In this document: positions 1 through 64,000 of the stretch, piece after piece
Layout of the letters: each line of letters begins with the position of its first letter
How positions within the stretch are numbered: the stretch's first letter is position 1
Assembly (NCBI GenBank): GCA_022711335.1
Contig: JAKLFF010000004.1
Location: forward strand, 10,592-74,591
Length of the DNA stretch: 64,000 nucleotides
From: Patescibacteria group bacterium
GTDB taxonomy: Bacteria; Patescibacteriota; Minisyncoccia; Moranbacterales; UBA2206
Direction of reading: 5' to 3'
Translations under genes and position numbers: made by a program
Notes under the pieces: generated by a model
What the model was told of the DNA's origin: nothing
Seen by the model: only the letters and a program-made list of their open reading frames with translations
The model's database searches: none

Positions 1-578
1 CTGAAACAGAAAAATTCGCCCATGTCACTTACTTTTTTAACGGCGGAAATGAAGAGCCTTTTCCCAAGGAAGATCGAATAATAATCCCCTCCAAGGCCGT
101 TTCTGTTTTCACTGAAGCACCAGAAATGAGCGCCAACGAAATTACTGACAAGGTTTGCGAGGTTATCTCCCTCAATAAATATGATTTTATCTTGATAAAT
201 TATGCCAACGCCGATATTGTCGGACATACAGGAGATGAAAAAGCCGCTGTCGAAGCAGTTGAAACCATTGACCGATGCTTGGAAAAGCTTATACCCGCTG
301 TCATATCCAATGGCGGATGCCTCCTTATAACCGCTGACCACGGAAACGCCGAAGAGCTGGTTAATCCGCGGAACGGAGAAACTGATACGGAACACAGCAT
401 AAATCCCGTTCCGCTTTGGTTTGTTACATCCTCAAACCATTGCGACGAATCTGGAAAATGTTATACAATGAAAGTCGCAGGGCTTCTTTCCGATATCTCA
501 CCGACGATCCTCGACCTTATGGAAATTAAAAAGCCCAAAGATATGACCGGCGAAAGCCTGTTGTCGATGCTGAAATAA
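1..578 (+). CDS. gpmI: 2,3-bisphosphoglycerate-independent phosphoglycerate mutase, C-terminal part (5' end outside window)
   Basis: The frame opens at position 3 and reads ...HVTYFFNGGNEEPF... then ...ADHGNAEEL...; the track ORF 126..578 starts at an internal Met of this frame. Confidence 0.85.
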   Translation, partial: ETEKFAHVTYFFNGGNEEPFPKEDRIIIPSKAVSVFTEAPEMSANEITDKVCEVISLNKYDFILINYANADIVGHTGDEKAAVEAVETIDRCLEKLIPAVISNGGCLLITADHGNAEELVNPRNGETDTEHSINPVPLWFVTSSNHCDESGKCYTMKVAGLLSDISPTILDLMEIKKPKDMTGESLLSMLK

Positions 579-698
579 AAAACAAGAAACAAAAAAGAGT
601 CTAAGATTCCAGAAGCTTCAGAAATCCTAGACTCTAAGTGTTACTTGCGGACGACAGCAAAACGCCTTTGTCTGTTTTATCGCCTTATATAAATTTTT

Positions 699-2342
699 TT
701 ACTTGCTTTTCATCACCCAAAAAACATATTTTCCGTTGTCATAGGTATATTTTTGCTGGGAAAGATCCGGGCAACGGATTTTATATTGATCGCGGAGCCA
801 TTGGTCCGATTCCAAAAAGACCACCTGCGTTCCATCGCAGTTGATGCTGTCTTTTCCTTCCAGCGGCCTCACAAATTCATAGTCTTTTATTTTCGGCCAG
901 GCTATATATTCGGTAGTTTTCATGCTGGATTCTTTTTTAGTATCTTTTATCCAAGTATTGTAAGCTACAGTGATGTAATTATTTTTTCCAACAGGCAGTT
1001 CCTTTACGAGCATTCCGAAATCGTAGAGTTTTCGTTCATAAGCTCCGAGAACGCTCAAATTTTTCGGCCATTCAAAAAAATAAGTATAAACCTGGGTAAC
1101 TCCCCCAATTATCATAAAAAATAAAAGACTTGCGAAAATAACCAGGAAATTATTGCTGCTTGGGAATTTTCCTCCGGTTTTTTTTGATTCTCCATAATGC
1201 CCAATAATATATTCCAGCGGCAAGACAGAAAGAACAAAAACTCCCGGAATCGCTCCGATAATGCGGAGAGAGTGAGGAATGCCCTCGATGCTTAAAAATC
1301 CCGGGACAAGCATCAGCCAAAAAATGCTTTGTCCCAGAACGGATATATGAAACCAAGGCGAAGCTGCAAAATCCGGGTTAATTTTTCTTTTATATTTTAT
1401 AAATTTAGAAAGGGTTTTCGCTATTTCCCCGAGACTTATGACAGATCCGATAAAAAACAAAACCGCCCAAGCCGCCGGAAGAAGCGGCTGGTTATTATAG
1501 TTATGCCGGGGATTTTTGTCTCCAAAAACAAAAAAAGCGCTAAGGTGGCTAACTACGCTTTTCCCCAAAGCTTCTCCGACGCCCATACCTTTCGGAGCGT
1601 TGAAAATAGACACAGCTTCCGAACGCGAAATAAAATCCTTGAAATGGCCGGAGTAATATAAAATTATCGGCAAAGATACTAAAACAACGCCCAGAATAGA
1701 AAAGGCCAGATATTTTTTATAATTTTTCCAGAGCTTTTCTTTTCCCAAAAGAAAAGATGCCGCGACTAAGGCAAAAACCAAAGGAGCAATTCGAAAAGAA
1801 ATATAAGTATGAAACCCCAGCCCCAAAAAAATTCCAGCCAGGAGAATCCAAATCGCTTTCTTTTTCGGATTATTTACCGCCTTCCAAAAAAAATAAAACA
1901 TCCAGACCAAAATAAGCGGGACCATAATCGCCCGGTAAGCCGTCCGGGAAAAAACAAGATGCCAAAAAGAAAAAGCCAGCATAAAAGTTCCAGCCAAAAC
2001 AGAAAGAGATGAAAACTTAAATTCCCGAAGGAGAAAATAAAAACCTAAAAGAGTAAGCGACCCCCAAAGAGCATTGGCAAACCGGAGGCCGAAATTTGTA
2101 TTTCCGAATATTTTTATGAAAAAAGCAATAACGTTTATATGCAGCCCTTCCCGCCCATAATTTTCAGGATAAAAAAAACGGAAATTTCCGCTTTCTAAAG
2201 ATTTTAGCGCGTCTATTCCGTTAAAAGCTTCATCATAATGGACTCCCGGAGGAATAACATCCAGATGCCAAAAACGGATGAAAATGCCGCCAGCCAAAAC
2301 CAAAATACTCAAAAAAACAAAAATATTCTTTCTTATTTTCAT
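699..2342 (-). CDS. Polytopic membrane glycosyltransferase, GT39/GT83 ArnT-PMT-like
   Basis: 547 aa with many TM helices; HYDEAFNG motif near the N-terminus is typical of ArnT/PMT-family transferases. Confidence 0.6.
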   Translation of the reverse strand: MKIRKNIFVFLSILVLAGGIFIRFWHLDVIPPGVHYDEAFNGIDALKSLESGNFRFFYPENYGREGLHINVIAFFIKIFGNTNFGLRFANALWGSLTLLGFYFLLREFKFSSLSVLAGTFMLAFSFWHLVFSRTAYRAIMVPLILVWMFYFFWKAVNNPKKKAIWILLAGIFLGLGFHTYISFRIAPLVFALVAASFLLGKEKLWKNYKKYLAFSILGVVLVSLPIILYYSGHFKDFISRSEAVSIFNAPKGMGVGEALGKSVVSHLSAFFVFGDKNPRHNYNNQPLLPAAWAVLFFIGSVISLGEIAKTLSKFIKYKRKINPDFAASPWFHISVLGQSIFWLMLVPGFLSIEGIPHSLRIIGAIPGVFVLSVLPLEYIIGHYGESKKTGGKFPSSNNFLVIFASLLFFMIIGGVTQVYTYFFEWPKNLSVLGAYERKLYDFGMLVKELPVGKNNYITVAYNTWIKDTKKESSMKTTEYIAWPKIKDYEFVRPLEGKDSINCDGTQVVFLESDQWLRDQYKIRCPDLSQQKYTYDNGKYVFWVMKSK

Positions 2343-2941
2343 TATTTTATAATCTTGTCCACTATGCCATATTTTTTAGCTTCTTCCGCGCTCATAAAAT
2401 AATCCCGCTCCGCGTCTTTTTCTATTTTTGAAATCGGCTGCTTCGTATGCTTGGATAAAATTTCATTGAGCCTTTTTTTGACGCTAAGGATATGCTTCGC
2501 ATGGATATCAATATCGGTCGCTTGCCCTTGCGTTCCTCCCATTACCTGATGAATAAGCACTTCGCTGTTAGGAAGAATTATTCTTTTCCCTTCTTTCCCG
2601 GAAGCCAGAAGCAGTGTTGCCGCCGAAGCCGCAAGGCCCACGCAAATTGTAGAAACATCTGCTTTGACATGCTGCATCGTATCATAAATAGCAAGCGCTG
2701 AGGTCACTTGACCGCCTGGAGAATTAATATAGAGCTTGATGTCTTCCTTGCTGCTCTGAGAATCCAGAAAAAGAAGCTGGGCGATAATACTGTTGGCGGA
2801 AATATCATCAACGGGACCGCCCAAAAAAATTATTCTCTCCTTGAGAAGCCTTGAATAAATATCGTAAGCCCGCTCGCCATAGCTGGTCTTTTCTATCACT
2901 GTGGGTATCAGATATTGATTTATAATATTATTTTTATTCAT
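2342..2941 (-). CDS. clpP: ATP-dependent Clp protease proteolytic subunit
   Basis: [24 protein letters not shown]...; the track ORF begins at a TTG (2977); the ATG giving [15 protein letters not shown] (2939-2941) is the more plausible start. Confidence 0.9.
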
Positions 2942-3031
2942 AATTTCGAATTTAAAACGATTTTTAATTTTTGGCAACTTGAATTTTAATATTGTTTAGA
3001 ATCTAAGATTTAGCACTTAGAATTTATTAAA

Positions 3032-4327
3032 TTAAAGCCTCTCCAGGAACTCAAATACTTTTTCATTCTCAAGAGTTCCCTTGCAATAGCTATACAATCT
3101 TTCCATATCCAAATTCTTCTCCATATTCCTAACATCTTTATAATACTTGAGGGTTTTGTTGATTTCTTCTTCTATTTCTTTTGTATCAGCTTTTATGTCT
3201 TCGTCTTTGGCGATTTGCCCAAGCGCCAGGGCGGAAATTATTCTTTTTTCCGCTTGAGGTTTCCAATCAGTTTTGAGATCCTCCTTGCTTTTTTTAATAT
3301 TAGCAAGATACTGGTCTATTGTCATTCCCATCGGGCTAATTTGATGTTCAAATTCATGAAGCATTTTTTCCGTTTCCTCCTTGACGAGAATTTCAGGAAG
3401 ATCCGTTTTTGAATTTTGGACGATACTGTCTAAAAATTCAGTTCTTCTGTTTTCTTTCATTTTATGCTCTTTCTCGTGTTCAAGCCCTTCTTTCAGGCTT
3501 TTTCGAAGCATTTCAAGATTTTCAAATTTGCCAAGGGATTTTGCAAAATCATTATTGATTTCCGGGGTCTGCCTTTCCTGAACTAAATTCATCTTGACCT
3601 TAAATGTAGCCGCTTTTCCAGCCAAATCTTTCTTGTGATAATCAGCCGGAAATGACAATTCGAATTCCTTTTCTTCCCCCTCTTTCATTCCGATTATATT
3701 TTCTTCAAATCCGGGAATAAAAACACCTTTTCCAATTATCAGCGGATGTTTCTCGCTCTTTCCATTTTCAATCGGCGCCCCGCCGACAGACACTTCAAAA
3801 TCAATTTCCACGCTGTCTCCTTTTTTCGCTTCGCGTCTGACTGTTACCAGCTTCACCCGGCTCGCGGCCAGTTTTTCAACTTCAAGATCAACATCCTTTT
3901 CATCAACCTGGCTTTCTTTTTTAGAAAATTCCTCGTTGATTTTTTTTATCTCTTTTTTGTAGGCTGGCTCTATTTTTATTTCCGGCATAATTGATACCGT
4001 TGCCTTATATCTAAGATCTTTTCCCTCTTCCATTTCCACTATTTCCACTTTAGGGCTGCCGATGACTTCCAATTTTTTTTTCTCCGCCAGCTGGCGGACA
4101 TATTCAACATAGCTCTTTCTGACCGCTTTTTCTGAAGCCTCATTGAGAATGGCTGCTTTTCCTATTTTTTGCTCTACGATATTTCTCGGCGCTTTTCCAG
4201 GACGAAAACCAGGAATTTTTATCTCTCCTGATAATTCTTCCGCCGCCTGGTCCAGATATTTTTTCCAATCCTCCCAAGACACCGCCAATTCAAATTCAAT
4301 TTGAGATTTAGGTAGTTTTTTGATCAT
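3032..4327 (-). CDS. tig: Trigger factor
   Basis: 431 aa; N-terminal ...GFRPGKAPRNIVEQK... ribosome-binding signature; the classic tig-clpP adjacency. Confidence 0.9.
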   Translation of the reverse strand: MIKKLPKSQIEFELAVSWEDWKKYLDQAAEELSGEIKIPGFRPGKAPRNIVEQKIGKAAILNEASEKAVRKSYVEYVRQLAEKKKLEVIGSPKVEIVEMEEGKDLRYKATVSIMPEIKIEPAYKKEIKKINEEFSKKESQVDEKDVDLEVEKLAASRVKLVTVRREAKKGDSVEIDFEVSVGGAPIENGKSEKHPLIIGKGVFIPGFEENIIGMKEGEEKEFELSFPADYHKKDLAGKAATFKVKMNLVQERQTPEINNDFAKSLGKFENLEMLRKSLKEGLEHEKEHKMKENRRTEFLDSIVQNSKTDLPEILVKEETEKMLHEFEHQISPMGMTIDQYLANIKKSKEDLKTDWKPQAEKRIISALALGQIAKDEDIKADTKEIEEEINKTLKYYKDVRNMEKNLDMERLYSYCKGTLENEKVFEFLERL

Positions 4328-4365
4328 AATTCAGGCTCTTAATTATAATTCTTCAATTTCATTGA

Positions 4366-6357
4366 TTACAATAACATCCCAACTATCAACAAAGCTACGA
4401 TATTCAGAATTTTTATCATCGGATTAATCGCCGGTCCGGCTGTGTCTTTGTAAGGATCGCCGACTGTATCTCCGGTCACCGCCGCCTGATGAGCGAAGCT
4501 TCCTTTTCCTCCATATTCTCCATTTTCAATATATTTTTTGGCGTTGTCCCAGGCTCCGCCTCCGCTTGTCATGGAAACCGCTACAAAAATTCCAGTGATA
4601 ATCGATCCAACCAAAAGCCCTCCAAGAGCATGCACGCCCAGAATGAATCCGACCAAGATCGGTACAACAACCGGAATAAGCGCTGGCACAATCATTTCGC
4701 TAATAGCCGCCTTAGTTACAATATCGACTGTTCTTCCGTAATCTGGGTTTTCCGTTCCCGCCATAATCCCGGGCTTTTCTTTAAACTGATTGCGCACTTC
4801 TTCTACGACTGACCCAGCTGCTCTTCCTACCGCCTGCATAGAAAGCGCTCCAAAATAATACGGTAGAAGGCCGCCAATGAAAAGTCCGGCAAGAACTTTT
4901 GGATCGTTGATTAAAAATTGAAACGATCCGGGTATGCTATAGGTAAAGTCAGAAAATAGAACTAGCGCCGCAAGGGCTGCGCTGCCAATTGCATAGCCCT
5001 TCGTTACTGCTTTTGTCGTATTTCCAACCGCATCCAGCGGATCAGTAATATTCCTAACATCTTCTCCCATTTCCGCCATTTCAGCAATTCCTCCCGCATT
5101 GTCTGTAATCGGACCATAAGAATCAATTGCCACAATTATTCCCGCCATGGAAAGCATGGCCATTGCCGCAATTGAAACCCCATAAATTCCGGCTAGTTCA
5201 TAAGCGCCTAGAGTTGCCGCAACAATAACAATAACCGGCCAGGCAGTCGATTTCATGGAAACTGCCAATCCTGCGATAACGTTAGTGCCGTGTCCCGTCT
5301 GGGATGCTTTGGCAATATCTTTCACCGGCTGATATTTAGTCGAGGTGTAATATTCAGTGATAATTACCATCGCCGCTGTCACTGCGAGCCCGATAAGGGA
5401 AGCCAGGTATAAATTCAGCGTTTCATATTTTCCATTGCCAAACATAAGATAATCAGTCGCCGGATAAAAAGCAATCGCCGCTAAAACTCCTGAAACAATA
5501 AGGCCCTTATAAAGCGCGCCCATTATGTTTGGGTTTTTATCCTCTCCTAATTTTACAAAGAAAGTTCCAACTATTGAAGTTATGATTGAAATCGCGCCAA
5601 GAACCAAAGGAAAAATAATAGCATTCGGAAAAGTCTTGAAAAGCAAAGACCCTAGAATCATTGTTGCAATCGAAGTTACCGCGTAAGTTTCAAAAAGATC
5701 AGCGGCCATTCCGGCGCAATCTCCGACATTATCCCCAACATTGTCCGCAATCACAGCTGGATTTCTTGGATCATCTTCCGGAATTCCCGCTTCCACTTTT
5801 CCAACCAAATCCGCTCCCACATCGGCCGCTTTCGTGAAAATTCCTCCTCCAAGCCGCGCGAAAATTGAAATCAAAGATCCGCCGAATCCAAAACCAATAA
5901 GCGCATGAATATCTTTGGTAACAAAATAAAATCCAGCCGTTCCGAGAAGTCCAAGTCCGACAACCAAAAGTCCAGTTACGCTGCCGCCTTGAAAAGCCAC
6001 CGTAAGAGCCTTTTGCATTCCAGATCGCGCCGCTTCCGCTGTTCGCACATTCGCCCGCACAGAAACATTCATGCCGATATAGCCAGTCAAAGCTGAAAGA
6101 AACGCTCCGATAATAAAAGCAACGGCTGTCATCCATCCCAGAGACGGAATGAATCCGATAACAATAAACAATACAGCCGCCACCATCGCTACTGTCTTAT
6201 ACTGGCGGTTAAGATAGGCTTTCGCCCCTTCCTGGATAGCTTTCGCAATCGATTGCATTTTTTCATTTCCAGAAGGCAGTTTTATCACTTTTTCAATTAG
6301 AATGATGCCATAGATTATGGCCAGTGCTGCTCCCCCTAGCACAAATAGAGTCACCAT
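4366..6357 (-). CDS. hppA: Membrane-bound H+/Na+-translocating pyrophosphatase
   Basis: 663 aa polytopic protein with the PPase motifs [19 protein letters not shown] and DNVGDNVGD. Confidence 0.9.
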
Positions 6358-6391
6358 AAATGTTTTATTTAAATAATTAATTTAATTGATT

Positions 6392-7759
6392 TTATTCTTC
6401 AGCATCTTCGACTTCTTTTACTTCTTTCTCTTTCTTCACTTCTTCGCTTACAGCTTCTTTCTTTTTTTCAGTCTCCTTGATTTCTTCTGATTCTGTTTCT
6501 GTTTCTGTTTCTGTTTCTTTGCCTTCTTTTTCCACTGCGTTGCCATCGGCTTTTATTCCTAAAATATCGATTTTCCATCCAGTCAGCTTTGCCGCCAGCC
6601 GCACGTTTTGTCCACGTTTTCCGATTGCCAAAGAAAGCTGGTCTTCCGGCACCGTTACCTTGGCTTCTTTCTGTTCTTCGTTGATTTCAACATTAAGCAC
6701 TTTGGCAGGGCTAAGCGCCGCTGAAATGAATTTTGAAGTATCGTCGTTCCAAAGAATGATATCGATTTTTTCTCCGCCAAGCTCGTCAATTACCGCCTGA
6801 ACCCGGGTGCCTTTCTGCCCAACGCAAGATCCGATCGGATCAATGCCTTCCTCCTTTGAAGATACGGCGATCTTGGTTCGCTCGCCGGCTTCTCTCGCAA
6901 TGGCCTTTATTTCCACTGTTCCCGCGAAAATTTCCGGCACTTCCAGCTCGAAAAGCTTTTGGATCATTTCCGGACGCGTCCGGCTCAAAGTTATTCCCGG
7001 CCCCTTGTTTCCAGCATCCACTTTCGCTACATAAACTTTTATCCTCTGTCCGGTTCGATAGCTCTCCCGTTCCACTTGTTCCCCGTAAAGCAGCACGCCG
7101 ACTGATTTTCCAAGATCAATAAAAACATTCCGGCCTTCAATTCTTTGCACTACTCCGCTCACTACTTCACCTTCGCGATTCTTATATTCATCGTACATTG
7201 CGTCTCTTTCTGCTTCGCGAATTCGCTGGATAATTACCTGCTTGGCCGTTTGCGCCGCTACCCGGCCGTAGTCTTTTTTCTCTTCCAGCTCTTTTTCAAT
7301 TATATCTCCGACTTTCGCGCCCTTTTTTATTTTTTTGGCTTCGTCCAAAGTCAGATCGCGCTCCGGATTAAAGCGCGGCAATTTCTCCTCGTCAAGATTT
7401 TCTGCTTCAAAAACTTTTTCTTCTTTTTTTTCGGCTTTTTTAGCCGGTTTTTTTTCTTTTTTGGATTTTTCCTCTCCCTCTGCTTCCTCCAAAACAAATT
7501 CCCGCAGAGTTTCATCCACCACTTCTTTTACCAGAAAAAATTTTGCTCCGCCAGTCATTTCATCGAATTCCGACCGGATGTTCTGTCCTTTTCGGCCATA
7601 GTCTTTTTTATAAGCCGCGGCCAGCGCCGCTTCGATTGTTTCAATTACTTTGTCTTTTGAGATTCCTTTTTCTTCGCAAATCTGCGAAATTGCACTGCCA
7701 AAATCAGCCGTTTTTCCGCCTGATTGAGAATCGTCAGTTGTTTTTTTTCTTCGAGCCAT
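6392..7759 (-). CDS. nusA: Transcription termination/antitermination factor NusA
   Basis: N-terminal domain, S1 and two KH domains (...IGKRGQNVRLAAKLTGWKIDI...); carries a K/E-rich insertion in the N-terminal region and an acidic tail. Confidence 0.9.
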   Translation of the reverse strand: MARRKKTTDDSQSGGKTADFGSAISQICEEKGISKDKVIETIEAALAAAYKKDYGRKGQNIRSEFDEMTGGAKFFLVKEVVDETLREFVLEEAEGEEKSKKEKKPAKKAEKKEEKVFEAENLDEEKLPRFNPERDLTLDEAKKIKKGAKVGDIIEKELEEKKDYGRVAAQTAKQVIIQRIREAERDAMYDEYKNREGEVVSGVVQRIEGRNVFIDLGKSVGVLLYGEQVERESYRTGQRIKVYVAKVDAGNKGPGITLSRTRPEMIQKLFELEVPEIFAGTVEIKAIAREAGERTKIAVSSKEEGIDPIGSCVGQKGTRVQAVIDELGGEKIDIILWNDDTSKFISAALSPAKVLNVEINEEQKEAKVTVPEDQLSLAIGKRGQNVRLAAKLTGWKIDILGIKADGNAVEKEGKETETETETESEEIKETEKKKEAVSEEVKKEKEVKEVEDAEE

Positions 7760-7947
7760 AAAATTATGTTATTTCTTTTAAAATTTATTCCTTATTAACA
7801 AACAAAGTCCGCTTTCGCGAACTTCTACCGTAGTCATCACAAGTTAATACTAGCAAATCATTGGATTTGTGTCAAATTGGTAATATAAATCTAATAAAAC
7901 AGAGTAAAATGAAAACATTTTTCAAATATTTAGTTGAACAAAATAAA

Positions 7948-7985
7948 GAGGGTCAGCATATATCAATGCATTCCCTCTAAAAAAA
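7948..7985 (-). terminator. Intrinsic terminator for the zinc-ribbon gene
   Basis: On the minus strand a hairpin AGAGGG...CCCTCT is followed by a U-rich tract. Confidence 0.5.
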
Positions 7986-7996
7986 TAATGAATGAA

Positions 7997-8182
7997 TCAT
8001 TTAGGAATCTGGCCTTTTCCTTCACAGACTTTACAAATTCCTTTATAGTAACGTGTACGCTTGTAATGACCATCTATTTCTTCTCTCACAACTGAACAGC
8101 TTGCACAGTCACATTCGGTCCTACCTGAACAGTGAGGACACAACTGAAAACCTTGCTTTACCTCCCATTGACTCAGACTCAT
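7997..8182 (-). CDS. Small Cys-rich zinc-ribbon protein, DnaJ-CR-like
   Basis: 61 aa with CPHCSGRT, CDCASC and CKVCEGKG motifs (CxxCxGxG type). Confidence 0.5.
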   Translation of the reverse strand: MSLSQWEVKQGFQLCPHCSGRTECDCASCSVVREEIDGHYKRTRYYKGICKVCEGKGQIPK

Positions 8183-8324
8183 TTTTTTACCTCCTCATCA
8201 ATAACATTTTTCAAATAATATGTTTATAATAAACACTGGCTTATTACTACCACAAAAGTAATTATTTTGTCAATTTTTCCATAAAATTTAACGTTGCTTT
8301 AATATCTTGTAAGTTTTAAGTAAC

Positions 8325-8353
8325 TTGACTTTTTTTCCGTTTTGTGCTACTAT
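8325..8353 (+). promoter_or_regulatory. Sigma70-like promoter
   Basis: TTGACT, 17-bp spacer, TACTAT; followed by the palindrome TTACCAA-ATAG-TTGGTAA and a GAGCCT/AGGCTC hairpin in the leader. Confidence 0.4.
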
Positions 8354-8442
8354 CCAACATTACCAAATAGTTGGTAATAAGGCTTATTTTTGAGCCTTTC
8401 GAGGCTCGTTGACAATTAAATATTAGATTGGGAGGAAAGAAG

Positions 8443-9153
8443 ATGGCAAGAAAAACTGCAAATCCAGAAGCGCCAAGAAACGAAAACGAAGAACCGAAAA
8501 TGGATCGACAAGCGGAAAAAAAACGTGGTTTTTTGTGGATGATGATCCGGGAAAATATCCAAGATGTCGCTCTGGGAATTTTGCTGGTTCTGGGTTTCAA
8601 AAAACCATCCCAGAGTGGAACTGTCCAGTTTCAAGGACAAGAAAGGCAAGTTCCAGATTGGTTCCTGTCGGCCTTCCCGGGACTTACCAGAGATGATGAG
8701 AATGAGTATAATTTAGCACTTGATTCCCATCCTGATCCAAAAGCCCGAATCGCAGCGGAAGAATTTTGGGAGATGGTAAAAAAAGATGAACTTTATGATG
8801 AAGTCAGATATGTTGTAAACATTGTCGAGCTTCGTCGTGAGTTTATCGAACGCCTAAGGCGTCCCGCACCAAAGGATGAATCCGGCGGACGGCTGGGGTT
8901 TGACCCATTGACACAACGCGATTCTATAAATATTTTTTTCAACAGGCTCCTCGAAGAAAAGAGCAGGGGAGGTTCACCTGAAGAGATTTACAAACGGCAG
9001 AAAGAGATAGCACTAAAAAGAAAACTCCTGCCAAAGAAACACCTGTTTAAACGTTTATTAGAAAACAAAGCCAGCGCAATCATGTATTTCTTTGCAACAT
9101 TGTTCTTTGCGTTTGGCTTTATGTATTTCATTCTCTATTGGATTTTCGGATAA
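8443..9153 (+). CDS. Hypothetical protein with a C-terminal TM anchor
   Basis: ATG preceded by GGGAGGAAAG; no family recognised. Confidence 0.5.
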   Translation: MARKTANPEAPRNENEEPKMDRQAEKKRGFLWMMIRENIQDVALGILLVLGFKKPSQSGTVQFQGQERQVPDWFLSAFPGLTRDDENEYNLALDSHPDPKARIAAEEFWEMVKKDELYDEVRYVVNIVELRREFIERLRRPAPKDESGGRLGFDPLTQRDSINIFFNRLLEEKSRGGSPEEIYKRQKEIALKRKLLPKKHLFKRLLENKASAIMYFFATLFFAFGFMYFILYWIFG

Positions 9154-9171
9154 CAAGGAAAGGGGTTCGCA

Positions 9172-10185
9172 ATGAGAGCATGGCTAGCAGCACAATGGGC
9201 GATGTTCCAGGCAAGTTTTCCAAATGCTAGCGCCTGGATTCTTAGAAACCTTAGAGCAATCCTTGCTCTGGTTGGCGGGATTATTTTCTTCTCGCTGGCC
9301 ATTCACAGCTGCACCTCCTCATCAAGCGGGACACCTGCTCCCGGAGCCGGTTGGTTTTTTATGAAACTGGCTTTTGTTGGATTGATTGCAGCAGCGGTCA
9401 TTTCACGGGACAGGCCATATCTGGCCTGGACTCTTGCCGGACTGGCTGGACTATTTTTCCTGGTAATTCTTGGAAAAATGGACAGTCTTTTTGGCTGGAC
9501 TACGCTTGGCTTGCCGCTTCTTGCGGCCGCCGGAGTGTGGGGATGGAACAGAACCGATGGCAGAACCCGATCATTTCTTGGGTTCGCGTCCGGAGTTGTA
9601 ATTTCATTTTGGCTATATCTATTTCTCCAAAACAATATGAGCTTCAAGCTGGATTTTCTCGGTGATCGAATTACTAACTCAGAACTTTTGATCATCGGTT
9701 TTCTAGCTATCGGACTTTTTGCCTTTGCCACATGGAAAAGAAGCAAGGTATTTTACCTGATTTCTTTTCTTATATTAGCTTCGTGGTTAGGCAATGAAGT
9801 CTTCAAGGAGATAGCAGATCGCTATCCTAGCATGTTAAAACTCTCGGTTCCCAGCGGAATTACCGAATTAGGCAATGCGACCAACGAACGGCTGAAAATT
9901 ATTGCCGACGAAGTAAAAAACCCCAAAAAAATCAAGAAAGAAGAGAAAAAAGAAACTTATTCCCTAACCCTCTACGGAATTGTTTCCGAAGAGGTTTCTC
10001 TTTCCCCGGGAACGTGGAAAGTCTCCCGGGATTGGAAGTTAGCAGAATACCGGCTCAGAGAATGGGCAGACTATCGCCCTATCACCGAGGAGATAAAGAT
10101 CTCCAAAAAGTCGGATGTGTTTTTTAGAAACAAAGACAAATCTGGGAAAAGCAATGTCTATTCCCAGATCATTGTCTCGAACTGA
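9172..10185 (+). CDS. Hypothetical polytopic membrane protein
   Basis: 337 aa with at least 8 hydrophobic helices; RBS AAGGAAAGGGG. Confidence 0.5.
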   Translation: MRAWLAAQWAMFQASFPNASAWILRNLRAILALVGGIIFFSLAIHSCTSSSSGTPAPGAGWFFMKLAFVGLIAAAVISRDRPYLAWTLAGLAGLFFLVILGKMDSLFGWTTLGLPLLAAAGVWGWNRTDGRTRSFLGFASGVVISFWLYLFLQNNMSFKLDFLGDRITNSELLIIGFLAIGLFAFATWKRSKVFYLISFLILASWLGNEVFKEIADRYPSMLKLSVPSGITELGNATNERLKIIADEVKNPKKIKKEEKKETYSLTLYGIVSEEVSLSPGTWKVSRDWKLAEYRLREWADYRPITEEIKISKKSDVFFRNKDKSGKSNVYSQIIVSN

Positions 10186-10191
10186 TGAAAA

Positions 10192-10232
10192 AAACGGGCG
10201 CCTAGCGAAATCGCAGGCGACCCGTTTTTATT
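10192..10232. terminator. Bidirectional hairpin terminator between convergent genes
   Basis: ACGGGCGCC...GGCGACCCGT hairpin followed by T-runs. Confidence 0.5.
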
Positions 10233-10244
10233 TTTCTCAAAATA

Positions 10245-10946
10245 TCAGAAAATCATGTTGGATCCCCGAAGAGCCGAATCAATGGCCTGGATTATTACAA
10301 ATCCGGAAAGCGCCACAATAACCCCAATGATAGAATATATCAAATTCTTCTTGGCTGTTTCCATCATTTTTTCATCCCCGGCCGCCGCGAAATATTGGAT
10401 TCCAGAAACCACGAAAGCTAAAATGGCCAGCATTCCAAATATCCCCAAAATCCACCCTAAAACATTAGCCAAAATCGCTCGGATGCCTCCCGAAGGGCTG
10501 GGCAAGCCTGTAGCTGGAATAGTCAATCCGCTTTTTGAGGTTGATGATGACTTGCCGCTGCTGGAGCTGGAAGAAGTAGAGTTTGTTCCTGATGATGTAT
10601 TGCTGCTTGAGCTTTCATCTGAACTTTCAACTGTATAGCATCCCATATATTGTTCTCCAAAAGACTCATATTGGCGGCAATGTCCGGATAAGCCGCTGCT
10701 ATCAGTGCAGGCATCCTCTTCATTTGCGCATCCGTCCTGTTTGATGACAGGCACATAGCATCCTATCCTTTCCTCACCGAAAGATTCATAAGCCCGGCAA
10801 TGGCCGACTTGGCCGTCTCTCGTGCAAGCGGTCTCTTCTGTCTGACATCCGTCTTCGCTCACAATTGCATATGCCGGAGAAATAAAAAACAGAGAGAGAA
10901 ATAAAAGCGGAAAAAATTGCATAAAAAATACTTTTTTGTTTTTCAT
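10245..10946 (-). CDS. TrbC/VirB2-type (T4SS pilin-like, PF18895-like) protein with a duplicated Cys-rich domain and Ser-rich linker
   Basis: Signal peptide; two about 35-aa Cys repeats (DGC..E.AC....G..GHCR.YESFGE...GCY); poly-Ser linker; C-terminal TM-[AAGDEK..TAKKNLIYSIIGVIVAL]-TM module. Confidence 0.65.
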   Translation of the reverse strand: MKNKKVFFMQFFPLLFLSLFFISPAYAIVSEDGCQTEETACTRDGQVGHCRAYESFGEERIGCYVPVIKQDGCANEEDACTDSSGLSGHCRQYESFGEQYMGCYTVESSDESSSSNTSSGTNSTSSSSSSGKSSSTSKSGLTIPATGLPSPSGGIRAILANVLGWILGIFGMLAILAFVVSGIQYFAAAGDEKMMETAKKNLIYSIIGVIVALSGFVIIQAIDSALRGSNMIF

Positions 10947-10950
10947 TGTT

Positions 10951-11373
10951 TTAAAAATAAAGGCCCGCGCTTAAGATCAAATAAACAGTTTTTATCAGAA
11001 CCACTCCGGAAAGGCCGACGATTATGCCAATAATTGAATAACTCATGGCGTTCTTGGCTCTTTTCATTTGATCATCGTCTCCAGCGCTAAGAAGATACAA
11101 TATTCCTGAAATTACAAATCCCAAAATTCCCAAAAATCCAAAAAGATAAAGTATCCATTGAAGAATGCCAACGACGATTCCAGTAACCGATCCTCCAGGC
11201 AATCCAAAATAGGAAAGATAACCTGGATTCCAGCCGGAAGTGGAATAATTGCCGCTGCCCGGAGCAAGATATCTCCATTCCCATTCAGCCGAAGAAACAA
11301 ATGGAACTAGAATAAGCGCCAAAGAAAAAAATACTGCAAATGCCCTAAAGCTTATTTTGTTTTTTATTTTCAT
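10951..11373 (-). CDS. TrbC/VirB2-type pilin-like protein
   Basis: Signal peptide then ...ILYLLSAGDDDQMKRAKNAMSYSIIGIIVGL...; paralog of the neighbouring genes. Confidence 0.65.
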   Translation of the reverse strand: MKIKNKISFRAFAVFFSLALILVPFVSSAEWEWRYLAPGSGNYSTSGWNPGYLSYFGLPGGSVTGIVVGILQWILYLFGFLGILGFVISGILYLLSAGDDDQMKRAKNAMSYSIIGIIVGLSGVVLIKTVYLILSAGLYF

Positions 11374-11412
11374 TTTTTAGTCCTTAATTTTTCTTTTTTT
11401 ATTATACCACAA

Positions 11413-11451
11413 ATAAAAAAAACGACCAGTTTTTTTCTGGCTCGTTTTTTT
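11413..11451. terminator. Bidirectional intrinsic terminator
   Basis: Arms CGACCAG and CTGGCTCG (one-base bulge), flanked by A8 on one side and T7 on the other. Confidence 0.6.
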
Positions 11452-11473
11452 GTTATTGAAAATATTTTTTGGT

Positions 11474-11836
11474 TTATAGCCTGTTCCCCGCGCTAAGAAG
11501 ATTGGCGGCAAAACGAAGAGCTACTACTCCGGCAATCGCGACAATTACTCCAATGATGGAATAGAGCATAGCGTTTTTGGCTTTCGTAATCCGATCGTCA
11601 TCTCCGGCTGCTGTCAAATAGAGAATTCCGGCAATCGCAAATCCGATTATTCCCAAAAATCCGACAATGTAGAGCAGCCATTGGGTAACGCTTATAATTA
11701 TCTCGGTTACTGATCCTTCCGGGACGCCTGTTCCAGCTGGAATTCCAAACTGCGCGCCTGCCGCCACTGGCAAAGAAAGGGCCAGAACAAAAGCAAATGA
11801 AACTATTGATTTAATTTTATTTTTCATAACTTGCAC
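11474..11836 (-). CDS. TrbC/VirB2-type pilin-like protein
   Basis: Signal peptide then ...ILYLTAAGDDDRITKAKNAMLYSIIGVIVAIAG... Confidence 0.65.
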   Translation of the reverse strand: MQVMKNKIKSIVSFAFVLALSLPVAAGAQFGIPAGTGVPEGSVTEIIISVTQWLLYIVGFLGIIGFAIAGILYLTAAGDDDRITKAKNAMLYSIIGVIVAIAGVVALRFAANLLSAGNRL

Positions 11837-11894
11837 CTCCCTTCTTTTTGACTGTTAAGAGATATTAACAGAAATTTTTATTTTTATTTTGTAT

Positions 11895-12671
11895 CTACTG
11901 CCCTGAAATTAAACTTGATATCTCATTAATAATGACCACTGCCGAAAGCGCTACAACAATTCCAATTATGGCATAAACAATAATTTTCTTTCCGGTTTCA
12001 ATTCTCTTTTCATCCCCATAAGCGGTGAGATACATTCCTCCGCCGACCACTAGGGATATTATAGCGATAATTCCGAAGATTGACAACAGAAGATTCAAAA
12101 TATTTATGCCAATTTGATAAAGAGTCGGCCCAGTAAGGCCCGCGGTATTCACCCCGCTTGAGCCTCCAAGGATATTTATGATTTCCGTGAGAAACGACGG
12201 CGCCGCAAGAACAATGGCCAAGCCGATAACCGCCCCGGTCCAGCAGAGCTTCGCCCGCGTTATCATCTTTTCGCTTCCGGCTGAAAGCATATAAAGGATT
12301 CCGCCGAGCACTATAAAAATGATGGCTACCACCGCAACGATACTTCGAAGGCTTGTCAGAAATTTATTCAAAAACTCGCTGACTGTCTTTATGCCAAGAG
12401 GATTGGGAAATTCTGCCGTAGCGCTGCTACCGCTTGCAGTGCTAGCAGCACCAGAACTTGAGCTACTTGATTTGCAATCAGAGGGACATGAACCATCTAT
12501 TATCGTTCCCGCACAATCATAAATCTGTTGGCTAGTTGTCGCATTGCTACATTGAGAACCTTCGGTAATAATACAGCATTTAGTATCAGCACTGGCAGTA
12601 TTAAATATAATTCCAAATAAAAAAACTAAACTACAAACAAAACTATATAACAATATTTTTTTATTTTTCAT
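11895..12671 (-). CDS. TrbC/VirB2-type pilin-like protein with two tandem pilin modules
   Basis: Signal peptide; Cys-rich N-terminus; Ser-rich linker; two copies of the TM-AGSEK/YGDEK-TM module. Confidence 0.6.
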   Translation of the reverse strand: MKNKKILLYSFVCSLVFLFGIIFNTASADTKCCIITEGSQCSNATTSQQIYDCAGTIIDGSCPSDCKSSSSSSGAASTASGSSATAEFPNPLGIKTVSEFLNKFLTSLRSIVAVVAIIFIVLGGILYMLSAGSEKMITRAKLCWTGAVIGLAIVLAAPSFLTEIINILGGSSGVNTAGLTGPTLYQIGINILNLLLSIFGIIAIISLVVGGGMYLTAYGDEKRIETGKKIIVYAIIGIVVALSAVVIINEISSLISGQ

Positions 12672-12688
12672 TCTAATAAAATAAATAG

Positions 12689-14077
12689 TTACCTAATTAA
12701 TTGTCCCGCTCTGGCCGCCGCGGTTTCGAGCGCTTCATGGACTGTCAGCTGCCCGCGGTTGACTTTGTCGATCATTTCAGAAAATATCGTTTCAATCGCT
12801 TCCGGATCAACTTGCCTCCATGATTTAGCGATCAGATTGCCTTCGGCAAACGCTCCGATTTTCGGATCAGATTTCTGGATTTCAATAAGATCGCGCCGGG
12901 CTGCCGGTTTTCCGGTGTTTTTTGCATAAACCGACGCCGGATCATAATTGGAATTAGCCGTCTGCGTCGTTCCCGCCACACTTCTCTTTATCTCAATCGG
13001 AGTTTCTGACTTTGTTGCCAGATAAGCCAGAAATTTCCAAGCTTCTTCAGCTCTTATATCATTAGTTACATTAGTTGAATTCTTGGATGAAATTTTATTT
13101 TTGGCCACCCCATACGCCCAATAATTCGCAAAATTCACCGGAATTCCTTCAGCAAACTGCGGAATGGAAACTGCCGCGAAATTCAATTTCGGCGATTTGC
13201 TTTTTATCGTATCCATGTGCCAGGAATAATTGAACATCATTCCCAGATTCCCTTCCGAAAAGGCGTCGATGGAATAATGCATGTCCCTGTTCCAGGAATA
13301 TTTGCTCGAGCCGGATCTTGCAAAATCAATATAAAAAGTCAGCGCGTTTTCCCCGGAGGAAATCATTTTTCCGTTCACCATCTGGATCTGATTGAAATTT
13401 ATGCTTCCGTCATCGGCAACCATTTTTGTTCCGCTCTGGAGCATCAGCATAGAGAGAATGTCTGTTGACCGGTTTATATTATAGGCCGTCCCAAGAGCTG
13501 CGCCCGATCTTGAAATTTGCCCGTTTCCCTCTATTTTGGTAAGTTTCTCAACATCGGTTATAAATTCGCTCCAATTTTTCGGAGGAGCGGTTATAGAGGC
13601 CGCATTAAAAAGATCTTTATTATAATACAGCCCGAGACAATCCACTGAAAGCGGCGCCGCCCATACTTTCCCGTCACTCAAAAAATCATCAGCTACGACA
13701 TCCACAAAATCTTTTCGAAGCTTCTGCTCATTCAAAACCTCCTGCGGGGCAGAAACTATTTTATCCTGGAACTTGGGAAGCCAGGTGTTGTGGAGAAGAA
13801 ATACATCCGGCCCTTGTCCAGCCGCCATTGCTTCTATCAGTTCTTTTTCATATGTATCAGCAGAAAGCTTTTTATATTCGATGCTTTCAATGTTGGGGTT
13901 GATTTTCTTGTAATTTTCAAAAATCTCCGGAAAAACTGAACTGTCGTCTGCAAATCCCCAGACTTCCAGATTAATCCGGTATTTTTTCGGATTGCTTTCT
14001 TTGCATCCGCATCCGGAAAGCACAAAAACTCCTAGAATTAAAAAAAACGATATTACTGGTTTTAATTTAATTTTCAT
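12689..14077 (-). CDS. ABC transporter substrate-binding lipoprotein (family 1, sugar-type); no permease or ATPase nearby
   Basis: Lipobox LSGCGC; 462 aa with the solute-binding fold; flanking genes are unrelated. Confidence 0.6.
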   Translation of the reverse strand: MKIKLKPVISFFLILGVFVLSGCGCKESNPKKYRINLEVWGFADDSSVFPEIFENYKKINPNIESIEYKKLSADTYEKELIEAMAAGQGPDVFLLHNTWLPKFQDKIVSAPQEVLNEQKLRKDFVDVVADDFLSDGKVWAAPLSVDCLGLYYNKDLFNAASITAPPKNWSEFITDVEKLTKIEGNGQISRSGAALGTAYNINRSTDILSMLMLQSGTKMVADDGSINFNQIQMVNGKMISSGENALTFYIDFARSGSSKYSWNRDMHYSIDAFSEGNLGMMFNYSWHMDTIKSKSPKLNFAAVSIPQFAEGIPVNFANYWAYGVAKNKISSKNSTNVTNDIRAEEAWKFLAYLATKSETPIEIKRSVAGTTQTANSNYDPASVYAKNTGKPAARRDLIEIQKSDPKIGAFAEGNLIAKSWRQVDPEAIETIFSEMIDKVNRGQLTVHEALETAAARAGQLIR

Positions 14078-14082
14078 TATTT

Positions 14083-14652
14083 TTATTTTCCCAGCACCAA
14101 GCCATAATGGAAGTTGCTGGCTTCTATTTCCTTTACGATTTTTAATTTGTTTTTTTGGGCTATTTTAATCAGGTCTTTTTTGGAAATTTTATTTTTTCTG
14201 TCCGGACCGATAGGCAGATCTTTTTCTTCCCATTCAATGATGAGCATTTTTCCTTTTTTTCCGAGAATTCTCTCGGCTTCCAAAAGTATCCTATCTTTGC
14301 CGCTATTTTGAAAAAGCATATTAACCGCAACCACCCAATCGACACTCCCGTTTCTAAGGCCCGACCCTTTTTCTGCTTCAAGGTTGGCTTTCTTAGTCAT
14401 TATATTGGTAATTCCTTCTATTCTCGCGCGGCTTTCGATCACTTCTAGTTTTTCTCTGCGAACATCCAAAGCATACACAATTCCGTCAGGACATATTTTT
14501 TTGGCTATTGGAACGGCAAAATATCCCGTACCGCAACCGAAGTTGGCCACCTGCATTCCATTTTCAAAATCCAGGCTTTCTATTATCACTTCCGGTGCTA
14601 TAAATTTTGATCCGTATTCGATAGCCTTTGATAATTTTTTATTTTTGTCCAT
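14083..14652 (-). CDS. Class I SAM-dependent methyltransferase
   Basis: Motif I ANFGCGTGYFAVPIA. Confidence 0.65.
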   Translation of the reverse strand: MDKNKKLSKAIEYGSKFIAPEVIIESLDFENGMQVANFGCGTGYFAVPIAKKICPDGIVYALDVRREKLEVIESRARIEGITNIMTKKANLEAEKGSGLRNGSVDWVVAVNMLFQNSGKDRILLEAERILGKKGKMLIIEWEEKDLPIGPDRKNKISKKDLIKIAQKNKLKIVKEIEASNFHYGLVLGK

Positions 14653-14698
14653 CGCGTTCTTATTTTACAATAAAAAGCAAAAATCGACAAACCTTTTC

Positions 14699-14788
14699 TG
14701 GCGGAAGTGGGAGGATTCGAACCTCCGGTACCGTTTCCAGTACAACAGTTTTCGAGACTGCCCGATTAAACCACTCTCGCACACTTCC
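14699..14788 (-). tRNA. tRNA-Ser(CGA)
   Basis: 90 nt; long variable arm; anticodon loop CUCGAAA; T-arm GGAGGTTCGAATCCTCC; CCA encoded. Confidence 0.8.
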
Positions 14789-14885
14789 GTATTCTAAATC
14801 TATACAATTTTACGCTTCCAATCAATAGCGCGCCTTTTTAGAAATATCTGATATAATAAAACCAGCTAAAATATAAGATAAAAAA

Positions 14886-15527
14886 ATGGGGCTGCTTTTC
14901 AAAAGAAATCTGGGAGGAAAAAACATTTCGTTTAAAAAACGAGTGGCTGATAGCGCAATTTCCAACAGCTATATAAGGGAAACAATAAAAAAATCGAGAT
15001 CAAAATTCGCTCTGGGAAAATCCGGAGCCGCAAAAAGAACTGAAAGAGATATTATAAAAGCTCAAGCAGGCGGACTGGATCTGAAAGAAACTCACGAAAT
15101 AATCCAAAAAAGAATCGCTGCTGGAGATATCACAAAAGAAAAAGCTAAAAAGCTGGCTATCGAATGGGGACTTACTGAAGAAAGGTTTCATAAATTCAAA
15201 GATATATCTGAATGCAAAAATATCCAGAAAAGGCAGGAATGGATGGAAAAAGCGCAAAAAAAATCAAATACTCAAAAAAATGGGCCGGCCAATGCCCAAA
15301 ACAGCCCGCCAAAAGGATTTTCAGCCAGGACAAATTTAAATAAATCAGCAGTTTTTCCAGCGAATATTGATTCGCAGCCGGCGCTAAAAATTGCCAGCCA
15401 AAGAAAACTTGCTAATCTGGAAACACAAAATAACGAAGAGCCGGTAAAACCAAAAAATATATGGGAAATTATAAACAAGCAAAAACACCGCGATGCTTTC
15501 CCGGAGGATAGCCAGAAAACCGCTTGA
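14886..15527 (+). CDS. Hypothetical K-rich protein
   Basis: 213 aa; no motif recognised. Confidence 0.4.
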   Translation: MGLLFKRNLGGKNISFKKRVADSAISNSYIRETIKKSRSKFALGKSGAAKRTERDIIKAQAGGLDLKETHEIIQKRIAAGDITKEKAKKLAIEWGLTEERFHKFKDISECKNIQKRQEWMEKAQKKSNTQKNGPANAQNSPPKGFSARTNLNKSAVFPANIDSQPALKIASQRKLANLETQNNEEPVKPKNIWEIINKQKHRDAFPEDSQKTA

Positions 15528-15626
15528 ATCTTTATTTCATGGCAATGCATTAGCGCGGGGTTTACACAAACCAATATAAATGATAGCCTGAAATAAGCAC
15601 TTTTCGGGAACAATTATTCAACGCTT

Positions 15627-16127
15627 ATGCCAAATTTTCAACAATTTATTCAAAACAACTGGCTTATTCTTCTGCAAGTTTTTCTTTTTCTTCTTTTTTT
15701 TATTTTAATCTGGAATATCGTTCTGACCCTTAAAATGAAAAAAATTAAGAAAAATATCCAGGAAATGTTTTCTGGGAACAAAGTCACTAATCTTGAAGAA
15801 CTTTTGCTTGGACAAGCTAAGAATATCCAGATGTTAGACAAAGACATCCAGGAACTCTATGACATTTCCAACCAAATCAATTCCTTGGCCGGAAAGGGGC
15901 TTCACAAAGTAGGAATGGTAAGATTCAATCCCTTCAAAGATGTCGGCGGCGATCAGAGTTTCGCCATCGCGCTTCTCAATGGAAAAGGAAACGGCTTGAC
16001 GATAAGCTCGCTCTATTCTCGAGAAGGAACTCGGATTTATTCCAAATCCATAACATCCGGAGAATCAGAAAAGCATCCGCTTACCGAAGAAGAAAAAGAA
16101 GCTATTAAAATCGCGGAAAAATCATAA
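15627..16127 (+). CDS. DUF4446-like protein with an N-terminal TM
   Basis: ...[30 protein letters not shown]... pattern. Confidence 0.5.
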
Positions 16128-16158
16128 AAATGAAATTCTAATCAATGCTATTTGCGCT

Positions 16159-17946
16159 ATGCCGGAAAAAAGTCCAAAAAAAATAAGCTTGCCGCCTTCT
16201 ATCACTGTCAAAAAATTCAGCGAGCTTTTGGATTTGCCGGTAAATATTACCATTTCCGAACTTATGAAAAACGGAATTTTGGCGACTATCAACGAACCGA
16301 TTGATTTTGAAACCGCCTCCATAATTGCCAACGATTTGGGATATGAAACTGAAGAAACCACTGAAATTTCTGAAAAAGAAATGACGCTCGAAAAACTGAT
16401 CGAGATTTTAAAGCATGAGAAAGAATCAGGAGAAAATCTCAAAAAACGCCCGCCAGTCGTCACCATTTTGGGCCATGTCGACCATGGGAAAACCACTCTT
16501 CTCGACACCATTCGAAAAACCAATGTTGCCGCCAAAGAATCCGGCGGAATCACCCAGCATATAAACGCCTACCAGGTAAAAAAGAAAGGCGAACTTATAA
16601 CTTTTGTGGACACTCCGGGACATGAGGCTTTTAGCGCTATGCGCGAACGTGGAGTGAGTCTTGCCGACATTGCAATTTTAGTGGTAGCCGCCGACGATGG
16701 CGTCCGTCCCCAAACTAAAGAGGTCATCCAATATCTTCTCGAAAAAAAGATTCCCGTTGTTGTTGCCATAAATAAAATCGACAAACCAGAAGCTAATATT
16801 CAAAGAGTTAAGCAGGAGCTGGCTGATAATGGCATCCTCCTTGAAGACTGGGGCGGCCAAGTCCTTTATTCCAAAATAAGCGCCAAACAAAATATCGGAA
16901 TTGACGATCTTTTGGACAATATTTTGCTTGTAGCCGAAGTCGAGGATTTCAAGGCTGATTACAAGCGCGATGCTTTGGGAATAGTTCTGGAGTCGCACCT
17001 TGATCCGCAAAAAGGCCCGGTTTCCACGATTCTCATAAAAACAGGCACGCTTAAAGAAGGCCAGGACTTAGTTGCCGGATCAGTTTTTGGAAGAGTGCGC
17101 CGAATTGACGATTTTAAAGGGAATAAAATATCTCAAGCCCCCCCATCGACTCCCGCCAGTATTATCGGGCTCCATTCTGCGCCCAATTCAAATGATATTA
17201 TTCAAGTCGTTTTGGATGGAAAAATAAAGAAAGACAAATTGGGGACTTCCGAAAATTCCCAAGATTCAATCGGAGCTGAGGCCCTAACCACTCAGAAAAT
17301 TTATAAAACCATCGCCGATGAAAAAATCAAAAAACTGAACGTCATTCTCAAATCGGATGTGCAAGGGTCGCTTGAAGCCATACAGCAAATACTTTCCGAA
17401 ATAAAATCTGAAGAAGTTGCGGTTAGCTACATTAGTTTCGGCGTAGGCAATATAACCGAATCCGACGTAAGGCTGGCCGGAAGTTCAAATGCCGTCATCT
17501 TCGGGTTCAATGTTAACGCTACTCCAGTTGCCAAAAGAATGGCGGAGACTTCCAAAGTGGAAATTAAAAATTATAAAATAATTTATGAACTGGTTGAAGA
17601 AGTGAAAAGAAGGCTCATCGCCCTTCTGCCCCGGGAATTTGAAAGAACCGATTTTGGAAAAATGAAAGTGCTGGCTATTTTCAGGACAGATAAGGAAAAG
17701 AAGGAAATGATTGTCGGCGGAAAAGTAACAAATGGAAAAATCGCCAATGAGTCGCTGATAGAAGTGCTAAGGGGAGAAATTCCTATCGGAAAAGGCACCC
17801 TCAAAAATCTCCAACAAAATAAAGTTAACGTCAATGAAGTCGCGTCCGGAAACGAATGCGGCATAACTTTCAAAGGTGAAACAAAGATTAAGGAAGGCGA
17901 CATCTTGCTTTCCTATAAAGAAGAAGAAAAGAAAAAAACATTATAA
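16159..17946 (+). CDS. infB: Translation initiation factor IF-2 (short form)
   Basis: G domain [27 protein letters not shown]. Confidence 0.9.
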
Positions 17947-17955
17947 TCAAAAATT

Positions 17956-18285
17956 GTGAGTACCAGAATTGACAAAATCAACGAGCTTATAAAACATCAA
18001 GTAAACGATATTATATTAAAAGACCTCTCTCTAAAAAGCGGGGTTTTTGTTACCATATCGAAAGTTGACACTACTTCTGATATGCGGTATGCTCGGGTGT
18101 TTATAAGTATTTTCCCAGAACGCGAAATTAATTATGCGGCTAAAACCCTCAATCGGGAAATCTTCCGCATTCAGGGAGAACTGAATAAAAGACTAAAAAC
18201 AAAGATTCTGCCTAAGATAGAATTTCGAGTCGATATGACAGAATCCAAAGCGGATAAGATTGAGAAATTGCTCAAAGAATTATGA
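17956..18285 (+). CDS. rbfA: Ribosome-binding factor A
   Basis: RIDKINELIKHQV...RYARVFISIF; non-ATG start. Confidence 0.8.
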   Translation: MSTRIDKINELIKHQVNDIILKDLSLKSGVFVTISKVDTTSDMRYARVFISIFPEREINYAAKTLNREIFRIQGELNKRLKTKILPKIEFRVDMTESKADKIEKLLKEL

Positions 18286-18372
18286 ATTTAGAATAAAGAA
18301 TCATGAATTTCCATATTCAAAATTCAATATCTCTATTCTAAATTCCAAATTCACAATTCTAAATTCTTTTCT
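18286..18372. repeat. AT-rich hairpin-forming short-unit repeat (GAATTT/AAATTC units)
   Basis: Intergenic imperfect palindrome of AATTC/GAATT units. Confidence 0.5.
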
Positions 18373-19332
18373 ATGCCTAACTTTTTCCAAGAATTTCATA
18401 CTCTGAATTATACTATCAAGAATTCTGATAACGTTCTTCTTTTTGCCCATTCCCGGCCAGACGGCGACACGGCCGGCGCCAGCCTTGCTCTCAAGGAATA
18501 TATAAAAAACATCGGCGGAAAAGCCGAAGTTGCCTGTTTCGATCCCCTGCCGGATTATCTGAAAGATACTACTGGGAATGATTTTAAATTTCCAAGCCAA
18601 ATTGATCTTGGTCAATATAAATTAATAATCGCCACCGACAGCGTAGACCGCGGGTTTAATAAAATAAAAGATCGGGTTGGTGAAAATCAAATCACCGCAA
18701 TTCTTGACCATCATCCAGATATAACGACCCGCGGCGATATTAATATCATAGACCCCGCTTTTTCCTCTGTTTGTGAAATTGTATATGAATTTTTCATCTT
18801 TAATAAAATCGAAATCAATCGGAAGATGGCCACTTGTCTCATGCTCGGAATTTTGGGGGACACTGGAATGTTTCAACATTCCAACACCACTCCCCACGCG
18901 CTTGAAATCGCCTCCCATCTCATGAAACTCGGCGCCCCCCTTTCAAAAATAGTCCAGATGTCTTTTTCTAACAAAAAAATCTCCACCCTGAAGCTTTGGG
19001 GCAAAGCATTTGAAAAAGCCAAGATCGATTCAAAAAATGGAATGATCTTCACGGTCCTCACTCAAAATGATATCGCGGAATGTGAAGCCAGCAATGACGA
19101 CATTGCCCAGGTTTCCGGGATTCTAAACACCGTTCCCGGAACCCGCTTCGCCATGATTCTTTCCGAACGGGGAGACGGAATTGTAAAGGGTAGCCTGCGA
19201 TCGGAAGAATATAAAGATGTCGACGTTTCCAAAATCGCCGCAAGGCTCGGTGGTGGCGGCCACAAACTGGCGAGCGGGTTTGAAATCAAGGGAAAAATCG
19301 TTGAAACGGAGGATGGATGGAAAATAATATAA
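18373..19332 (+). CDS. nrnA: DHH-DHHA1 phosphoesterase (NrnA-like oligoribonuclease/pAp phosphatase)
   Basis: LLFAHSRPDGDTAGASLAL, DHH, GGGGHKLASGF. Confidence 0.8.
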   Translation: MPNFFQEFHTLNYTIKNSDNVLLFAHSRPDGDTAGASLALKEYIKNIGGKAEVACFDPLPDYLKDTTGNDFKFPSQIDLGQYKLIIATDSVDRGFNKIKDRVGENQITAILDHHPDITTRGDINIIDPAFSSVCEIVYEFFIFNKIEINRKMATCLMLGILGDTGMFQHSNTTPHALEIASHLMKLGAPLSKIVQMSFSNKKISTLKLWGKAFEKAKIDSKNGMIFTVLTQNDIAECEASNDDIAQVSGILNTVPGTRFAMILSERGDGIVKGSLRSEEYKDVDVSKIAARLGGGGHKLASGFEIKGKIVETEDGWKII

Positions 19333-19408
19333 AATTAAAATGTAAAAATCAAAAATTAAAATTTATGTGTCGCTTCGCGACATTTTTTTTGTATGCTAAG
19401 ATAATCCT

Positions 19409-20233
19409 ATGAACATCGGCTGCCACATTTCCATCGCCGGAGGAATTCAAAATGCGCCTGAGCGAGCGCACGATTTGGGATGCGAAGTGATGCAAATTTT
19501 CACCCGCTCTCCCCAAGGAGGAAAAGCGCCGGAGCTTACTAAAGAAATTATTAATTCATTCAAAATTCAAAATTCAAAATTCAAAATTCTTAATACTTAT
19601 ATTCACACACCGTATTATATAAACTTCGCTTCCGGCAACAACCGCATCCGCTACGGATCAGTGAGTGTCGTCCGGGATGAACTGGAGCGCGGAAGCCTCC
19701 TCGGTGCGAAATATGTCATGACTCATCTTGGATCAGCCAAAGAATTGGGACAAAAAAAAGCCCTTACCAAAACGATTGAGATGCTCAAAAAAACTTTGGA
19801 AGGATACGCTGGAACAACTAAATTGCTCTTGGAAAACAGCGCTGGAGCTGGAGAAATCATCGGCGATGACTTATCGGAATTAGCCGGAATTATTAAGAAA
19901 GTCAACCATCCGGCTTTAGCTGGAATCTGTCTTGATACCCAACACTCTTTTGCTTCCGGTTATGACTGGCGGGATTTTGAAAAAACCATCAAAAAGATTT
20001 CTTACGAAGTCGGACTTCGTAAGATCAAACTTATCCATGCCAATGACAGCCAGACCGATTTTGATTCTAAAAAAGACCGCCATGAACATATCAGGAAAGG
20101 AAAAATAGGTTTGGACGCTTTCAAAAATATCGTCGCTTTTGCTCAAAAAAATGAGATTGATATGATTTTGGAAACCAAATGGCCGGAAGTGAAGGAAGAC
20201 ATAAGTGTGTTAAAAAAATTAAGAGATGCATAA
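19409..20233 (+). CDS. nfo: Endonuclease IV (AP endonuclease family 2) with an in-frame repeat insertion
   Basis: MNIGCHISIAGG...; the insertion NSFKIQNSKFKIL is encoded by tandem AAATTCAAAATTC units at about 19555-19600. Confidence 0.8.
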   Translation: MNIGCHISIAGGIQNAPERAHDLGCEVMQIFTRSPQGGKAPELTKEIINSFKIQNSKFKILNTYIHTPYYINFASGNNRIRYGSVSVVRDELERGSLLGAKYVMTHLGSAKELGQKKALTKTIEMLKKTLEGYAGTTKLLLENSAGAGEIIGDDLSELAGIIKKVNHPALAGICLDTQHSFASGYDWRDFEKTIKKISYEVGLRKIKLIHANDSQTDFDSKKDRHEHIRKGKIGLDAFKNIVAFAQKNEIDMILETKWPEVKEDISVLKKLRDA

Positions 20234-20234
20234 T

Positions 20235-20322
20235 TGTCATTCCCGCGAAAGCGTGAATCTAGTAAAGTAAAAAACCAATAAGTTAAGACTGGATCCCGGG
20301 TCAAGCCCGGGATGACAAATCT
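20235..20322 (+). promoter_or_regulatory. Two-hairpin RNA motif (GNRA-loop hairpin A plus TCAAG-loop hairpin B) occluding the downstream RBS; copy 1
   Basis: ATTCCCGC-GAAA-GCGTGAAT at 20239..20258 and ATCCCGGG-TCAAG-CCCGGGAT at 20293..20313; the GGGA of hairpin B lies 14 nt before the ATG at 20328. Confidence 0.5.
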
Positions 20323-20327
20323 ATCTT

Positions 20328-20831
20328 ATGAAAATAGCTATCATTTCCGACATCCACAATAACACCACCAATCTTCAAAAAGTCCTGAATTACTGCAGAT
20401 ATAATGAGATTAAAACCATTATCTGTTGCGGCGATCTGGCGTCAGATGAAACGCTGGATTTTTTAAATGATAATTTTAACGGAGCAATTCATTATACTTT
20501 TGGCAACATGGACAATGATCAGTTAAAAAGTCATTTAGACGCTAAAATATATAAGCACACAAACATTTATAATAATTTTGGGGAAGTTGAGATAGAGAAC
20601 AAAAAAATCGCTTTCGTTCATTTTCCAGAAATTGCCAGAAAACTTGCGGAAACTGGGAAATATAATTTCGTTTTTTATGGCCACACCCACAAGCCTTGGG
20701 AAGAAATAATCGGAAAATGCAAAATGCTGAATCCGGGAAATGTAGCGGGAGAGATATATTTTCCGACTTTTGCAGTCTGGAACACAGAAAATGATAAATT
20801 TGACCTTATAAGAATTCACAATCTTAAATAA
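20328..20831 (+). CDS. Metallophosphoesterase (YfcE/MJ0936-like)
   Basis: MKIAIISDIHNN...CCGDL...GHTH. Confidence 0.7.
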   Translation: MKIAIISDIHNNTTNLQKVLNYCRYNEIKTIICCGDLASDETLDFLNDNFNGAIHYTFGNMDNDQLKSHLDAKIYKHTNIYNNFGEVEIENKKIAFVHFPEIARKLAETGKYNFVFYGHTHKPWEEIIGKCKMLNPGNVAGEIYFPTFAVWNTENDKFDLIRIHNLK

Positions 20832-20945
20832 TAGAATTTTGAATTTAGTATTTGGAATTTGGAATGAGAATCAAGAATATAGAATCTAGATTCAAAATTC
20901 CGTATTCTCATTCTAAATTCTGAATTCACAATTCTAAATTCACAA
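20832..20945. repeat. AT-rich hairpin-forming short-unit repeat
   Basis: Imperfect palindrome of GAATTT/TAGAAT units. Confidence 0.5.
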
Positions 20946-21530
20946 ATGAATAAACAAGAACAACTTAAAAACCTTAACGACCGCATGATGAAATGCAGCC
21001 AATGTGCCCTGCGCAGCGGTTGCACCCAAGTCGTTCCCGGAGAGGGATCAGCAGACGCAGAAATCATGTTTATCGGCGAAGGGCCTGGGCAAAAAGAAGA
21101 CGAGCTGGGCCGGCCATTTGTCGGTGCGGCTGGAAAGTTTCTCGACGAAATGCTGGGGATTATTAACCTGAAGCGCGAAGAAGTTTACATTGCTAATATT
21201 GTCAAATGCCGCCCGCCCCAAAATCGCGATCCACTTCCTGAAGAAGCGGCTGCCTGCTGGCCATGGCTTCTTTCTCAAATAAAAATCATCCAACCAAAAC
21301 TCATCGTCACTCTCGGCCGCCATTCAATGGAAAGATTCTTGCCCAATCAAAAAATTTCCCAAATCCATGGCCGGGCAATGAAAAGAGAAGTAGACAAGAT
21401 AGGAAAACAAGTATTTTATACTCTTTATCACCCCGCCGCCGCGCTCTATAACGGTTCCATGCGCGAACTGCTAATTAAGGATTTCAAACGTATTCCGAAA
21501 GTGATTGAAAAAATAAAAGAAGCTATTTGA
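20946..21530 (+). CDS. udg: Uracil-DNA glycosylase, family 4
   Basis: GEGPGQKEDELGRPFVGAAGKFLD...NIVKCRPPQNRDP. Confidence 0.8.
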   Translation: MNKQEQLKNLNDRMMKCSQCALRSGCTQVVPGEGSADAEIMFIGEGPGQKEDELGRPFVGAAGKFLDEMLGIINLKREEVYIANIVKCRPPQNRDPLPEEAAACWPWLLSQIKIIQPKLIVTLGRHSMERFLPNQKISQIHGRAMKREVDKIGKQVFYTLYHPAAALYNGSMRELLIKDFKRIPKVIEKIKEAI

Positions 21531-21577
21531 ATTGACCCTGTTTTGTATTTTTGATAGTCTAAAATAAGTTAAAAACT

Positions 21578-21648
21578 GGTCCGGTGGCCGAGCAGTTAGG
21601 CAAGGGTCTGCAAAACCCTCTACAGCGGTGCAACTCCGCTCCGGACCT
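21578..21648 (+). tRNA. tRNA-Cys(GCA), atypical T-loop, CCA not encoded
   Basis: Acceptor stem GGTCCGG/CCGGACC; anticodon loop CUGCAAA; T-stem AGCGG/CCGCT with loop TGCAACT. Confidence 0.55.
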
Positions 21649-21662
21649 CAAAGATTTTGTAA

Positions 21663-21746
21663 GCCCAGGTGGTGGAATTGGTAGACACAAGGGACTTAAA
21701 ATCCCTCGATCGCAAGATCGTGCGAGTTCGAGTCTCGCCCCGGGCA
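21663..21746 (+). tRNA. tRNA-Leu(TAA)
   Basis: 84 nt; long variable arm; anticodon loop CUUAAAA; one A-C mismatch in the acceptor stem. Confidence 0.75.
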
Positions 21747-21754
21747 CAATACAA

Positions 21755-21785
21755 AAACCTCCTGATTACCCAGGAGGTTTTTGCT
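21755..21785 (+). terminator. Intrinsic terminator after the tRNA pair
   Basis: CCTCCTG...CAGGAGG hairpin followed by TTTTTG. Confidence 0.7.
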
Positions 21786-21794
21786 TTAGATGAT

Positions 21795-22376
21795 TTACAT
21801 AATCACTTCTGCTTCAAGATTTTTTCTTCCGAAAGAAAAGGCATCTTTTTTGGTTTCCATATAGATATCTATATGGTTACCCTTAATTGCTCCGCCTCGG
21901 TCTTCACAGATACGAGTTCCCATTCCTTCGATCTTGATTTTAGTACCGAAAGGAAACTGAGGAGGACAAGCAATAGTCACACCTTCCTTGACCTTGAGGC
22001 CGGAGGCGGTGATTCCATCGCTTTTTCCGCATTCATCAGCGGCGGCAGTATACGCAGAAGCATTGATTGTAAATTTACCTTGAGGATAACTAGCATTTTT
22101 TCGCTTTTCCTCATATTTGGCTAAAACTTTCTCTCTTTTGATTTCGTCTTCGGTTTTAACCGAAATATATCCTTCGAAGTTTTTGGGAGTGCTGGCAAGC
22201 AGCATGGTATTTTTGTCCCTAATAACTCCGTTTTCTAATATGAAATTGTCTTCTATTTTAAAGTTTATGTTTGTTTCATTAGAGCCCGCTTCGAAAGCTT
22301 CCACTGTCGAAGCAACTTGCGGTACTGTTACCATGCAAAGCATGGACAGCGCCACAGCACTTCTAATGATACGCAT
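21795..22376 (-). CDS. Secreted 3D-domain (MltA-like) protein
   Basis: Signal peptide; C-terminal ...GTRICEDRGGAIKGNHIDIYMET... 3D-domain signature. Confidence 0.6.
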   Translation of the reverse strand: MRIIRSAVALSMLCMVTVPQVASTVEAFEAGSNETNINFKIEDNFILENGVIRDKNTMLLASTPKNFEGYISVKTEDEIKREKVLAKYEEKRKNASYPQGKFTINASAYTAAADECGKSDGITASGLKVKEGVTIACPPQFPFGTKIKIEGMGTRICEDRGGAIKGNHIDIYMETKKDAFSFGRKNLEAEVIM

Positions 22377-22891
22377 TATTTAACTTTAAATGTTAGTCTC
22401 GCACGTTATTTCCTCAATCAAGCCGTATAAAATAGAGATTTCAGAACTTATTAAGGAAACAAAGTGCGAGGCCAGTATTAAAACCCCTTTCGGGGCTCGT
22501 CTACTGACTTGCCAGTATAGCAAATCCAGTCCAAAAAGTCAACTATACATACGTAATCTTGGCTTAAATAAGCCATCGTAAAATAGCCAATTGCCACTTA
22601 TTGCCTTAAATAAGCCGCAAAAACCAAAAAAATCCCTCAATGGGAATTTTGGCTTAAATAAAGGTAATAACAACAAAAAAACCACCCCCTATAACTTACG
22701 CTATTGAAACCATTCTTTCTTACGCTCTCTCTAGCGCCCATCGCTTACGCTAATGATCTCCTCTCTCTTCAGAAAACCATTAACGCCTTGCCATTTACCT
22801 TATTGACTCTCTCCCCAGAGGTGGTTGCCATTGCACATCTAGTACATTTTAGAACCAGCCTTCTTACATAAATTGATACATCTGTTTCTCT

Positions 22892-23089
22892 CTATAGGCC
22901 ATAAGCCGAGGTCATTGTTTTCAAAAACCAGGGAATGGCAACTACCAAGCCTAAAAGTGGCAAAATAAAAGCAACAATTGTCGCGATTAATGTCCACAAA
23001 AAATACTTTCTTGTCCTTTCTACTGAGCTATAAATTTCATCCAATTTTTTGCTCTGTTTTTTAAATTTTTCCAGAATTTCTTGTTCCAT
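22892..23089 (-). CDS. Possible small membrane protein (65 aa)
   Basis: Lone ORF with one long hydrophobic helix in an otherwise noncoding region; weak RBS. Confidence 0.25.
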   Translation of the reverse strand: MEQEILEKFKKQSKKLDEIYSSVERTRKYFLWTLIATIVAFILPLLGLVVAIPWFLKTMTSAYGL

Positions 23090-23198
23090 TATGTTGATTT
23101 ATTTTTTATGCTAACTTAACAATTTTGTAAAAATCTAACTATCTTTAATTATTTTTACGCTTTTATTCTACCACAAAGAGTTCCAGCTGTCTTTTTTG

Positions 23199-23228
23199 GC
23201 AACAAAAAACAAGGCTTTCCATAGCCTT
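23199..23228 (-). terminator. Intrinsic terminator downstream of the minus-strand tRNA cluster
   Basis: On the minus strand, AAGGCT-ATGGAA-AGCCTT hairpin then GTTTTTTGTT. Confidence 0.6.
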
Positions 23229-23233
23229 ATCTT

Positions 23234-23305
23234 GAGCGGGTAACGGGAGTCGAACCCGTATCTCTACCTTGGCAAGGTAATATAATAGCCGCTATACGAT
23301 ACCCG
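23234..23305 (-). tRNA. tRNA-Gly(GCC)
   Basis: Acceptor stem GCGGGTA/TACCCGC; anticodon loop UUGCCAA; T-arm GGGTTCGACTCCC; no CCA. Confidence 0.75.
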
Positions 23306-23385
23306 CCTACGCTACGCTCTGGCGGGCAAGCCCGCTTTTGCAAAGCTTAGATTTTCAATTTTTCATTCTTAAACTTCAACTTCTT

Positions 23386-23460
<75 letters not shown>

Positions 23461-23490
23461 CTCACTTTCATTATATATACGATAAAAACT

Positions 23491-23563
23491 GTGGGCAATA
23501 TAGGACTCGAACCTATAACCCCCTCGGTGTAAACGAGGTGCTCTAGCCATTGAGCTAATTGCC
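23491..23563 (-). tRNA. tRNA-Val(TAC)
   Basis: GGGCAATTAGCTCAATGG...; anticodon loop UUUACAC; no CCA. Confidence 0.8.
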
Positions 23564-23574
23564 CATTTTTCGCG

Positions 23575-23657
23575 GTGCCTTCGGCGGGACTCGAACCCGC
23601 ACGGCCTTGCGACCCATGCACCTCAAGCATGTGTGTATACCAATTCCACCACGAAGG
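23575..23657 (-). tRNA. tRNA-Leu(GAG)
   Basis: Long variable arm; anticodon loop UUGAGGU; no CCA. Confidence 0.75.
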
Positions 23658-23676
23658 CAAAACTATATCAGCGAGA

Positions 23677-24114
23677 TTATTTGTTCTTTTCCTCAGTCCT
23701 TGTTTCTTCCTTTTTTTCTTCAACTTCTTCTGCTGGTTTTTCCTCTTCTTTCTGAATATAATCCTTAATGTCCTTATATTTCATTCGGCTTTGCTTGGTA
23801 GTCAGATCCCGGACATAATAAAGCTTCGCCCTTCTAACTTTGGCTTTTTTGACCAGCGTTATTTTTTCGACATTTTTGGAAAGCAGCGGCAAAATCATCT
23901 CAACGCCGACGCCATGCGTCACTTTTCGAACGGTTATTTTCGGCGAAGAACTCTGGCGGGCGCTGACAGAAAGAACCAGTCCTTCAAAAATCTGAACCCG
24001 CTCTTTGCCGCCTTCTTTGATTTTCAGATGAACTTTCACCACGTCTCCAGATTGAAAATCCATTTTTTTCCCTTTTCTTTGCTCGCTATTAAACTCAATT
24101 ACTTTCTTTTCCAT
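23677..24114 (-). CDS. rplS: 50S ribosomal protein L19 with a K/E-rich C-terminal extension
   Basis: FQSGDVVKVHLKIKEGGKERVQIFEGLVLS... Confidence 0.85.
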   Translation of the reverse strand: MEKKVIEFNSEQRKGKKMDFQSGDVVKVHLKIKEGGKERVQIFEGLVLSVSARQSSSPKITVRKVTHGVGVEMILPLLSKNVEKITLVKKAKVRRAKLYYVRDLTTKQSRMKYKDIKDYIQKEEEKPAEEVEEKKEETRTEEKNK

Positions 24115-24291
24115 ATAATTATTATATCAATTAATTACAAAAAATAAAAATAAAGACTTTAAAAGCCTCTAAATTTAGCTCATTCATACTAACTTTTTAT
24201 CCTCTTTTCGTCAACCCCGTTAAATAGCAATTTATTAAAATCACTTCTCCTTAACAAATTCGAATTTTCTGATAAATTTTAACAATTAAAT

Positions 24292-25233
24292 TTAATTCTT
24301 ATTTAACAGGGTCAAGCAATCAATAATTTCAGAAAAATCTTCCGGAAGCTCCGCTGAAAAGCTATACTTCTTGCCGAATAAGCTAAGCTCTATGCTCCTT
24401 GCATGGAGCATTTGTCTTTTAGCAAATAATCCGTCCTTGCTATTCTTTAGCTTATATATTTTATCGCCTATTATAGGATGGCCGATAGATTTCATATGTA
24501 CTCGAATTTGATGCATTCGTCCCGTTTTCGGACTGGCTTCAATCAGAGAATATTTTTTATATTTTTTTATTACTCCATACTCGGTCAGAGCCAGCCTTAT
24601 TTTTGTCCTGGTTTTTCTTCCGGCAATTATCTGTTTTTTATAGTTGCTTGAACGCGCAATTGATTTTTCAATAGTTCCTTTGCTATTTTCCATTTTTCCA
24701 TAAACTATGGCCAGATATTTTTTTTCAACTTCCCTGTTTTTAAACTTTTTTTTAAGTTCCTCAAAAGTCTTTTGATTTCTGGCAACAATCATGACTCCGC
24801 TCGTATCCTTGTCTAGCCTATGGACAATCCCGGGACGAATTTCGGGTTCATCGCCAACAGATTTAATTCCAGGAAATTCATAAACCAACCAGTTAGCCAG
24901 GGTGTTAGTTTCACTTAATTTTGAAGGATGGACTGAAATCCCAGCTGGCTTATTGATAGCAATAATATTTTTATCCTGATATATGATTTCAAATTTTATA
25001 TTTTTATTGGGAACTAGCTTTCCTGATTCTTTTTCAAAATTAACTTCTATTTCATCGTTTTCTTTCAAAATATAGCTTGGTTTTATTTTTTTATTATTGG
25101 TTAAAACATTGCCATCTTTTATCTTCCTGGTTATCTCTCCACGGCTGATTTTTTCATTAAAAAAAACTTCCTCTTTGAGGAATTTATCAATTCTTTTTCC
25201 TGAACTATTTTTTTCTACAGTTATATTTTTCAT
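24292..25233 (-). CDS. RluA-family pseudouridine synthase with an N-terminal S4 domain (RluD-like)
   Basis: HRLDKDTSGVMIVARN; the true start is the ATG (MKNITVEK...) at 25231-25233; the longer track ORF runs into two tRNA genes. Confidence 0.8.
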   Translation of the reverse strand: MKNITVEKNSSGKRIDKFLKEEVFFNEKISRGEITRKIKDGNVLTNNKKIKPSYILKENDEIEVNFEKESGKLVPNKNIKFEIIYQDKNIIAINKPAGISVHPSKLSETNTLANWLVYEFPGIKSVGDEPEIRPGIVHRLDKDTSGVMIVARNQKTFEELKKKFKNREVEKKYLAIVYGKMENSKGTIEKSIARSSNYKKQIIAGRKTRTKIRLALTEYGVIKKYKKYSLIEASPKTGRMHQIRVHMKSIGHPIIGDKIYKLKNSKDGLFAKRQMLHARSIELSLFGKKYSFSAELPEDFSEIIDCLTLLNKN

Positions 25234-25235
25234 CG

Positions 25236-25319
25236 TGCCCAGAAGAGGACTCGAACCTCCAATCCCTTGCGGGAACCAGTTCCTAAGACTGGCGCGTATA
25301 CCAATTCCGCCATCTGGGC
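25236..25319 (-). tRNA. tRNA-Leu(TAG)
   Basis: 84 nt; long variable arm; anticodon loop CUUAGGA. Confidence 0.75.
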
Positions 25320-25331
25320 ATTTGCAAAGCG

Positions 25332-25415
25332 TGCCTTGAGCGAGACTCGAACTCGCAATCCCTTGCGGGAACATGCTCCTGAAGCATGCGCGTATACCAA
25401 TTCCGCCACCAAGGC
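25332..25415 (-). tRNA. tRNA-Leu(CAG)
   Basis: 84 nt; long variable arm; anticodon loop UUCAGGA. Confidence 0.75.
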
Positions 25416-25419
25416 AATG

Positions 25420-25674
25420 CTACATTTTTTCTTTTAGAATTTCCCTGATTTTTTTTCTTCCAGCACAGCTTTTGTAATATCTTTCCATATATCTAGCCTC
25501 TGCTAGCAAATTGTAATTTTCCTGATAAATTAATTCCATCGGCAATCTATTTTTTGTACTTTCTACCTTGCCTTTTTCATGTTGTGCGAGTCTTCTTTTT
25601 AAATCATCAGTAGAACCAATGTAAGTTTTTCCATCTTTTAAGCTTTTTAAAATATATAGATATCCTGTTATCAT
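25420..25674 (-). CDS. Small GIY-YIG (URI-domain, UPF0213/YhbQ-like) nuclease family protein
   Basis: YLYILKSLKDGKTYIGSTDDLKRRLAQHEKG... Confidence 0.7.
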   Translation of the reverse strand: MITGYLYILKSLKDGKTYIGSTDDLKRRLAQHEKGKVESTKNRLPMELIYQENYNLLAEARYMERYYKSCAGRKKIREILKEKM

Positions 25675-25745
25675 GGCTTTACTAATTCCGCCCGCCTCGC
25701 GTCGACGAGCGGTCGTCTCCGCAAGTCGAGGCGGGCCATCAAGGC
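25675..25745 (-). other. Duplicated 5' fragment of tRNA-Leu (acceptor and D-arm) split by a 44-nt GC-rich nested hairpin
   Basis: The minus strand reads GCCTTGATGGC[hairpin GCCCGCCTCG...CGAGGCGGGC]GGAATTAGTA; compare the start of tRNA-Leu(CAG), GCCTTGGTGGCGGAATTGGTA. Confidence 0.5.
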
Positions 25746-25755
25746 ATTTCTAAAA

Positions 25756-26049
25756 CTAATTCAAAAGCGCGTTTAGCCTTCTCACTTCCTCTTTCAGTAC
25801 TCCCTCGTTCTCATATTCTCCATGATGCCTTGTCCCTTCTCCATAAGTTTCCTTTTTTGCGTCATAATGGATGTTAATTATCATATCAGCTCCTTCCGTT
25901 TTCACATACATATGGAATCTGGGATATCCGGAAGCGGAAAACGGCCGCACAAAACTCATCTCATTCCCCTCGCTTCTCTGAAAGGAATATCCCAACCGAC
26001 GAAGCATGTTCACTGGATTTTCCTTAATATTTTTAACTTCTATTTTCAT
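25756..26049 (-). CDS. Hypothetical protein (97 aa)
   Basis: No motif recognised. Confidence 0.4.
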   Translation of the reverse strand: MKIEVKNIKENPVNMLRRLGYSFQRSEGNEMSFVRPFSASGYPRFHMYVKTEGADMIINIHYDAKKETYGEGTRHHGEYENEGVLKEEVRRLNALLN

Positions 26050-26066
26050 ACTAAGCTAATTTCTTA

Positions 26067-26118
26067 CCCTCCTCTCCCCTTGGGAGAGGATGTCCCGTTT
26101 AGCGGGACAGGAGAGGGG
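26067..26118. repeat. GC-rich nested-hairpin element (CCTCTCC...GGAGAGG family)
   Basis: CCTCTCCCC-TTG-GGAGAGG, GTCCCG-TTTAG-CGGGAC, GGAGAGGGG; about 60% GC in a roughly 35% GC genome. Confidence 0.5.
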
Positions 26119-26123
26119 AAAAA

Positions 26124-26990
26124 TTAATCATTTAGATTATTCTTATATAATCTCTTTGCAGTCTCGACTGTATTTTTCATCAGCATCGCCACCGTCATCG
26201 GCCCAACGCCTCCTGGAACCGGAGTGATCGCGCTGGCAATTTCTTTCACGTTTTCAAAGTCCGCGTCTCCAACTAATTTTCCATTCGATAATCTATTCAT
26301 CCCGACGTCCACAACCACAACTCCCTTTTTTATCATGTCTTTTTTAATCAGTCCAGCTTTGCCGACCGCAGTAACTAAAATATCCGCTCTTTTTGTAATT
26401 TCTCCTAAATTTTCTGTTTTTATATGAGCCACTATGACTGTCGCGTTCTCTTCGAGAAACATCATCGCCATCGGCTTTCCGACAATATTGCTCTTTCCCG
26501 CAACCACGCATTCCCTTCCTGAAATTTCGATATTATTTCTTTTTAATATTTCCATAATTCCTGCTGGAGTGCACGGTAATAATTTTCCAATACCGATAGA
26601 CAGTTTTCCAACATTTTCCGGGTGAAAACAATCCACGTCTTTCTTAGGATCAATTGATTCAATAATTTTTCCTTCATCAATATGTTTTGGGAGAGGCAGC
26701 TGCACCAGAATTCCATGAGTTTTTTCATCCGCATTTAGTTTTTGAATCAGTTTCAATAATTCTTCTTCCGTTGTACATTCCGGCATCTCAAAAACCTGGG
26801 AATTAATTTCCATTTCCTCGCAAGCTTTCTTTTTGTTATCTACATAAATCTTTGAAGCCGGATCATCGCCAACGAGTATTACAACCAAGCCCGGAGCTAT
26901 TCCGGTTTTTTTAAGCTGCGCTATTTCTATTTTCAGCTCTTCCTTGATTTCAGAGGCTAATTTTTTCCCGTCTAATATTTTTGCGCTCAT
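26124..26990 (-). CDS. folD: Bifunctional methylene-THF dehydrogenase/cyclohydrolase
   Basis: ...GLVVILVGDDPASKIYV..., ...HGILVQLPLP... Confidence 0.85.
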   Translation of the reverse strand: MSAKILDGKKLASEIKEELKIEIAQLKKTGIAPGLVVILVGDDPASKIYVDNKKKACEEMEINSQVFEMPECTTEEELLKLIQKLNADEKTHGILVQLPLPKHIDEGKIIESIDPKKDVDCFHPENVGKLSIGIGKLLPCTPAGIMEILKRNNIEISGRECVVAGKSNIVGKPMAMMFLEENATVIVAHIKTENLGEITKRADILVTAVGKAGLIKKDMIKKGVVVVDVGMNRLSNGKLVGDADFENVKEIASAITPVPGGVGPMTVAMLMKNTVETAKRLYKNNLND

Positions 26991-27041
26991 AATCCTATGC
27001 TAACTTTAATTCTATCTTTTGTCTAGAAAAAAACCTCATTC

Positions 27042-27116
27042 GTCCCGCTTCGCGGAACAACTTCTCCTTAGTAAAGGAGAAGGTTAAACTTTTCCCTCTC
27101 CTTGGCAAGGAGAGGG
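27042..27116. repeat. GC-rich multi-hairpin element (same family as 26067..26118)
   Basis: CCGC-TTC-GCGG; CTTCTCCTT-AGTAA-AGGAGAAG; CCCTCTCCTT-GGC-AAGGAGAGGG. Confidence 0.5.
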
Positions 27117-27135
27117 TAGGGTGAGGTTACAGCAT

Positions 27136-27164
27136 TTGACAGATTTCGATAGGCATGCTATATA
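27136..27164 (+). promoter_or_regulatory. Consensus sigma70-type promoter driving the GC-rich noncoding region
   Basis: TTGACA, 17-bp spacer, TATATA. Confidence 0.55.
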
Positions 27165-27169
27165 AAATA

Positions 27170-27702
27170 CACATTTAAAAAAGAGGCGACGGTGTCCGGC
27201 GGCGTTTCAGCGCCAAAGGAAGAATTGGAAAAACCCAATCGCAAGGAGAGGAGAAATGGGCGTTATTGTGTCTTGTTCCAAATGGAAAATTTATAATAAT
27301 ACAGTCACCGTCCCGGCCACCTGCAACCGCAACACCGGCTGAGCGACCCGTGGGCGCCCGCCAGACTGACGATGTCTGGCTAGTCAGCCCTGGGAAATGG
27401 CCGTAGTGTAACCGCCGTCCGCGCCCCCTCCGAGCAAGCCTCGGACCAGTCCACAAGGGACATTGGGCGCGGCCGGCACACACAGCATTTGCCCGCCATC
27501 GTCTGCGCGGGCAGAAAGGACAAATATGCGCCGCATACCCTTTTCAGGGTTGAGAACCAACGTCTCAGCGACGCAACCGGATGTCTGCAATCCAGACTCT
27601 AGTCCCGTGAATAGGCCCCGCTCCACGGAATTTACGCCACTGGAGCCGCCACGAATTTAGGACGTATTAGGGACGCAGTCTGATTGCAGACGTCACCCAG
27701 CA
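27170..27702 (+). ncRNA. Candidate structured noncoding RNA of unknown class (about 450-570 nt, about 60% GC)
   Basis: No ORF over 102 aa in any frame; many local hairpins; bracketed by a consensus promoter and a strong intrinsic terminator; GC content far above the flanking DNA. Confidence 0.45.
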
Positions 27703-27741
27703 GAGCCCAAGAGTTCTCAACTCTCGGGCTCATTTTTTTTA
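27703..27741 (+). terminator. Intrinsic terminator
   Basis: GAGCCCAAGAG...CTCTCGGGCTC hairpin followed by a T8 run. Confidence 0.75.
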
Positions 27742-27750
27742 TCAAAAAAC

Positions 27751-27780
27751 TTGCTAATTTGTAATAATTAGTGATATAAT
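27751..27780 (+). promoter_or_regulatory. Promoter of rarA
   Basis: TTGCTA, 18-bp spacer, TATAAT. Confidence 0.5.
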
Positions 27781-27796
27781 ATCACTATCTTTATGT

Positions 27797-27846
27797 CATT
27801 CCCGCGAAAGCCTGCCTGTCCGGTAGGCAGGCAGGAATCTAGTTAT
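27797..27846 (+). promoter_or_regulatory. Hairpin-A-like leader element (partial copy of the two-hairpin motif, with an inserted sub-hairpin)
   Basis: GTCATTCCCGCGAAAGC[CTGCCTGTCCGGTAGGCAGGCAG]GAATCTAG directly upstream of the rarA ATG. Confidence 0.4.
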
Positions 27847-29043
27847 ATGAATACTTCCCCTCTCGCCGATCGAATCCGCCCCCAGACTCTCAATGAATTC
27901 TTCGGCCAGAAAAAACTAATCAGCAAAAATTCCTATCTCCAAAACGCGATTGAAAATGACCGCGTACCTTCAATGATTTTTTGGGGTCCGCCCGGATCGG
28001 GAAAAACAACTCTTGCCCAAATTATCGCCAACCTTACGAAGTCCGACTTCATAAAACTTTCCGCGGTTTCATCCGGCAAAAAACAACTGGTAGAAATTGT
28101 TGAAAAAGCGAAAGAAAATATAAAAATTAAAAAGAAAACTATTCTTTTTATCGATGAAATTCATCGTTGGAACAAAGCTCAGCAGGACGCTCTTCTTCCC
28201 TACGTTGAAAACGGAACTATCATTCTCATCGGCGCCACCACTGAAAATCCCAGTTTTGAAGTCATTGGCGCTCTCATTTCTCGCGCTCGGGTTTTTGTTT
28301 TGGAAAAATTGGAAAAAGAAGATATTGAAAAAATCTTAAAGCGTGCAATTAGCATTGTAGGGAACGCACATGTGCGTTCCGAAAAAAAAATAAAAATCTC
28401 CGAAGACACTATTAGGTTGATTTCCAATCTTTCCAATGGCGATGCCCGCATGGCGCTAAACACCCTGGAAGCTTTGATCAACGCAAACAAAAATATAACT
28501 GAAAAACTCGTCAAAGAAATTCTCCAAAAAACCCATCTGCTTTATGATAAAACCGGCGAAGAGCATTATAATATTATTTCCGCCCTCCACAAATCCATGC
28601 GCGGAGGCGATGCCAATGCCGCTCTCTATTGGCTCGCTCGCATGATTGAAGGTGGCGAAGATCCGCTCTACATTGCCCGAAGGTTAGTTCGATTCGCTTC
28701 CGAAGACATTGGCCTTGCCAATAACACTGCCTTAATTTTAGCCAATGCTGTTTTTGATGCTTGTCACAAGCTGGGTTACCCAGAATGCAATGTCCATCTG
28801 GCTCAATGCGTCATTTATCTTTCTAAATCCAAAAAGGACGTAACCGCCTACCTGGCTTATGAAAAAGCCAAGAAAGATGTGACTGATTTTGGCAATCTTC
28901 CTATCCCCTTCCACATCAGGAACGCTCCGACAAAACTGATGAAAGAATTGGGATATGGAAAAAATTACAAATACACGCCTCTTGAAGACAGCTCAGATCA
29001 AACTTACCTTCCGAATAAACTGAAAAACAAAAAATACATATAA
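27847..29043 (+). CDS. rarA: Replication-associated recombination protein A (AAA+ ATPase)
   Basis: GPPGSGKTTLAQIIA Walker A and MgsA-type C-terminal domain; the track ORF start at 27793 is created by an ATG inside the repeat. Confidence 0.85.
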   Translation: MNTSPLADRIRPQTLNEFFGQKKLISKNSYLQNAIENDRVPSMIFWGPPGSGKTTLAQIIANLTKSDFIKLSAVSSGKKQLVEIVEKAKENIKIKKKTILFIDEIHRWNKAQQDALLPYVENGTIILIGATTENPSFEVIGALISRARVFVLEKLEKEDIEKILKRAISIVGNAHVRSEKKIKISEDTIRLISNLSNGDARMALNTLEALINANKNITEKLVKEILQKTHLLYDKTGEEHYNIISALHKSMRGGDANAALYWLARMIEGGEDPLYIARRLVRFASEDIGLANNTALILANAVFDACHKLGYPECNVHLAQCVIYLSKSKKDVTAYLAYEKAKKDVTDFGNLPIPFHIRNAPTKLMKELGYGKNYKYTPLEDSSDQTYLPNKLKNKKYI

Positions 29044-29090
29044 AAAAAGCCGATCCATTAGAATCGGCATTAAAAATCTTCTTTGGGAAG

Positions 29091-29393
29091 CTATTCGGCT
29101 GGGCGAAGAACATCTTCTTTGATTTTGTCAATCTTATTGAGGATATCTTTGACGCACTTAGGCACCTCCTTAAGCTCACAAGTGCCAATCTTGATATCAT
29201 CACTGATAGCTACCAGCTCTAACTTGGCGACAAAAATCTTTAAATATTTTGGACCGTCAATATCATCAATTAAGTCCTTGAGTCTTTTTTTCGCATCCTC
29301 AAGATAGATGTTATGAATGGAGTCAAGAACCCTGGAAATGCCGACATAAGCTGAAACAGATATCGCTTTGATTTCTTGGCGTTCTTGATCCAT
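29091..29393 (-). CDS. Hypothetical protein (100 aa)
   Basis: No motif recognised. Confidence 0.4.
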   Translation of the reverse strand: MDQERQEIKAISVSAYVGISRVLDSIHNIYLEDAKKRLKDLIDDIDGPKYLKIFVAKLELVAISDDIKIGTCELKEVPKCVKDILNKIDKIKEDVLRPAE

Positions 29394-29469
29394 CTCGCCT
29401 TCCTCCTTAAAAATGTCAATTAAAAAGAGCTTCTCCGCAACACATGAAACATCCTACTTTAATTTTTTA

Positions 29470-29913
29470 TCACTTACCAATAATTTGAAGCGCGATCTGC
29501 CTCGGTCTTGAATCATCTAGCTCCACGGCAAAAATCCGCTGCCATTGTCCGAGCTGCAACTTAGATTTCACAATATTAAGAAACACTCCCGGAGTGAGAA
29601 AAACGGCTTTACAGTGGCTATGACCGTTTATCGGCTCGTTCGGATTCATATTGACTGTCCGAATTTCAAAATTATCGTGCATGTATTCCATTGTCCGAGG
29701 CGCTACTTTCTCCAGGGTTTTTTTGAGATCCCCGAGAAGCAGCGGTTCGGCTTCCTGGATTATCACTGCCATTGTCGTATGCATAGACTGGACATTTATT
29801 ATTCCATCCTTAATTCCCTTTTCTTTGATTACTTTTTTTACCTTATCCGTAACATCAATAAAATCCAAAGTAGCATTGGTAGTTAGATTTAGAACATGGT
29901 TTACAATTTTCAT
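29470..29913 (-). CDS. YjbQ/UPF0047 family protein
   Basis: ...VQSMHTTMAVIIQE...NGHSHCKA... Confidence 0.65.
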   Translation of the reverse strand: MKIVNHVLNLTTNATLDFIDVTDKVKKVIKEKGIKDGIINVQSMHTTMAVIIQEAEPLLLGDLKKTLEKVAPRTMEYMHDNFEIRTVNMNPNEPINGHSHCKAVFLTPGVFLNIVKSKLQLGQWQRIFAVELDDSRPRQIALQIIGK

Positions 29914-29975
29914 TTTTTATATTAACCCTATTGAATATTTTTTCTTTCAGAAAAAATAATTTTGCAAAGCAAAAT

Positions 29976-30653
29976 TTATTCAGCAGGGTAAATTATTTTT
30001 TGAGATATTTTTTTTAATAACTCTACAGCCTTTTTATCTTGCTTAATCAGTATAATCTTTTTCATTATTTCATCAAGGGAAGCCGGCAAATGGCTGTTTT
30101 TGGAAAGAAAAATTCTCATTGATTTTTCGTTTGGGTTATTCTCAATATATCTGGCTATCATCGCATACCAAAGATTGTACGTTTCCCTGCTTATGCTTAT
30201 ATCCATTCCTAAAAATGGCGGGTTATTGAAATAGTTTTTGAGCTTTTCCCAGTTATTATATTCACCATAGGAAAATTCATCTTCCAAAATTTTTGACGGA
30301 AAATTATATAAATCGGAAGTATTTTGCAATTTGTAAAATCCCAGATCATTTAGAATTTTTTCCCTCTTCATATCGCACCAAAGATGAAATTTCCATCCAG
30401 CTTGAAATGAAGTTAATCCCGAAAAATCCAGATTAAGCGGAAGAAACTTCATATGAGTATCTTTTCTTTTCACGTTTTCATCAATTCTCCGGATATCCGG
30501 AAAAACACAGCCCAGAAGAAATTCGTCTTTATTTAACTTCCCCAGAGGATAAGAAATTTTTTCTTCGCCATTGGAATTTTTAACGAGAGACCCTGTTTCA
30601 AGAGCTTCAAAATATTTTTTCGCATAGACGATATGGGAAATTTGGGAGGCCAT
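29976..30653 (-). CDS. Hypothetical protein, possibly a metal-dependent hydrolase-like fold
   Basis: H/D-containing motifs SHIVYA, GCVFPDIRR, KFHLWCD; weak call. Confidence 0.35.
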   Translation of the reverse strand: MASQISHIVYAKKYFEALETGSLVKNSNGEEKISYPLGKLNKDEFLLGCVFPDIRRIDENVKRKDTHMKFLPLNLDFSGLTSFQAGWKFHLWCDMKREKILNDLGFYKLQNTSDLYNFPSKILEDEFSYGEYNNWEKLKNYFNNPPFLGMDISISRETYNLWYAMIARYIENNPNEKSMRIFLSKNSHLPASLDEIMKKIILIKQDKKAVELLKKISQKIIYPAE

Positions 30654-30738
30654 AAGATTGTATTTAGTATAAAGTATTTTTGAAAAAATAAAAAATGGCT
30701 GCCGAAATTATATTCCGACAGCCGTAAGACACGACATA

Positions 30739-31071
30739 TCATCGAAGACATGCGTTATACGATGATTCAATCAACCGGTCGCCATTGGCAACCGCTGCTG
30801 AAACTTTTCTCAAAATCAAAATCAACCCGCTGTTTTCAACAGTTGCTACATTCCTTCCTGTGTTTTGAAGCAAAAACTCTCCCGGCTGCATAATGAAAAG
30901 AGAACCGATATCATTTCCTTCTAAAATTTCGAAAAAACGTGGAATCTCTGCTTGAAGAATCAAACATCCTTCCGCCTCACAGCAAATCCACTTTTTGAAA
31001 TTTGGGTTTACGAACACTTCTTTTTTTCTACGACAAAAACCGCAAAAATAGCTGACTTTCAACATGGCCAT
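30739..31071 (-). CDS. Hypothetical Cys-rich small protein
   Basis: CGFC...CC..EGC at the N-terminus. Confidence 0.35.
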   Translation of the reverse strand: MAMLKVSYFCGFCRRKKEVFVNPNFKKWICCEAEGCLILQAEIPRFFEILEGNDIGSLFIMQPGEFLLQNTGRNVATVENSGLILILRKVSAAVANGDRLIESSYNACLR

Positions 31072-31094
31072 CTGAATTCTCCTTTGAAATAAGT

Positions 31095-32666
31095 TTATTT
31101 CACCCAGTATTTCCCCTTCGTTTCCTCGTCTTCTAATTTCTGTTCTTCCTTAATCTTATTTTTTGCCATTTCGCGAAGATTGCTCAAATCCTCGTTTAAC
31201 AGCTTTTTTGCAAATTTTAAAAGATCTTTTTTATCATTTAGCTCTGGTTTTTCTATAACTTCAGCCAATAAAACATCCAATATCCCCCCTATTTTCGGCC
31301 CCGGTTGCATTTTAAGCTCTCTTATTAAGTCATTTCCGTTAATTTTCAACTGTTTCACAGAAATCGGGTCTTTCGACACCTTTTCCACCATATATTTAAA
31401 ATGGCGTAATTTATAAGGAACGGCTTTTTTGACTCCAGATCCCAGTCGGTCAGCAATCCGAACATCAATCAGGTCGTTTATATTTTCCATTCCTACTTTC
31501 CGCACTACCCTTCGCACTCCTGCCTCCCCTACTTCATCCACATTGTAGTAGAACATATGATTCTGCACTAAAAGTACGGTTTTGTCAATAGTTTCACGTG
31601 AAAACCGCAGCCGCGACAAAATCTGGCGCGTAATTTTCGCTCCAGCATACTGATGATTATAGAAAGTTGTCGCTTTTCCCGATCCGCCTTTAGTTTGAGG
31701 CTTGCCAATATCATGCAATAGGCTTGCTAGGCGCACTTCCAGCTTTTTTGACGGACATTTTTCCAAACTCGCGATCAAATGGTCAAAAACATGGCGGTAT
31801 GGGCCATCATAATGATGAAAACCTTGCTCCATCCCGACAGCCTTTTCAAATTCCGGAATAAATTGTCGAAGCAATCCTGTTTCATGAAGCATAATTACTC
31901 CTTCGGCTGGATGGTCAGAAAGAATAATTTTTTCAAATTCATCTCTAATCCTTTCGGCAGATATAAATTTTAAGTTTCCAGCGTTCTTTCTTATTGCATT
32001 AAATGTATTATTTTCAATCTCCCAGCCGTTTTGAATTTTTAATTTCGAATTTTGATATTGTTTCGGATTTCGAATTTCGGATTTCGGATTTCCATTGAGC
32101 GTACTCGCGAAACGGACTGCTCTCATCATCCGAAGAGCATCCTCATTAAATCTATCATCCGCATTTCCAACTGCTCGTATTATTCTACTTTTTAAATCTT
32201 TCTGCCCATCGAACGGATCAATAATTTCATAGCACATATCCTCTGCCCCTCTCTGAGGGGAAGTGCCCGAAGGGCGAAGGGGTGGGATTTTTATCGCTAG
32301 CGAGTTAATCGTAAAATCTCTCCTACTCAAATCTTCTTCTAAAGTTTTTGCAAACTTGATTTCATCCGGATGCCTTTTGTCAGTATATTTCGATTCAATC
32401 CGATAAGTTGTAATTTCAACGACATCCACAGTATCCTCACCTTCTTTGATTTTAATTCCGACAGTTCCAAACTGATTTTCATAAACAGAATCGGGGAAAA
32501 TTTTCAAAACTTCTTCCGGCTTGGCATTTGTTGCGATGTCCCAGTCTTTTGGAGCTTTATTAAGCATCAAATCCCGCACGCATCCGCCCACGACAAAAGC
32601 CTTAAAACCGCCAGTTTCGAGTTTTTTGATTATATCCGATACATAATCCGGCATTAAATTTTTCAT
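31095..32666 (-). CDS. cca: CCA-adding tRNA nucleotidyltransferase with an HD domain; carries two in-frame repeat insertions
   Basis: GGCVRDLMLNK..DWDIAT head domain; HD motif LASLLHDIGKP; inserts PPLRPSGTSPQRGAEDM (GC hairpin at 32246..32286) and NGNPKSEIRNPKQYQNSKLKIQNGW (AT repeat at 32030..32100). Confidence 0.85.
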   Translation of the reverse strand: MKNLMPDYVSDIIKKLETGGFKAFVVGGCVRDLMLNKAPKDWDIATNAKPEEVLKIFPDSVYENQFGTVGIKIKEGEDTVDVVEITTYRIESKYTDKRHPDEIKFAKTLEEDLSRRDFTINSLAIKIPPLRPSGTSPQRGAEDMCYEIIDPFDGQKDLKSRIIRAVGNADDRFNEDALRMMRAVRFASTLNGNPKSEIRNPKQYQNSKLKIQNGWEIENNTFNAIRKNAGNLKFISAERIRDEFEKIILSDHPAEGVIMLHETGLLRQFIPEFEKAVGMEQGFHHYDGPYRHVFDHLIASLEKCPSKKLEVRLASLLHDIGKPQTKGGSGKATTFYNHQYAGAKITRQILSRLRFSRETIDKTVLLVQNHMFYYNVDEVGEAGVRRVVRKVGMENINDLIDVRIADRLGSGVKKAVPYKLRHFKYMVEKVSKDPISVKQLKINGNDLIRELKMQPGPKIGGILDVLLAEVIEKPELNDKKDLLKFAKKLLNEDLSNLREMAKNKIKEEQKLEDEETKGKYWVK

Positions 32667-32676
32667 ATGTTTTGCG

Positions 32677-32749
32677 TGCGCTTGGCAGGAATCGAACCTG
32701 CGACGCCCGCCTTAGGACGGCGGCGCTCTATCCACTGAGCTACAAGCGC
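32677..32749 (-). tRNA. tRNA-Arg(CCT)
   Basis: GCGCTTGTAGCTCAGTGGATAGAGC...; anticodon loop GUCCUAA; no CCA. Confidence 0.7.
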
Positions 32750-32755
32750 AATTTT

Positions 32756-33307
32756 TTAGCCATTAACAATTTTTTCAATTTCCAAAAAAATTTTTTCATT
32801 CCAATTATGGCCAACTTTTCCTAACTCGATTAATTGTATCTTTTTTTCTTTTATTATTTCAGCTGCTTCGTTGTCAAAAAAATGATTATCATTTTTACCT
32901 CTTATTATAATGAGATCGTCTTTTGGAATTTCATCGATGATAGGAAGCGGATCAACCTGCATTAATTTTATCAAATTAATAATCCCCCGGAATATATATG
33001 GAAAACACCTGCTTCTTTTCTTTGTTATTTTTGATCTTTCGAATATTTCATGTTTTATCCATCTAAGAAACCAGTTTGATATTTTTCTTTTGGGCGCAAG
33101 CGGCATTGTTAATATTAATTTCGAATTTTTGTTCTTTTTCCAATTTAAGAGTGCCCAATTGGCGCCTGTACTATATCCGACAATATATTCAGCATCAATT
33201 TTTTGATTGATGTCTATTTTTTCTTTCCAAATATCCAGTCCCGGCCAATTCACTAAATTTTCAACTGTATCCATCCAGCCTGGAATAAAAATTATCTTTT
33301 TTTTCAT
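32756..33307 (-). CDS. Alpha/beta hydrolase-like protein
   Basis: KKIIFIPGW...GYSTGANWAL...; the start ATG abuts or overlaps the 3' end of tRNA-Ala. Confidence 0.5.
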   Translation of the reverse strand: MKKKIIFIPGWMDTVENLVNWPGLDIWKEKIDINQKIDAEYIVGYSTGANWALLNWKKNKNSKLILTMPLAPKRKISNWFLRWIKHEIFERSKITKKRSRCFPYIFRGIINLIKLMQVDPLPIIDEIPKDDLIIIRGKNDNHFFDNEAAEIIKEKKIQLIELGKVGHNWNEKIFLEIEKIVNG

Positions 33308-33380
33308 GGTGGACCTAGGCAGAATCGAACTGCCGCCCGTGCAATGCGAATGCACTGTTCTACCACTAGACTATAGGCCC
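33307..33380 (-). tRNA. tRNA-Ala(CGC)
   Basis: G3:U70 identity pair; anticodon loop UUCGCAU; CCA encoded. Confidence 0.75.
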
Positions 33381-33886
33381 TCAACTATTTTTAATACATC
33401 GCCATAGCAATCTCTTAGCCAATACGTATATTTTTCTGAATTATTTTTCAAATCTTTCGCCAGCCATTTGGTACTCGCCCATTTCCAATCTTCCGCCTCA
33501 TTTTTATTCAAAATAGGATCCTTGCTGTACTTTCCAAAAAAAACGTGGTCATATTCATATTCCGTAAAGCCATTGTCCAACTTGGCTTTGTACATGAAAG
33601 TATGGATTTCTTTTAATTCCGTGTCTATTCCCATTTCATCTATTAGCCTTCTTCTTGCCGCGTCTGCGGTTGCTTCTCCTGGAGCCGGATGGCTGCAGCA
33701 GGTATTCGACCATAATCCTCCGGAATGATATTTTCCGCCGGCTCTTTTTTGAAGCATCAGCTCGCCATTAGAATTAAAAATAAAAATTGAAAAACACCTG
33801 TGAAGCAGGCCTTTCTTATGCGCTTCCAGCTTTTCTTCCTCTCCAATCGCATTATCTTTTTTATCAACCAAAATCACTTTTTCCAT
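33371..33886 (-). CDS. idi: Isopentenyl-diphosphate delta-isomerase, type 1 (Nudix)
   Basis: ...WSNTCCSHP...E...; the last 3 codons overlap the 5' end of tRNA-Ala; stop codon is TAG. Confidence 0.8.
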   Translation of the reverse strand: MEKVILVDKKDNAIGEEEKLEAHKKGLLHRCFSIFIFNSNGELMLQKRAGGKYHSGGLWSNTCCSHPAPGEATADAARRRLIDEMGIDTELKEIHTFMYKAKLDNGFTEYEYDHVFFGKYSKDPILNKNEAEDWKWASTKWLAKDLKNNSEKYTYWLRDCYGDVLKIVEGL

Positions 33887-33898
33887 AAATTTACACTG

Positions 33899-33961
33899 TG
33901 GGTGTATCTGGACTTAAACCAGAGACCTTACGGATGTGAACTGTACGCTCTAACTTCACCC
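33899..33961 (-). pseudogene. tRNA-like remnant (D-arm-less, tRNA-Val-related)
   Basis: GGGTGAAG-TTAGAG...TCTGGTTTAAGTCCAGA-TACACCC; about 63 nt with acceptor and T-arm but no proper D-arm. Confidence 0.35.
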
Positions 33962-33974
33962 TGTTACATCTGAG

Positions 33975-34048
33975 TGGGTGCAAGTGGATTCGAACCACTG
34001 ACCCCTACCGTGTGAAGGTAGTACTCTAACCAACTGAGCTATGCACCC
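33975..34048 (-). tRNA. tRNA-Val(CAC)
   Basis: GGGTGCATAGCTCAGTTGGTTAGAG...; anticodon loop UUCACAC; flanked by a perfect 14-bp inverted repeat CCCTGTTACATCTG/CAGATGTAACAGGG. Confidence 0.8.
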
Positions 34049-34096
34049 AGATGTAACAGGGCAAGACTGAGCTAATCGTCCAAAGTCTTAAAATAG

Positions 34097-34169
34097 TGGA
34101 CCATACCGGGATCGAACCGGTCACCTCATCCATGCCATGGATGCGCTCTACCAGATGAGCTAATGGCCC
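34097..34169 (-). tRNA. tRNA-Ala(GGC)
   Basis: G3:U70; anticodon loop AUGGCAU; no CCA. Confidence 0.7.
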
Positions 34170-34266
34170 CAATATGCTTTCATTAAATATATTTTATCAT
34201 AAGCAACTAAATGTAGTTAGTCAATAAAAATTCAGGCTCGCTGCAGTTTCTGCAACGAGCCTGTTT

Positions 34267-34483
34267 GACACGCCAAAGTACTAAAAAATTAAGCCTCATG
34301 GAACTCTTTACGAAGAGTTTCAAAAAGCTCCTTTACGGAAATTATCCTTTCCGCAAGATACGCGTTTGTTCCGGCAAACGCAAAACCGTAGTGAAACTTT
34401 CCGAGCTTTGCATTTTTCAAAGCGCGCGCAATACAGTAGGGACTGCTTTTCATGAAGCAGGATTTGATGCACTGGTACGGGCA
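34267..34483 (-). other. Conserved C-terminal 72 codons of the FabK/NMO gene, lying downstream of an in-frame TAG
   Basis: Same frame as 34484..35356; translates CPYQCIKSCFMKSSPYCIARALKNAKLGKFHYGFAFAGTNAYLAERIISVKELFETLRKEFHEA*. Confidence 0.6.
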
Positions 34484-35356
34484 CTAGAAGGGCTGTTTTT
34501 TTCCTTCTTTAACTTCTTCCAAAAACTGGTTGTTAATAGCCCTTCCTGGCATGCCCACAGGACTTTTGATGATGACGATATCTTTTTCCTTCGCATCAAT
34601 GTAAGTCCGCTTGAATTCAACGTCGGCATCACACTCACTGGTCGTCACAAAACGAGTGGCCATTTGCACCGCACTCGCGCCAAGATTTAAAAACTTTCTG
34701 ATATCACTGCCGGTATAAATTCCTCCGGCAGGAATAACTGGAATCATACTCTTTCCTTTTTGACAAAATTCACTGACTGATTCAAAAACATCAACTACTA
34801 GCTTTTCCAATGAAAATTCCGGCTTATTAAGATCTTCTGCATTAAAACCAAGATGCCCGCCTGCTTTAGGCCCTTCCACTACAAAAGCGTCTGGCAAATA
34901 ATTAAAATTCTGCAGCCATCGTTTACATAACGCTCTTGCTGCTCGACCGGATGAAACGATGGGTATTAATTTTGTTTTACATCCTTCCTTGAGGTATTTT
35001 GGCAAATCCAAAGGAAGACCGGCGCCAGAAATGATAACATCAATTTTTTCTTCTATAGCCGCATTCACGAGGTCAGAAAAATTCGTGAGGGCCACCATAA
35101 TGTTAACACCCAGAATTCCTTTCGTAGCCTCCCGAGCTCTTCTAATTTCCCGTTTCAAAGCCCTAATATTCGCTTCGATCGAGTTAGAAATAATATCCGG
35201 TTCATCAATTCCAACCATTGCGGCAGCGATCACTCCAATTCCGCCTTCATTTGCAACGGCAGAAGCCAAACCGGAGCCAGAAATTCCCACACCCATGCCT
35301 CCTTGAATAATGGGGAGAGATAACTTTTTTAATAATTCTTTCATTGTCTCAATCAT
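34484..35356 (-). CDS. NAD(P)H-dependent flavin oxidoreductase (nitronate monooxygenase / FabK-like), N-terminal 290 codons up to an in-frame TAG
   Basis: IIQGGMGVGISGSGLASAVANEGGIGVI...; TAG at 34484-34486. Confidence 0.75.
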   Translation of the reverse strand: MIETMKELLKKLSLPIIQGGMGVGISGSGLASAVANEGGIGVIAAAMVGIDEPDIISNSIEANIRALKREIRRAREATKGILGVNIMVALTNFSDLVNAAIEEKIDVIISGAGLPLDLPKYLKEGCKTKLIPIVSSGRAARALCKRWLQNFNYLPDAFVVEGPKAGGHLGFNAEDLNKPEFSLEKLVVDVFESVSEFCQKGKSMIPVIPAGGIYTGSDIRKFLNLGASAVQMATRFVTTSECDADVEFKRTYIDAKEKDIVIIKSPVGMPGRAINNQFLEEVKEGKKQPF

Positions 35357-35477
35357 TTTATTTTATCCTTTTCTGTATAAGGTTTATATTCTGTAACTTT
35401 TAGATTTTAAGGAACTTGATAAGTTTATCACAGAATTTGTTTTATATATAATAAAGTGGTTATAATACAAGAAAGTC

Positions 35478-37334
35478 ATGAATTATATTTACTGTTTTTG
35501 GAGTAAACTCAAAATAAAACCAGATATTTGGTTTTTTTATGGATTTTTATTAACTTTTACTTTTAGTATCCGGAAAGTACTGTTTTACTTTCCAATTAAA
35601 GGAACTTTTAATGAATATACCGGAATATACGTTTATATTTCCGATATTTTTTTATTTTTCACGATGTTATCGTGGATTATACTCATATTATCCAATAAAA
35701 ACATTTATTTGTCAAACTGTAAGTTGTGGATAACTCAACTTATACACAGTTTATATTGTAAAATAGCCCTAGAATTAAAGTTTATTTTTTTTAATCGTTC
35801 AATTAACCTACCAAATAATTATTATGAAAATAGTTCAACTGATAAAGTCTCTAAATGTTCTACACATGCCTTATTACTTTCAAATGTTTCGTCTCTTGAA
35901 AAATGTTCCACGTGGAACATTACATGGAACAAACATGGTATATTCATCATTATTCCATTAGTCATTGTAATATGGTCATTTATATCAATCATATGGTCGT
36001 CTAATCAAACCATAGCTGTTTTTAGATCTATCAAACTTTTTGAGTATTTTTTGTTATATTCATATATTGCATTTAGACTTGTTCCATTTATTAAATCAAA
36101 AGTATGTTCCACATTTGCTTCACAAATTGTTCCACGTGGAACAATTTTTATGGGATGGAATAGTATAATGGTGATTATTATAATAATTGGCTTATTTCAG
36201 TCAATAATTGGAATCATCCACTTCATTGATCAACACTCAATTGGCCTTTTTTGGCTTAAAGAAAGCATAATTTCACCTGATATCGCTGGCGTAGCCAAAA
36301 TTGTTATAAATGGCCAGAAATATATCAGGGCCTATGGCCTATTTCCTCATCCCAATATTCTGGGTGGATTTTTGTTGTTTTCAATTATCATTACACTCAT
36401 GTATTACAGAATGTTCCATGCTTGCCGTGTAACATCTAATTGTTCTACGCCTGCCCCGTTTAATGTTCCACGTGGAACAATTCTCAATTCCCTTATCCTC
36501 GTCCAATCCATCGCATTTTTTTTAACATTTTCTAAATCAGCCATTCTGGGACTGACAATTTCCCTGTTTTATATGTATATTGCTCCTCATCTGGTTAGTG
36601 CGACTAAAATGTTCCACCCCATAAAACTTCAAAATGTTCCACATGGAACAATTGGAAGTAATGGGGCAGGCGTGGAACATTTCAAATCCCTAGACAGTAA
36701 AATGTCTTTAAATAATATAAAGCATGATCGTAATTTAAGAATTGCGTTATTAATATTTCTCATAATTATTCTGACTTTCTATCTATCATGGACAACCGTT
36801 GACTCAATGATCCGAAACTCAATTGAACAGCGTATAATCTATCTCAATGTTTCACGTGGAACAATATTGGCCAATCCAGTTCTTGGCATTGGAATGGGCC
36901 AATTCGTTCCCAATATGCAAAAATATACCGCTAATCTTGAACTATGGCAATTTCAGCCTGTTCATAACGTATTTTTACTAATTTGGTCAGAGTTGGGGAT
37001 AGTTGGATTAGGCTTTTTTACATATTGGATGTACAAAATGTTCCACATGAAACACAAAACCCTCTCTCCTTTACAAGGAGAGGGCTGGGATGAGGTAAAT
37101 AAGGTTACAAGCGAAACAAATGATAGGGAAGTAGCTAATTCTGATAAATCTATATTACAAAATAAAAGCAATTCTTTGTCAAGTGGTATAACCCTTCGGT
37201 ATTTTAAGGCAATTCTTCTTGGATTCATTTTTATAATGCTTTTTGACCACTATTTTTGGGATATCCAGCAGGGGAATATCATGCTTTGGATGACGATGGG
37301 ATTTATTGCTGGATTGAATAAAAATATTACATAA
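35478..37334 (+). CDS. O-antigen ligase (Wzy_C/WaaL-like) family membrane protein carrying multiple in-frame palindrome insertions
   Basis: Polytopic; ...YGLFPHPNILGG..., ...QPVHNVFLLIWSELGIVGL...; frame intact across 618 codons. Confidence 0.55.
   Translation: MNYIYCFWSKLKIKPDIWFFYGFLLTFTFSIRKVLFYFPIKGTFNEYTGIYVYISDIFLFFTMLSWIILILSNKNIYLSNCKLWITQLIHSLYCKIALELKFIFFNRSINLPNNYYENSSTDKVSKCSTHALLLSNVSSLEKCSTWNITWNKHGIFIIIPLVIVIWSFISIIWSSNQTIAVFRSIKLFEYFLLYSYIAFRLVPFIKSKVCSTFASQIVPRGTIFMGWNSIMVIIIIIGLFQSIIGIIHFIDQHSIGLFWLKESIISPDIAGVAKIVINGQKYIRAYGLFPHPNILGGFLLFSIIITLMYYRMFHACRVTSNCSTPAPFNVPRGTILNSLILVQSIAFFLTFSKSAILGLTISLFYMYIAPHLVSATKMFHPIKLQNVPHGTIGSNGAGVEHFKSLDSKMSLNNIKHDRNLRIALLIFLIIILTFYLSWTTVDSMIRNSIEQRIIYLNVSRGTILANPVLGIGMGQFVPNMQKYTANLELWQFQPVHNVFLLIWSELGIVGLGFFTYWMYKMFHMKHKTLSPLQGEGWDEVNKVTSETNDREVANSDKSILQNKSNSLSSGITLRYFKAILLGFIFIMLFDHYFWDIQQGNIMLWMTMGFIAGLNKNIT
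35903..37060. repeat. Array of at least 7 copies of the palindrome (A)ATGTTCCACGTGGAACA(TT), plus half-sites and an associated GCCTGCCCC submotif
   Basis: Perfect copies at 35903..35920, 36125..36146, 36465..36480; near-perfect copies at 36631..36652, 36846..36865, 37036..37056; half-sites at 36104, 36411, 36607, 36671. Confidence 0.8.
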
Positions 37335-37569
37335 AAATATTTTCTAAATTGTTTCCATCTTTTTCCCAGTTAATTGGATTTTTAAAAATATATTCGCGAA
37401 TTTTATTCAATTCAATTTCATTTCGAATGATACGATCATAAAAAGACCGTTGCCAAATATTTGTAATACAGGAAATATTTTTTGATTTCATTAATTGAAT
37501 ATATTCTACGGCTGATTTGGATTTAAACGTTTGGATTATTTTTGATAATAATCCAATTTGATTAGAATT

Positions 37570-37651
37570 TTGTAGGGACAGACCTTATGTCTGTCCTGAA
37601 TTTTTTATTTGTATTTTTTTATTTTGGGCGGACACAAGGTCCGCCCCTACA
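37570..37651. repeat. REPIN/BIME-like 82-bp element, copy L (TIR TTGTAGGG/CCCTACAA, two 8-bp-stem hairpins)
   Basis: GGACAGAC-CTTAT-GTCTGTCC and GGGCGGAC-ACAAG-GTCCGCCC. Confidence 0.6.
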
Positions 37652-37905
37652 TTTCCGATAATCTCTATGATCAAATGAACATGGTTTGGCATTATTATGT
37701 TTTCATCTAAAAATACACTTGGAGAATAATTTGAAACATTATTTAAATTTTTTAAAATAATCTTTCCCACATCATTCAAAACCATTTCTGTATTTTTAAT
37801 TTCACCAAAAAATTCTTCACGATTTTTTGTACAGATGGTAATAAAATACATTCCTTGCTGTGAATAATCATAACTATTGAGGCGATTTAATTTACGGTTT
37901 TTCAT
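37585..37905 (-). pseudogene. Truncated REP-associated tyrosine transposase (RAYT / IS200-like TnpA), N-terminal half only
   Basis: YDYSQQGMYFITICTKNREEFFGEI...MPNHVHLIIEI, then the reading frame runs into the REPIN copy; the catalytic C-terminal Tyr region is missing. Confidence 0.6.
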
Positions 37906-37916
37906 TGGAAATATGG

Positions 37917-38663
37917 CTATTTTACCCTTACCTCCGGCAGATTATCCCAAGCTAACTCAAACATCCACTTTAAAGTATTATTAATCTCCGCGCTTTCAAT
38001 GATCACTGCCATTTGTTCTTTGGAAGAAATAAGCGCGACTTTTTGATGGCCGTACACATCCACTTCCACTGAAAAAGGATATTTATCTTTTTTAATTAGT
38101 TTACAGACTCGCAATTGTTGCTGGTCTCTCGCCACTAATGATTCTTCCAAATATTTTGTTCCCGGAAGAATCGCCCGCACGCGCACGCCCTTCTTCATTC
38201 TTTTTTTGATATACCATTCGATCCAATCTTCACCCAAAACATCTCGGACATCTTCCGAACCAAATGCCAAAATTTCACCGGAATATTTCAGCGCATCGTC
38301 ATATGCTTCCATGAGTCCTTCCTTACCTTCATAAAATCTAATCTTCGGTTTTGTGCCTTTGACGTTGTAGATGGATTTCAACTGCGGAAGGATTTCTTCA
38401 AAAAGGCTTTCTTTTTTTTCAAGGTCTTTTTTTATTTTCTCCGGATCTTCGCCGATGAATAATCTTTTCTTTCCACTAAGCGCCTGAGACACAAGGCCGT
38501 CTTTTTGCAGATCAAGAAGAATGTCATAGGCGGTGGTTCTTTTGATGTTGGCCTTCCGGGATATGTCTATTACCGACGCCCCGCCCAATTCCAAAGCCGC
38601 CAGATATACATCTGCTTTTCGGCCATGGAGGCCAAATTGTTTGAGAATTTGTCGGGTTTCCAT
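37917..38663 (-). CDS. TrmB-family HTH transcriptional regulator (copy 1)
   Basis: N-terminal HTH ...DVYLAALELGGASVIDISRKANIKRTTAYDILLDLQKDGLV... plus a TrmB-like C-terminal domain. Confidence 0.65.
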   Translation of the reverse strand: METRQILKQFGLHGRKADVYLAALELGGASVIDISRKANIKRTTAYDILLDLQKDGLVSQALSGKKRLFIGEDPEKIKKDLEKKESLFEEILPQLKSIYNVKGTKPKIRFYEGKEGLMEAYDDALKYSGEILAFGSEDVRDVLGEDWIEWYIKKRMKKGVRVRAILPGTKYLEESLVARDQQQLRVCKLIKKDKYPFSVEVDVYGHQKVALISSKEQMAVIIESAEINNTLKWMFELAWDNLPEVRVK

Positions 38664-38682
38664 GATAATTATTTTGCAATCT

Positions 38683-38764
38683 TTGTAGGGACAGACCTTG
38701 TGTCTGTCCTGAATTTTTTATTTGTATTTTTTTATTTCGGGCGAACACAAGGTTCGCCCCTACA
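38683..38764. repeat. REPIN/BIME-like 82-bp element, copy R (about 93% identical to copy L, same orientation)
   Basis: Same TIRs and hairpins as copy L. Confidence 0.6.
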
Positions 38765-38884
38765 TTTTGCCCTTATTTTACCATATGACGACATTTTTCG
38801 TCAAATAATAAGATTTTTAATTATCTTTATTTGCCTTTATTTAGCCATTTTATATAATATATTGCAATTTACTTGACGTAGTTC

Positions 38885-38913
38885 TTTGACATTTTTGTCA
38901 TTTGGCTGTATAA
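38885..38913 (+). promoter_or_regulatory. Consensus promoter of the REC-domain gene
   Basis: TTGACA, 17-bp spacer, TATAAT; RBS AAAGGAG. Confidence 0.55.
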
Positions 38914-38992
38914 TTGGCAGTTAAGATGAAAGTTCCAATGAGGAACTGGAATCTTAATAAAAGTTCATTACATTCCAAAAAAGGAGCAAGCT

Positions 38993-39745
38993 ATGAAAAT
39001 AATGATTATTGACGATACCAATGCAAATCTGGAAGCAGCTCGTACGGCTTCGGCTAATTTTTCTGAGCACGAGTTTTCCTTTTTCAGTTCAGCAAAAGAA
39101 GCAGCTGATAAATTGGAAGATTTCGATGCCATAATCTCTGACCTCTTCTTTCCTAATGAGAATCATCATGACGGAAGCAATTTGGATGATTTATATGCAA
39201 TTTATCGTTCGGAAATGGATCATCCTGTCTTCAATGAGATCGTTGATTATTATTATGGTGGCGACTGGAAAAGAGCAAATGGCAAACTCCAGGATGCCGT
39301 AGCATTGCTGGAAGAGGGAACTATTAGAAAAGCTATTGAGAGATTAATCCGTTTCTTCTATGGAAAAGGAGATGCTTGGGGATTAGAAAAAGCAAAGGAA
39401 TATGAAGAAAGATTAGAAAGCCTCCCTGACCAACAATTTCCATACGGAGGCGCCTTGATTTTGGAGGCAAAAAAGGTTGGAAAAGCTTGCTGCCTAGTGT
39501 CGGATATTCATCGCCATGCCGGAGAATATAAAGATGCAGTAGGAGCCATTGATGCCATGACTCTGCTCATACCTCTTATGGGTGCTGGCATCGTTACGAT
39601 TGAACAAGCGCAATATGATGGAAAAAATAGTTTGACATACATAGGCAATGATGAGCTGTATAAGACTGCGGGCAGTCAGAAAAAGAATTCTCCGAAAGTA
39701 TGGGTAGAAGCAATTAAAAGAGTTCTTTCTCAAATTGACCACTAA
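38993..39745 (+). CDS. Orphan REC (CheY-like receiver) domain protein with an uncharacterised C-terminal domain (copy 1)
   Basis: MKIMIIDD...DAIISDLFFPNE... receiver fold; the C-terminal domain is shared with the 46473..47156 product. Confidence 0.55.
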   Translation: MKIMIIDDTNANLEAARTASANFSEHEFSFFSSAKEAADKLEDFDAIISDLFFPNENHHDGSNLDDLYAIYRSEMDHPVFNEIVDYYYGGDWKRANGKLQDAVALLEEGTIRKAIERLIRFFYGKGDAWGLEKAKEYEERLESLPDQQFPYGGALILEAKKVGKACCLVSDIHRHAGEYKDAVGAIDAMTLLIPLMGAGIVTIEQAQYDGKNSLTYIGNDELYKTAGSQKKNSPKVWVEAIKRVLSQIDH

Positions 39746-39886
39746 AGGTTTCCGGGAAGTTTATCCTTGCTTATCAAGGCAAAAAACTTCCCAATTTTAT
39801 TGAGTTTTTCTTGAATAGGTCAAGGAAGATTCATTGAATGAAGGTTCTTTGAAATTACTCACATTACAAATTATAAAGGAGCAATT

Positions 39887-40141
39887 ATGTGGTATGAAAT
39901 TCATTTTTTTAGGTATGAGTTTGAGTATGCGGAACCTGTACTGTCAGAAGTTCTTTTTTTTAAATCAAGAAAGGAGTTAGAAAAATATCTCGATGGAATG
40001 ATTTCTGGCAATATGGTTTTTGGAGTGGATACTCTCAGTTTCTATGCAGGCACAATTTACCAATTGTGCAGAAATGGAGTAAAAAGAAAAATTGAAAAAT
40101 TCCGTAACAATGTTTACAAAAAATATCCAGATTGGTACTAA
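39887..40141 (+). CDS. Hypothetical protein (84 aa)
   Basis: Strong RBS AAAGGAG; no motif recognised. Confidence 0.4.
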   Translation: MWYEIHFFRYEFEYAEPVLSEVLFFKSRKELEKYLDGMISGNMVFGVDTLSFYAGTIYQLCRNGVKRKIEKFRNNVYKKYPDWY

Positions 40142-40210
40142 CTTTAAAGACTTGAGCTACGTCTATAAACTGGCTCTTTTTATTTGTAAATCGGCTTTTT
40201 TATTTTTTAT

Positions 40211-40242
40211 ATAAACAAAAAAGACGCCCCATTGGAGCGTCT
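40211..40242 (-). terminator. Intrinsic terminator downstream of gyrA
   Basis: On the minus strand, AGACGC-TCCAATGGG-GCGTCT hairpin followed by a T6 run. Confidence 0.65.
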
Positions 40243-40264
40243 CTACAAAATATCTTTTGACTGG

Positions 40265-40284
40265 ATTCCCGCTTTCGCGGGAAT
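40265..40284 (-). promoter_or_regulatory. Isolated hairpin A of the two-hairpin motif (perfect ATTCCCGC-GAAA-GCGGGAAT), 13 nt after the gyrA stop
   Basis: The minus strand reads TTTGTCATTCCCGCGAAAGCGGGAATCCAG. Confidence 0.45.
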
Positions 40285-40297
40285 GACAAAATAAATT

Positions 40298-42742
40298 TTA
40301 CAATACCGTAATCGCGCTGACTTTGTCACCAGCCTGTGGCCTCATAACTCTTACGCCTTGTGTCGCCCGGCCGAGAACGGAAACTTCTTTGAGAGAAATG
40401 CGGATAATCTGGCCTTTTTCAGATGTAAGGATTACGTCTTCTTCAATCTGATCCAAATTAACCACTTGCGCGCCGATCAGTTTTCCGGTTTTGGCAGTAA
40501 CCGATGCCGTCTTTATCCCGCTGCCTCCCCGATTTTGAACTTTGTATGATTTCAGATCAGATCTTTTTCCATATCCGTTTTCCGAAATCACCAAAAGTTG
40601 ATTGCCTTTCTGATTTTTGAGGACCACATCCATTCCAACTACCTTATCTTCGCTTTTTAGCTTGATTCCACGCACTCCAGCCGCGGCGCGTCCCATTGGA
40701 CGGACATCTGATTCTTTGAAATGAATAGCTTGTCCGGCGGCAGTCGTCACAACCACTTCATCCGATCCGGTTGTCGCCTCCACCCAGCGGAGCGCATCGC
40801 CCTTTTCCAGTTTGATCGCAAGCAATCCAGAACGCCTGACATTATCAAATTCATCGAAGGTGGTTTTCTTGACTGTCCCAGTTTCTGTCACCATGAGAAG
40901 ATATTTATAATTATCATCTTTTCCAAAAGCAACGATCGCCGTTACGGATTCTTCCGAAGAAAGGGAAAGGAAATTAACAATTGATTGTCCTTTGGCCACT
41001 CGGGAAGATTCCGGAATTTCATAAGCCTTGGTTTGGAAAACTTTTCCGGAGTTCGTAAAGAAGAGCATATTGTCATGTGTCATTACGCCAAGAAGTTTTT
41101 GAATTTCATCACCTTCTTTGGTTGTCGCACCGATCACGCCCTTTCCGCCACGCTTCTGGACTTTGTAAACTCCCGGGTTCATTCTTTTTATGTAGCCTTC
41201 TTTAGTGATAGTTATGATAGCTTCCTCATTCGGAACCAAGTCTTCCTGCTTGAATTCTCCGATTCCGCCTTTCACCACTTTGGTTTTTCGCTCATCGCCA
41301 TATTTTTCTTTGACTCGAGCCAATTCATCTTTCACAATTGCCAGAATTTTCTTTTCTGATTTCAAAATGGCTTCCAATTCCGCAATCAGCTTCAGTTTTT
41401 CGGCCAATTCGTCTTCAATCTTCTTTCGTTCCAATCCTGCAAGTGTCTGCAGCCGCATTTCGAGAATTGCCGTTGATTGTCGATCGGAAAGCTTGAATTT
41501 TTTCATCAAATTCGCATGCGCTTCTTCTTTTGTCGGAGATTTCCGGATTGCATCAATCACGGCATCGATATTATCGAGTGCTTTTTTAAGGCCTTCCAAT
41601 ATATGCGCCCGGTCTTTGGCTTTTTCCAAATCATATTTAGTCCGCCTGGTGATAACAATTTTTCGGTGTTCGATATATTCTTCCAAAATATCCTTGAGAT
41701 TGAGCACTCTCGGCTCGATTCCATTGACCAGCGCCAGCATATTCACCCCGAAGTTCTTCTGAAGATCCGTCATAGAATAAAGCTTGTTGAGAACTTTTTG
41801 CGGATAGGCGTCTTTTTTAAGATCAATGACAATCCGCACTCCTTCCTTGTCAGACTCATCTCGGATATCTCGGATCCCCACAATTTTTCCATCTCGAACC
41901 AAATCGGCCATTTTCTCAATAAGCGTCGCTTTATTGGTTGCATAAGTCATTTCGCTGACCACAATTTGAAAAGCACCGGCTTTGCTTTCCACTATATCAA
42001 CTTTGGCACGAGTAAGAATCTTTCCACGACCGGTTCGATATGCTTCCAAAACATCTTTTTTATTGTAAATTATCCCGCCCGTCGGAAAATCTGGACCTTT
42101 GACAAATTCTGCCAGATCTTCAATGGTAGCTTCTGGGTTATCAATAAGACATGAAATTCCATCGGCAATTTCATTCAAATTATGCGGAGGAATGTTCGTT
42201 GCCATTCCAACCGCAATTCCCATTGAACCATTGAGAAGCAGCTGAGGAAGCGCTGCCGGAAGAACAGTCGGTTCTTTGTGCTGTCCGTCAAAATTAGGGA
42301 CAAAATCAACCGTGTTTTTTTCAATGTCAATAAGCATTTCCTCGGCAATGGCAGAAAGTTTGGCTTCCGTATAACGATAAGCGGCCGCCGAGTCACCGTC
42401 CATCGAGCCGAAATTTCCCTGGCCGCGAACAAGAGGATAGCGAAGAGAAAAATCCTGGGCCATGCGCACCATAGAATCATAAACAGCGCTGTCTCCGTGC
42501 GGATGAAACTTTCCCAGCACTTCTCCGACTACTGTAGCTGATTTTCTGAATTTTGCGTTAGCCCGAAGACCGGTGTTCCACATGGAATAGAGGATTCTTC
42601 TGTGAACTGGCTTAAGGCCATCCCTGACATCCGGAAGAGCGCGCGCGACAATGACACTCATCGCATAATCAAGATAGCTTTGCGATATTTCTTCGGTAAT
42701 TTCGCGATTCTTTATATTTTGTACTTGTAGTTCTTTAGTCAT
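40298..42742 (-). CDS. gyrA: DNA gyrase subunit A
   Basis: ...[23 protein letters not shown]..., 814 aa. Confidence 0.9.
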
Positions 42743-42744
42743 AC

Positions 42745-42864
42745 AATTAAAATTTTCAATTCACAATTTTCAATTTTCAATCAATTTACAATTTCATAAT
42801 TTTCAATGACTAAAACATTTAATCATTGGAAATTGTTTAGAAATTAGAAATTGAAAATTAGAAA
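42745..42864. repeat. AT-rich imperfect palindrome of about 115 bp made of short units (TTCAATTT / GAAATTG)
   Basis: Left arm TTCAATTTTCAATT; right arm GAAATTGAAAATTAGAAATT. Confidence 0.5.
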
Positions 42865-43140
42865 TTAATTTTGATTTTGCAAATTCCCTTGCCCCTGAAA
42901 ACCGCTTTTCATTTGGCCGGTTACGTCTTCAAGCGATTTTTTTTGATCCTTAAACTGCTCCAGAATTTGGGGATTCGGAGTTATCTCAGAAGCCGTATTT
43001 TTCTTATTTTGCGCCACAATTGACACTATCCAGATAGCAACAACAAAAACCATTGAAATAGAGACCCACATCCAAACATAGCGAATGCGGATATACTCCG
43101 GCTTTTGGCGAATTTCATCAATTTTGTCTTGCAATCCCAT
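42865..43140 (-). CDS. Hypothetical small membrane protein
   Basis: 91 aa with one TM helix. Confidence 0.4.
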   Translation of the reverse strand: MGLQDKIDEIRQKPEYIRIRYVWMWVSISMVFVVAIWIVSIVAQNKKNTASEITPNPQILEQFKDQKKSLEDVTGQMKSGFQGQGNLQNQN

Positions 43141-43225
43141 TGTTTTACGAAATACGAAATGAGCGAAATATGAAGCATTCTATTTATTATTTCGTAGTTC
43201 GTTAATTTCGTATTTCGTAAAGTCT
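43141..43225. repeat. AT-rich palindrome of about 85 bp (TTACGAAATACGAAAT ... ATTTCGTATTTCGTAA)
   Basis: Near-perfect inverted repeat. Confidence 0.55.
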
Positions 43226-43883
43226 ATTCTATCCCCATCAGCACCACTTCCATACTTTTTTCATCGATGTCTTTCTTTTTTATATTAAGCTTGGAAAATT
43301 TTGTTCTGGGACAATTTCCCATTTCATTGCAAAATTTCTTTTCATCGTCAACGTCTATATTAGACCCGTTTATCTTGTAGTGCATTGGGATTATAATTTT
43401 CGGCTCGATCTTTTTTATAATATCCACCGCCTTTTTGCCATCAATAGTATATTTTCCGCCAATCGGAATCATGAGAATATCCACGCCATTTATATCTTCC
43501 AGCTGCTTTTCTGTGAGGTCGCATCCCAGATCTCCCATATGGCAAACCCGCATATCTTCACTTTCAAAAACGAAAATAGTATTGAGGCCTTGTTCCGCAC
43601 CTTGTTTATTATCATGAAATGAAGTAATTCCGACAATATTTATGCCCTTAACTGAATATTCCCCGGGAATATTAACAATATACGGTTCGCCTTTTATGGC
43701 TTCGATATTGTTGTGATCATGATGATCATGCGTAGAAAGCACCAGATCAGCGCTGCCCTGGGGCGGGCGAAGGCCGATGGATTTGTCAAAGGGATCAATA
43801 AAAAGCGCCACATCCTGCTGGCCTCTTCCTTCAGGCTTTGTGGTTATTTTAAAGCAGGAATGGCCGTAATATTGGATATTCAT
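43224..43883 (-). CDS. MBL-fold metallo-hydrolase
   Basis: STHDHHDHN motif. Confidence 0.7.
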   Translation of the reverse strand: MNIQYYGHSCFKITTKPEGRGQQDVALFIDPFDKSIGLRPPQGSADLVLSTHDHHDHNNIEAIKGEPYIVNIPGEYSVKGINIVGITSFHDNKQGAEQGLNTIFVFESEDMRVCHMGDLGCDLTEKQLEDINGVDILMIPIGGKYTIDGKKAVDIIKKIEPKIIIPMHYKINGSNIDVDDEKKFCNEMGNCPRTKFSKLNIKKKDIDEKSMEVVLMGIE

Positions 43884-44140
43884 ATAAGAAGATGTGATTT
43901 ATTACTAACTTATCCTATCATAAAAAAATATGTGTGTCGAGATTCGTCCGAATTGACTAATAGGCTTTTTTGCTCTAGTTTTAATGCAGATTAAAAATTT
44001 CCAGGGAGAAGGAGGCTTTGGATTTTAAAATGGTTCATTAATAACTGAGTAATTCGAAAAATTTTCGGTTTTCATATACATGAAACAATGGTGGTAATTA
44101 TCAAAAAACATAAGTTTTCCCAAAAATAAGGAGACTAGAC

Positions 44141-44845
44141 ATGGACAGCAAAAAAAAGAACTTCATTCGTTCAATTTTTAAGTATGGTAGAATTGAAATT
44201 CGTGATGTGGATGGTGGCCAGGAGCCGTTTCTTTACAGCACAAAGAATCACGGTCCCGGCTATGTCGATGTGAAAGGGGGAGTTGGTATTGATGAGTTTT
44301 TTGAACCAGCTCTTGATCTTCTTGCCGACATAATCGTGCAAGATCAAATTCCTATTGACATTGTAATTGGCATGATGACCGGCGGAGCCCTTCCTGGTTA
44401 TCGTCTCAAACAACATCTTCAAGAGCGCCTTAATAAGAGAATTGTGTATATCTACCAGCGTGGCGCACGAAAAGAAGGCGGGCACGCCGAACTCGACACA
44501 GGTGATCGTAATAACTGCCATATACAGGAAGGCTGTTACGGGCTTGTAGTCGAAGAGCTGGTAAATTTTGCAGGAACAACCACTAACGGCGTTCTCTATG
44601 AGCGCAATGTTAAGAAAAGAATCGTTGATCACGCGGCCACAATTCTTTTCTACAAAAACCCCGTGGCAATCGAACGGCTTAAAGAAAACAGCATCACTCT
44701 CCATTGGGTTGTTGCGCTTCCGGAAGTTTTGGATCTTGGTTTTCAAGAAGGCTATATTAACCAAAAACAATTCGATCAATATACAGCCTTCCTCCAAAAT
44801 CCAAAAACATGGAATGAAAGTCGCGGATACGAATTCTTCGGATAA
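44141..44845 (+). CDS. Type I phosphoribosyltransferase, orotate-PRTase-like
   Basis: PRPP-binding-like GLVVEELVNFAGTTTNG; N-terminal orotate-PRTase-like segment. Confidence 0.5.
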   Translation: MDSKKKNFIRSIFKYGRIEIRDVDGGQEPFLYSTKNHGPGYVDVKGGVGIDEFFEPALDLLADIIVQDQIPIDIVIGMMTGGALPGYRLKQHLQERLNKRIVYIYQRGARKEGGHAELDTGDRNNCHIQEGCYGLVVEELVNFAGTTTNGVLYERNVKKRIVDHAATILFYKNPVAIERLKENSITLHWVVALPEVLDLGFQEGYINQKQFDQYTAFLQNPKTWNESRGYEFFG

Positions 44846-44856
44846 GGAGACATGTC

Positions 44857-45561
44857 ATGTATAAGCGCGCATTTCCAAAATTTTGTCTTGCCATTGACGA
44901 CAGTTCGGCCGAAAAAGTCGTTTATAAGGCAAATCAGATCAAGGGTGTTCCCGGGAATTACGGAATCAAAGTTAATCTGGATGCCATCGTGGATAGCAAA
45001 AGAGTTATTAGTGATATTTGTGTGATAACCGGCAAACCCGTTTTTACTGATTTTAAGGGCTGGAATGGGAATCGGACACTTAAAGAGCTTGTTACTATCG
45101 CGGCGGGCGAAGGCGCATCTATGATCAATTTTCACGCCTTAGCTGATAGCATGCTCGAAAAAGCAGTCGAAGAAGGGGAAAAGCTAGGCGTTATCGTTCT
45201 TGGAGTTACAATCCTTACCCATTACGACGATGCCTATTGCCGGCGCCATTTTCGACGATCTCTTTCTGAGTCAGTACGCCATTTCGCCAAGGTTTCTCTT
45301 GAAAGAGGCTGCGATGGATATGTGATGCCCGGAACTATGCTTGATGCAGTGAAAGGTTTGCGAGGCATTAAATTTATTCCAGGAACAAGGCCGTCGTCTT
45401 TCGAAGATAAATCAGCAAATTTTCAGAAACAATTCGAGGATCCACTTATTTGCTTAGCTAACGGCGCCACAATTGTTTCGTGCGGATCTCCAGTATGGAA
45501 ATCCGATGATCCTTGTAAAGCACTCCATGTGCTTGTCCGTCAAGTGAACAACATCGATTAA
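44857..45561 (+). CDS. OMP-decarboxylase-superfamily (PyrF-like) protein
   Basis: LAIDD..., ...VIVLGVTILTHYDD..., ...IPGTRP... Confidence 0.5.
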   Translation: MYKRAFPKFCLAIDDSSAEKVVYKANQIKGVPGNYGIKVNLDAIVDSKRVISDICVITGKPVFTDFKGWNGNRTLKELVTIAAGEGASMINFHALADSMLEKAVEEGEKLGVIVLGVTILTHYDDAYCRRHFRRSLSESVRHFAKVSLERGCDGYVMPGTMLDAVKGLRGIKFIPGTRPSSFEDKSANFQKQFEDPLICLANGATIVSCGSPVWKSDDPCKALHVLVRQVNNID

Positions 45562-45565
45562 CTTA

Positions 45566-45630
45566 CAACCCAACCCCGCGATTTAGCAGATAATTCTGCA
45601 AAAGTCGCGCGGGTTGTTTTTATTTTTCTT
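45566..45630 (+). terminator. Hairpin with a T-run after the pyrF-like gene
   Basis: AACCCCGCG...CGCGCGGGTTG followed by TTTTTATTTTTC. Confidence 0.45.
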
Positions 45631-45727
45631 TACGAAACATAAATCTAATACTAGTATATTAATGTATGAGTAATCATATGTTTTATTAAGTATATAAAAG
45701 AATATTTTTATATAAAAAAGCTCTGAT

Positions 45728-45875
45728 GGACCCAGTAGTAGAATTTCGACTTTTAATATGCTGAGTCCGACAAACATAATTTGATTGTAATAGAATTATT
45801 AATATTTAATAAATTAACTAAGTCTCTTTTGATTTTTCCGTAGGAAAAATCAGTCGAAATTTCACTACTGGGTGG
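45728..45875. repeat. Inverted-repeat-bounded element of about 150 bp
   Basis: Left end GGACCCAGTAGTAGAATTTCGAC, right end GTCGAAATTTCACTACTGGGTGG; internal 9-bp-stem hairpin GATTTTTCC-GTA-GGAAAAATC; the GTG start of the next gene lies inside the right repeat. Confidence 0.5.
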
Positions 45876-46438
45876 ATATTCTCGCTCATGGCCTTTGGGC
45901 CGGATCAGCCGGAAAGGCTGTTAATTTAATCCGCCAGCCGGCGGAAAAAGAGCCGCTAAAACTCAAATGGATGGTTGTTTGGGGAATTTTTCCGGATTTT
46001 TTTGCCTTTGCCATTTCTTTTTCCTGGATGATCGGGAGCCAGATTTTTCCGTTTATTCCTAAAATCGAGCACTTGGGTCCTGGCAATATGGAGCCGGTTA
46101 CTCAAAACAGCCTTTTCATAATGCATCTTACCCATACTTTATATAATATCAGCCATAGCCTGTTTATATTTTTCCTTATTTTTGGATTAGCCTGGCTGAT
46201 TTTTAAAAAGCCTGTCTGGGTTATGACTGGCTGGCTACTGCATATTCTCATGGATATCCCTTCCCATTCCTATGATTTCTATCCCACGCCTTTTCTTTGG
46301 CCGATATCTGATTTCAAAATAAACGGCTTCCATTGGGGCACCCCGTGGTTTATGATAACTAATTATTCTTTGATAATAATTGCATATCTTCTTCTATATA
46401 TTATTAATAAGAGGAATAAAAAAAGAGCCAGTTTATAG
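45872..46438 (+). CDS. YdjM/DUF457-like membrane-bound metal-dependent hydrolase
   Basis: MDILAHGLWAG... N-terminus, multi-TM, conserved H and D residues. Confidence 0.5.
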   Translation: MDILAHGLWAGSAGKAVNLIRQPAEKEPLKLKWMVVWGIFPDFFAFAISFSWMIGSQIFPFIPKIEHLGPGNMEPVTQNSLFIMHLTHTLYNISHSLFIFFLIFGLAWLIFKKPVWVMTGWLLHILMDIPSHSYDFYPTPFLWPISDFKINGFHWGTPWFMITNYSLIIIAYLLLYIINKRNKKRASL

Positions 46439-46472
46439 ACTTGGCTCAGGTCTTTGTGGTTAGAGCGCTACA

Positions 46473-47156
46473 TTAAGCGGCGCTCCCTTTCGTCACCTCC
46501 TTTCTCATTTCTTCCCAAAAGATTCTGTGTTCTTTTGGGTTTTCGAGCTCCTCGCCAGAGGAGTTCTTGTGGCCGTAGTCAAAAATATCCGACCACTTTT
46601 TTGAGCTGACAAACTGATTAATTGCTTCCAGCTTGTCGTTGTGATGGAACAGGGACGAGGCCATTCTGAATTTCAGGCCTCTTTTTTCGCATTCCTCAGC
46701 CACTAATATTCCCAATGGCTGATCTGCTTCGTCTTGGCTTGAGAGCCACGAGTCAACCGCCCCTGCAATTCTTTCGGCCTTTTCGACACAATAAGTTATG
46801 TGTCGAATTTCGTTTTTGACGTACTTTAATTTATACGTCAATTTTTTCTCATCTTCGATGAACTCCTTGTTGAAGAGAGCTTCCTCCAGCGTTTCGAAGA
46901 AATTCTCAATTCCTTTCTCCTTTACGAAATTTTTAAGCCTTTCCGCCAGCTCCCCAGCCATCTCTTTCTTCCCCGTTCCAGTTTCCTGGGGGAAGAAGAT
47001 GTCTGTGATCACCAGGTCATATTGACCCTGGCTAAGTTTTTCCATTGCAGTGGCATAGTCACCAGTGATTTCGATCTGGTTTTCAGTCCCAAAAACTTCA
47101 GAGATTAAGGATTGAGCAATAGCGTTATCTTCGACAAACAGGATGGATTTTTTCAT
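46473..47156 (-). CDS. Orphan REC (CheY-like receiver) domain protein with an uncharacterised C-terminal domain (copy 2)
   Basis: MKKSILFVEDN...DLVITDIFFPQE...; C-terminal domain paralogous to the 38993..39745 product. Confidence 0.55.
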   Translation of the reverse strand: MKKSILFVEDNAIAQSLISEVFGTENQIEITGDYATAMEKLSQGQYDLVITDIFFPQETGTGKKEMAGELAERLKNFVKEKGIENFFETLEEALFNKEFIEDEKKLTYKLKYVKNEIRHITYCVEKAERIAGAVDSWLSSQDEADQPLGILVAEECEKRGLKFRMASSLFHHNDKLEAINQFVSSKKWSDIFDYGHKNSSGEELENPKEHRIFWEEMRKEVTKGSAA

Positions 47157-47348
47157 GGCAATTCCTTTCTTATAGAGGTGATTTTTAAAAAACTTATTAA
47201 GCGTCCAACCGGACTATCCAATTTTCAGCTTAACGGTCTATTATACATCAAAAATGGGAATTAGTCAATTAATTTAGTTATTATTATTGTATTATATTGC
47301 TTTATTTATGACATTTTTTAGAATATATACTTTTTGTTGTTAATTTTA

Positions 47349-47377
47349 TTGACAATTTGCTATATAGCTGATATACT
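47349..47377 (+). promoter_or_regulatory. Promoter of TrmB copy 2
   Basis: TTGACA, 17-bp spacer, TATACT. Confidence 0.5.
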
Positions 47378-47400
47378 AAAAATACCCTTAAAAAGCATTT

Positions 47401-48204
47401 ATGAACCAAAATCACATTCAAGCCATCCAGAATCTAGGTTTAAACGAAAAAGAAGCCATTGTTTATTTGGCTCTTTTGGAAACCGGGAAAGCTTCAGCCA
47501 ATAGCCTTTCTTTGAAAAGCGGCTTAAAAAGGCCAACAACCTATGTAATTCTGGAACAACTGATGAAAAAAGGCTTTGCTTTCAAAATTCCCCGAGCCAG
47601 AAAGCACGCTTTCCAAGCAGTCGAGATAGAAAAATGCGCCCTTTTGGCCAAAGAAAGATTGAATTATAGCTTGGAAATACTTCCGGAAATAAAAGCTATC
47701 CAAAAAGGCAAGGAAGAAAAAACCAGTATTTTCCACTTTGAAGGAACTGAGGGACTGAAAGAAGCGTATGATCGAATATTGAAAAATAAAAAAGATATTG
47801 AGTGTGCGGCTTTTTTCGCTCACCAGCGTAATGTCCCCGATGAAGTTAAAAATTATTGGGAAAAAATAGATAAATTATACGCGAAAAATAATATTAAAAG
47901 AAAAATTATCATTCCCGATGATTCTTCGGTTCGGGATTATATTGGCTCAGTAATCGGAAAACGAGATGACATCGCACTTAAAAAATTGCCGCTTGAACAA
48001 TTTGACAGCGATGTAGCTATTGAAATTTATGACAATATAACTCTCTTTGTTTCCCACAAACACATGCAGGCTTCAATGGTTGAGGACGCGGACATTGCCA
48101 AAACCATCACGCAAATTTTCAATCTAGTTTGGAAATCAGCAGAAGACAATGTAAAAAATCCTGATGAAAGCAACATGCTGTCTACGAATTTGACAAAGTT
48201 CTAA
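47401..48204 (+). CDS. TrmB-family HTH transcriptional regulator (copy 2)
   Basis: ...EKEAIVYLALLETGKASANSLSLKSGLKRPTTYVILEQLMKKGF... Confidence 0.65.
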   Translation: MNQNHIQAIQNLGLNEKEAIVYLALLETGKASANSLSLKSGLKRPTTYVILEQLMKKGFAFKIPRARKHAFQAVEIEKCALLAKERLNYSLEILPEIKAIQKGKEEKTSIFHFEGTEGLKEAYDRILKNKKDIECAAFFAHQRNVPDEVKNYWEKIDKLYAKNNIKRKIIIPDDSSVRDYIGSVIGKRDDIALKKLPLEQFDSDVAIEIYDNITLFVSHKHMQASMVEDADIAKTITQIFNLVWKSAEDNVKNPDESNMLSTNLTKF

Positions 48205-48375
48205 AAATCAAATACACTGATAAACACAATAATTATTAGGAAAATTGAATATCCGCCCGAGGCGGACAAGCGGGATGCTTTAATTCCGTTCTAATCATTA
48301 ATTTTCTTGATAATTTCCCTTACGCGGAAATTTTTTTGTTTTCATAATAATTAATTTTCATTATTATTTAACGCT

Positions 48376-49782
48376 ATGGACAACATTTTAGACCAATTAG
48401 CCAAAGAAGTGGACAAAATATCTGAAGAAGATATTTCAAAAGACGAAAAAACCAAACAAACTGAAAAAACTGAGAAAAAACCTGCCAAAAATGAAGCGGA
48501 TGATTCTCCTATGGGAAAACTGATGAGCAAAAAAACAGTTGCTTTCCCATGCGTTGGAGATGTTATAGAAGGAAGAGTAATTGACATCACTTCATCAGAA
48601 ATGTACCTGGATCTGGCACCTTTTGGAACCGGAATCGTTTTAGGAAAAGAAATTAAGGACGGCATGGGATCAGGAAAAGCAAAAATCGGAGACAAGGTTA
48701 CCGCCACTATCATGGACATGGAAGATGAAAACGGATATATCGAACTTTCTATCCGCGAAGCTTCACACGAAAAAGCCTGGGAAGATATTGAATCCAAGCG
48801 CGACACCCAGGAAAAAATCACTACCAAAATTATCAGCGCCAACAAAGGCGGTCTGCTTATTGAAGTCAACGGCATATCCGGATTTCTGCCTGTTTCCCAG
48901 CTTTCCAGCAAAAACTATCCGAGAGTGGAAGATGGGGATAAAAACAAGATATTAAGTATCCTAAAAAAAATGGTCGGACATGAACTGGAAGTTCGAATTT
49001 TAGACGCCGACAAAGAAACCCAAAAATTAATCGTCAGCGAAAAAGCCGCCCAGAGCGAAAAAGACAAGGAAATTATTTCCAACCTCCATGTCGGCGATAC
49101 AGTTTCCGGCGAAGTCAGCGGGGTAGTGGATTTTGGAGCATTCATAAAATTTTCAGCCAAAGAATCAGGAGAAAATGCCCAGGAAGAGGAAAAAATGGAA
49201 GGACTGGTCCATATTTCAGAACTAGCCTGGCAGCTTATCGAAGACCCGAGAACCATTATCAAGGTAGGCGACAGAGTACAGGCTAAAATAATTGGAATTG
49301 ATGCAGACAAGATTTCCCTTTCTATCCGAGCCCTTCAAAAAGATCCTTGGAGCGAAGTCAACAAAAAATACAATATCGGAGACGTGGTTTCCGGAACGGT
49401 CAATAAAATCAATCACTTTGGAGCCTTCGTTTATCTCGACAAAGACATTCATGGCCTGGCGCACATCAGTGAAATGTCCGAAATGTATCCTGGGAAAAAT
49501 ATCGATGAACTCATAAAAACTGGTGAGAAATATGATTGGAAAATTCTATCTATTGAGCCGAGAGAGCATAGAATGGGACTGGTATTGACTGATAAAAAAT
49601 CTAGATCCGCCTCCGAAGGAAAGGCTAAAAAAGAAAAGGAGCCTGCCAAAAAAACTGTTAAGGCTGAAAAGGATGGGAAGGAAGTTAAAAAAGAAAAGAA
49701 AGCAAAGGAAATAAAAGCAGACAAAAAGGAGAAAAAAGAAGCTCCCAAGAAAAAAACAGCTAAAAAAGAAACTAAAAACTAA
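48376..49782 (+). CDS. rpsA: 30S ribosomal protein S1 with K/E-rich N- and C-terminal extensions
   Basis: Four S1-domain repeats. Confidence 0.8.
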   Translation: MDNILDQLAKEVDKISEEDISKDEKTKQTEKTEKKPAKNEADDSPMGKLMSKKTVAFPCVGDVIEGRVIDITSSEMYLDLAPFGTGIVLGKEIKDGMGSGKAKIGDKVTATIMDMEDENGYIELSIREASHEKAWEDIESKRDTQEKITTKIISANKGGLLIEVNGISGFLPVSQLSSKNYPRVEDGDKNKILSILKKMVGHELEVRILDADKETQKLIVSEKAAQSEKDKEIISNLHVGDTVSGEVSGVVDFGAFIKFSAKESGENAQEEEKMEGLVHISELAWQLIEDPRTIIKVGDRVQAKIIGIDADKISLSIRALQKDPWSEVNKKYNIGDVVSGTVNKINHFGAFVYLDKDIHGLAHISEMSEMYPGKNIDELIKTGEKYDWKILSIEPREHRMGLVLTDKKSRSASEGKAKKEKEPAKKTVKAEKDGKEVKKEKKAKEIKADKKEKKEAPKKKTAKKETKN

Positions 49783-49791
49783 TTCGCTCCT

Positions 49792-50367
49792 ATGTCAAAA
49801 ATCTTTATCATCTCTGGACCTTCTGGCGCCGGCGAAGATTCGGTTATTTCGGGAATCAGCAAATCTTTTCCGATCGAAAGAATAGTTACCACAACAACAA
49901 GACCGATGCGCGCCGGAGAATCTCAAAAAAACCCTTATTATTTCGTATCTAAAGAAGAATTTGAAGCTAAGATCAGAAACGACGAGATGGCTGAATGGGC
50001 CAGGGAATACAACGACAATCTTTACGGAGTTACAAAAAAAGAGTTAGAGAGAGTTGGGGCATCAGAAAAAATCGGAATCTGGAAAATAGAATATAAAGGA
50101 GTTATTACCGCCAAAGAAAAATTTCCCGATATAAAATCTATTTATATCGCTCCGCCTTCTCTCAAAATCCTGAGGAAAAGAATATTAAAAAGAGATGCTA
50201 ATGTCAGCAAAGAGTATCTCAAAGAGAGAATGGAATATACAAAGGAGTGGATGAAGCACGAAGATATTTATGACTATAAGGTTGTAAATGAAGAAGGCAA
50301 GCTAGACAAAGCAGTGGAAAAAGTTGCTAAAATTATAGAAGCCAATTTCAATGCCCAATCTGATTAA
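49792..50367 (+). CDS. gmk: Guanylate kinase
   Basis: IFIISGPSGAGEDSVI...TTTRPMRAGE. Confidence 0.85.
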   Translation: MSKIFIISGPSGAGEDSVISGISKSFPIERIVTTTTRPMRAGESQKNPYYFVSKEEFEAKIRNDEMAEWAREYNDNLYGVTKKELERVGASEKIGIWKIEYKGVITAKEKFPDIKSIYIAPPSLKILRKRILKRDANVSKEYLKERMEYTKEWMKHEDIYDYKVVNEEGKLDKAVEKVAKIIEANFNAQSD

Positions 50368-51295
50368 AAAAGTCCAAAACACTATTTTCGAACATAATCT
50401 TTTTCCGCACGGTTCAAAAATAATTTTGGCTTGTTCTGGAGGGCCAGATTCATCTGCGCTTCTAGATATTCTTTCAAAGCTTCGAAAAAAATACGATCTA
50501 GAGCTAGTTATCGCTCATGTAAATTATAGTCTGCGTGAAAATGATAGCAAAAGAGACGAAAAATTTGTAACAAATCTATCTGAGAAATACGACTTAAAAC
50601 TATTTGCTCTAAATCCCAAGGTTGGAAAAATTTCAGAAGACAGCCTGCGTAAAATTCGCTATGATTTTTTTGAAAAAATCAGGCGAGAACTGAATTTCAA
50701 TTTCATCGCCGTCGGACACACGCTAGACGATCAGGTAGAAACATTTCTCATGAGAATCATCCGCGGTTCGGGACTCGCTGGACTTTCTGCAATCTCTTAC
50801 AAGAACAATGCTATTATCCGGCCGCTATTGAATATATCTAAAGCTGAAATTCTAAATTATCTTAAAAAAAATAAATTATCCTACCGAATCGACAGAACCA
50901 ATCTTGAATCTGATTATTTGAGAAATAAAATTAGAAACCAGCTAATCCCGATTCTTGAAAAAAATTATAATCCGAAAGTCAAAACTACCATTTTCAATTC
51001 AATTAAATCCATACAGGAAGATTTTGATTTTTTAGAAAAAATTTCCAATAAAGAATTTAAAAAAAATAAAAATTTGTCAGTCAAAAGCATCCTCTCTGTC
51101 CATCCGTCGCTCCAAAAACGGCTTCTCCTTCTGGCAATAGCAGAATCAAAAAACAGCCTCAAAAATATCAGCTCATCCCACATAAGAGAACTCTTGAAAA
51201 TTCTCAAAAGCACGAAAAGCAAAGGCCAGATTGTAGTATTTCAAGGTTTGAAAATCACCCGCAAAGGTGATAAGCTAACAATAGAAAAAATCTGA
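50351..51295 (+). CDS. tilS: tRNA(Ile)-lysidine synthetase
   Basis: PP-loop ILACSGGPDSSALL. Confidence 0.85.
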   Translation: MPNLIKKVQNTIFEHNLFPHGSKIILACSGGPDSSALLDILSKLRKKYDLELVIAHVNYSLRENDSKRDEKFVTNLSEKYDLKLFALNPKVGKISEDSLRKIRYDFFEKIRRELNFNFIAVGHTLDDQVETFLMRIIRGSGLAGLSAISYKNNAIIRPLLNISKAEILNYLKKNKLSYRIDRTNLESDYLRNKIRNQLIPILEKNYNPKVKTTIFNSIKSIQEDFDFLEKISNKEFKKNKNLSVKSILSVHPSLQKRLLLLAIAESKNSLKNISSSHIRELLKILKSTKSKGQIVVFQGLKITRKGDKLTIEKI

Positions 51296-51408
51296 CGCAT
51301 TATATAACATTCAACTGTTACAGTCTTATAAGAATTGCGAATTAAATTTCGTAAATTCGCCTGCTTGCCGGCAGGCAAGTATATTCGTATAAGATTCGTA
51401 GTCGCAAT

Positions 51409-53295
51409 ATGCGAAATTTACTCAAAAATATCGGGATTGTTCTCCTAGTTTTCATGTTTATTGCCGCCATATCCATACTTTACAGTTCTCCCCAAGCCAA
51501 GCCTCAGTCGGTCTCTTTAAGCACTCTTGTTTCGGAAATCAATGATGGAAAAGTAAAAGAGATATCTATCGACAGCGACAATCTTAAAATTACTCTCGCT
51601 GACGGAACAACTCAAAAATCTACCAAAGAAAAAGAAACGGGATTCACAGAATCGCTCAAAAACTATGGGGTGGACAACGAAAAGTTAACTCCTATAAACA
51701 TTGACATCAAAGGAGAATCATCCACTTCTTTTTGGCTTTCCAATCTTCTGCCGTTCATAATTCCTTTTATCCTGGTAGCTGCTTTTGTCTGGTTTATGTT
51801 CCGCCAAGCCCAGCGAGGAAATTCTCAGGCGCTTTCTTTCGGAATGAGCCGCGCCAGAATGACCGACCCCAAAGATAAAAAAGGGAGGATAACTTTTGCC
51901 AATGTCGCGGGAGCCAAAGAAGCTAAGGAAGAATTATATGAAATAGTTGAATTTCTAAAAAATCCTAAAAAATTCCTAAATCTCGGAGCCAAAATTCCCA
52001 AAGGCGTGCTTCTCCTTGGATCGCCCGGAACCGGAAAAACTTTGATTTCAAAAGCAGTGGCTGGAGAAGCCAATGTCCCGTTTTTTAATATTTCCGGATC
52101 AGAATTTGTGGAAATGTTTGTGGGAGTCGGAGCATCGCGCGTACGCGACCTTTTTAAACAAGCCAAAAGAAATGCACCTGCTATTGTTTTTATAGACGAA
52201 ATTGACGCTGTTGGACGACATCGCGGAGCCGGGCTTGGCGGAGGACACGACGAGCGCGAGCAAACATTAAACCAAATTCTTGTAGAAATGGACGGATTTG
52301 ACACCAGCACCAATGTGATTGTTATTGCTGCCACCAACCGCCCGGATGTTCTTGATCCGGCACTTCTTCGTCCCGGAAGATTTGACCGCCGGGTAGTTAT
52401 GGATCTTCCGGATATTGAGGAAAGGCTGGAAATTTTGAAAATTCACTCAAAAAATAAACCTATATTAAAGGGAGTGAATCTTCGAGTAATTGCTCAAAGA
52501 ACTTCAGGATTTTCCGGAGCCGATCTTGCTAATTTATTGAATGAAGCGGCTATTCTTGCTGCCAGACGCAGCAAAAAAACCATCGGGATGGAAGAGCTTG
52601 CCGAATCAATTGAAAAAGTAATCTTAGGGCCGGAACGAAAAAGCCGCCGAATTGATGAACAGGAGAAAAAAATAATTGCCTATCATGAAGCTGGACACGC
52701 GCTTGTCGGAGCTACTCTCAAAAATGCTGATCCGGTCCAAAAAGTTTCCATAATCTCGAGAGGACATGCCGGAGGATATACCTTGAGCGCTCCAGAAAAA
52801 GACAAGACTCTCCATAGCCGAAAATATTTTATCGACGAGCTATCTGTGCTTCTCGGGGGTTATGTGAGCGAAAAAATTACTTTTGGCGATATCACTACCG
52901 GCGCCTCCAATGATTTAGAAAGAGCAACGGCAATGGCCAGAAATCTAGTGACAAGATACGGGATGAGCGATTTGGGACCAAGAACCTTCGGACATAAAGA
53001 AGAGTTGATATTCCTGGGAAAAGATCTTCATGAAGAAAAAAATTACTCGGAAAAAACCGCCGAAGACATCGACAAACAAGTTTCCCAGTTTATTGAAAAT
53101 GCATATCAGGTAGCGAAAAGAATTCTCACCGACAAAAAAGAAACCTTGGACAAAATATCCTCTATCCTTCTTGAAAGGGAAACAATCGAGCAGGAAGAAT
53201 TCAATGCATTAGTGGGAATACCAACAAAAGATAAGGCTGAAGATGAAAAAGAAACCCAAGAAAAAACAGAAGTACGGGTAAATTTGAAAGGCTAA
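51409..53295 (+). CDS. ftsH: ATP-dependent zinc metalloprotease FtsH
   Basis: Two TM helices; AAA domain GSPGTGKTL; HEAGHAL zinc motif. Confidence 0.9.
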
Positions 53296-53393
53296 ATTTA
53301 AAATTTGAAATGAATTTTAAATATTTAAATTTTAATTTAACATTTACCAATTTATCAATTTTTAAATTGATTGAAAATTGAAAATTTTCATCA
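53296..53393. repeat. AT-rich hairpin-forming short-unit repeat (AAATTT/AATTTTAAA units)
   Basis: Intergenic. Confidence 0.45.
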
Positions 53394-54374
53394 ATGCCTC
53401 CCATAAATTACATCGAAATATTAAAACGCGCCTGGAACATGACCTGGCACAATCGCCACTTGTGGTGGTTTGGTTTGCTTATTGCATTAGCCAGTCCCGG
53501 CAGCATGAACTTCAATTTGGGTTCAGGAGGAAATGAAAAAATTGACGACGCGAAAATTCAAAAAATATCTGATTTTATGGTTCAAAATATGCATTGGATT
53601 ATAGCGGGAGCAATAGTACTGATGGCGCTTCTTATCATTCTAGTGGTTATCGGCATAATCGCCCGAGCCGGACTTATCAAATCCATTGATTCTTTCTGCA
53701 AAAATAAACCGCTTGGATTTAAGATGGGAATGCGGGAAGGAAAAAGATATTTTGGAAAATTATTCTTGCTTGGAATATCTATTTTCTTTCTGGTGCTTTC
53801 TTCAATTATAGTTCTGGCCGTCCCGATAATTTTTCTTATCTTTACCAAAGCCTATGCGCTCGGAATATTTTTAGGAATACTGGCCTTTTTGATCCTTATT
53901 CCGGTTTTTATACTGGCCGTATTTTTGAAAGAATTTGGAAATTTATATATTGTCCTTGGCGACCTATCGGCGTGGAACTCCCTGGAAAAAGCCTATGAGC
54001 TTTTCCGAAAAAATTTGCTTGCTAGCATTGTTATGTGGCTTTTTTTCATCCCAATTGGATTTATCCTTATGCTGGCAATCATTGCAATTCTTATTCCCTT
54101 GGCCATAATTTTCATAGCGATTGGATTTGGATTGTATTTTGCCGCCGGAACACCGGGAGCTATTATTGCCGCAGCAGTCGGAGCGATTTGTTTTCTGGCC
54201 ATTGTTTTGGCTCTTCGTTCGGTCTATGAAACTTTCGCCCAAACGGCTTGGTACCTCTTTTTTCTGGAAATTGCCAAGCCGAAAATTGAAGAAAGGGTTC
54301 TGGAAGAAATTTTGGAGAAAAAGGAAGAACTGCCAACTCCAGAGCCGGTTAAGACAATAGGGATAGAGAAATAG
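53394..54374 (+). CDS. Hypothetical polytopic membrane protein
   Basis: 326 aa with at least 6 TM helices. Confidence 0.45.
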   Translation: MPPINYIEILKRAWNMTWHNRHLWWFGLLIALASPGSMNFNLGSGGNEKIDDAKIQKISDFMVQNMHWIIAGAIVLMALLIILVVIGIIARAGLIKSIDSFCKNKPLGFKMGMREGKRYFGKLFLLGISIFFLVLSSIIVLAVPIIFLIFTKAYALGIFLGILAFLILIPVFILAVFLKEFGNLYIVLGDLSAWNSLEKAYELFRKNLLASIVMWLFFIPIGFILMLAIIAILIPLAIIFIAIGFGLYFAAGTPGAIIAAAVGAICFLAIVLALRSVYETFAQTAWYLFFLEIAKPKIEERVLEEILEKKEELPTPEPVKTIGIEK

Positions 54375-54656
54375 ACATATCTTAGCAAATATGATATTTT
54401 AAACTTAGATAATTAATAAATATTAAAACATATGGGATTTGAAACACCAAAAGCACCAAAAAAACCCAAAAAACTTCAAAAAAAGATGACTTTTGGGAGA
54501 AAAAAGGAAGAGAAACACTCGCAGAATTAGAACGGCTTGCAGCACAAAAACCACCAATATCCCTAACAGAAGAAGAGGAAAAAAAAAGCAAGGAGTAGAA
54601 GTGAGTCAGATTATCAACTCGATAAAGACTTTGCCTTAATAAGAAATGGCGGGAGT

Positions 54657-55031
54657 TTGAAAATGCTAGGAAACCAGATCGAAAGAGCGAAGGAAGAAAT
54701 GCATGGCGAAATGAATAGTAAAGAGACAGGGCATTATTATAAAAATGAAAAAATAAATGGCATACATTTTATTGTACGCTGGGACGAGGGATATAGACAA
54801 TATACTGTGTATTTTCCGGATATTAAGACGTATCAGAGAATGGTAGACCGATATGGAATAACGGACCAAACCATAAGAATAAGCAATGATCCAAAAAAGG
54901 CTGAAAAAGTTTTTGATTATATTGAAAAAGAAGTAAAAAATGTTAGATATGCAGATCCTTATAGCTTATACAAAGAGGTTGATGAATTTATACAAAATTT
55001 GGACGATGAAAAAAATGAAGACGGGATATAG
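54657..55031 (+). CDS. Hypothetical protein (124 aa)
   Basis: TTG start; no motif recognised. Confidence 0.4.
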   Translation: MKMLGNQIERAKEEMHGEMNSKETGHYYKNEKINGIHFIVRWDEGYRQYTVYFPDIKTYQRMVDRYGITDQTIRISNDPKKAEKVFDYIEKEVKNVRYADPYSLYKEVDEFIQNLDDEKNEDGI

Positions 55032-55098
55032 TTAAACCAAATTCACATATACAGCCTGACATATTTATCATAAAACACTGCCCTAAGGTAGTATTTTT

Positions 55099-55173
55099 TG
55101 GTGGGACCAGCTGGATTCGAACCAGCGACCAAGCGGTTATGAGCCGCCTGCTCTACCACTGAGCTATGGTCCC
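55099..55173 (-). tRNA. tRNA-Met(CAT) (elongator or tRNA-Ile2)
   Basis: GGGACCATAGCTCAGTGGTAGAGC...; anticodon loop CUCAUAA; CCA encoded. Confidence 0.75.
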
Positions 55174-55443
55174 CAAATATTTTCTTAATTTTTTTCTTAA
55201 ATCCTCTCGACCTTTTGTTGTTTTATAATATTTTTCATTTCTTTCTGCGTCCTCTTTCTCAGAAAAACATTCATAATAAATCAGCTTGACCGGCAACCTC
55301 TTGCTAGTTGATTTAACCTTTCCTTCCTTGTGTTGATTATATCTTAATTTCAGATTACTCATAAAACCTATATAAAATTTGTTGTCTTTTAAACTTAGCA
55401 ATATGTAAACAAAAAACATACTTTTTACGATTATGCCCAGCAA
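55153..55443 (-). CDS. Small GIY-YIG (URI-domain, UPF0213/YhbQ-like) nuclease family protein (copy 2)
   Basis: FFVYILLSLKDNKFYIGFMSNLKLRYNQHKEG...; the last 7 codons (KYLGTIAQW, then TAG) are encoded by the 5' part of tRNA-Met; the real start is probably the internal Met (MFFVYIL). Confidence 0.65.
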   Translation of the reverse strand: MLGIIVKSMFFVYILLSLKDNKFYIGFMSNLKLRYNQHKEGKVKSTSKRLPVKLIYYECFSEKEDAERNEKYYKTTKGREDLRKKLRKYLGTIAQW

Positions 55444-55445
55444 AC

Positions 55446-55470
55446 TTGCTGGGCTACCGCTGAGCTATGG
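55446..55470 (-). other. Duplicated 5' fragment of tRNA-Met (acceptor and D-arm), followed by the hairpin CCCAGCAA...TTGCTGGG
   Basis: CGGGACCATAGCTCAGCGGTAG matches the first 21 nt of tRNA-Met with one substitution. Confidence 0.5.
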
Positions 55471-55475
55471 TCCCG

Positions 55476-55549
55476 TGGGCTCGTCCAGACTCGAACTGGA
55501 GACCTCGTCGATGTCAACGACGCACTCTAACCAACTGAGCTACGAGCCC
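55476..55549 (-). tRNA. tRNA-Val(GAC)
   Basis: GGGCTCGTAGCTCAGTTGGTTAGAG...; anticodon loop UUGACAU. Confidence 0.8.
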
Positions 55550-55591
55550 GGATAACATAATAATCTTATTTCAAAAAAAGAGTTTGGTCAA

Positions 55592-56620
55592 TTACTTCTT
55601 CCTTCTCCTCCCATGAAACGCCTGATGCACTTCTTTGAGCTGTTTATTAGTTATGTGGGTATACACCTGCGTGGTTGTGATTGAAGAATGGCCAAGCATG
55701 GCTTGCACACTTCTGATATCAGCCCCATTGATTAACAAGTCCGTCGCGAAAGAATGGCGAAGCGTGTGCGGATGGACGTTTTTTACAATTCCAGCTTTCA
55801 CCGCGTAGTATTTGACGATTCTTTGAATTGATCTCGGTGTTAGTCTTAAATTATCTGAATCTCTTTTCTTTTTTTCATCTTTGGCAGAAAATTTTTCCAA
55901 TCCTTTCACGTCCCTCACAAACAAGGCCGGATCAATGTCTGTTCTTTTGTCTAAATATTGCCGGATGGCCCTTTTGGCACTGTCAGAAATGAAAACCACC
56001 CGGATTTTTTCTCCTTTTCCTCGGACAGATAGCTCTCCGCTTCCAAGATCCAGCTTGTCGCGGTTAATTCCTACGAGTTCCGAAACCCGCAGCCCGGCAG
56101 AAAAGAGGAGTTCAAGAATTGCCTGATCGCGAAATGCTTTAAAACTCGCTCCAGAAGCAGCAGTAATAATCCTTTCCACTTCATCGGATTCTAAAAATTC
56201 CACCTCCCTTTCTGGGGTTTTGCCAATTTCTATTTTCTCTGCCTGAAGCGTCTTGATATCCCGCTTAGCCAAATACTTTAAAAAACTTCTGAGAGCAATG
56301 ATGTAATAGCTTTGCGTGGCTTTTTTTAGCCCTTTTTCATTTTTGTACTTATAGCGATTAAGAAATATCCGGTAGTTTCTAATCAAACCGTCTGTAATAT
56401 CAGAAGATTTATCGATTTTCGCCCAGCCCAAAAAATTGGAAAGATAGCGATCATAATTTTCAATCGTTTTTTGCGACCGTCCGCGCTCTATTTCCAAATA
56501 TTCTAAAAACTGAGTTTTTAATTCTCCTATGCCCATAAATTTTCTTTTGCAACACTCTAAATTATACTGTTTATAATCGTTTTTGACAAAAAGAGCAGTT
56601 TTGTGTATACTGGACACCAC
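55592..56620 (-). CDS. Tyrosine recombinase XerC/XerD-like
   Basis: ...HTLRHSFATDLLINGADIRSVQAMLGHSSITTTQVYTH...; the N-terminal 28 aa are probably not translated (start near MGIGELKTQFLEYLE). Confidence 0.8.
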   Translation of the reverse strand: MVSSIHKTALFVKNDYKQYNLECCKRKFMGIGELKTQFLEYLEIERGRSQKTIENYDRYLSNFLGWAKIDKSSDITDGLIRNYRIFLNRYKYKNEKGLKKATQSYYIIALRSFLKYLAKRDIKTLQAEKIEIGKTPEREVEFLESDEVERIITAASGASFKAFRDQAILELLFSAGLRVSELVGINRDKLDLGSGELSVRGKGEKIRVVFISDSAKRAIRQYLDKRTDIDPALFVRDVKGLEKFSAKDEKKKRDSDNLRLTPRSIQRIVKYYAVKAGIVKNVHPHTLRHSFATDLLINGADIRSVQAMLGHSSITTTQVYTHITNKQLKEVHQAFHGRRRKK

Positions 56621-56760
56621 GTAAGAATTAGGGTTTTGATTTATAAAAAATAAGGCTTTAGGGCCTTTTTCCAGTCAAAACCATAAGAAAGGCCAACCTC
56701 ATTAGCAAACTTACATCAACCATTTCGAGAAATTTTCTGGAACGAAAAAATGCTGTCGAT

Positions 56761-57891
56761 TTGCCGAAACGTATCCATATAGCCCAAAAAAGAATAATTC
56801 GATTTATAAAGGAACATAGAACTATTAAGATGCTGCATATTTTTAGAAATTATTCAGCTCTTATAGTGGTCATTTCAAGCACTCTTTTAGTTTCTGCCAC
56901 AAATTTTGCCGCCGGGCATGAGTCCAGTGGTTTTTTGTTTGGCTATTTCGGAACGGAAGAAAGTTATGAAAATCCTCTTGAGGGAAAAATGTTCCTAAAA
57001 ACCAACAATAAAACTAGCTTGGCAATGGCACCCCTGGCCGAATCCAGTTCCGCGCCCGATCCTGATTCTAAAAAAAATGAGGAGGAGGAGCTGCTCACTC
57101 AAGGGCAGGCCCTCATTGCTTCGAATTGCCCAGTCAAAAAGGATCCTGAAGAAGACGGAGGAGTTATTATTTATGAAGTCAAAGAAGGCGATACCGTGAG
57201 CACCATTGCCGCCAAGCACAAAATTACAACAAACACCATCCTTTGGGCTAATGAACTGGATAATGTAAACTCCATAATGCCAGGAGACAAAATATTCATT
57301 CTGCCGGTTTCCGGACTTTCCTATACTGTCAAAAAGGGAGACAAGATTGAAAATCTGGCCGAAAAATATAAAGCTGATAAAGACAAAATCATCGCTTTTA
57401 ACAATCTTCCTGCCAATGGCGAACTTTCCGAAGGAGAGGAAATTATGATACCCGGAGGAGAAAAAGAAATACCAAGAACCCAAAGCACGGTGCCAGCGAC
57501 TCCCGGAAGTTCGCTTGGTATAGCCGCCCGCCCGTACGAATCTTTTGGAACATCCGGAAAATCAACTCTCTCTGGAAAAGCTGGAGCTGGACATCGCTTC
57601 CCATATGGATACTGCACCTGGTATGTGGCTTCAAAAAGATATGTTCCCTGGGGAGGAAATGCCGGAACCTGGCTCTATCATGCCAAGGCAGCCGGATATG
57701 CCACTGGCAGAACTCCGAGGCCGGGAGCTATCATGGTCAGCTCTGAATCATGGTGGGGGCACGTGGCAATTGTAGAAAGCGTCAGCAGAGGAGAATTTAA
57801 GATTTCTGAGATGAACTACGCCGGCTGGGGAAAAAGATCGACTCGAACAATTTCAACTGGAAGCAGGGTAGTAAAAGGATTTATATATTAA
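56761..57891 (+). CDS. Secreted peptidoglycan hydrolase with 2x LysM and a C-terminal CHAP domain
   Basis: LysM (YEVKEGDTVSTIAAKH, YTVKKGDKIENLAEKY); CHAP (GYCTWYV...GHVAIVE). Confidence 0.7.
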   Translation: MPKRIHIAQKRIIRFIKEHRTIKMLHIFRNYSALIVVISSTLLVSATNFAAGHESSGFLFGYFGTEESYENPLEGKMFLKTNNKTSLAMAPLAESSSAPDPDSKKNEEEELLTQGQALIASNCPVKKDPEEDGGVIIYEVKEGDTVSTIAAKHKITTNTILWANELDNVNSIMPGDKIFILPVSGLSYTVKKGDKIENLAEKYKADKDKIIAFNNLPANGELSEGEEIMIPGGEKEIPRTQSTVPATPGSSLGIAARPYESFGTSGKSTLSGKAGAGHRFPYGYCTWYVASKRYVPWGGNAGTWLYHAKAAGYATGRTPRPGAIMVSSESWWGHVAIVESVSRGEFKISEMNYAGWGKRSTRTISTGSRVVKGFIY

Positions 57892-57894
57892 TTT

Positions 57895-58047
57895 CTGAGA
57901 TATTAAAAAAGTCCGGTTTGTTTCCGGGCTTTTTTTATTTTTATAAAGTTTCTTCATATTCAATTTTTAATTTAAAATTTTTAATTTTTAATCAATTTCG
58001 AATTTATTAATGTCTAAATTTTAAATTAAAACTTAAAATTGAAAATT
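57895..58047. repeat. AT-rich hairpin-forming short-unit repeat (AATTTTTAA / AAATTTTAAA units)
   Basis: Intergenic between convergent genes. Confidence 0.45.
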
Positions 58048-60267
58048 TTAAATTTTTTTGAGTGGCGCTATGTTAGCCGATAATTTTTTCAGTCCGACTT
58101 TCGAAAAAGCTATTGTTATTACATCACCCTGCGTTGCCACTATCATTCCATCGCCGAAAACCGTATGCCTTACTCGATCACCATCCTTAAATTTAATATT
58201 TTGTATTTCAAAATTATTTTCCTTTTTAAAATTGGAAATTTTATCATTAAAATTTGATTGTAAACTGGTAATTGGTAATTGGTAATTCCGCACAAGGTGC
58301 GACGGTATATCATCCAGAAAACGGGACGGTGGATTGATTTGGGTCGACCCAAAAATATTTCTTTCTGATGTAAAGAGCAGATATACTTTTTCCTTGGCCC
58401 TGGTTATACCGACATACATAAGCCTTCTCTCTTCTTCCATTTCACTGTGATCAAGCATGCTCCTGGAATGAGGCAGAATCCCTTCTTCAAGCCCGGCAAT
58501 GAAAACCACCCGAAACTCAAGCCCTTTGGCGCTGTGGAGCGTCATAAGATGCACAGATTCGATGTTTTGATCGATATTATCCGTGTCGGATACTAAAGCC
58601 ACTTCTTCTAAAAACAAATTTAATCCCTCTTCTCCTTCATAATCTTCGTATTTTTTAGCGACGGTCAGCAATTCACGGACATTTTCTTGGCGCATCTCGC
58701 CCTCTTCAGTTCCATCCAGCAGATATTTTTCATAACCGGATTCAACGAAAACTTTTTGGATAAAGTCAGTGATTAGCAGTTTCTTTTTCAATTCTGCCAT
58801 TCGCACTATAAATTCTGAGAATTTAGATATGGCATCCAATTTTGCATCTCGTATTTTATATTTGGTATTTTTTATTTGGTCATTTAGAATTGGAGTTTTT
58901 TTGGAAATTGGTAATTGGAAATTGGAAATTGCGAGACCGGTTTCAATCAAGTCTTTGTTGTTCTTCCTGGCAAGTTGAGTCCACTTACCTAGCGTAATAT
59001 CACCTATTCCTCGTTTCGGCTCGTTTATTATCCTTTCTAAGCTGACTTCATCGCTAAAATTATTAATCAATCTTAAATACGCAACCACGTCCTTTACCTC
59101 TTTTCTCTGATAAAATTTTATCCCGCCAATGATACGGTAGGGAATAGAATTTCTTAGCATCACTTCCTCAATAATTCTAGATTGCGCGTTGGTTCTGTAG
59201 AGAATAACAAAATCGCCATAGGCATGCTTAGTTTTTTTCATCTTTTGAATTTCCTCTGCAATAAATTCAGCTTCATTTTTTTCATTATCAGCTTCATAGG
59301 AAACCAACAGATGCCCGCCTGAATTTTCAGTCCATATTTTTTTGTCTTTGCGGTTTACGTTTTTTGAAATAACTCCATAGGCCGCATCCAAAATGTTCTG
59401 CGTGGAACGATAATTTTGCTCAAGTTTTATCACCTTTGCTTTAGGATAGTCCTTTTCAAAATCCAAGATATTTTGAATGTTAGCTCCCCGCCAAGAATAA
59501 ATCCCCTGCCAATCATCCCCCACGACACAGATATTTCCATGCTTTTGGCTCAATAGTTTTATAAGCAGATACTGAGCATGATTGGTATCTTGATATTCGT
59601 CCACCATGATGTAGCGAAAAATATTCTGATATTTTTTCAGAACTTCTGGAAATCGTTGAAAGACCTTGGCTGTGTACATCAAAATGTCATCAAAATCCAG
59701 CGCGTTTTGCTCTTTTAGCTTTTTCTGATAATTTGTATAAATTTTAGAAACCACTTCCTCGAAATATCCGCCAATGCCTTTTTTAAATTCCTCGGCATCA
59801 ATCAATTCATTTTTGGCCTTGGATATAGCGCCTAGAATCGCTTTCGGCCGAAATTGCTCCACATCGATTTGCATCTCCTTCATTGTCCTTTTCATGAGAG
59901 CCAATTGATCCTGATCGTCAAAAATATTAAAACTGGTTTTGAATCCAATTTTATCAATCTCCCGGCGTAAAATTTTCACACAGATTGAATGGAATGTTCC
60001 CATAACAGGGAAGTTGGCATCTCCTCCATTGCTTTCAAGCAAACTTTTTATCCTCTCTTTCATCTCCTGCGCCGCCTTATTGGTAAAAGTCACCGCTAAA
60101 ATATTTCCCGGCCTCACTCTTTTTTCGCAGATGAGATAGGCTACCCGGTGCGTCAGCGCCCTGGTTTTCCCCGATCCCGCCCCAGCAATAATCAAAACCG
60201 GCCCTTCGGTCGTAGTCACAGCTTCTTTTTGACTATTATTAAGCTTTTCTAAAATGTTGTCTTTCAT
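58048..60267 (-). CDS. pcrA: ATP-dependent DNA helicase PcrA/UvrD with two in-frame repeat insertions
   Basis: [18 protein letters not shown]...; insertions [22 protein letters not shown]... (58190..58285) and [18 protein letters not shown]... (58860..58935) are encoded by AATTGGTAATTGG-type tandem units. Confidence 0.85.
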
Positions 60268-60394
60268 AGCTAAATTATTTTATCACATTAGACTGACTGG
60301 ACAAAACTTTTTTATTGTTATACTGTTTACACATAATAATTCATTAGCAAACATTGGTTGCGGCAGCGCCCAACGAATGTTTCGCCCCAAAACT

Positions 60395-60664
60395 ATGGCA
60401 CTCAACGCCAAACAAAAAGCCAGAGTAACTAAAGAAGTAAAAAGGCATGAAAAAGACTCCGGATCACCAGAATATCAAATTGCGCTTTTTACCGAAAGAA
60501 TCAAAAAATTGACCGCGCATCTAAAGAAAAATACAAAGGATTTTCACTCTAGACGCGGGCTTCTTAAGATGGTATCCAAACGGAAAAAATTGATGGACTA
60601 TCTCAAAAAAACAAATGAAAAAGCCTACAAAGCTTTAGTTAAAAAATTAGGATTAAAAGGATAA
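60395..60664 (+). CDS. rpsO: 30S ribosomal protein S15
   Basis: [44 protein letters not shown]...; the track ORF start at 60254 lies upstream. Confidence 0.85.
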
Positions 60665-60671
60665 CTCAACA

Positions 60672-60750
60672 TGTCATTCCTGCGGAAGTAGGAATCTAGT
60701 GCAAAAATTAGATTCAATGACTAGATCCCGAGTCAAGCTCGGGATGAAAA
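60672..60750 (+). promoter_or_regulatory. Two-hairpin RNA motif occluding the downstream RBS; copy 2, with compensatory base changes
   Basis: ATTCCTGC-GGAA-GTAGGAAT at 60676..60695 and ATCCCGAG-TCAAG-CTCGGGAT at 60725..60745; the GGGA lies 14 nt before the ATG at 60758. Confidence 0.5.
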
Positions 60751-60757
60751 ATATAAT

Positions 60758-61255
60758 ATGTCTATATACAAAGAACAACGCGTAGGAGTTTTGGTTGACA
60801 TTCAAAATCTCTATTATTCCGCCAAAGTCATCTACAAAAAGAAAGTTAATTTTGGACAGATTCTCCGCGCTGCAACCGGAGACCGGAAGCTCATCCGAGC
60901 CATTGCTTACGGAATAAAAACCTTGGAAGGACAGGAAAAAAATTTTTTTGAAGCTTTAGAAAAGCTTGGTTTTGAAGTAAAAACCAAGGATCTTCAGATT
61001 TTTCCCGGAGGCGCCAAGAAGGGCGACTGGGACGTAGGAATTGCTGTTGATGCCATCAAAATGTCCAAAAGCCTTGATGCTATCGTTCTCGTATCCGGAG
61101 ACGGCGATTATATTCCTCTTGTAAAATATATCCAATCAACCACCGGATGCCGCGTGGAAGGGATAGCTTTCCAGGAATCTACCAGCAACAAGCTTATTGA
61201 AGAACTAGATAGCTTCACTAATCTTAGCGAGAATAAGAAGAAATTTTTGATATAA
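60758..61255 (+). CDS. NYN-domain (LabA/DUF88-like) protein
   Basis: ...VLVDIQNLYYS..., ...LVSGDGDYIPLV... Confidence 0.65.
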   Translation: MSIYKEQRVGVLVDIQNLYYSAKVIYKKKVNFGQILRAATGDRKLIRAIAYGIKTLEGQEKNFFEALEKLGFEVKTKDLQIFPGGAKKGDWDVGIAVDAIKMSKSLDAIVLVSGDGDYIPLVKYIQSTTGCRVEGIAFQESTSNKLIEELDSFTNLSENKKKFLI

Positions 61256-61439
61256 GTTGAAGCGACCCCAGCACCAATTCAAAAAAGAATTTATTATACT
61301 TTTAGTTTGGTGAATATTGTCGCCTTCGGCTTAAGTTTAACAAATATAAAAAGTCTTTCGAGCAAATTGGTGCGGGGTTCTCAATTTTGTATCCACTCGC
61401 TATCGCTCGCAGACAAAATTGGAAAAGGAGGTGTTAATT

Positions 61440-61892
61440 ATGGATCCTAATTACATAGGAAGTGCAGGCTCAGATGCAGCAGCAGCCGGTTTTTTGGCTT
61501 TCTTTGCCGGATTTTTCATGATTATTTTGGTTGTTCTTCTTGCTGTCTATATTTTCATGGCAGTTTGCCTTATGAAAATTGCCAAGAAAACCAACACTCC
61601 TAATGGCTGGTTTGCCTGGATTCCGATTCTAAATGTTGTTCTGATGCTTCAAATTGCCAAAAAGCCAGTTTGGTGGATAATTCTACTTTTTATTCCGGTT
61701 GTAAATATGATTTGGATTGTGCTCCAGATTTTGGTTTGGATGGCCATATCTAGAGAATGCGGAAAAGAGGAATGGCTGGGAATATTAATTATAATTCCCG
61801 TAGCCAATATTATTGTTCCAGCTTATCTAGCTTTTTCCAAGAATAGTACAACTCCCATTCAGTCGGTTCCTCCTGTTCAACCAGTAGTTTAG
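61440..61892 (+). CDS. Hypothetical small polytopic membrane protein
   Basis: AGGAGG RBS 8 nt before the ATG; the track ORF starts at an upstream TTG (61419). Confidence 0.45.
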   Translation: MDPNYIGSAGSDAAAAGFLAFFAGFFMIILVVLLAVYIFMAVCLMKIAKKTNTPNGWFAWIPILNVVLMLQIAKKPVWWIILLFIPVVNMIWIVLQILVWMAISRECGKEEWLGILIIIPVANIIVPAYLAFSKNSTTPIQSVPPVQPVV

Positions 61893-62029
61893 AAAATGAT
61901 TTAGACATAAAAACAAAGATGCCTGAAAAGGGCATTTTTGTTTGACAAAACATCGAAAATAGGCTAGAATCCAACTGCTTTAAAAGCTACTAAAAAAACT
62001 TAAAAAGCCTTTGTTAATGCGTTAATTAA

Positions 62030-62160
62030 ACTCAAAACGCAAAACTCAAAACGCAATCCGCCGACTGGCGGATAAAGCTAAAAACTTAAAACTTTTAGTT
62101 TTAAGCTGTAGCTTTAAACTTTGAGCTTTGAACTTTGAGCTTATTATATATACGTCATTA
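62030..62160. repeat. Inverted short-unit repeats (AAACTCAAAACGC ... AAGCTGTAGCTTTAAACTTTGAGC)
   Basis: In the 5' leader region of pnp. Confidence 0.45.
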
Positions 62161-62182
62161 GCGCAAGGCTAGTACGCAAATC

Positions 62183-64000
62183 ATGCAAAGTAAAAAATGG
62201 TCTCTCCAGATCGGAGGGCGAATTCTGGAAGTCGAAACAGGGCTTCTGGCAGGCCAAGCCAACGGAGCCGTAACTGTCCGTTATGGCGACACGGTGGTTT
62301 TGGCCACAGCCGTTATGAGCAAATCCGCTTCAAAAATCAGCGGCTATTTTCCGTTGATGGTGGACTTTGAAGAGCGCTATTATGCCGCCGGAAAAATCAA
62401 AGGATCGCGCTTTATTAAGCGTGAAGGCCGTCCGTCTGATGATGCCATCCTCTCCGGTCGCGCTGTTGATCGGACTATCCGCCCTTTATTTAACCACCGG
62501 ATGCGAAATGATGTCCAAGTTGTTTTAACTGTCCTGTCTTATGATGGAGAAAATGATCCGGATATTATTTCAATTATCGCCGCTTCAGCCGCCCTTTCTA
62601 TTTCCAACATTCCCTGGGGAGGCCCTGTAGCCGCTGTAAGAATCGGACGGGTTAATAACGAGCTTATTCTAAACCCAGTAAACGGCGAGGTTTCTGAAGG
62701 CGATCTTGATCTTCTGATTTCTGGAACGAAGGATAAAATAAATATGATTGAATGCGGATCAAAGGAGGTTCCAGAAACCGATATGATCCAGGCTTTGGCC
62801 TTTGGGCAGGAAGCTATTAAGAAAATTGCCGCTTTTTTAGAAGAAATCCAAAAAGAAATAGGCAAAGAGAAATCGCAGCCAGCGCTTGTTCAAGGCTCAG
62901 ATGAATTTGAAGCCAAAGTAAAAGAAATCCTTCTTTCTGAAGGACTAGCTGAAGCTCTTTATGATAAAAACAAAAAAGTTATTGAAGAAAAAACCAAAGC
63001 TATCCAGGAAAAAGTGGAAGACTTTATAAAAAATGCTTATCCTGAAGAAACTGATAAATTAAAAGAAATCGCGGAAATTGTTTTTGAAGAAGTTTCAGAT
63101 GAAATAGTCCATCAAAATGTTTTGGAAAAAGAGCAAAGGCCAGATGGAAGGAAATTGGATGAAATCAGACACATTGAATGCAAAGTGGGCATTTTGCCGA
63201 GAACTCATGGAACCGGGCTTTTTACCCGCGGAGAAACACAAGCGCTGACTGTTACAACGCTTGGTTCTCCCGGCGACCAGCAGATCATAGACACAATGGA
63301 AGTGGATATGAAAAAAAGATATATTCATCACTATAATTTTCCTCCTTTTTCAGTCGGAGAAACAAGGCCGATGCGCGGTCCTGGAAGACGAGAAATCGGG
63401 CATGGAGCGCTCGCAGAAAAAGCGCTTGTTCCGGTGCTTCCAGAAAAAGAAGACTTTCCATACACGATTCTTCTTGTGTCAGAAGTGCTGTCTTCCAATG
63501 GATCTTCTTCCATGGCTTCCACTTGCGGATCAACACTGTCGCTTATGGATGCAGGAGTGCCTATAAAGAAGCCGGTCAGCGGCATTGCCATGGGAATAAT
63601 CGTCGGAAAAGATAAAAAATTTAAAATTTTGACCGATATCCAGGGACTCGAAGATCATTATGGAGACATGGATTTCAAAGTAGCCGGAACAGATTCTGGA
63701 ATTACCGCCATGCAAATGGATGTAAAGGTCGATGGAGTAACTCTCGACATGTTAAAAGCAGTTCTGCAGCAATCCCACCAGAATAGACTGGAAATATTGG
63801 AAAAAATTACTGCTGCCATTGCCTCTCCGAGAACAGAAATGTCTCAATATGCTCCAAGAATTATCATCATGAAGATAAATCCCGATAAAATCAGAAATGT
63901 TATTGGAACCGGCGGCAAGATAATCAATGAAATTATTGATGAAACCGGAGTTCAAATCGACATAGAAGACGATGGATCTATTTTCATCACTTCCCCAGAC
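62183..64000 (+). CDS. pnp: Polynucleotide phosphorylase, N-terminal about 605 codons (3' end outside window)
   Basis: RNase PH domains, KH (...IRNVIGTGGKIINEI...); the open frame runs to the window edge, so it is absent from the ORF track. Confidence 0.85.
   Translation, partial: MQSKKWSLQIGGRILEVETGLLAGQANGAVTVRYGDTVVLATAVMSKSASKISGYFPLMVDFEERYYAAGKIKGSRFIKREGRPSDDAILSGRAVDRTIRPLFNHRMRNDVQVVLTVLSYDGENDPDIISIIAASAALSISNIPWGGPVAAVRIGRVNNELILNPVNGEVSEGDLDLLISGTKDKINMIECGSKEVPETDMIQALAFGQEAIKKIAAFLEEIQKEIGKEKSQPALVQGSDEFEAKVKEILLSEGLAEALYDKNKKVIEEKTKAIQEKVEDFIKNAYPEETDKLKEIAEIVFEEVSDEIVHQNVLEKEQRPDGRKLDEIRHIECKVGILPRTHGTGLFTRGETQALTVTTLGSPGDQQIIDTMEVDMKKRYIHHYNFPPFSVGETRPMRGPGRREIGHGALAEKALVPVLPEKEDFPYTILLVSEVLSSNGSSSMASTCGSTLSLMDAGVPIKKPVSGIAMGIIVGKDKKFKILTDIQGLEDHYGDMDFKVAGTDSGITAMQMDVKVDGVTLDMLKAVLQQSHQNRLEILEKITAAIASPRTEMSQYAPRIIIMKINPDKIRNVIGTGGKIINEIIDETGVQIDIEDDGSIFITSPD

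Follow-up and report, generated by a model that had tools for sequence, protein, structure and literature searches.

A GIY-YIG nuclease gene between a palindrome-disrupted and an intact copy of the same tRNA gene: a possible selfish cassette of bacterial tRNA operons

Introduction

Why should a small GIY-YIG nuclease gene sit inside a tRNA operon, preceded by a broken copy of a tRNA gene and running at its 3' end into an intact copy of the same gene? Such an arrangement is found on contig JAKLFF010000004.1 of assembly GCA_022711335.1, from a Patescibacteria group bacterium (Moranbacterales), within a window of 64,000 nt, which is the whole stretch of DNA that was analyzed and to which all positions below refer. 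A preliminary description of the window had noted the arrangement at two places, here called locus 1 and locus 2. The reading that we favor, with a probability of about 55%, is that locus 2 holds a small selfish, homing-type nuclease cassette that resides in the tRNA operon and duplicates and cripples one tRNA copy. A selfish element is suggested because a related genome lacks the insert at this place and because the same trio of nuclease gene, intact tRNA and disrupted tRNA copy recurs at many tRNA genes.

Results

ARAGORN, Rfam and Pfam confirmed the order of elements originally described for locus 2, namely tRNA-Val, a partial tRNA-Met copy, a hairpin, a GIY-YIG ORF and an intact tRNA-Met. 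Read along the minus strand, a single base separates tRNA-Val(GAC) from a copy of the first 21 nt of tRNA-Met; next come the 18-nt palindrome, 8 tRNA-Met-like bases, the 88-codon ORF and the intact tRNA-Met. The features of the region are as follows.

55592-56620: XerC-like recombinase gene, directly upstream of locus 2
55563-55591, minus strand: promoter-like site TTGACC-17-TAAGAT upstream of tRNA-Val (consensus scan)
55475-55549, minus strand: intact tRNA-Val(GAC) (ARAGORN, Rfam)
55454-55474, minus strand: block 1 of the disrupted tRNA-Met copy (D), corresponding to tRNA-Met nt 1-21 and identical to the intact gene at 20/21 positions
55436-55453, minus strand: 18-nt palindrome CCCAGCAAGTTTGCTGGG within D (20 nt with the closing G-C pair)
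55428-55435, minus strand: block 2 of D, CATAATCG, corresponding to tRNA-Met nt 34-41 (7/8), with the anticodon CAT kept
55420-55427, minus strand: 8-nt leader TAAAAAGT ahead of the ORF start codon, differing in length and sequence between relatives
55153-55419, minus strand: GIY-YIG ORF of 88 aa, from ATG at 55419 to TAG at 55153 (Pfam PF01541, E=2.6e-14)
55099-55173, minus strand: intact tRNA-Met(CAT) (I), CCA encoded (ARAGORN and Rfam, 75.2 bits)
55077-55092, no strand assigned: hairpin immediately after tRNA-Met, terminator-like on the plus strand

The 5' end of tRNA-Met, GGGACCATAGCTCAGTGGTAG, is repeated at 55454-55474 with a single mismatch (C for T at nt 16), and the number of such 21-nt matches expected by chance is 0. 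Block 1 is identical to the tRNA-Met of a relative that lacks the insert (L169, see below). The copy had been given a length of 22 nt, one too many, as the C that precedes it is a spacer base with no match to the base upstream of the real tRNA-Met. Because CATAATCG, which lies past the hairpin, corresponds to nt 34-41, the palindrome substitutes for nt 22-33 within a longer tRNA-Met copy. Comparison of block 2 with the local intact tRNA in relatives gave a match of 9/9 in L081 and L086 and a longer match in L001 and L087.

The promoter-like motif TTGACCAAA...GAAATAAGATTAT is also present upstream of tRNA-Val in L169 and in L166, and it is the likely start of a transcript that would carry tRNA-Val, the ORF and tRNA-Met; no promoter-like site belonging to the cassette itself was found. 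The hairpin at 55077-55092 is possibly a bidirectional terminator. A CATAAT motif considered as a -10 box was rejected, since it reads CATAAC in half of the relatives and is wrongly spaced from any -35 box. No Rfam family besides tRNA was matched in the window or in 20 related loci, and a known ribozyme, intron or RNA motif was dropped from consideration for that reason.

The overlap of the ORF with tRNA-Met was borne out, with different limits: the terminal 21 nt of the ORF, encoding GTIAQW and the TAG stop, are tRNA-Met nt 1-21, so that six codons plus the stop are shared rather than seven codons and nt 1-24 as first proposed. Among relatives, the position of the stop ranges from 23 nt within the tRNA to 23 nt upstream of the tRNA; it is inside in 10 of 19 cases, where it falls on the conserved tRNA TAG triplets at nt 8-10 and 19-21. 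The ORF ends within tRNA-Met only as a consequence of a very tight junction and of the TAG triplets conserved in tRNA genes. Given this variation, and an ORF at locus 1 that never overlaps its tRNA, a stop within the tRNA is not a special design of locus 2; nor is the placement between two tRNA genes meaningful, as the cassette of L081 has no tRNA-Val. Where the stop does lie within the tRNA, an RNase P cut at tRNA nt 1 would take it away and produce a non-stop mRNA.

An element of the same type occupies positions 25331-25745 of the minus strand (locus 1).

25736-25745, minus strand: nt 1-10 of tRNA-Leu(CAG), first part of D
25691-25735, minus strand: 45-nt hairpin within D
25680-25690, minus strand: nt 11-21 of tRNA-Leu(CAG), second part of D
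25420-25674, minus strand: GIY-YIG ORF, 47% identical to the ORF of locus 2
25331-25415, minus strand: intact tRNA-Leu(CAG)

The two loci had been called identical in architecture. Both do have a disrupted copy, a hairpin, an ORF and an intact tRNA, but they are similar rather than identical because locus 1 has no abutting upstream tRNA and its ORF stops 4 nt before tRNA-Leu(CAG). The locus 1 ORF matched PF01541 with 48.7 bits and also matched the related T5orf172 domain, and no close relatives of it were present among the retrieved loci.

The locus 2 ORF matched PF01541 with 53.7 bits (cut-off 22.6) and had no other Pfam match, leaving a single domain without a DNA-binding module. Its start codon was set by an alignment of homologs, and 33 homologs show little or no variation at the predicted catalytic residues Y5, Y16, R26, H30 and E62. 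The protein is 82-88 aa long with a conserved core of 82 aa, and relatives are mostly 83-130 aa. Since the 82-88-aa protein has no DNA-binding domain, site-specific cleavage by a monomer is not expected. The nearest solved structures are those of the UPF0213 proteins BH0048 (1ZG2, E=3e-12) and EF2693 (1YWL, 2.7e-11), followed by SLX1 (7WME, 0.008), and on sequence grounds the protein is best classed as a stand-alone UPF0213/Slx1-like GIY-YIG domain. The nuclease is under purifying selection (dN/dS ~0.1-0.25, with dN 0.16-0.3 and dS saturated). The UPF0213-type family comprises 17,911 clusters and is almost entirely cellular. A tblastn search of 50,697 INPHARED phage genome records returned no match and 2.9 million IMG/VR viral contigs yielded 2 matches to the family; with PHROG and PADLOC matches that were weak, a phage origin was rejected. 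The searched literature yielded no cleavage data for any UPF0213 protein and no function or genomic context for UPF0213/COG2827 (BH0048, EF2693, E. coli YhbQ).

Association with tRNA genes is a recurrent property of the relatives. A tRNA gene lies within 250 nt upstream or 60 nt downstream of the ORF in 60 of 136 evaluable relatives (44%, against 2.5% expected), and the adjoining tRNAs, which represent all isoacceptor types, are co-oriented with the ORF in 67 of 68 cases. Peptides derived from tRNA sequence occurred in too few of 149 family representatives to serve as a proxy for tRNA adjacency. When tRNA fragments were located in the flanks by ungapped segments, fragments of the adjoining tRNA of at least 12 nt were found to flank the ORF in 44 of 164 loci, with the 5' and 3' fragments complementary and without overlap. 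The breakpoints fall in the four loops more often than expected from loop length (57% of 105, against 36%) and peak at nt 21-22, 33-37 and 56-58, placing most breaks in the D-, anticodon- or T-loop. ARAGORN labelled one disrupted copy as tRNA-Arg.

What stays constant is the combination of an ORF with an intact tRNA and a copy of this tRNA disrupted by a palindrome. The three parts occur in four orders (D-ORF-I, I-ORF-D, ORF-I-D and D-I-ORF), with repeats of the tRNA 3' end in the other orientation class. Cassettes are found in other genomic contexts as well (L081, L092, L174, L177), and several loci contain two copies of the ORF, as does, in diverged form, the 64-kb window. Duplications in L088 and L164 include 18-21 nt of the upstream flank and L036 contains tandem arrays, as expected from break-induced segmental duplication.

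The site itself is polymorphic. At the empty site of L169, 21 nt separate tRNA-Val from tRNA-Met, and ORF, D and palindrome are all absent; L169 shares with the window the synteny of UvrD, LysM/CHAP, XerC (79% identical) and a membrane protein. A second empty site is probable from its gene table alone; two other candidates in the empty-site search were L167, in which the gene order differs, and L166, which ends inside tRNA-Val. The site is filled in the window, in L085 and, with the same synteny, in L086 and L096. In these last two, divergence of XerC (70% identical) and of the ORF (62-72% identical) is alike, so that long vertical residence fits as well as repeated homing. While D lacks tRNA nt 22-33, the adjoining intact tRNA-Met retains the whole sequence. 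Classical target-site immunity cannot apply because that tRNA holds every base of the presumed target, and the sole sequence that distinguishes the empty from the filled allele is a non-conserved spacer.

The palindrome of locus 2 is retained in 8 related loci, among which compensatory changes are seen: 97.5% of the cells in the alignment are paired and double compensatory changes affect 3 of 10 pairs, at a divergence at which synonymous sites are saturated. It is carried by 8 of 16 ORFs with at least 60% identity, compared to 1 of 147 below that value. The same palindrome appears at both tRNA-Met and tRNA-Phe genes and, in L088, at two positions of the tRNA, nt 22-33 and the T-loop. Its retention despite changing gene order speaks for a functional element and against a scar. 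The palindromes within the tRNA fragments are nearly perfect and specific to the nuclease clade. Many of them are perfect through the center (AAGCTT), with perfect ones of 17 nt and 20 nt among them, and the AAGCTT type can be set against a type with CCCGCCTTAGGCGGG. Derivation from the local T-stem was rejected, since the CCAGC/GCTGG of the palindrome resembles the T-stem in the window and relatives do not follow, as was a dispersed MITE or REP element, since the palindrome is single-copy in 64 kb. A 2-nt duplication (CG or TG) surrounds the hairpins of L099, L124 and L039; it is equally readable as closing pairs and is absent elsewhere.

Discussion

How might a nuclease gene come to lie between two copies of a tRNA gene, one of them crippled? 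The data show the anatomy of the cassette, its recurrence, its presence or absence at one chromosomal site, selection on the protein and conservation of the palindrome; from there we infer that tRNA genes are cleaved, by which pathway they are repaired and what the palindrome does. The clustering of tRNA-fragment breakpoints in the loops is indirect evidence for cleavage inside tRNA genes. Transcribed probably by read-through from the tRNA-Val promoter, the cassette would produce a nuclease that breaks tRNA genes, for the most part within loops. Homologous recombination could then repair the break with the conserved tRNA sequence as portable homology, and the outcome would be either duplication of the tRNA around the nuclease gene or transfer of a complete copy of the cassette to a naive tRNA gene. 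Of the tRNA copies, one would have to remain intact, which at locus 2 would be the tRNA-Met at 55099-55173. The surplus copy may be crippled by a palindrome specific to the nuclease clade, which would take the place of the D-loop-to-anticodon segment (nt 22-33). The crippled copy, no longer holding the replaced segment, might still serve as a second homology arm and would leave a shorter direct repeat, so that the insert would not easily loop out.

A broader proposal, which we hold only tentatively and consider rather doubtful, is that mini GIY-YIG nucleases of the UPF0213 type, together with the perfect palindromes specific to their clades, make up a class of tRNA-gene parasites. Members of the class would duplicate the target tRNA and swap a loop-to-loop segment of one copy for their own palindrome, at which a dimeric nuclease may bind or cut, and the host would then depend on the intact copy beside the nuclease gene. 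A family of ~18,000 protein clusters, found in CPR and in many further bacterial phyla, would in that case have its first biological role. We found no description of such an element type.

An alternative explanation is that the protein is a domesticated host enzyme, an Slx1-like structure-specific nuclease that deals with R-loops, stalled forks or cruciforms at heavily transcribed tRNA operons, with its gene kept there for co-expression; the palindrome would serve in regulation or as a binding site, and the tRNA fragments would be debris of old rearrangements. Strong purifying selection and a nuclease that has diverged about as much as the neighboring XerC are in keeping with such a role, as are the very large and almost wholly cellular family, its resemblance to SLX1 and UPF0213 and not to the homing endonucleases of phages, and a palindrome conserved under any gene order. 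A housekeeping role does not predict a crippled copy of the neighboring tRNA at almost every site, however, and the gene is absent from a close syntenic relative, present as two diverged copies in 64 kb and doubled at several loci; mobile or break-inducing elements, moreover, typically show flanking tRNA fragments and tandem arrays. We consider a domesticated enzyme unlikely.

It is also conceivable that a site-specific recombinase moves the cassette. A tyrosine recombinase, either the host Xer or an integrase acting in trans, would recognize the palindrome (7-bp arms around AAGCTT) as its core, with the repeated tRNA ends as attL and attR, comparable to those of tRNA-integrating islands and dif modules. 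The palindromes do have the shape of core sites, with inverted arms and a short spacer, direct repeats of tRNA ends do flank the insert, and breakpoints in the anticodon loop and T-loop are those of integrases, which reportedly prefer these sublocations within tRNA genes. The XerC-like gene directly upstream seems to offer a candidate enzyme, but it belongs to the conserved synteny and lies equally beside the empty site, and an XerC-like match is present at only 8 of 165 loci, most cassettes having no recombinase nearby. Moreover, palindrome sequences co-vary with the GIY-YIG clade and with no recombinase, and duplications of the upstream flank are a poor fit to conservative site-specific recombination. 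Movement by a recombinase is improbable on this evidence.

Slightly less probable still is a system that acts on RNA, in which the GIY-YIG protein would be an endoribonuclease that recognizes its cognate hairpin in a tRNA-like transcript, as Cas6 does with CRISPR repeats, and frees mRNA or RNAs resembling tRNA fragments from the operon transcript. Each protein clade has its own cognate hairpin, which always lies within a tRNA-derived transcript unit co-oriented with the ORF and usually retains the anticodon beside it. To our knowledge, the GIY-YIG enzymes characterized so far are DNases. An RNA hairpin could not use the pairing at its center and that pairing would not be conserved, so that the perfect centers point to a symmetry of the DNA; in addition, the duplications and the empty site are left unexplained. 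A role in RNA biology has been suggested by others from the fusion of a TrmH tRNA methyltransferase to Slx1-like GIY-YIG domains (PMC1564403).

Coincidence or an assembly artefact such as collapsed or chimeric tRNA repeats is refuted for practical purposes: tRNA repeats can break or mis-join short-read assemblies and some related contigs indeed break off there (L019, L166), yet the arrangement is non-random, recurs in L085 (base for base, in the independent run SRR8554103), in other independent assemblies and samples (L086, L096, L081-84 and L093) and at many other tRNA genes, is found in diverged versions in more than 10 other samples and assemblers, and combines a 21-nt repeat that has no chance expectation with an intact ORF under selection, in agreement with the preliminary description, which had judged coincidence unlikely and named a collapsed repeat as the artefact to exclude.

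If locus 2 is indeed a homing-type cassette, UPF0213/COG2827, which has two solved structures and no assigned role that we could find, would gain a genomic context and a testable function. The lifestyle of SegB, a nuclease gene that reshapes tRNA clusters, would then be widespread in cellular genomes, especially the reduced ones of CPR. Such cassettes would also give rise to tRNA pseudogenes, to partial repeats and mis-calls of tRNAs, and to breaks in metagenome contigs, and a minimal nuclease strictly paired with a perfect palindrome of 18-20 bp would make a compact and naturally diversified protein-DNA recognition system.

SegB of phages T4 and T6 is the nearest precedent for the cassette. 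As at locus 2, the T4 segB gene is a GIY-YIG gene that lies between co-oriented tRNA genes, and its stop is 5 nt before tRNA-Arg, so that the junction at the 3' end is very tight in both cases. According to the portions of two reports available to us (PMC2330249, PMC13096335), SegB cuts within tRNA genes at a T-loop-like motif, drives tandem amplification of tRNA and segB through homology between the tRNA 5' end and the segB 3' end, and is associated with many isoacceptor types; the same portions contain no mention of a palindrome-disrupted tRNA copy, which is a feature of the cassette. SegB is phage-borne and has 221 aa with DNA-binding modules, whereas the cassette family is cellular and its protein consists of the catalytic domain alone at 82-88 aa. 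The similarity of the two proteins is confined to the GIY-YIG motif (BLASTP E=0.032 over 24 residues, hhalign probability 17%).

Collaborative homing in T-even phages pairs a free-standing endonuclease gene with an insertion that splits the target, such as an ORF-less group I intron. The cassette likewise has a nuclease gene beside non-coding DNA inserted into a conserved gene segment, the two being co-inherited and mutually specific. Here, however, the insertion is a palindrome of 18-45 nt that cannot splice, which leaves the interrupted tRNA copy without function and makes a second, intact one necessary. Group I introns of tRNA genes differ from locus 2, where the intact tRNA is uninterrupted, the ORF is external to it and no intron model matched. 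L168, L170 and L089 have intron-like insertions at the anticodon loop of tRNA-Met or tRNA-Phe, one of them with an HNH ORF, and these affect the same genes in the same organisms as the cassettes.

Islands and prophages that integrate into tRNA genes resemble the cassette in that their insert is bordered by direct repeats of a tRNA end, one of which belongs to an intact tRNA, and in their breakpoints in the anticodon loop and T-loop. They differ from it in that the cassette has no integrase, holds the GIY-YIG ORF alone in an insert of ~300-450 bp, lies in many cases at the tRNA 5' end, has a displaced copy that bears a palindrome, and can take in the upstream flank when duplicated. REP/RAYT systems share a single-copy nuclease gene flanked by cognate, clade-specific palindromes, but their enzyme is of the HUH/Y1 type rather than GIY-YIG, and the palindromes of the cassette are not dispersed, one paired copy being present in 64 kb and always inside a tRNA fragment.

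The proteins of UPF0213/COG2827 and eukaryotic SLX1 belong to the same sequence family as the cassette protein, SLX1 with weaker similarity and UPF0213 with the same size and single-domain architecture. What sets the cassette apart from these proteins is its tie to tRNA genes, tRNA fragments and palindromes, which is new for the family.

Anatomy of the tRNA-Met cassette

Locus 2 holds a GIY-YIG ORF set between a palindrome-disrupted copy of tRNA-Met (hereafter D) and the intact tRNA-Met (I), directly behind tRNA-Val(GAC). A second cassette in the window, locus 1, follows the same plan.

Features of locus 2 in the order of transcription, with locus 1 in the last line
55549-55475, minus: tRNA-Val(GAC), found by ARAGORN and Rfam
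one base, minus: spacer between tRNA-Val and the tRNA-Met 5' copy
55474-55454, minus: D 5' block, GGGACCATAGCTCAGCGGTAG, a 21-nt copy of tRNA-Met nt 1-21 with one mismatch
55453-55436, minus: palindrome, CCCAGCAAGTTTGCTGGG, folding as predicted
55435-55428, minus: D second block, CATAATCG, matching tRNA-Met nt 34-41 including the anticodon
8 nt, minus: leader before the ORF start
55419-55153, minus: GIY-YIG ORF, 88 codons
55173-55099, minus: intact tRNA-Met(CAT), found by ARAGORN and Rfam
25331-25745, minus: locus 1, the same plan at tRNA-Leu(CAG)

The preliminary description reported a 22-nt copy of the tRNA-Met 5' end. The copy is present, but it is 21 nt long (by chance no such match is expected), and since the palindrome and a match to nt 34-41 follow it, it belongs to a longer tRNA-Met copy in which the palindrome takes the place of nt 22-33 and the ORF that of everything past about nt 41. 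At the other end of the ORF, nt 1-21 of the intact tRNA-Met double as the final six codons and the TAG stop. A promoter-like site upstream of tRNA-Val is kept in relatives, none was seen between tRNA-Val and the ORF, and a hairpin lies directly 3' of tRNA-Met; the ORF is therefore likely to be transcribed together with the tRNAs. The two loci had been called identical in architecture, which holds for the common plan only: locus 1, whose ORF shares 47% identity with the locus 2 ORF, lacks the abutting upstream tRNA, and its stop falls 4 nt ahead of tRNA-Leu.

Occupied and empty sites

The cassette is present in some relatives and absent from another at the same site. In L086 and L096 (L numbers denote loci of relatives), XerC, 70% identical to the window's, is followed by tRNA-Val, D, the ORF and tRNA-Met. 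L169, with a XerC 79% identical to the window's and the same neighbours (UvrD, LysM/CHAP and a membrane protein), is an empty site: only 21 nt separate tRNA-Val from tRNA-Met, and the ORF, D and palindrome are all absent. A second relative (XerC 88% identical), in which just 293 nt lie between XerC and the membrane-protein gene, is probably empty too, judged from this gene spacing. D in the window equals the L169 tRNA-Met at 29 of 29 comparable positions, and I departs from it in three places: nt 16, the 31:39 pair and one T-stem pair.

Convergent with tRNA-Met, a 124-aa ORF of unassigned function with only a weak PHROG match occupies 54657-55031 (plus strand); its position is unoccupied in L169, a second insertion/deletion difference at locus 2.

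Association with tRNA genes and their duplication

The ORFs are tied to tRNA genes and to their orientation. Among 164 loci encoding relatives, drawn from genomes and metagenomes, 136 ORFs could be evaluated for a tRNA no more than 250 nt upstream or 60 nt downstream. One adjoins 60 of them, whereas the density of tRNAs in the rest of these loci predicts 2.5%; 67 of the 68 adjoining tRNAs are on the ORF's strand, and nearly all isoacceptor families are represented. Where the tRNA is downstream, the stop ranges from 23 nt within it to 23 nt short of it, and those inside (10/19) fall on TAG triplets that tRNA genes conserve at nt 8-10 and 19-21. The overlap with tRNA-Met that the preliminary description singled out is thus no special device; it recurs as a side effect of how tightly the two genes abut.

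The target tRNA is also partially duplicated, with breaks in its loops. Ungapped fragments of at least 12 nt of the adjoining tRNA surround the ORF in 44 loci, 5' fragments upstream when I is downstream and 3' fragments downstream when I is upstream. Six loci (L064, L088, L129, L154, L164, L124) carry both kinds, which are complementary and do not overlap. The breakpoints (n=105) fall in the four tRNA loops in 57% of cases, versus 36% expected from length, and peak at nt 21-22, 33-37 and 56-58, with boundaries fuzzy by 1-2 bases. The duplicated segment extends 18-21 nt into the upstream flank in L088 and L164, and in L036 (2411-2872) the intact tRNA-Cys and the ORF come after five tandem 99-nt units, all of them tRNA-Cys copies in which CCCGCCTTAGGCGGG stands in place of nt 39-56; both are marks of local segmental duplication.

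Other tRNA genes are nested, interrupted or possibly recombined. On the minus strand at 33899-34081 of the window, an intact tRNA-Val(CAC) (34048-33974) lies within a decayed tRNA-Val(CAC)-like gene, whose 5' piece GGACGATTAGCTCAGT (34081-34066) and 3' piece (33958-33899) together match it at 56/74 positions; the inverted repeat CCCTGTTACATC / GATGTAACAGGG borders the insert, which has no ORF. The D-loop of a tRNA-Val(GAC) in L170 (XerC 78% identical; about 2935-3135) houses a second, complete tRNA-Val(GAC) bordered by the 18-nt inverted repeat CCCCCCACCAATTGGGTG; ARAGORN calls the outer gene once the insert is removed, and the arrangement is possibly a relative of the cassettes that has no ORF. 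In two close relatives, L170 (2636-2925) and L168 (2590-3279), a tRNA-Met on the opposite strand has its anticodon loop interrupted by about 250 nt, more in L168, where the insertion carries an HNH-type endonuclease gene; presumably it is a group I intron missed by ARAGORN. In the anticodon loop of a tRNA-Phe in L089 (207-535), CTGAA is followed by about 250 nt of inserted sequence, and ARAGORN therefore does not call the gene; the GIY-YIG ORF begins 4 nt past the tRNA 3' end. L175 and L176, whose ORF protein is identical, agree in the ORF and all that follows but not upstream; the changeover in the first bases of tRNA-Phe, together with the mismatch of GCCGCGG in L175 to its own 3' acceptor strand, suggests a recombination junction within the tRNA.

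The GIY-YIG protein

The locus 2 protein matches Pfam GIY-YIG (E=2.6e-14) and, like its homologs, keeps the catalytic Tyr, Tyr, Arg, His and Glu. Its nearest solved structures are the UPF0213 proteins BH0048 and EF2693, then SLX1, and it consists of the catalytic domain alone, without a DNA-binding module. The family (17,911 clusters at 50% identity, E<=1e-3) is essentially cellular, with no match in 50,697 phage records and just 2 in 2.9 million viral contigs. Sequence comparison rejected the protein as an ortholog of T4 SegB, the free-standing GIY-YIG homing endonuclease of the phage T4/T6 tRNA cluster. The protein is constrained: among relatives, saturated synonymous sites with a dN of 0.16-0.3, and a dN/dS of 0.18 in the least diverged pair, point to purifying selection.

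The palindrome

In the window's subclade, every ORF with recovered flanks has, within about 170 nt, a palindrome of consensus (G)CCC[A/T]G[C/A/T]AAGCTT[G/T/A]C[T/A]GGG(C). It too is constrained, being kept despite the saturated synonymous sites of the adjoining ORF. Eight distinct sequences give 97.5% paired cells, 3 of the 10 pairs show two-sided changes, and no shuffle reached the observed covariation. The motif follows the ORF clade (8/16 ORFs at 60% identity or more versus 1/147 below). It occurs at tRNA-Met and at tRNA-Phe (L088, L089, L175, L176), replacing exactly nt 22-33 in both, and in these four tRNA-Phe loci it likewise replaces the T-loop of a 3' fragment. Other ORF clades have different near-perfect palindromes (CCCGCCTTAGGCGGG, CCCTCCGAATCGGAGGG, CCTGCCTGCCGGCAGGCAGG, GCTGTGAACCACGTnGGGTTCACAGC), often on both sides of the gene. 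No dispersed copies were found in the 64-kb window.

Within the window's clade, the trio of D, ORF and I is conserved and its order varies: D-ORF-I (window, L081, L086, L092, L096), I-ORF-D with D complete to nt 76 (L087, L174), ORF-I-D (L001) and D-I-ORF (L177, L088). ARAGORN calls the full-length disrupted tRNA-Met copy of L087 (2266-2345) an 80-nt 'tRNA-Arg(TCT)', and such copies can therefore yield false tRNA annotations.

Further structured stretches were seen. Loci of another ORF clade at tRNA-Asn/tRNA-Gln (L002, L004, L005, L031, L106, L110, L111, L116 and others) have an 80-250-nt tRNA-ORF spacer with conserved, covarying hairpins on TGAACCACGT..GGGTTCA, some pairing with the tRNA's CCA end; an Rfam search of these hairpins gave no match. 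About 420 nt of the window (27300-27720) are GC-rich, in a genome of 40% GC, and hairpin-rich, with no obvious long ORF on reading by eye and no Rfam match even at E<=0.1; this may be an unrecognised structured RNA, such as a divergent RNase P RNA or tmRNA. The window also has two nearly identical hairpins 1.1 kb apart, GGGCGGACACAAGGTCCGCCC (37626-37646) and GGGCGAACACAAGGTTCGCCC (38739-38759), and three CCCTCTCC..GGAGAGGG hairpins (26071, 27094, 37060).

Proposed mechanism and alternatives

We propose that the cassette is a selfish, homing-type nuclease element of tRNA operons, with a probability of roughly 0.55; the weaker statement, that it is a mobile or break-inducing GIY-YIG cassette targeting tRNA genes, is very probable. 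The nuclease would break tRNA genes, and the tRNA sequence would serve as portable homology, so that recombination duplicates the tRNA around the gene or, as an alternative outcome, copies D-ORF-I into a naive tRNA gene, with D nt 1-21 as the left arm and I as the right. The surplus tRNA copy would then be turned into the palindrome-bearing form, from which the replaced segment is missing and in which the repeat is shorter, so that the insert would be stabilised.

Homing has its difficulties. It does not account for immunity, given that the intact tRNA next to the gene retains the whole presumed target, and a DNA-binding domain is missing from the protein. Divergence of the ORF is similar to that of the adjacent XerC, a pattern also compatible with long vertical residence. 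It is conceivable, if unlikely, that the protein is a domesticated structure-specific nuclease. There is little to recommend the idea that a tyrosine recombinase moves the cassette and uses the palindrome as its core site: a XerC gene adjoins the cassette, but it belongs to the shared synteny and stands beside the empty site as well, and so carries little weight. Slightly more doubtful still is processing of the hairpin at the RNA level; many of the palindromes are symmetric through the centre, and a site for a dimeric protein or a cruciform, both of them symmetric at the DNA level, thus fits better than an RNA hairpin. An artefact is scarcely credible, since an independent run (L085) has the same sequence, apart from a frameshift in the ORF 3' end, and many samples contain D-ORF-I at tRNA-Met in diverged form.

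Comparison with known systems

SegB is the precedent for the proposed homing-type mechanism. As at locus 2, the T4 segB gene lies between co-oriented tRNA genes, and its stop is 5 nt from tRNA-Arg. In two reports (PMC2330249, PMC13096335), SegB is described as cutting within tRNA genes at a T-loop-like motif, as occurring alongside tRNAs of many types and as driving tandem tRNA+segB amplification through homology between the tRNA 5' end and the segB 3' end. A full-text literature search returned no account of UPF0213-type GIY-YIG genes tied to tRNA genes, or of palindrome-disrupted tRNA copies or the trio; its coverage is incomplete, and this absence is thus no proof of novelty. Free-standing GIY-YIG endonuclease genes in tRNA clusters are already known, and the cassette is a variant of these; there is a fair chance that the relationship between nuclease, palindrome and tRNA is something new.
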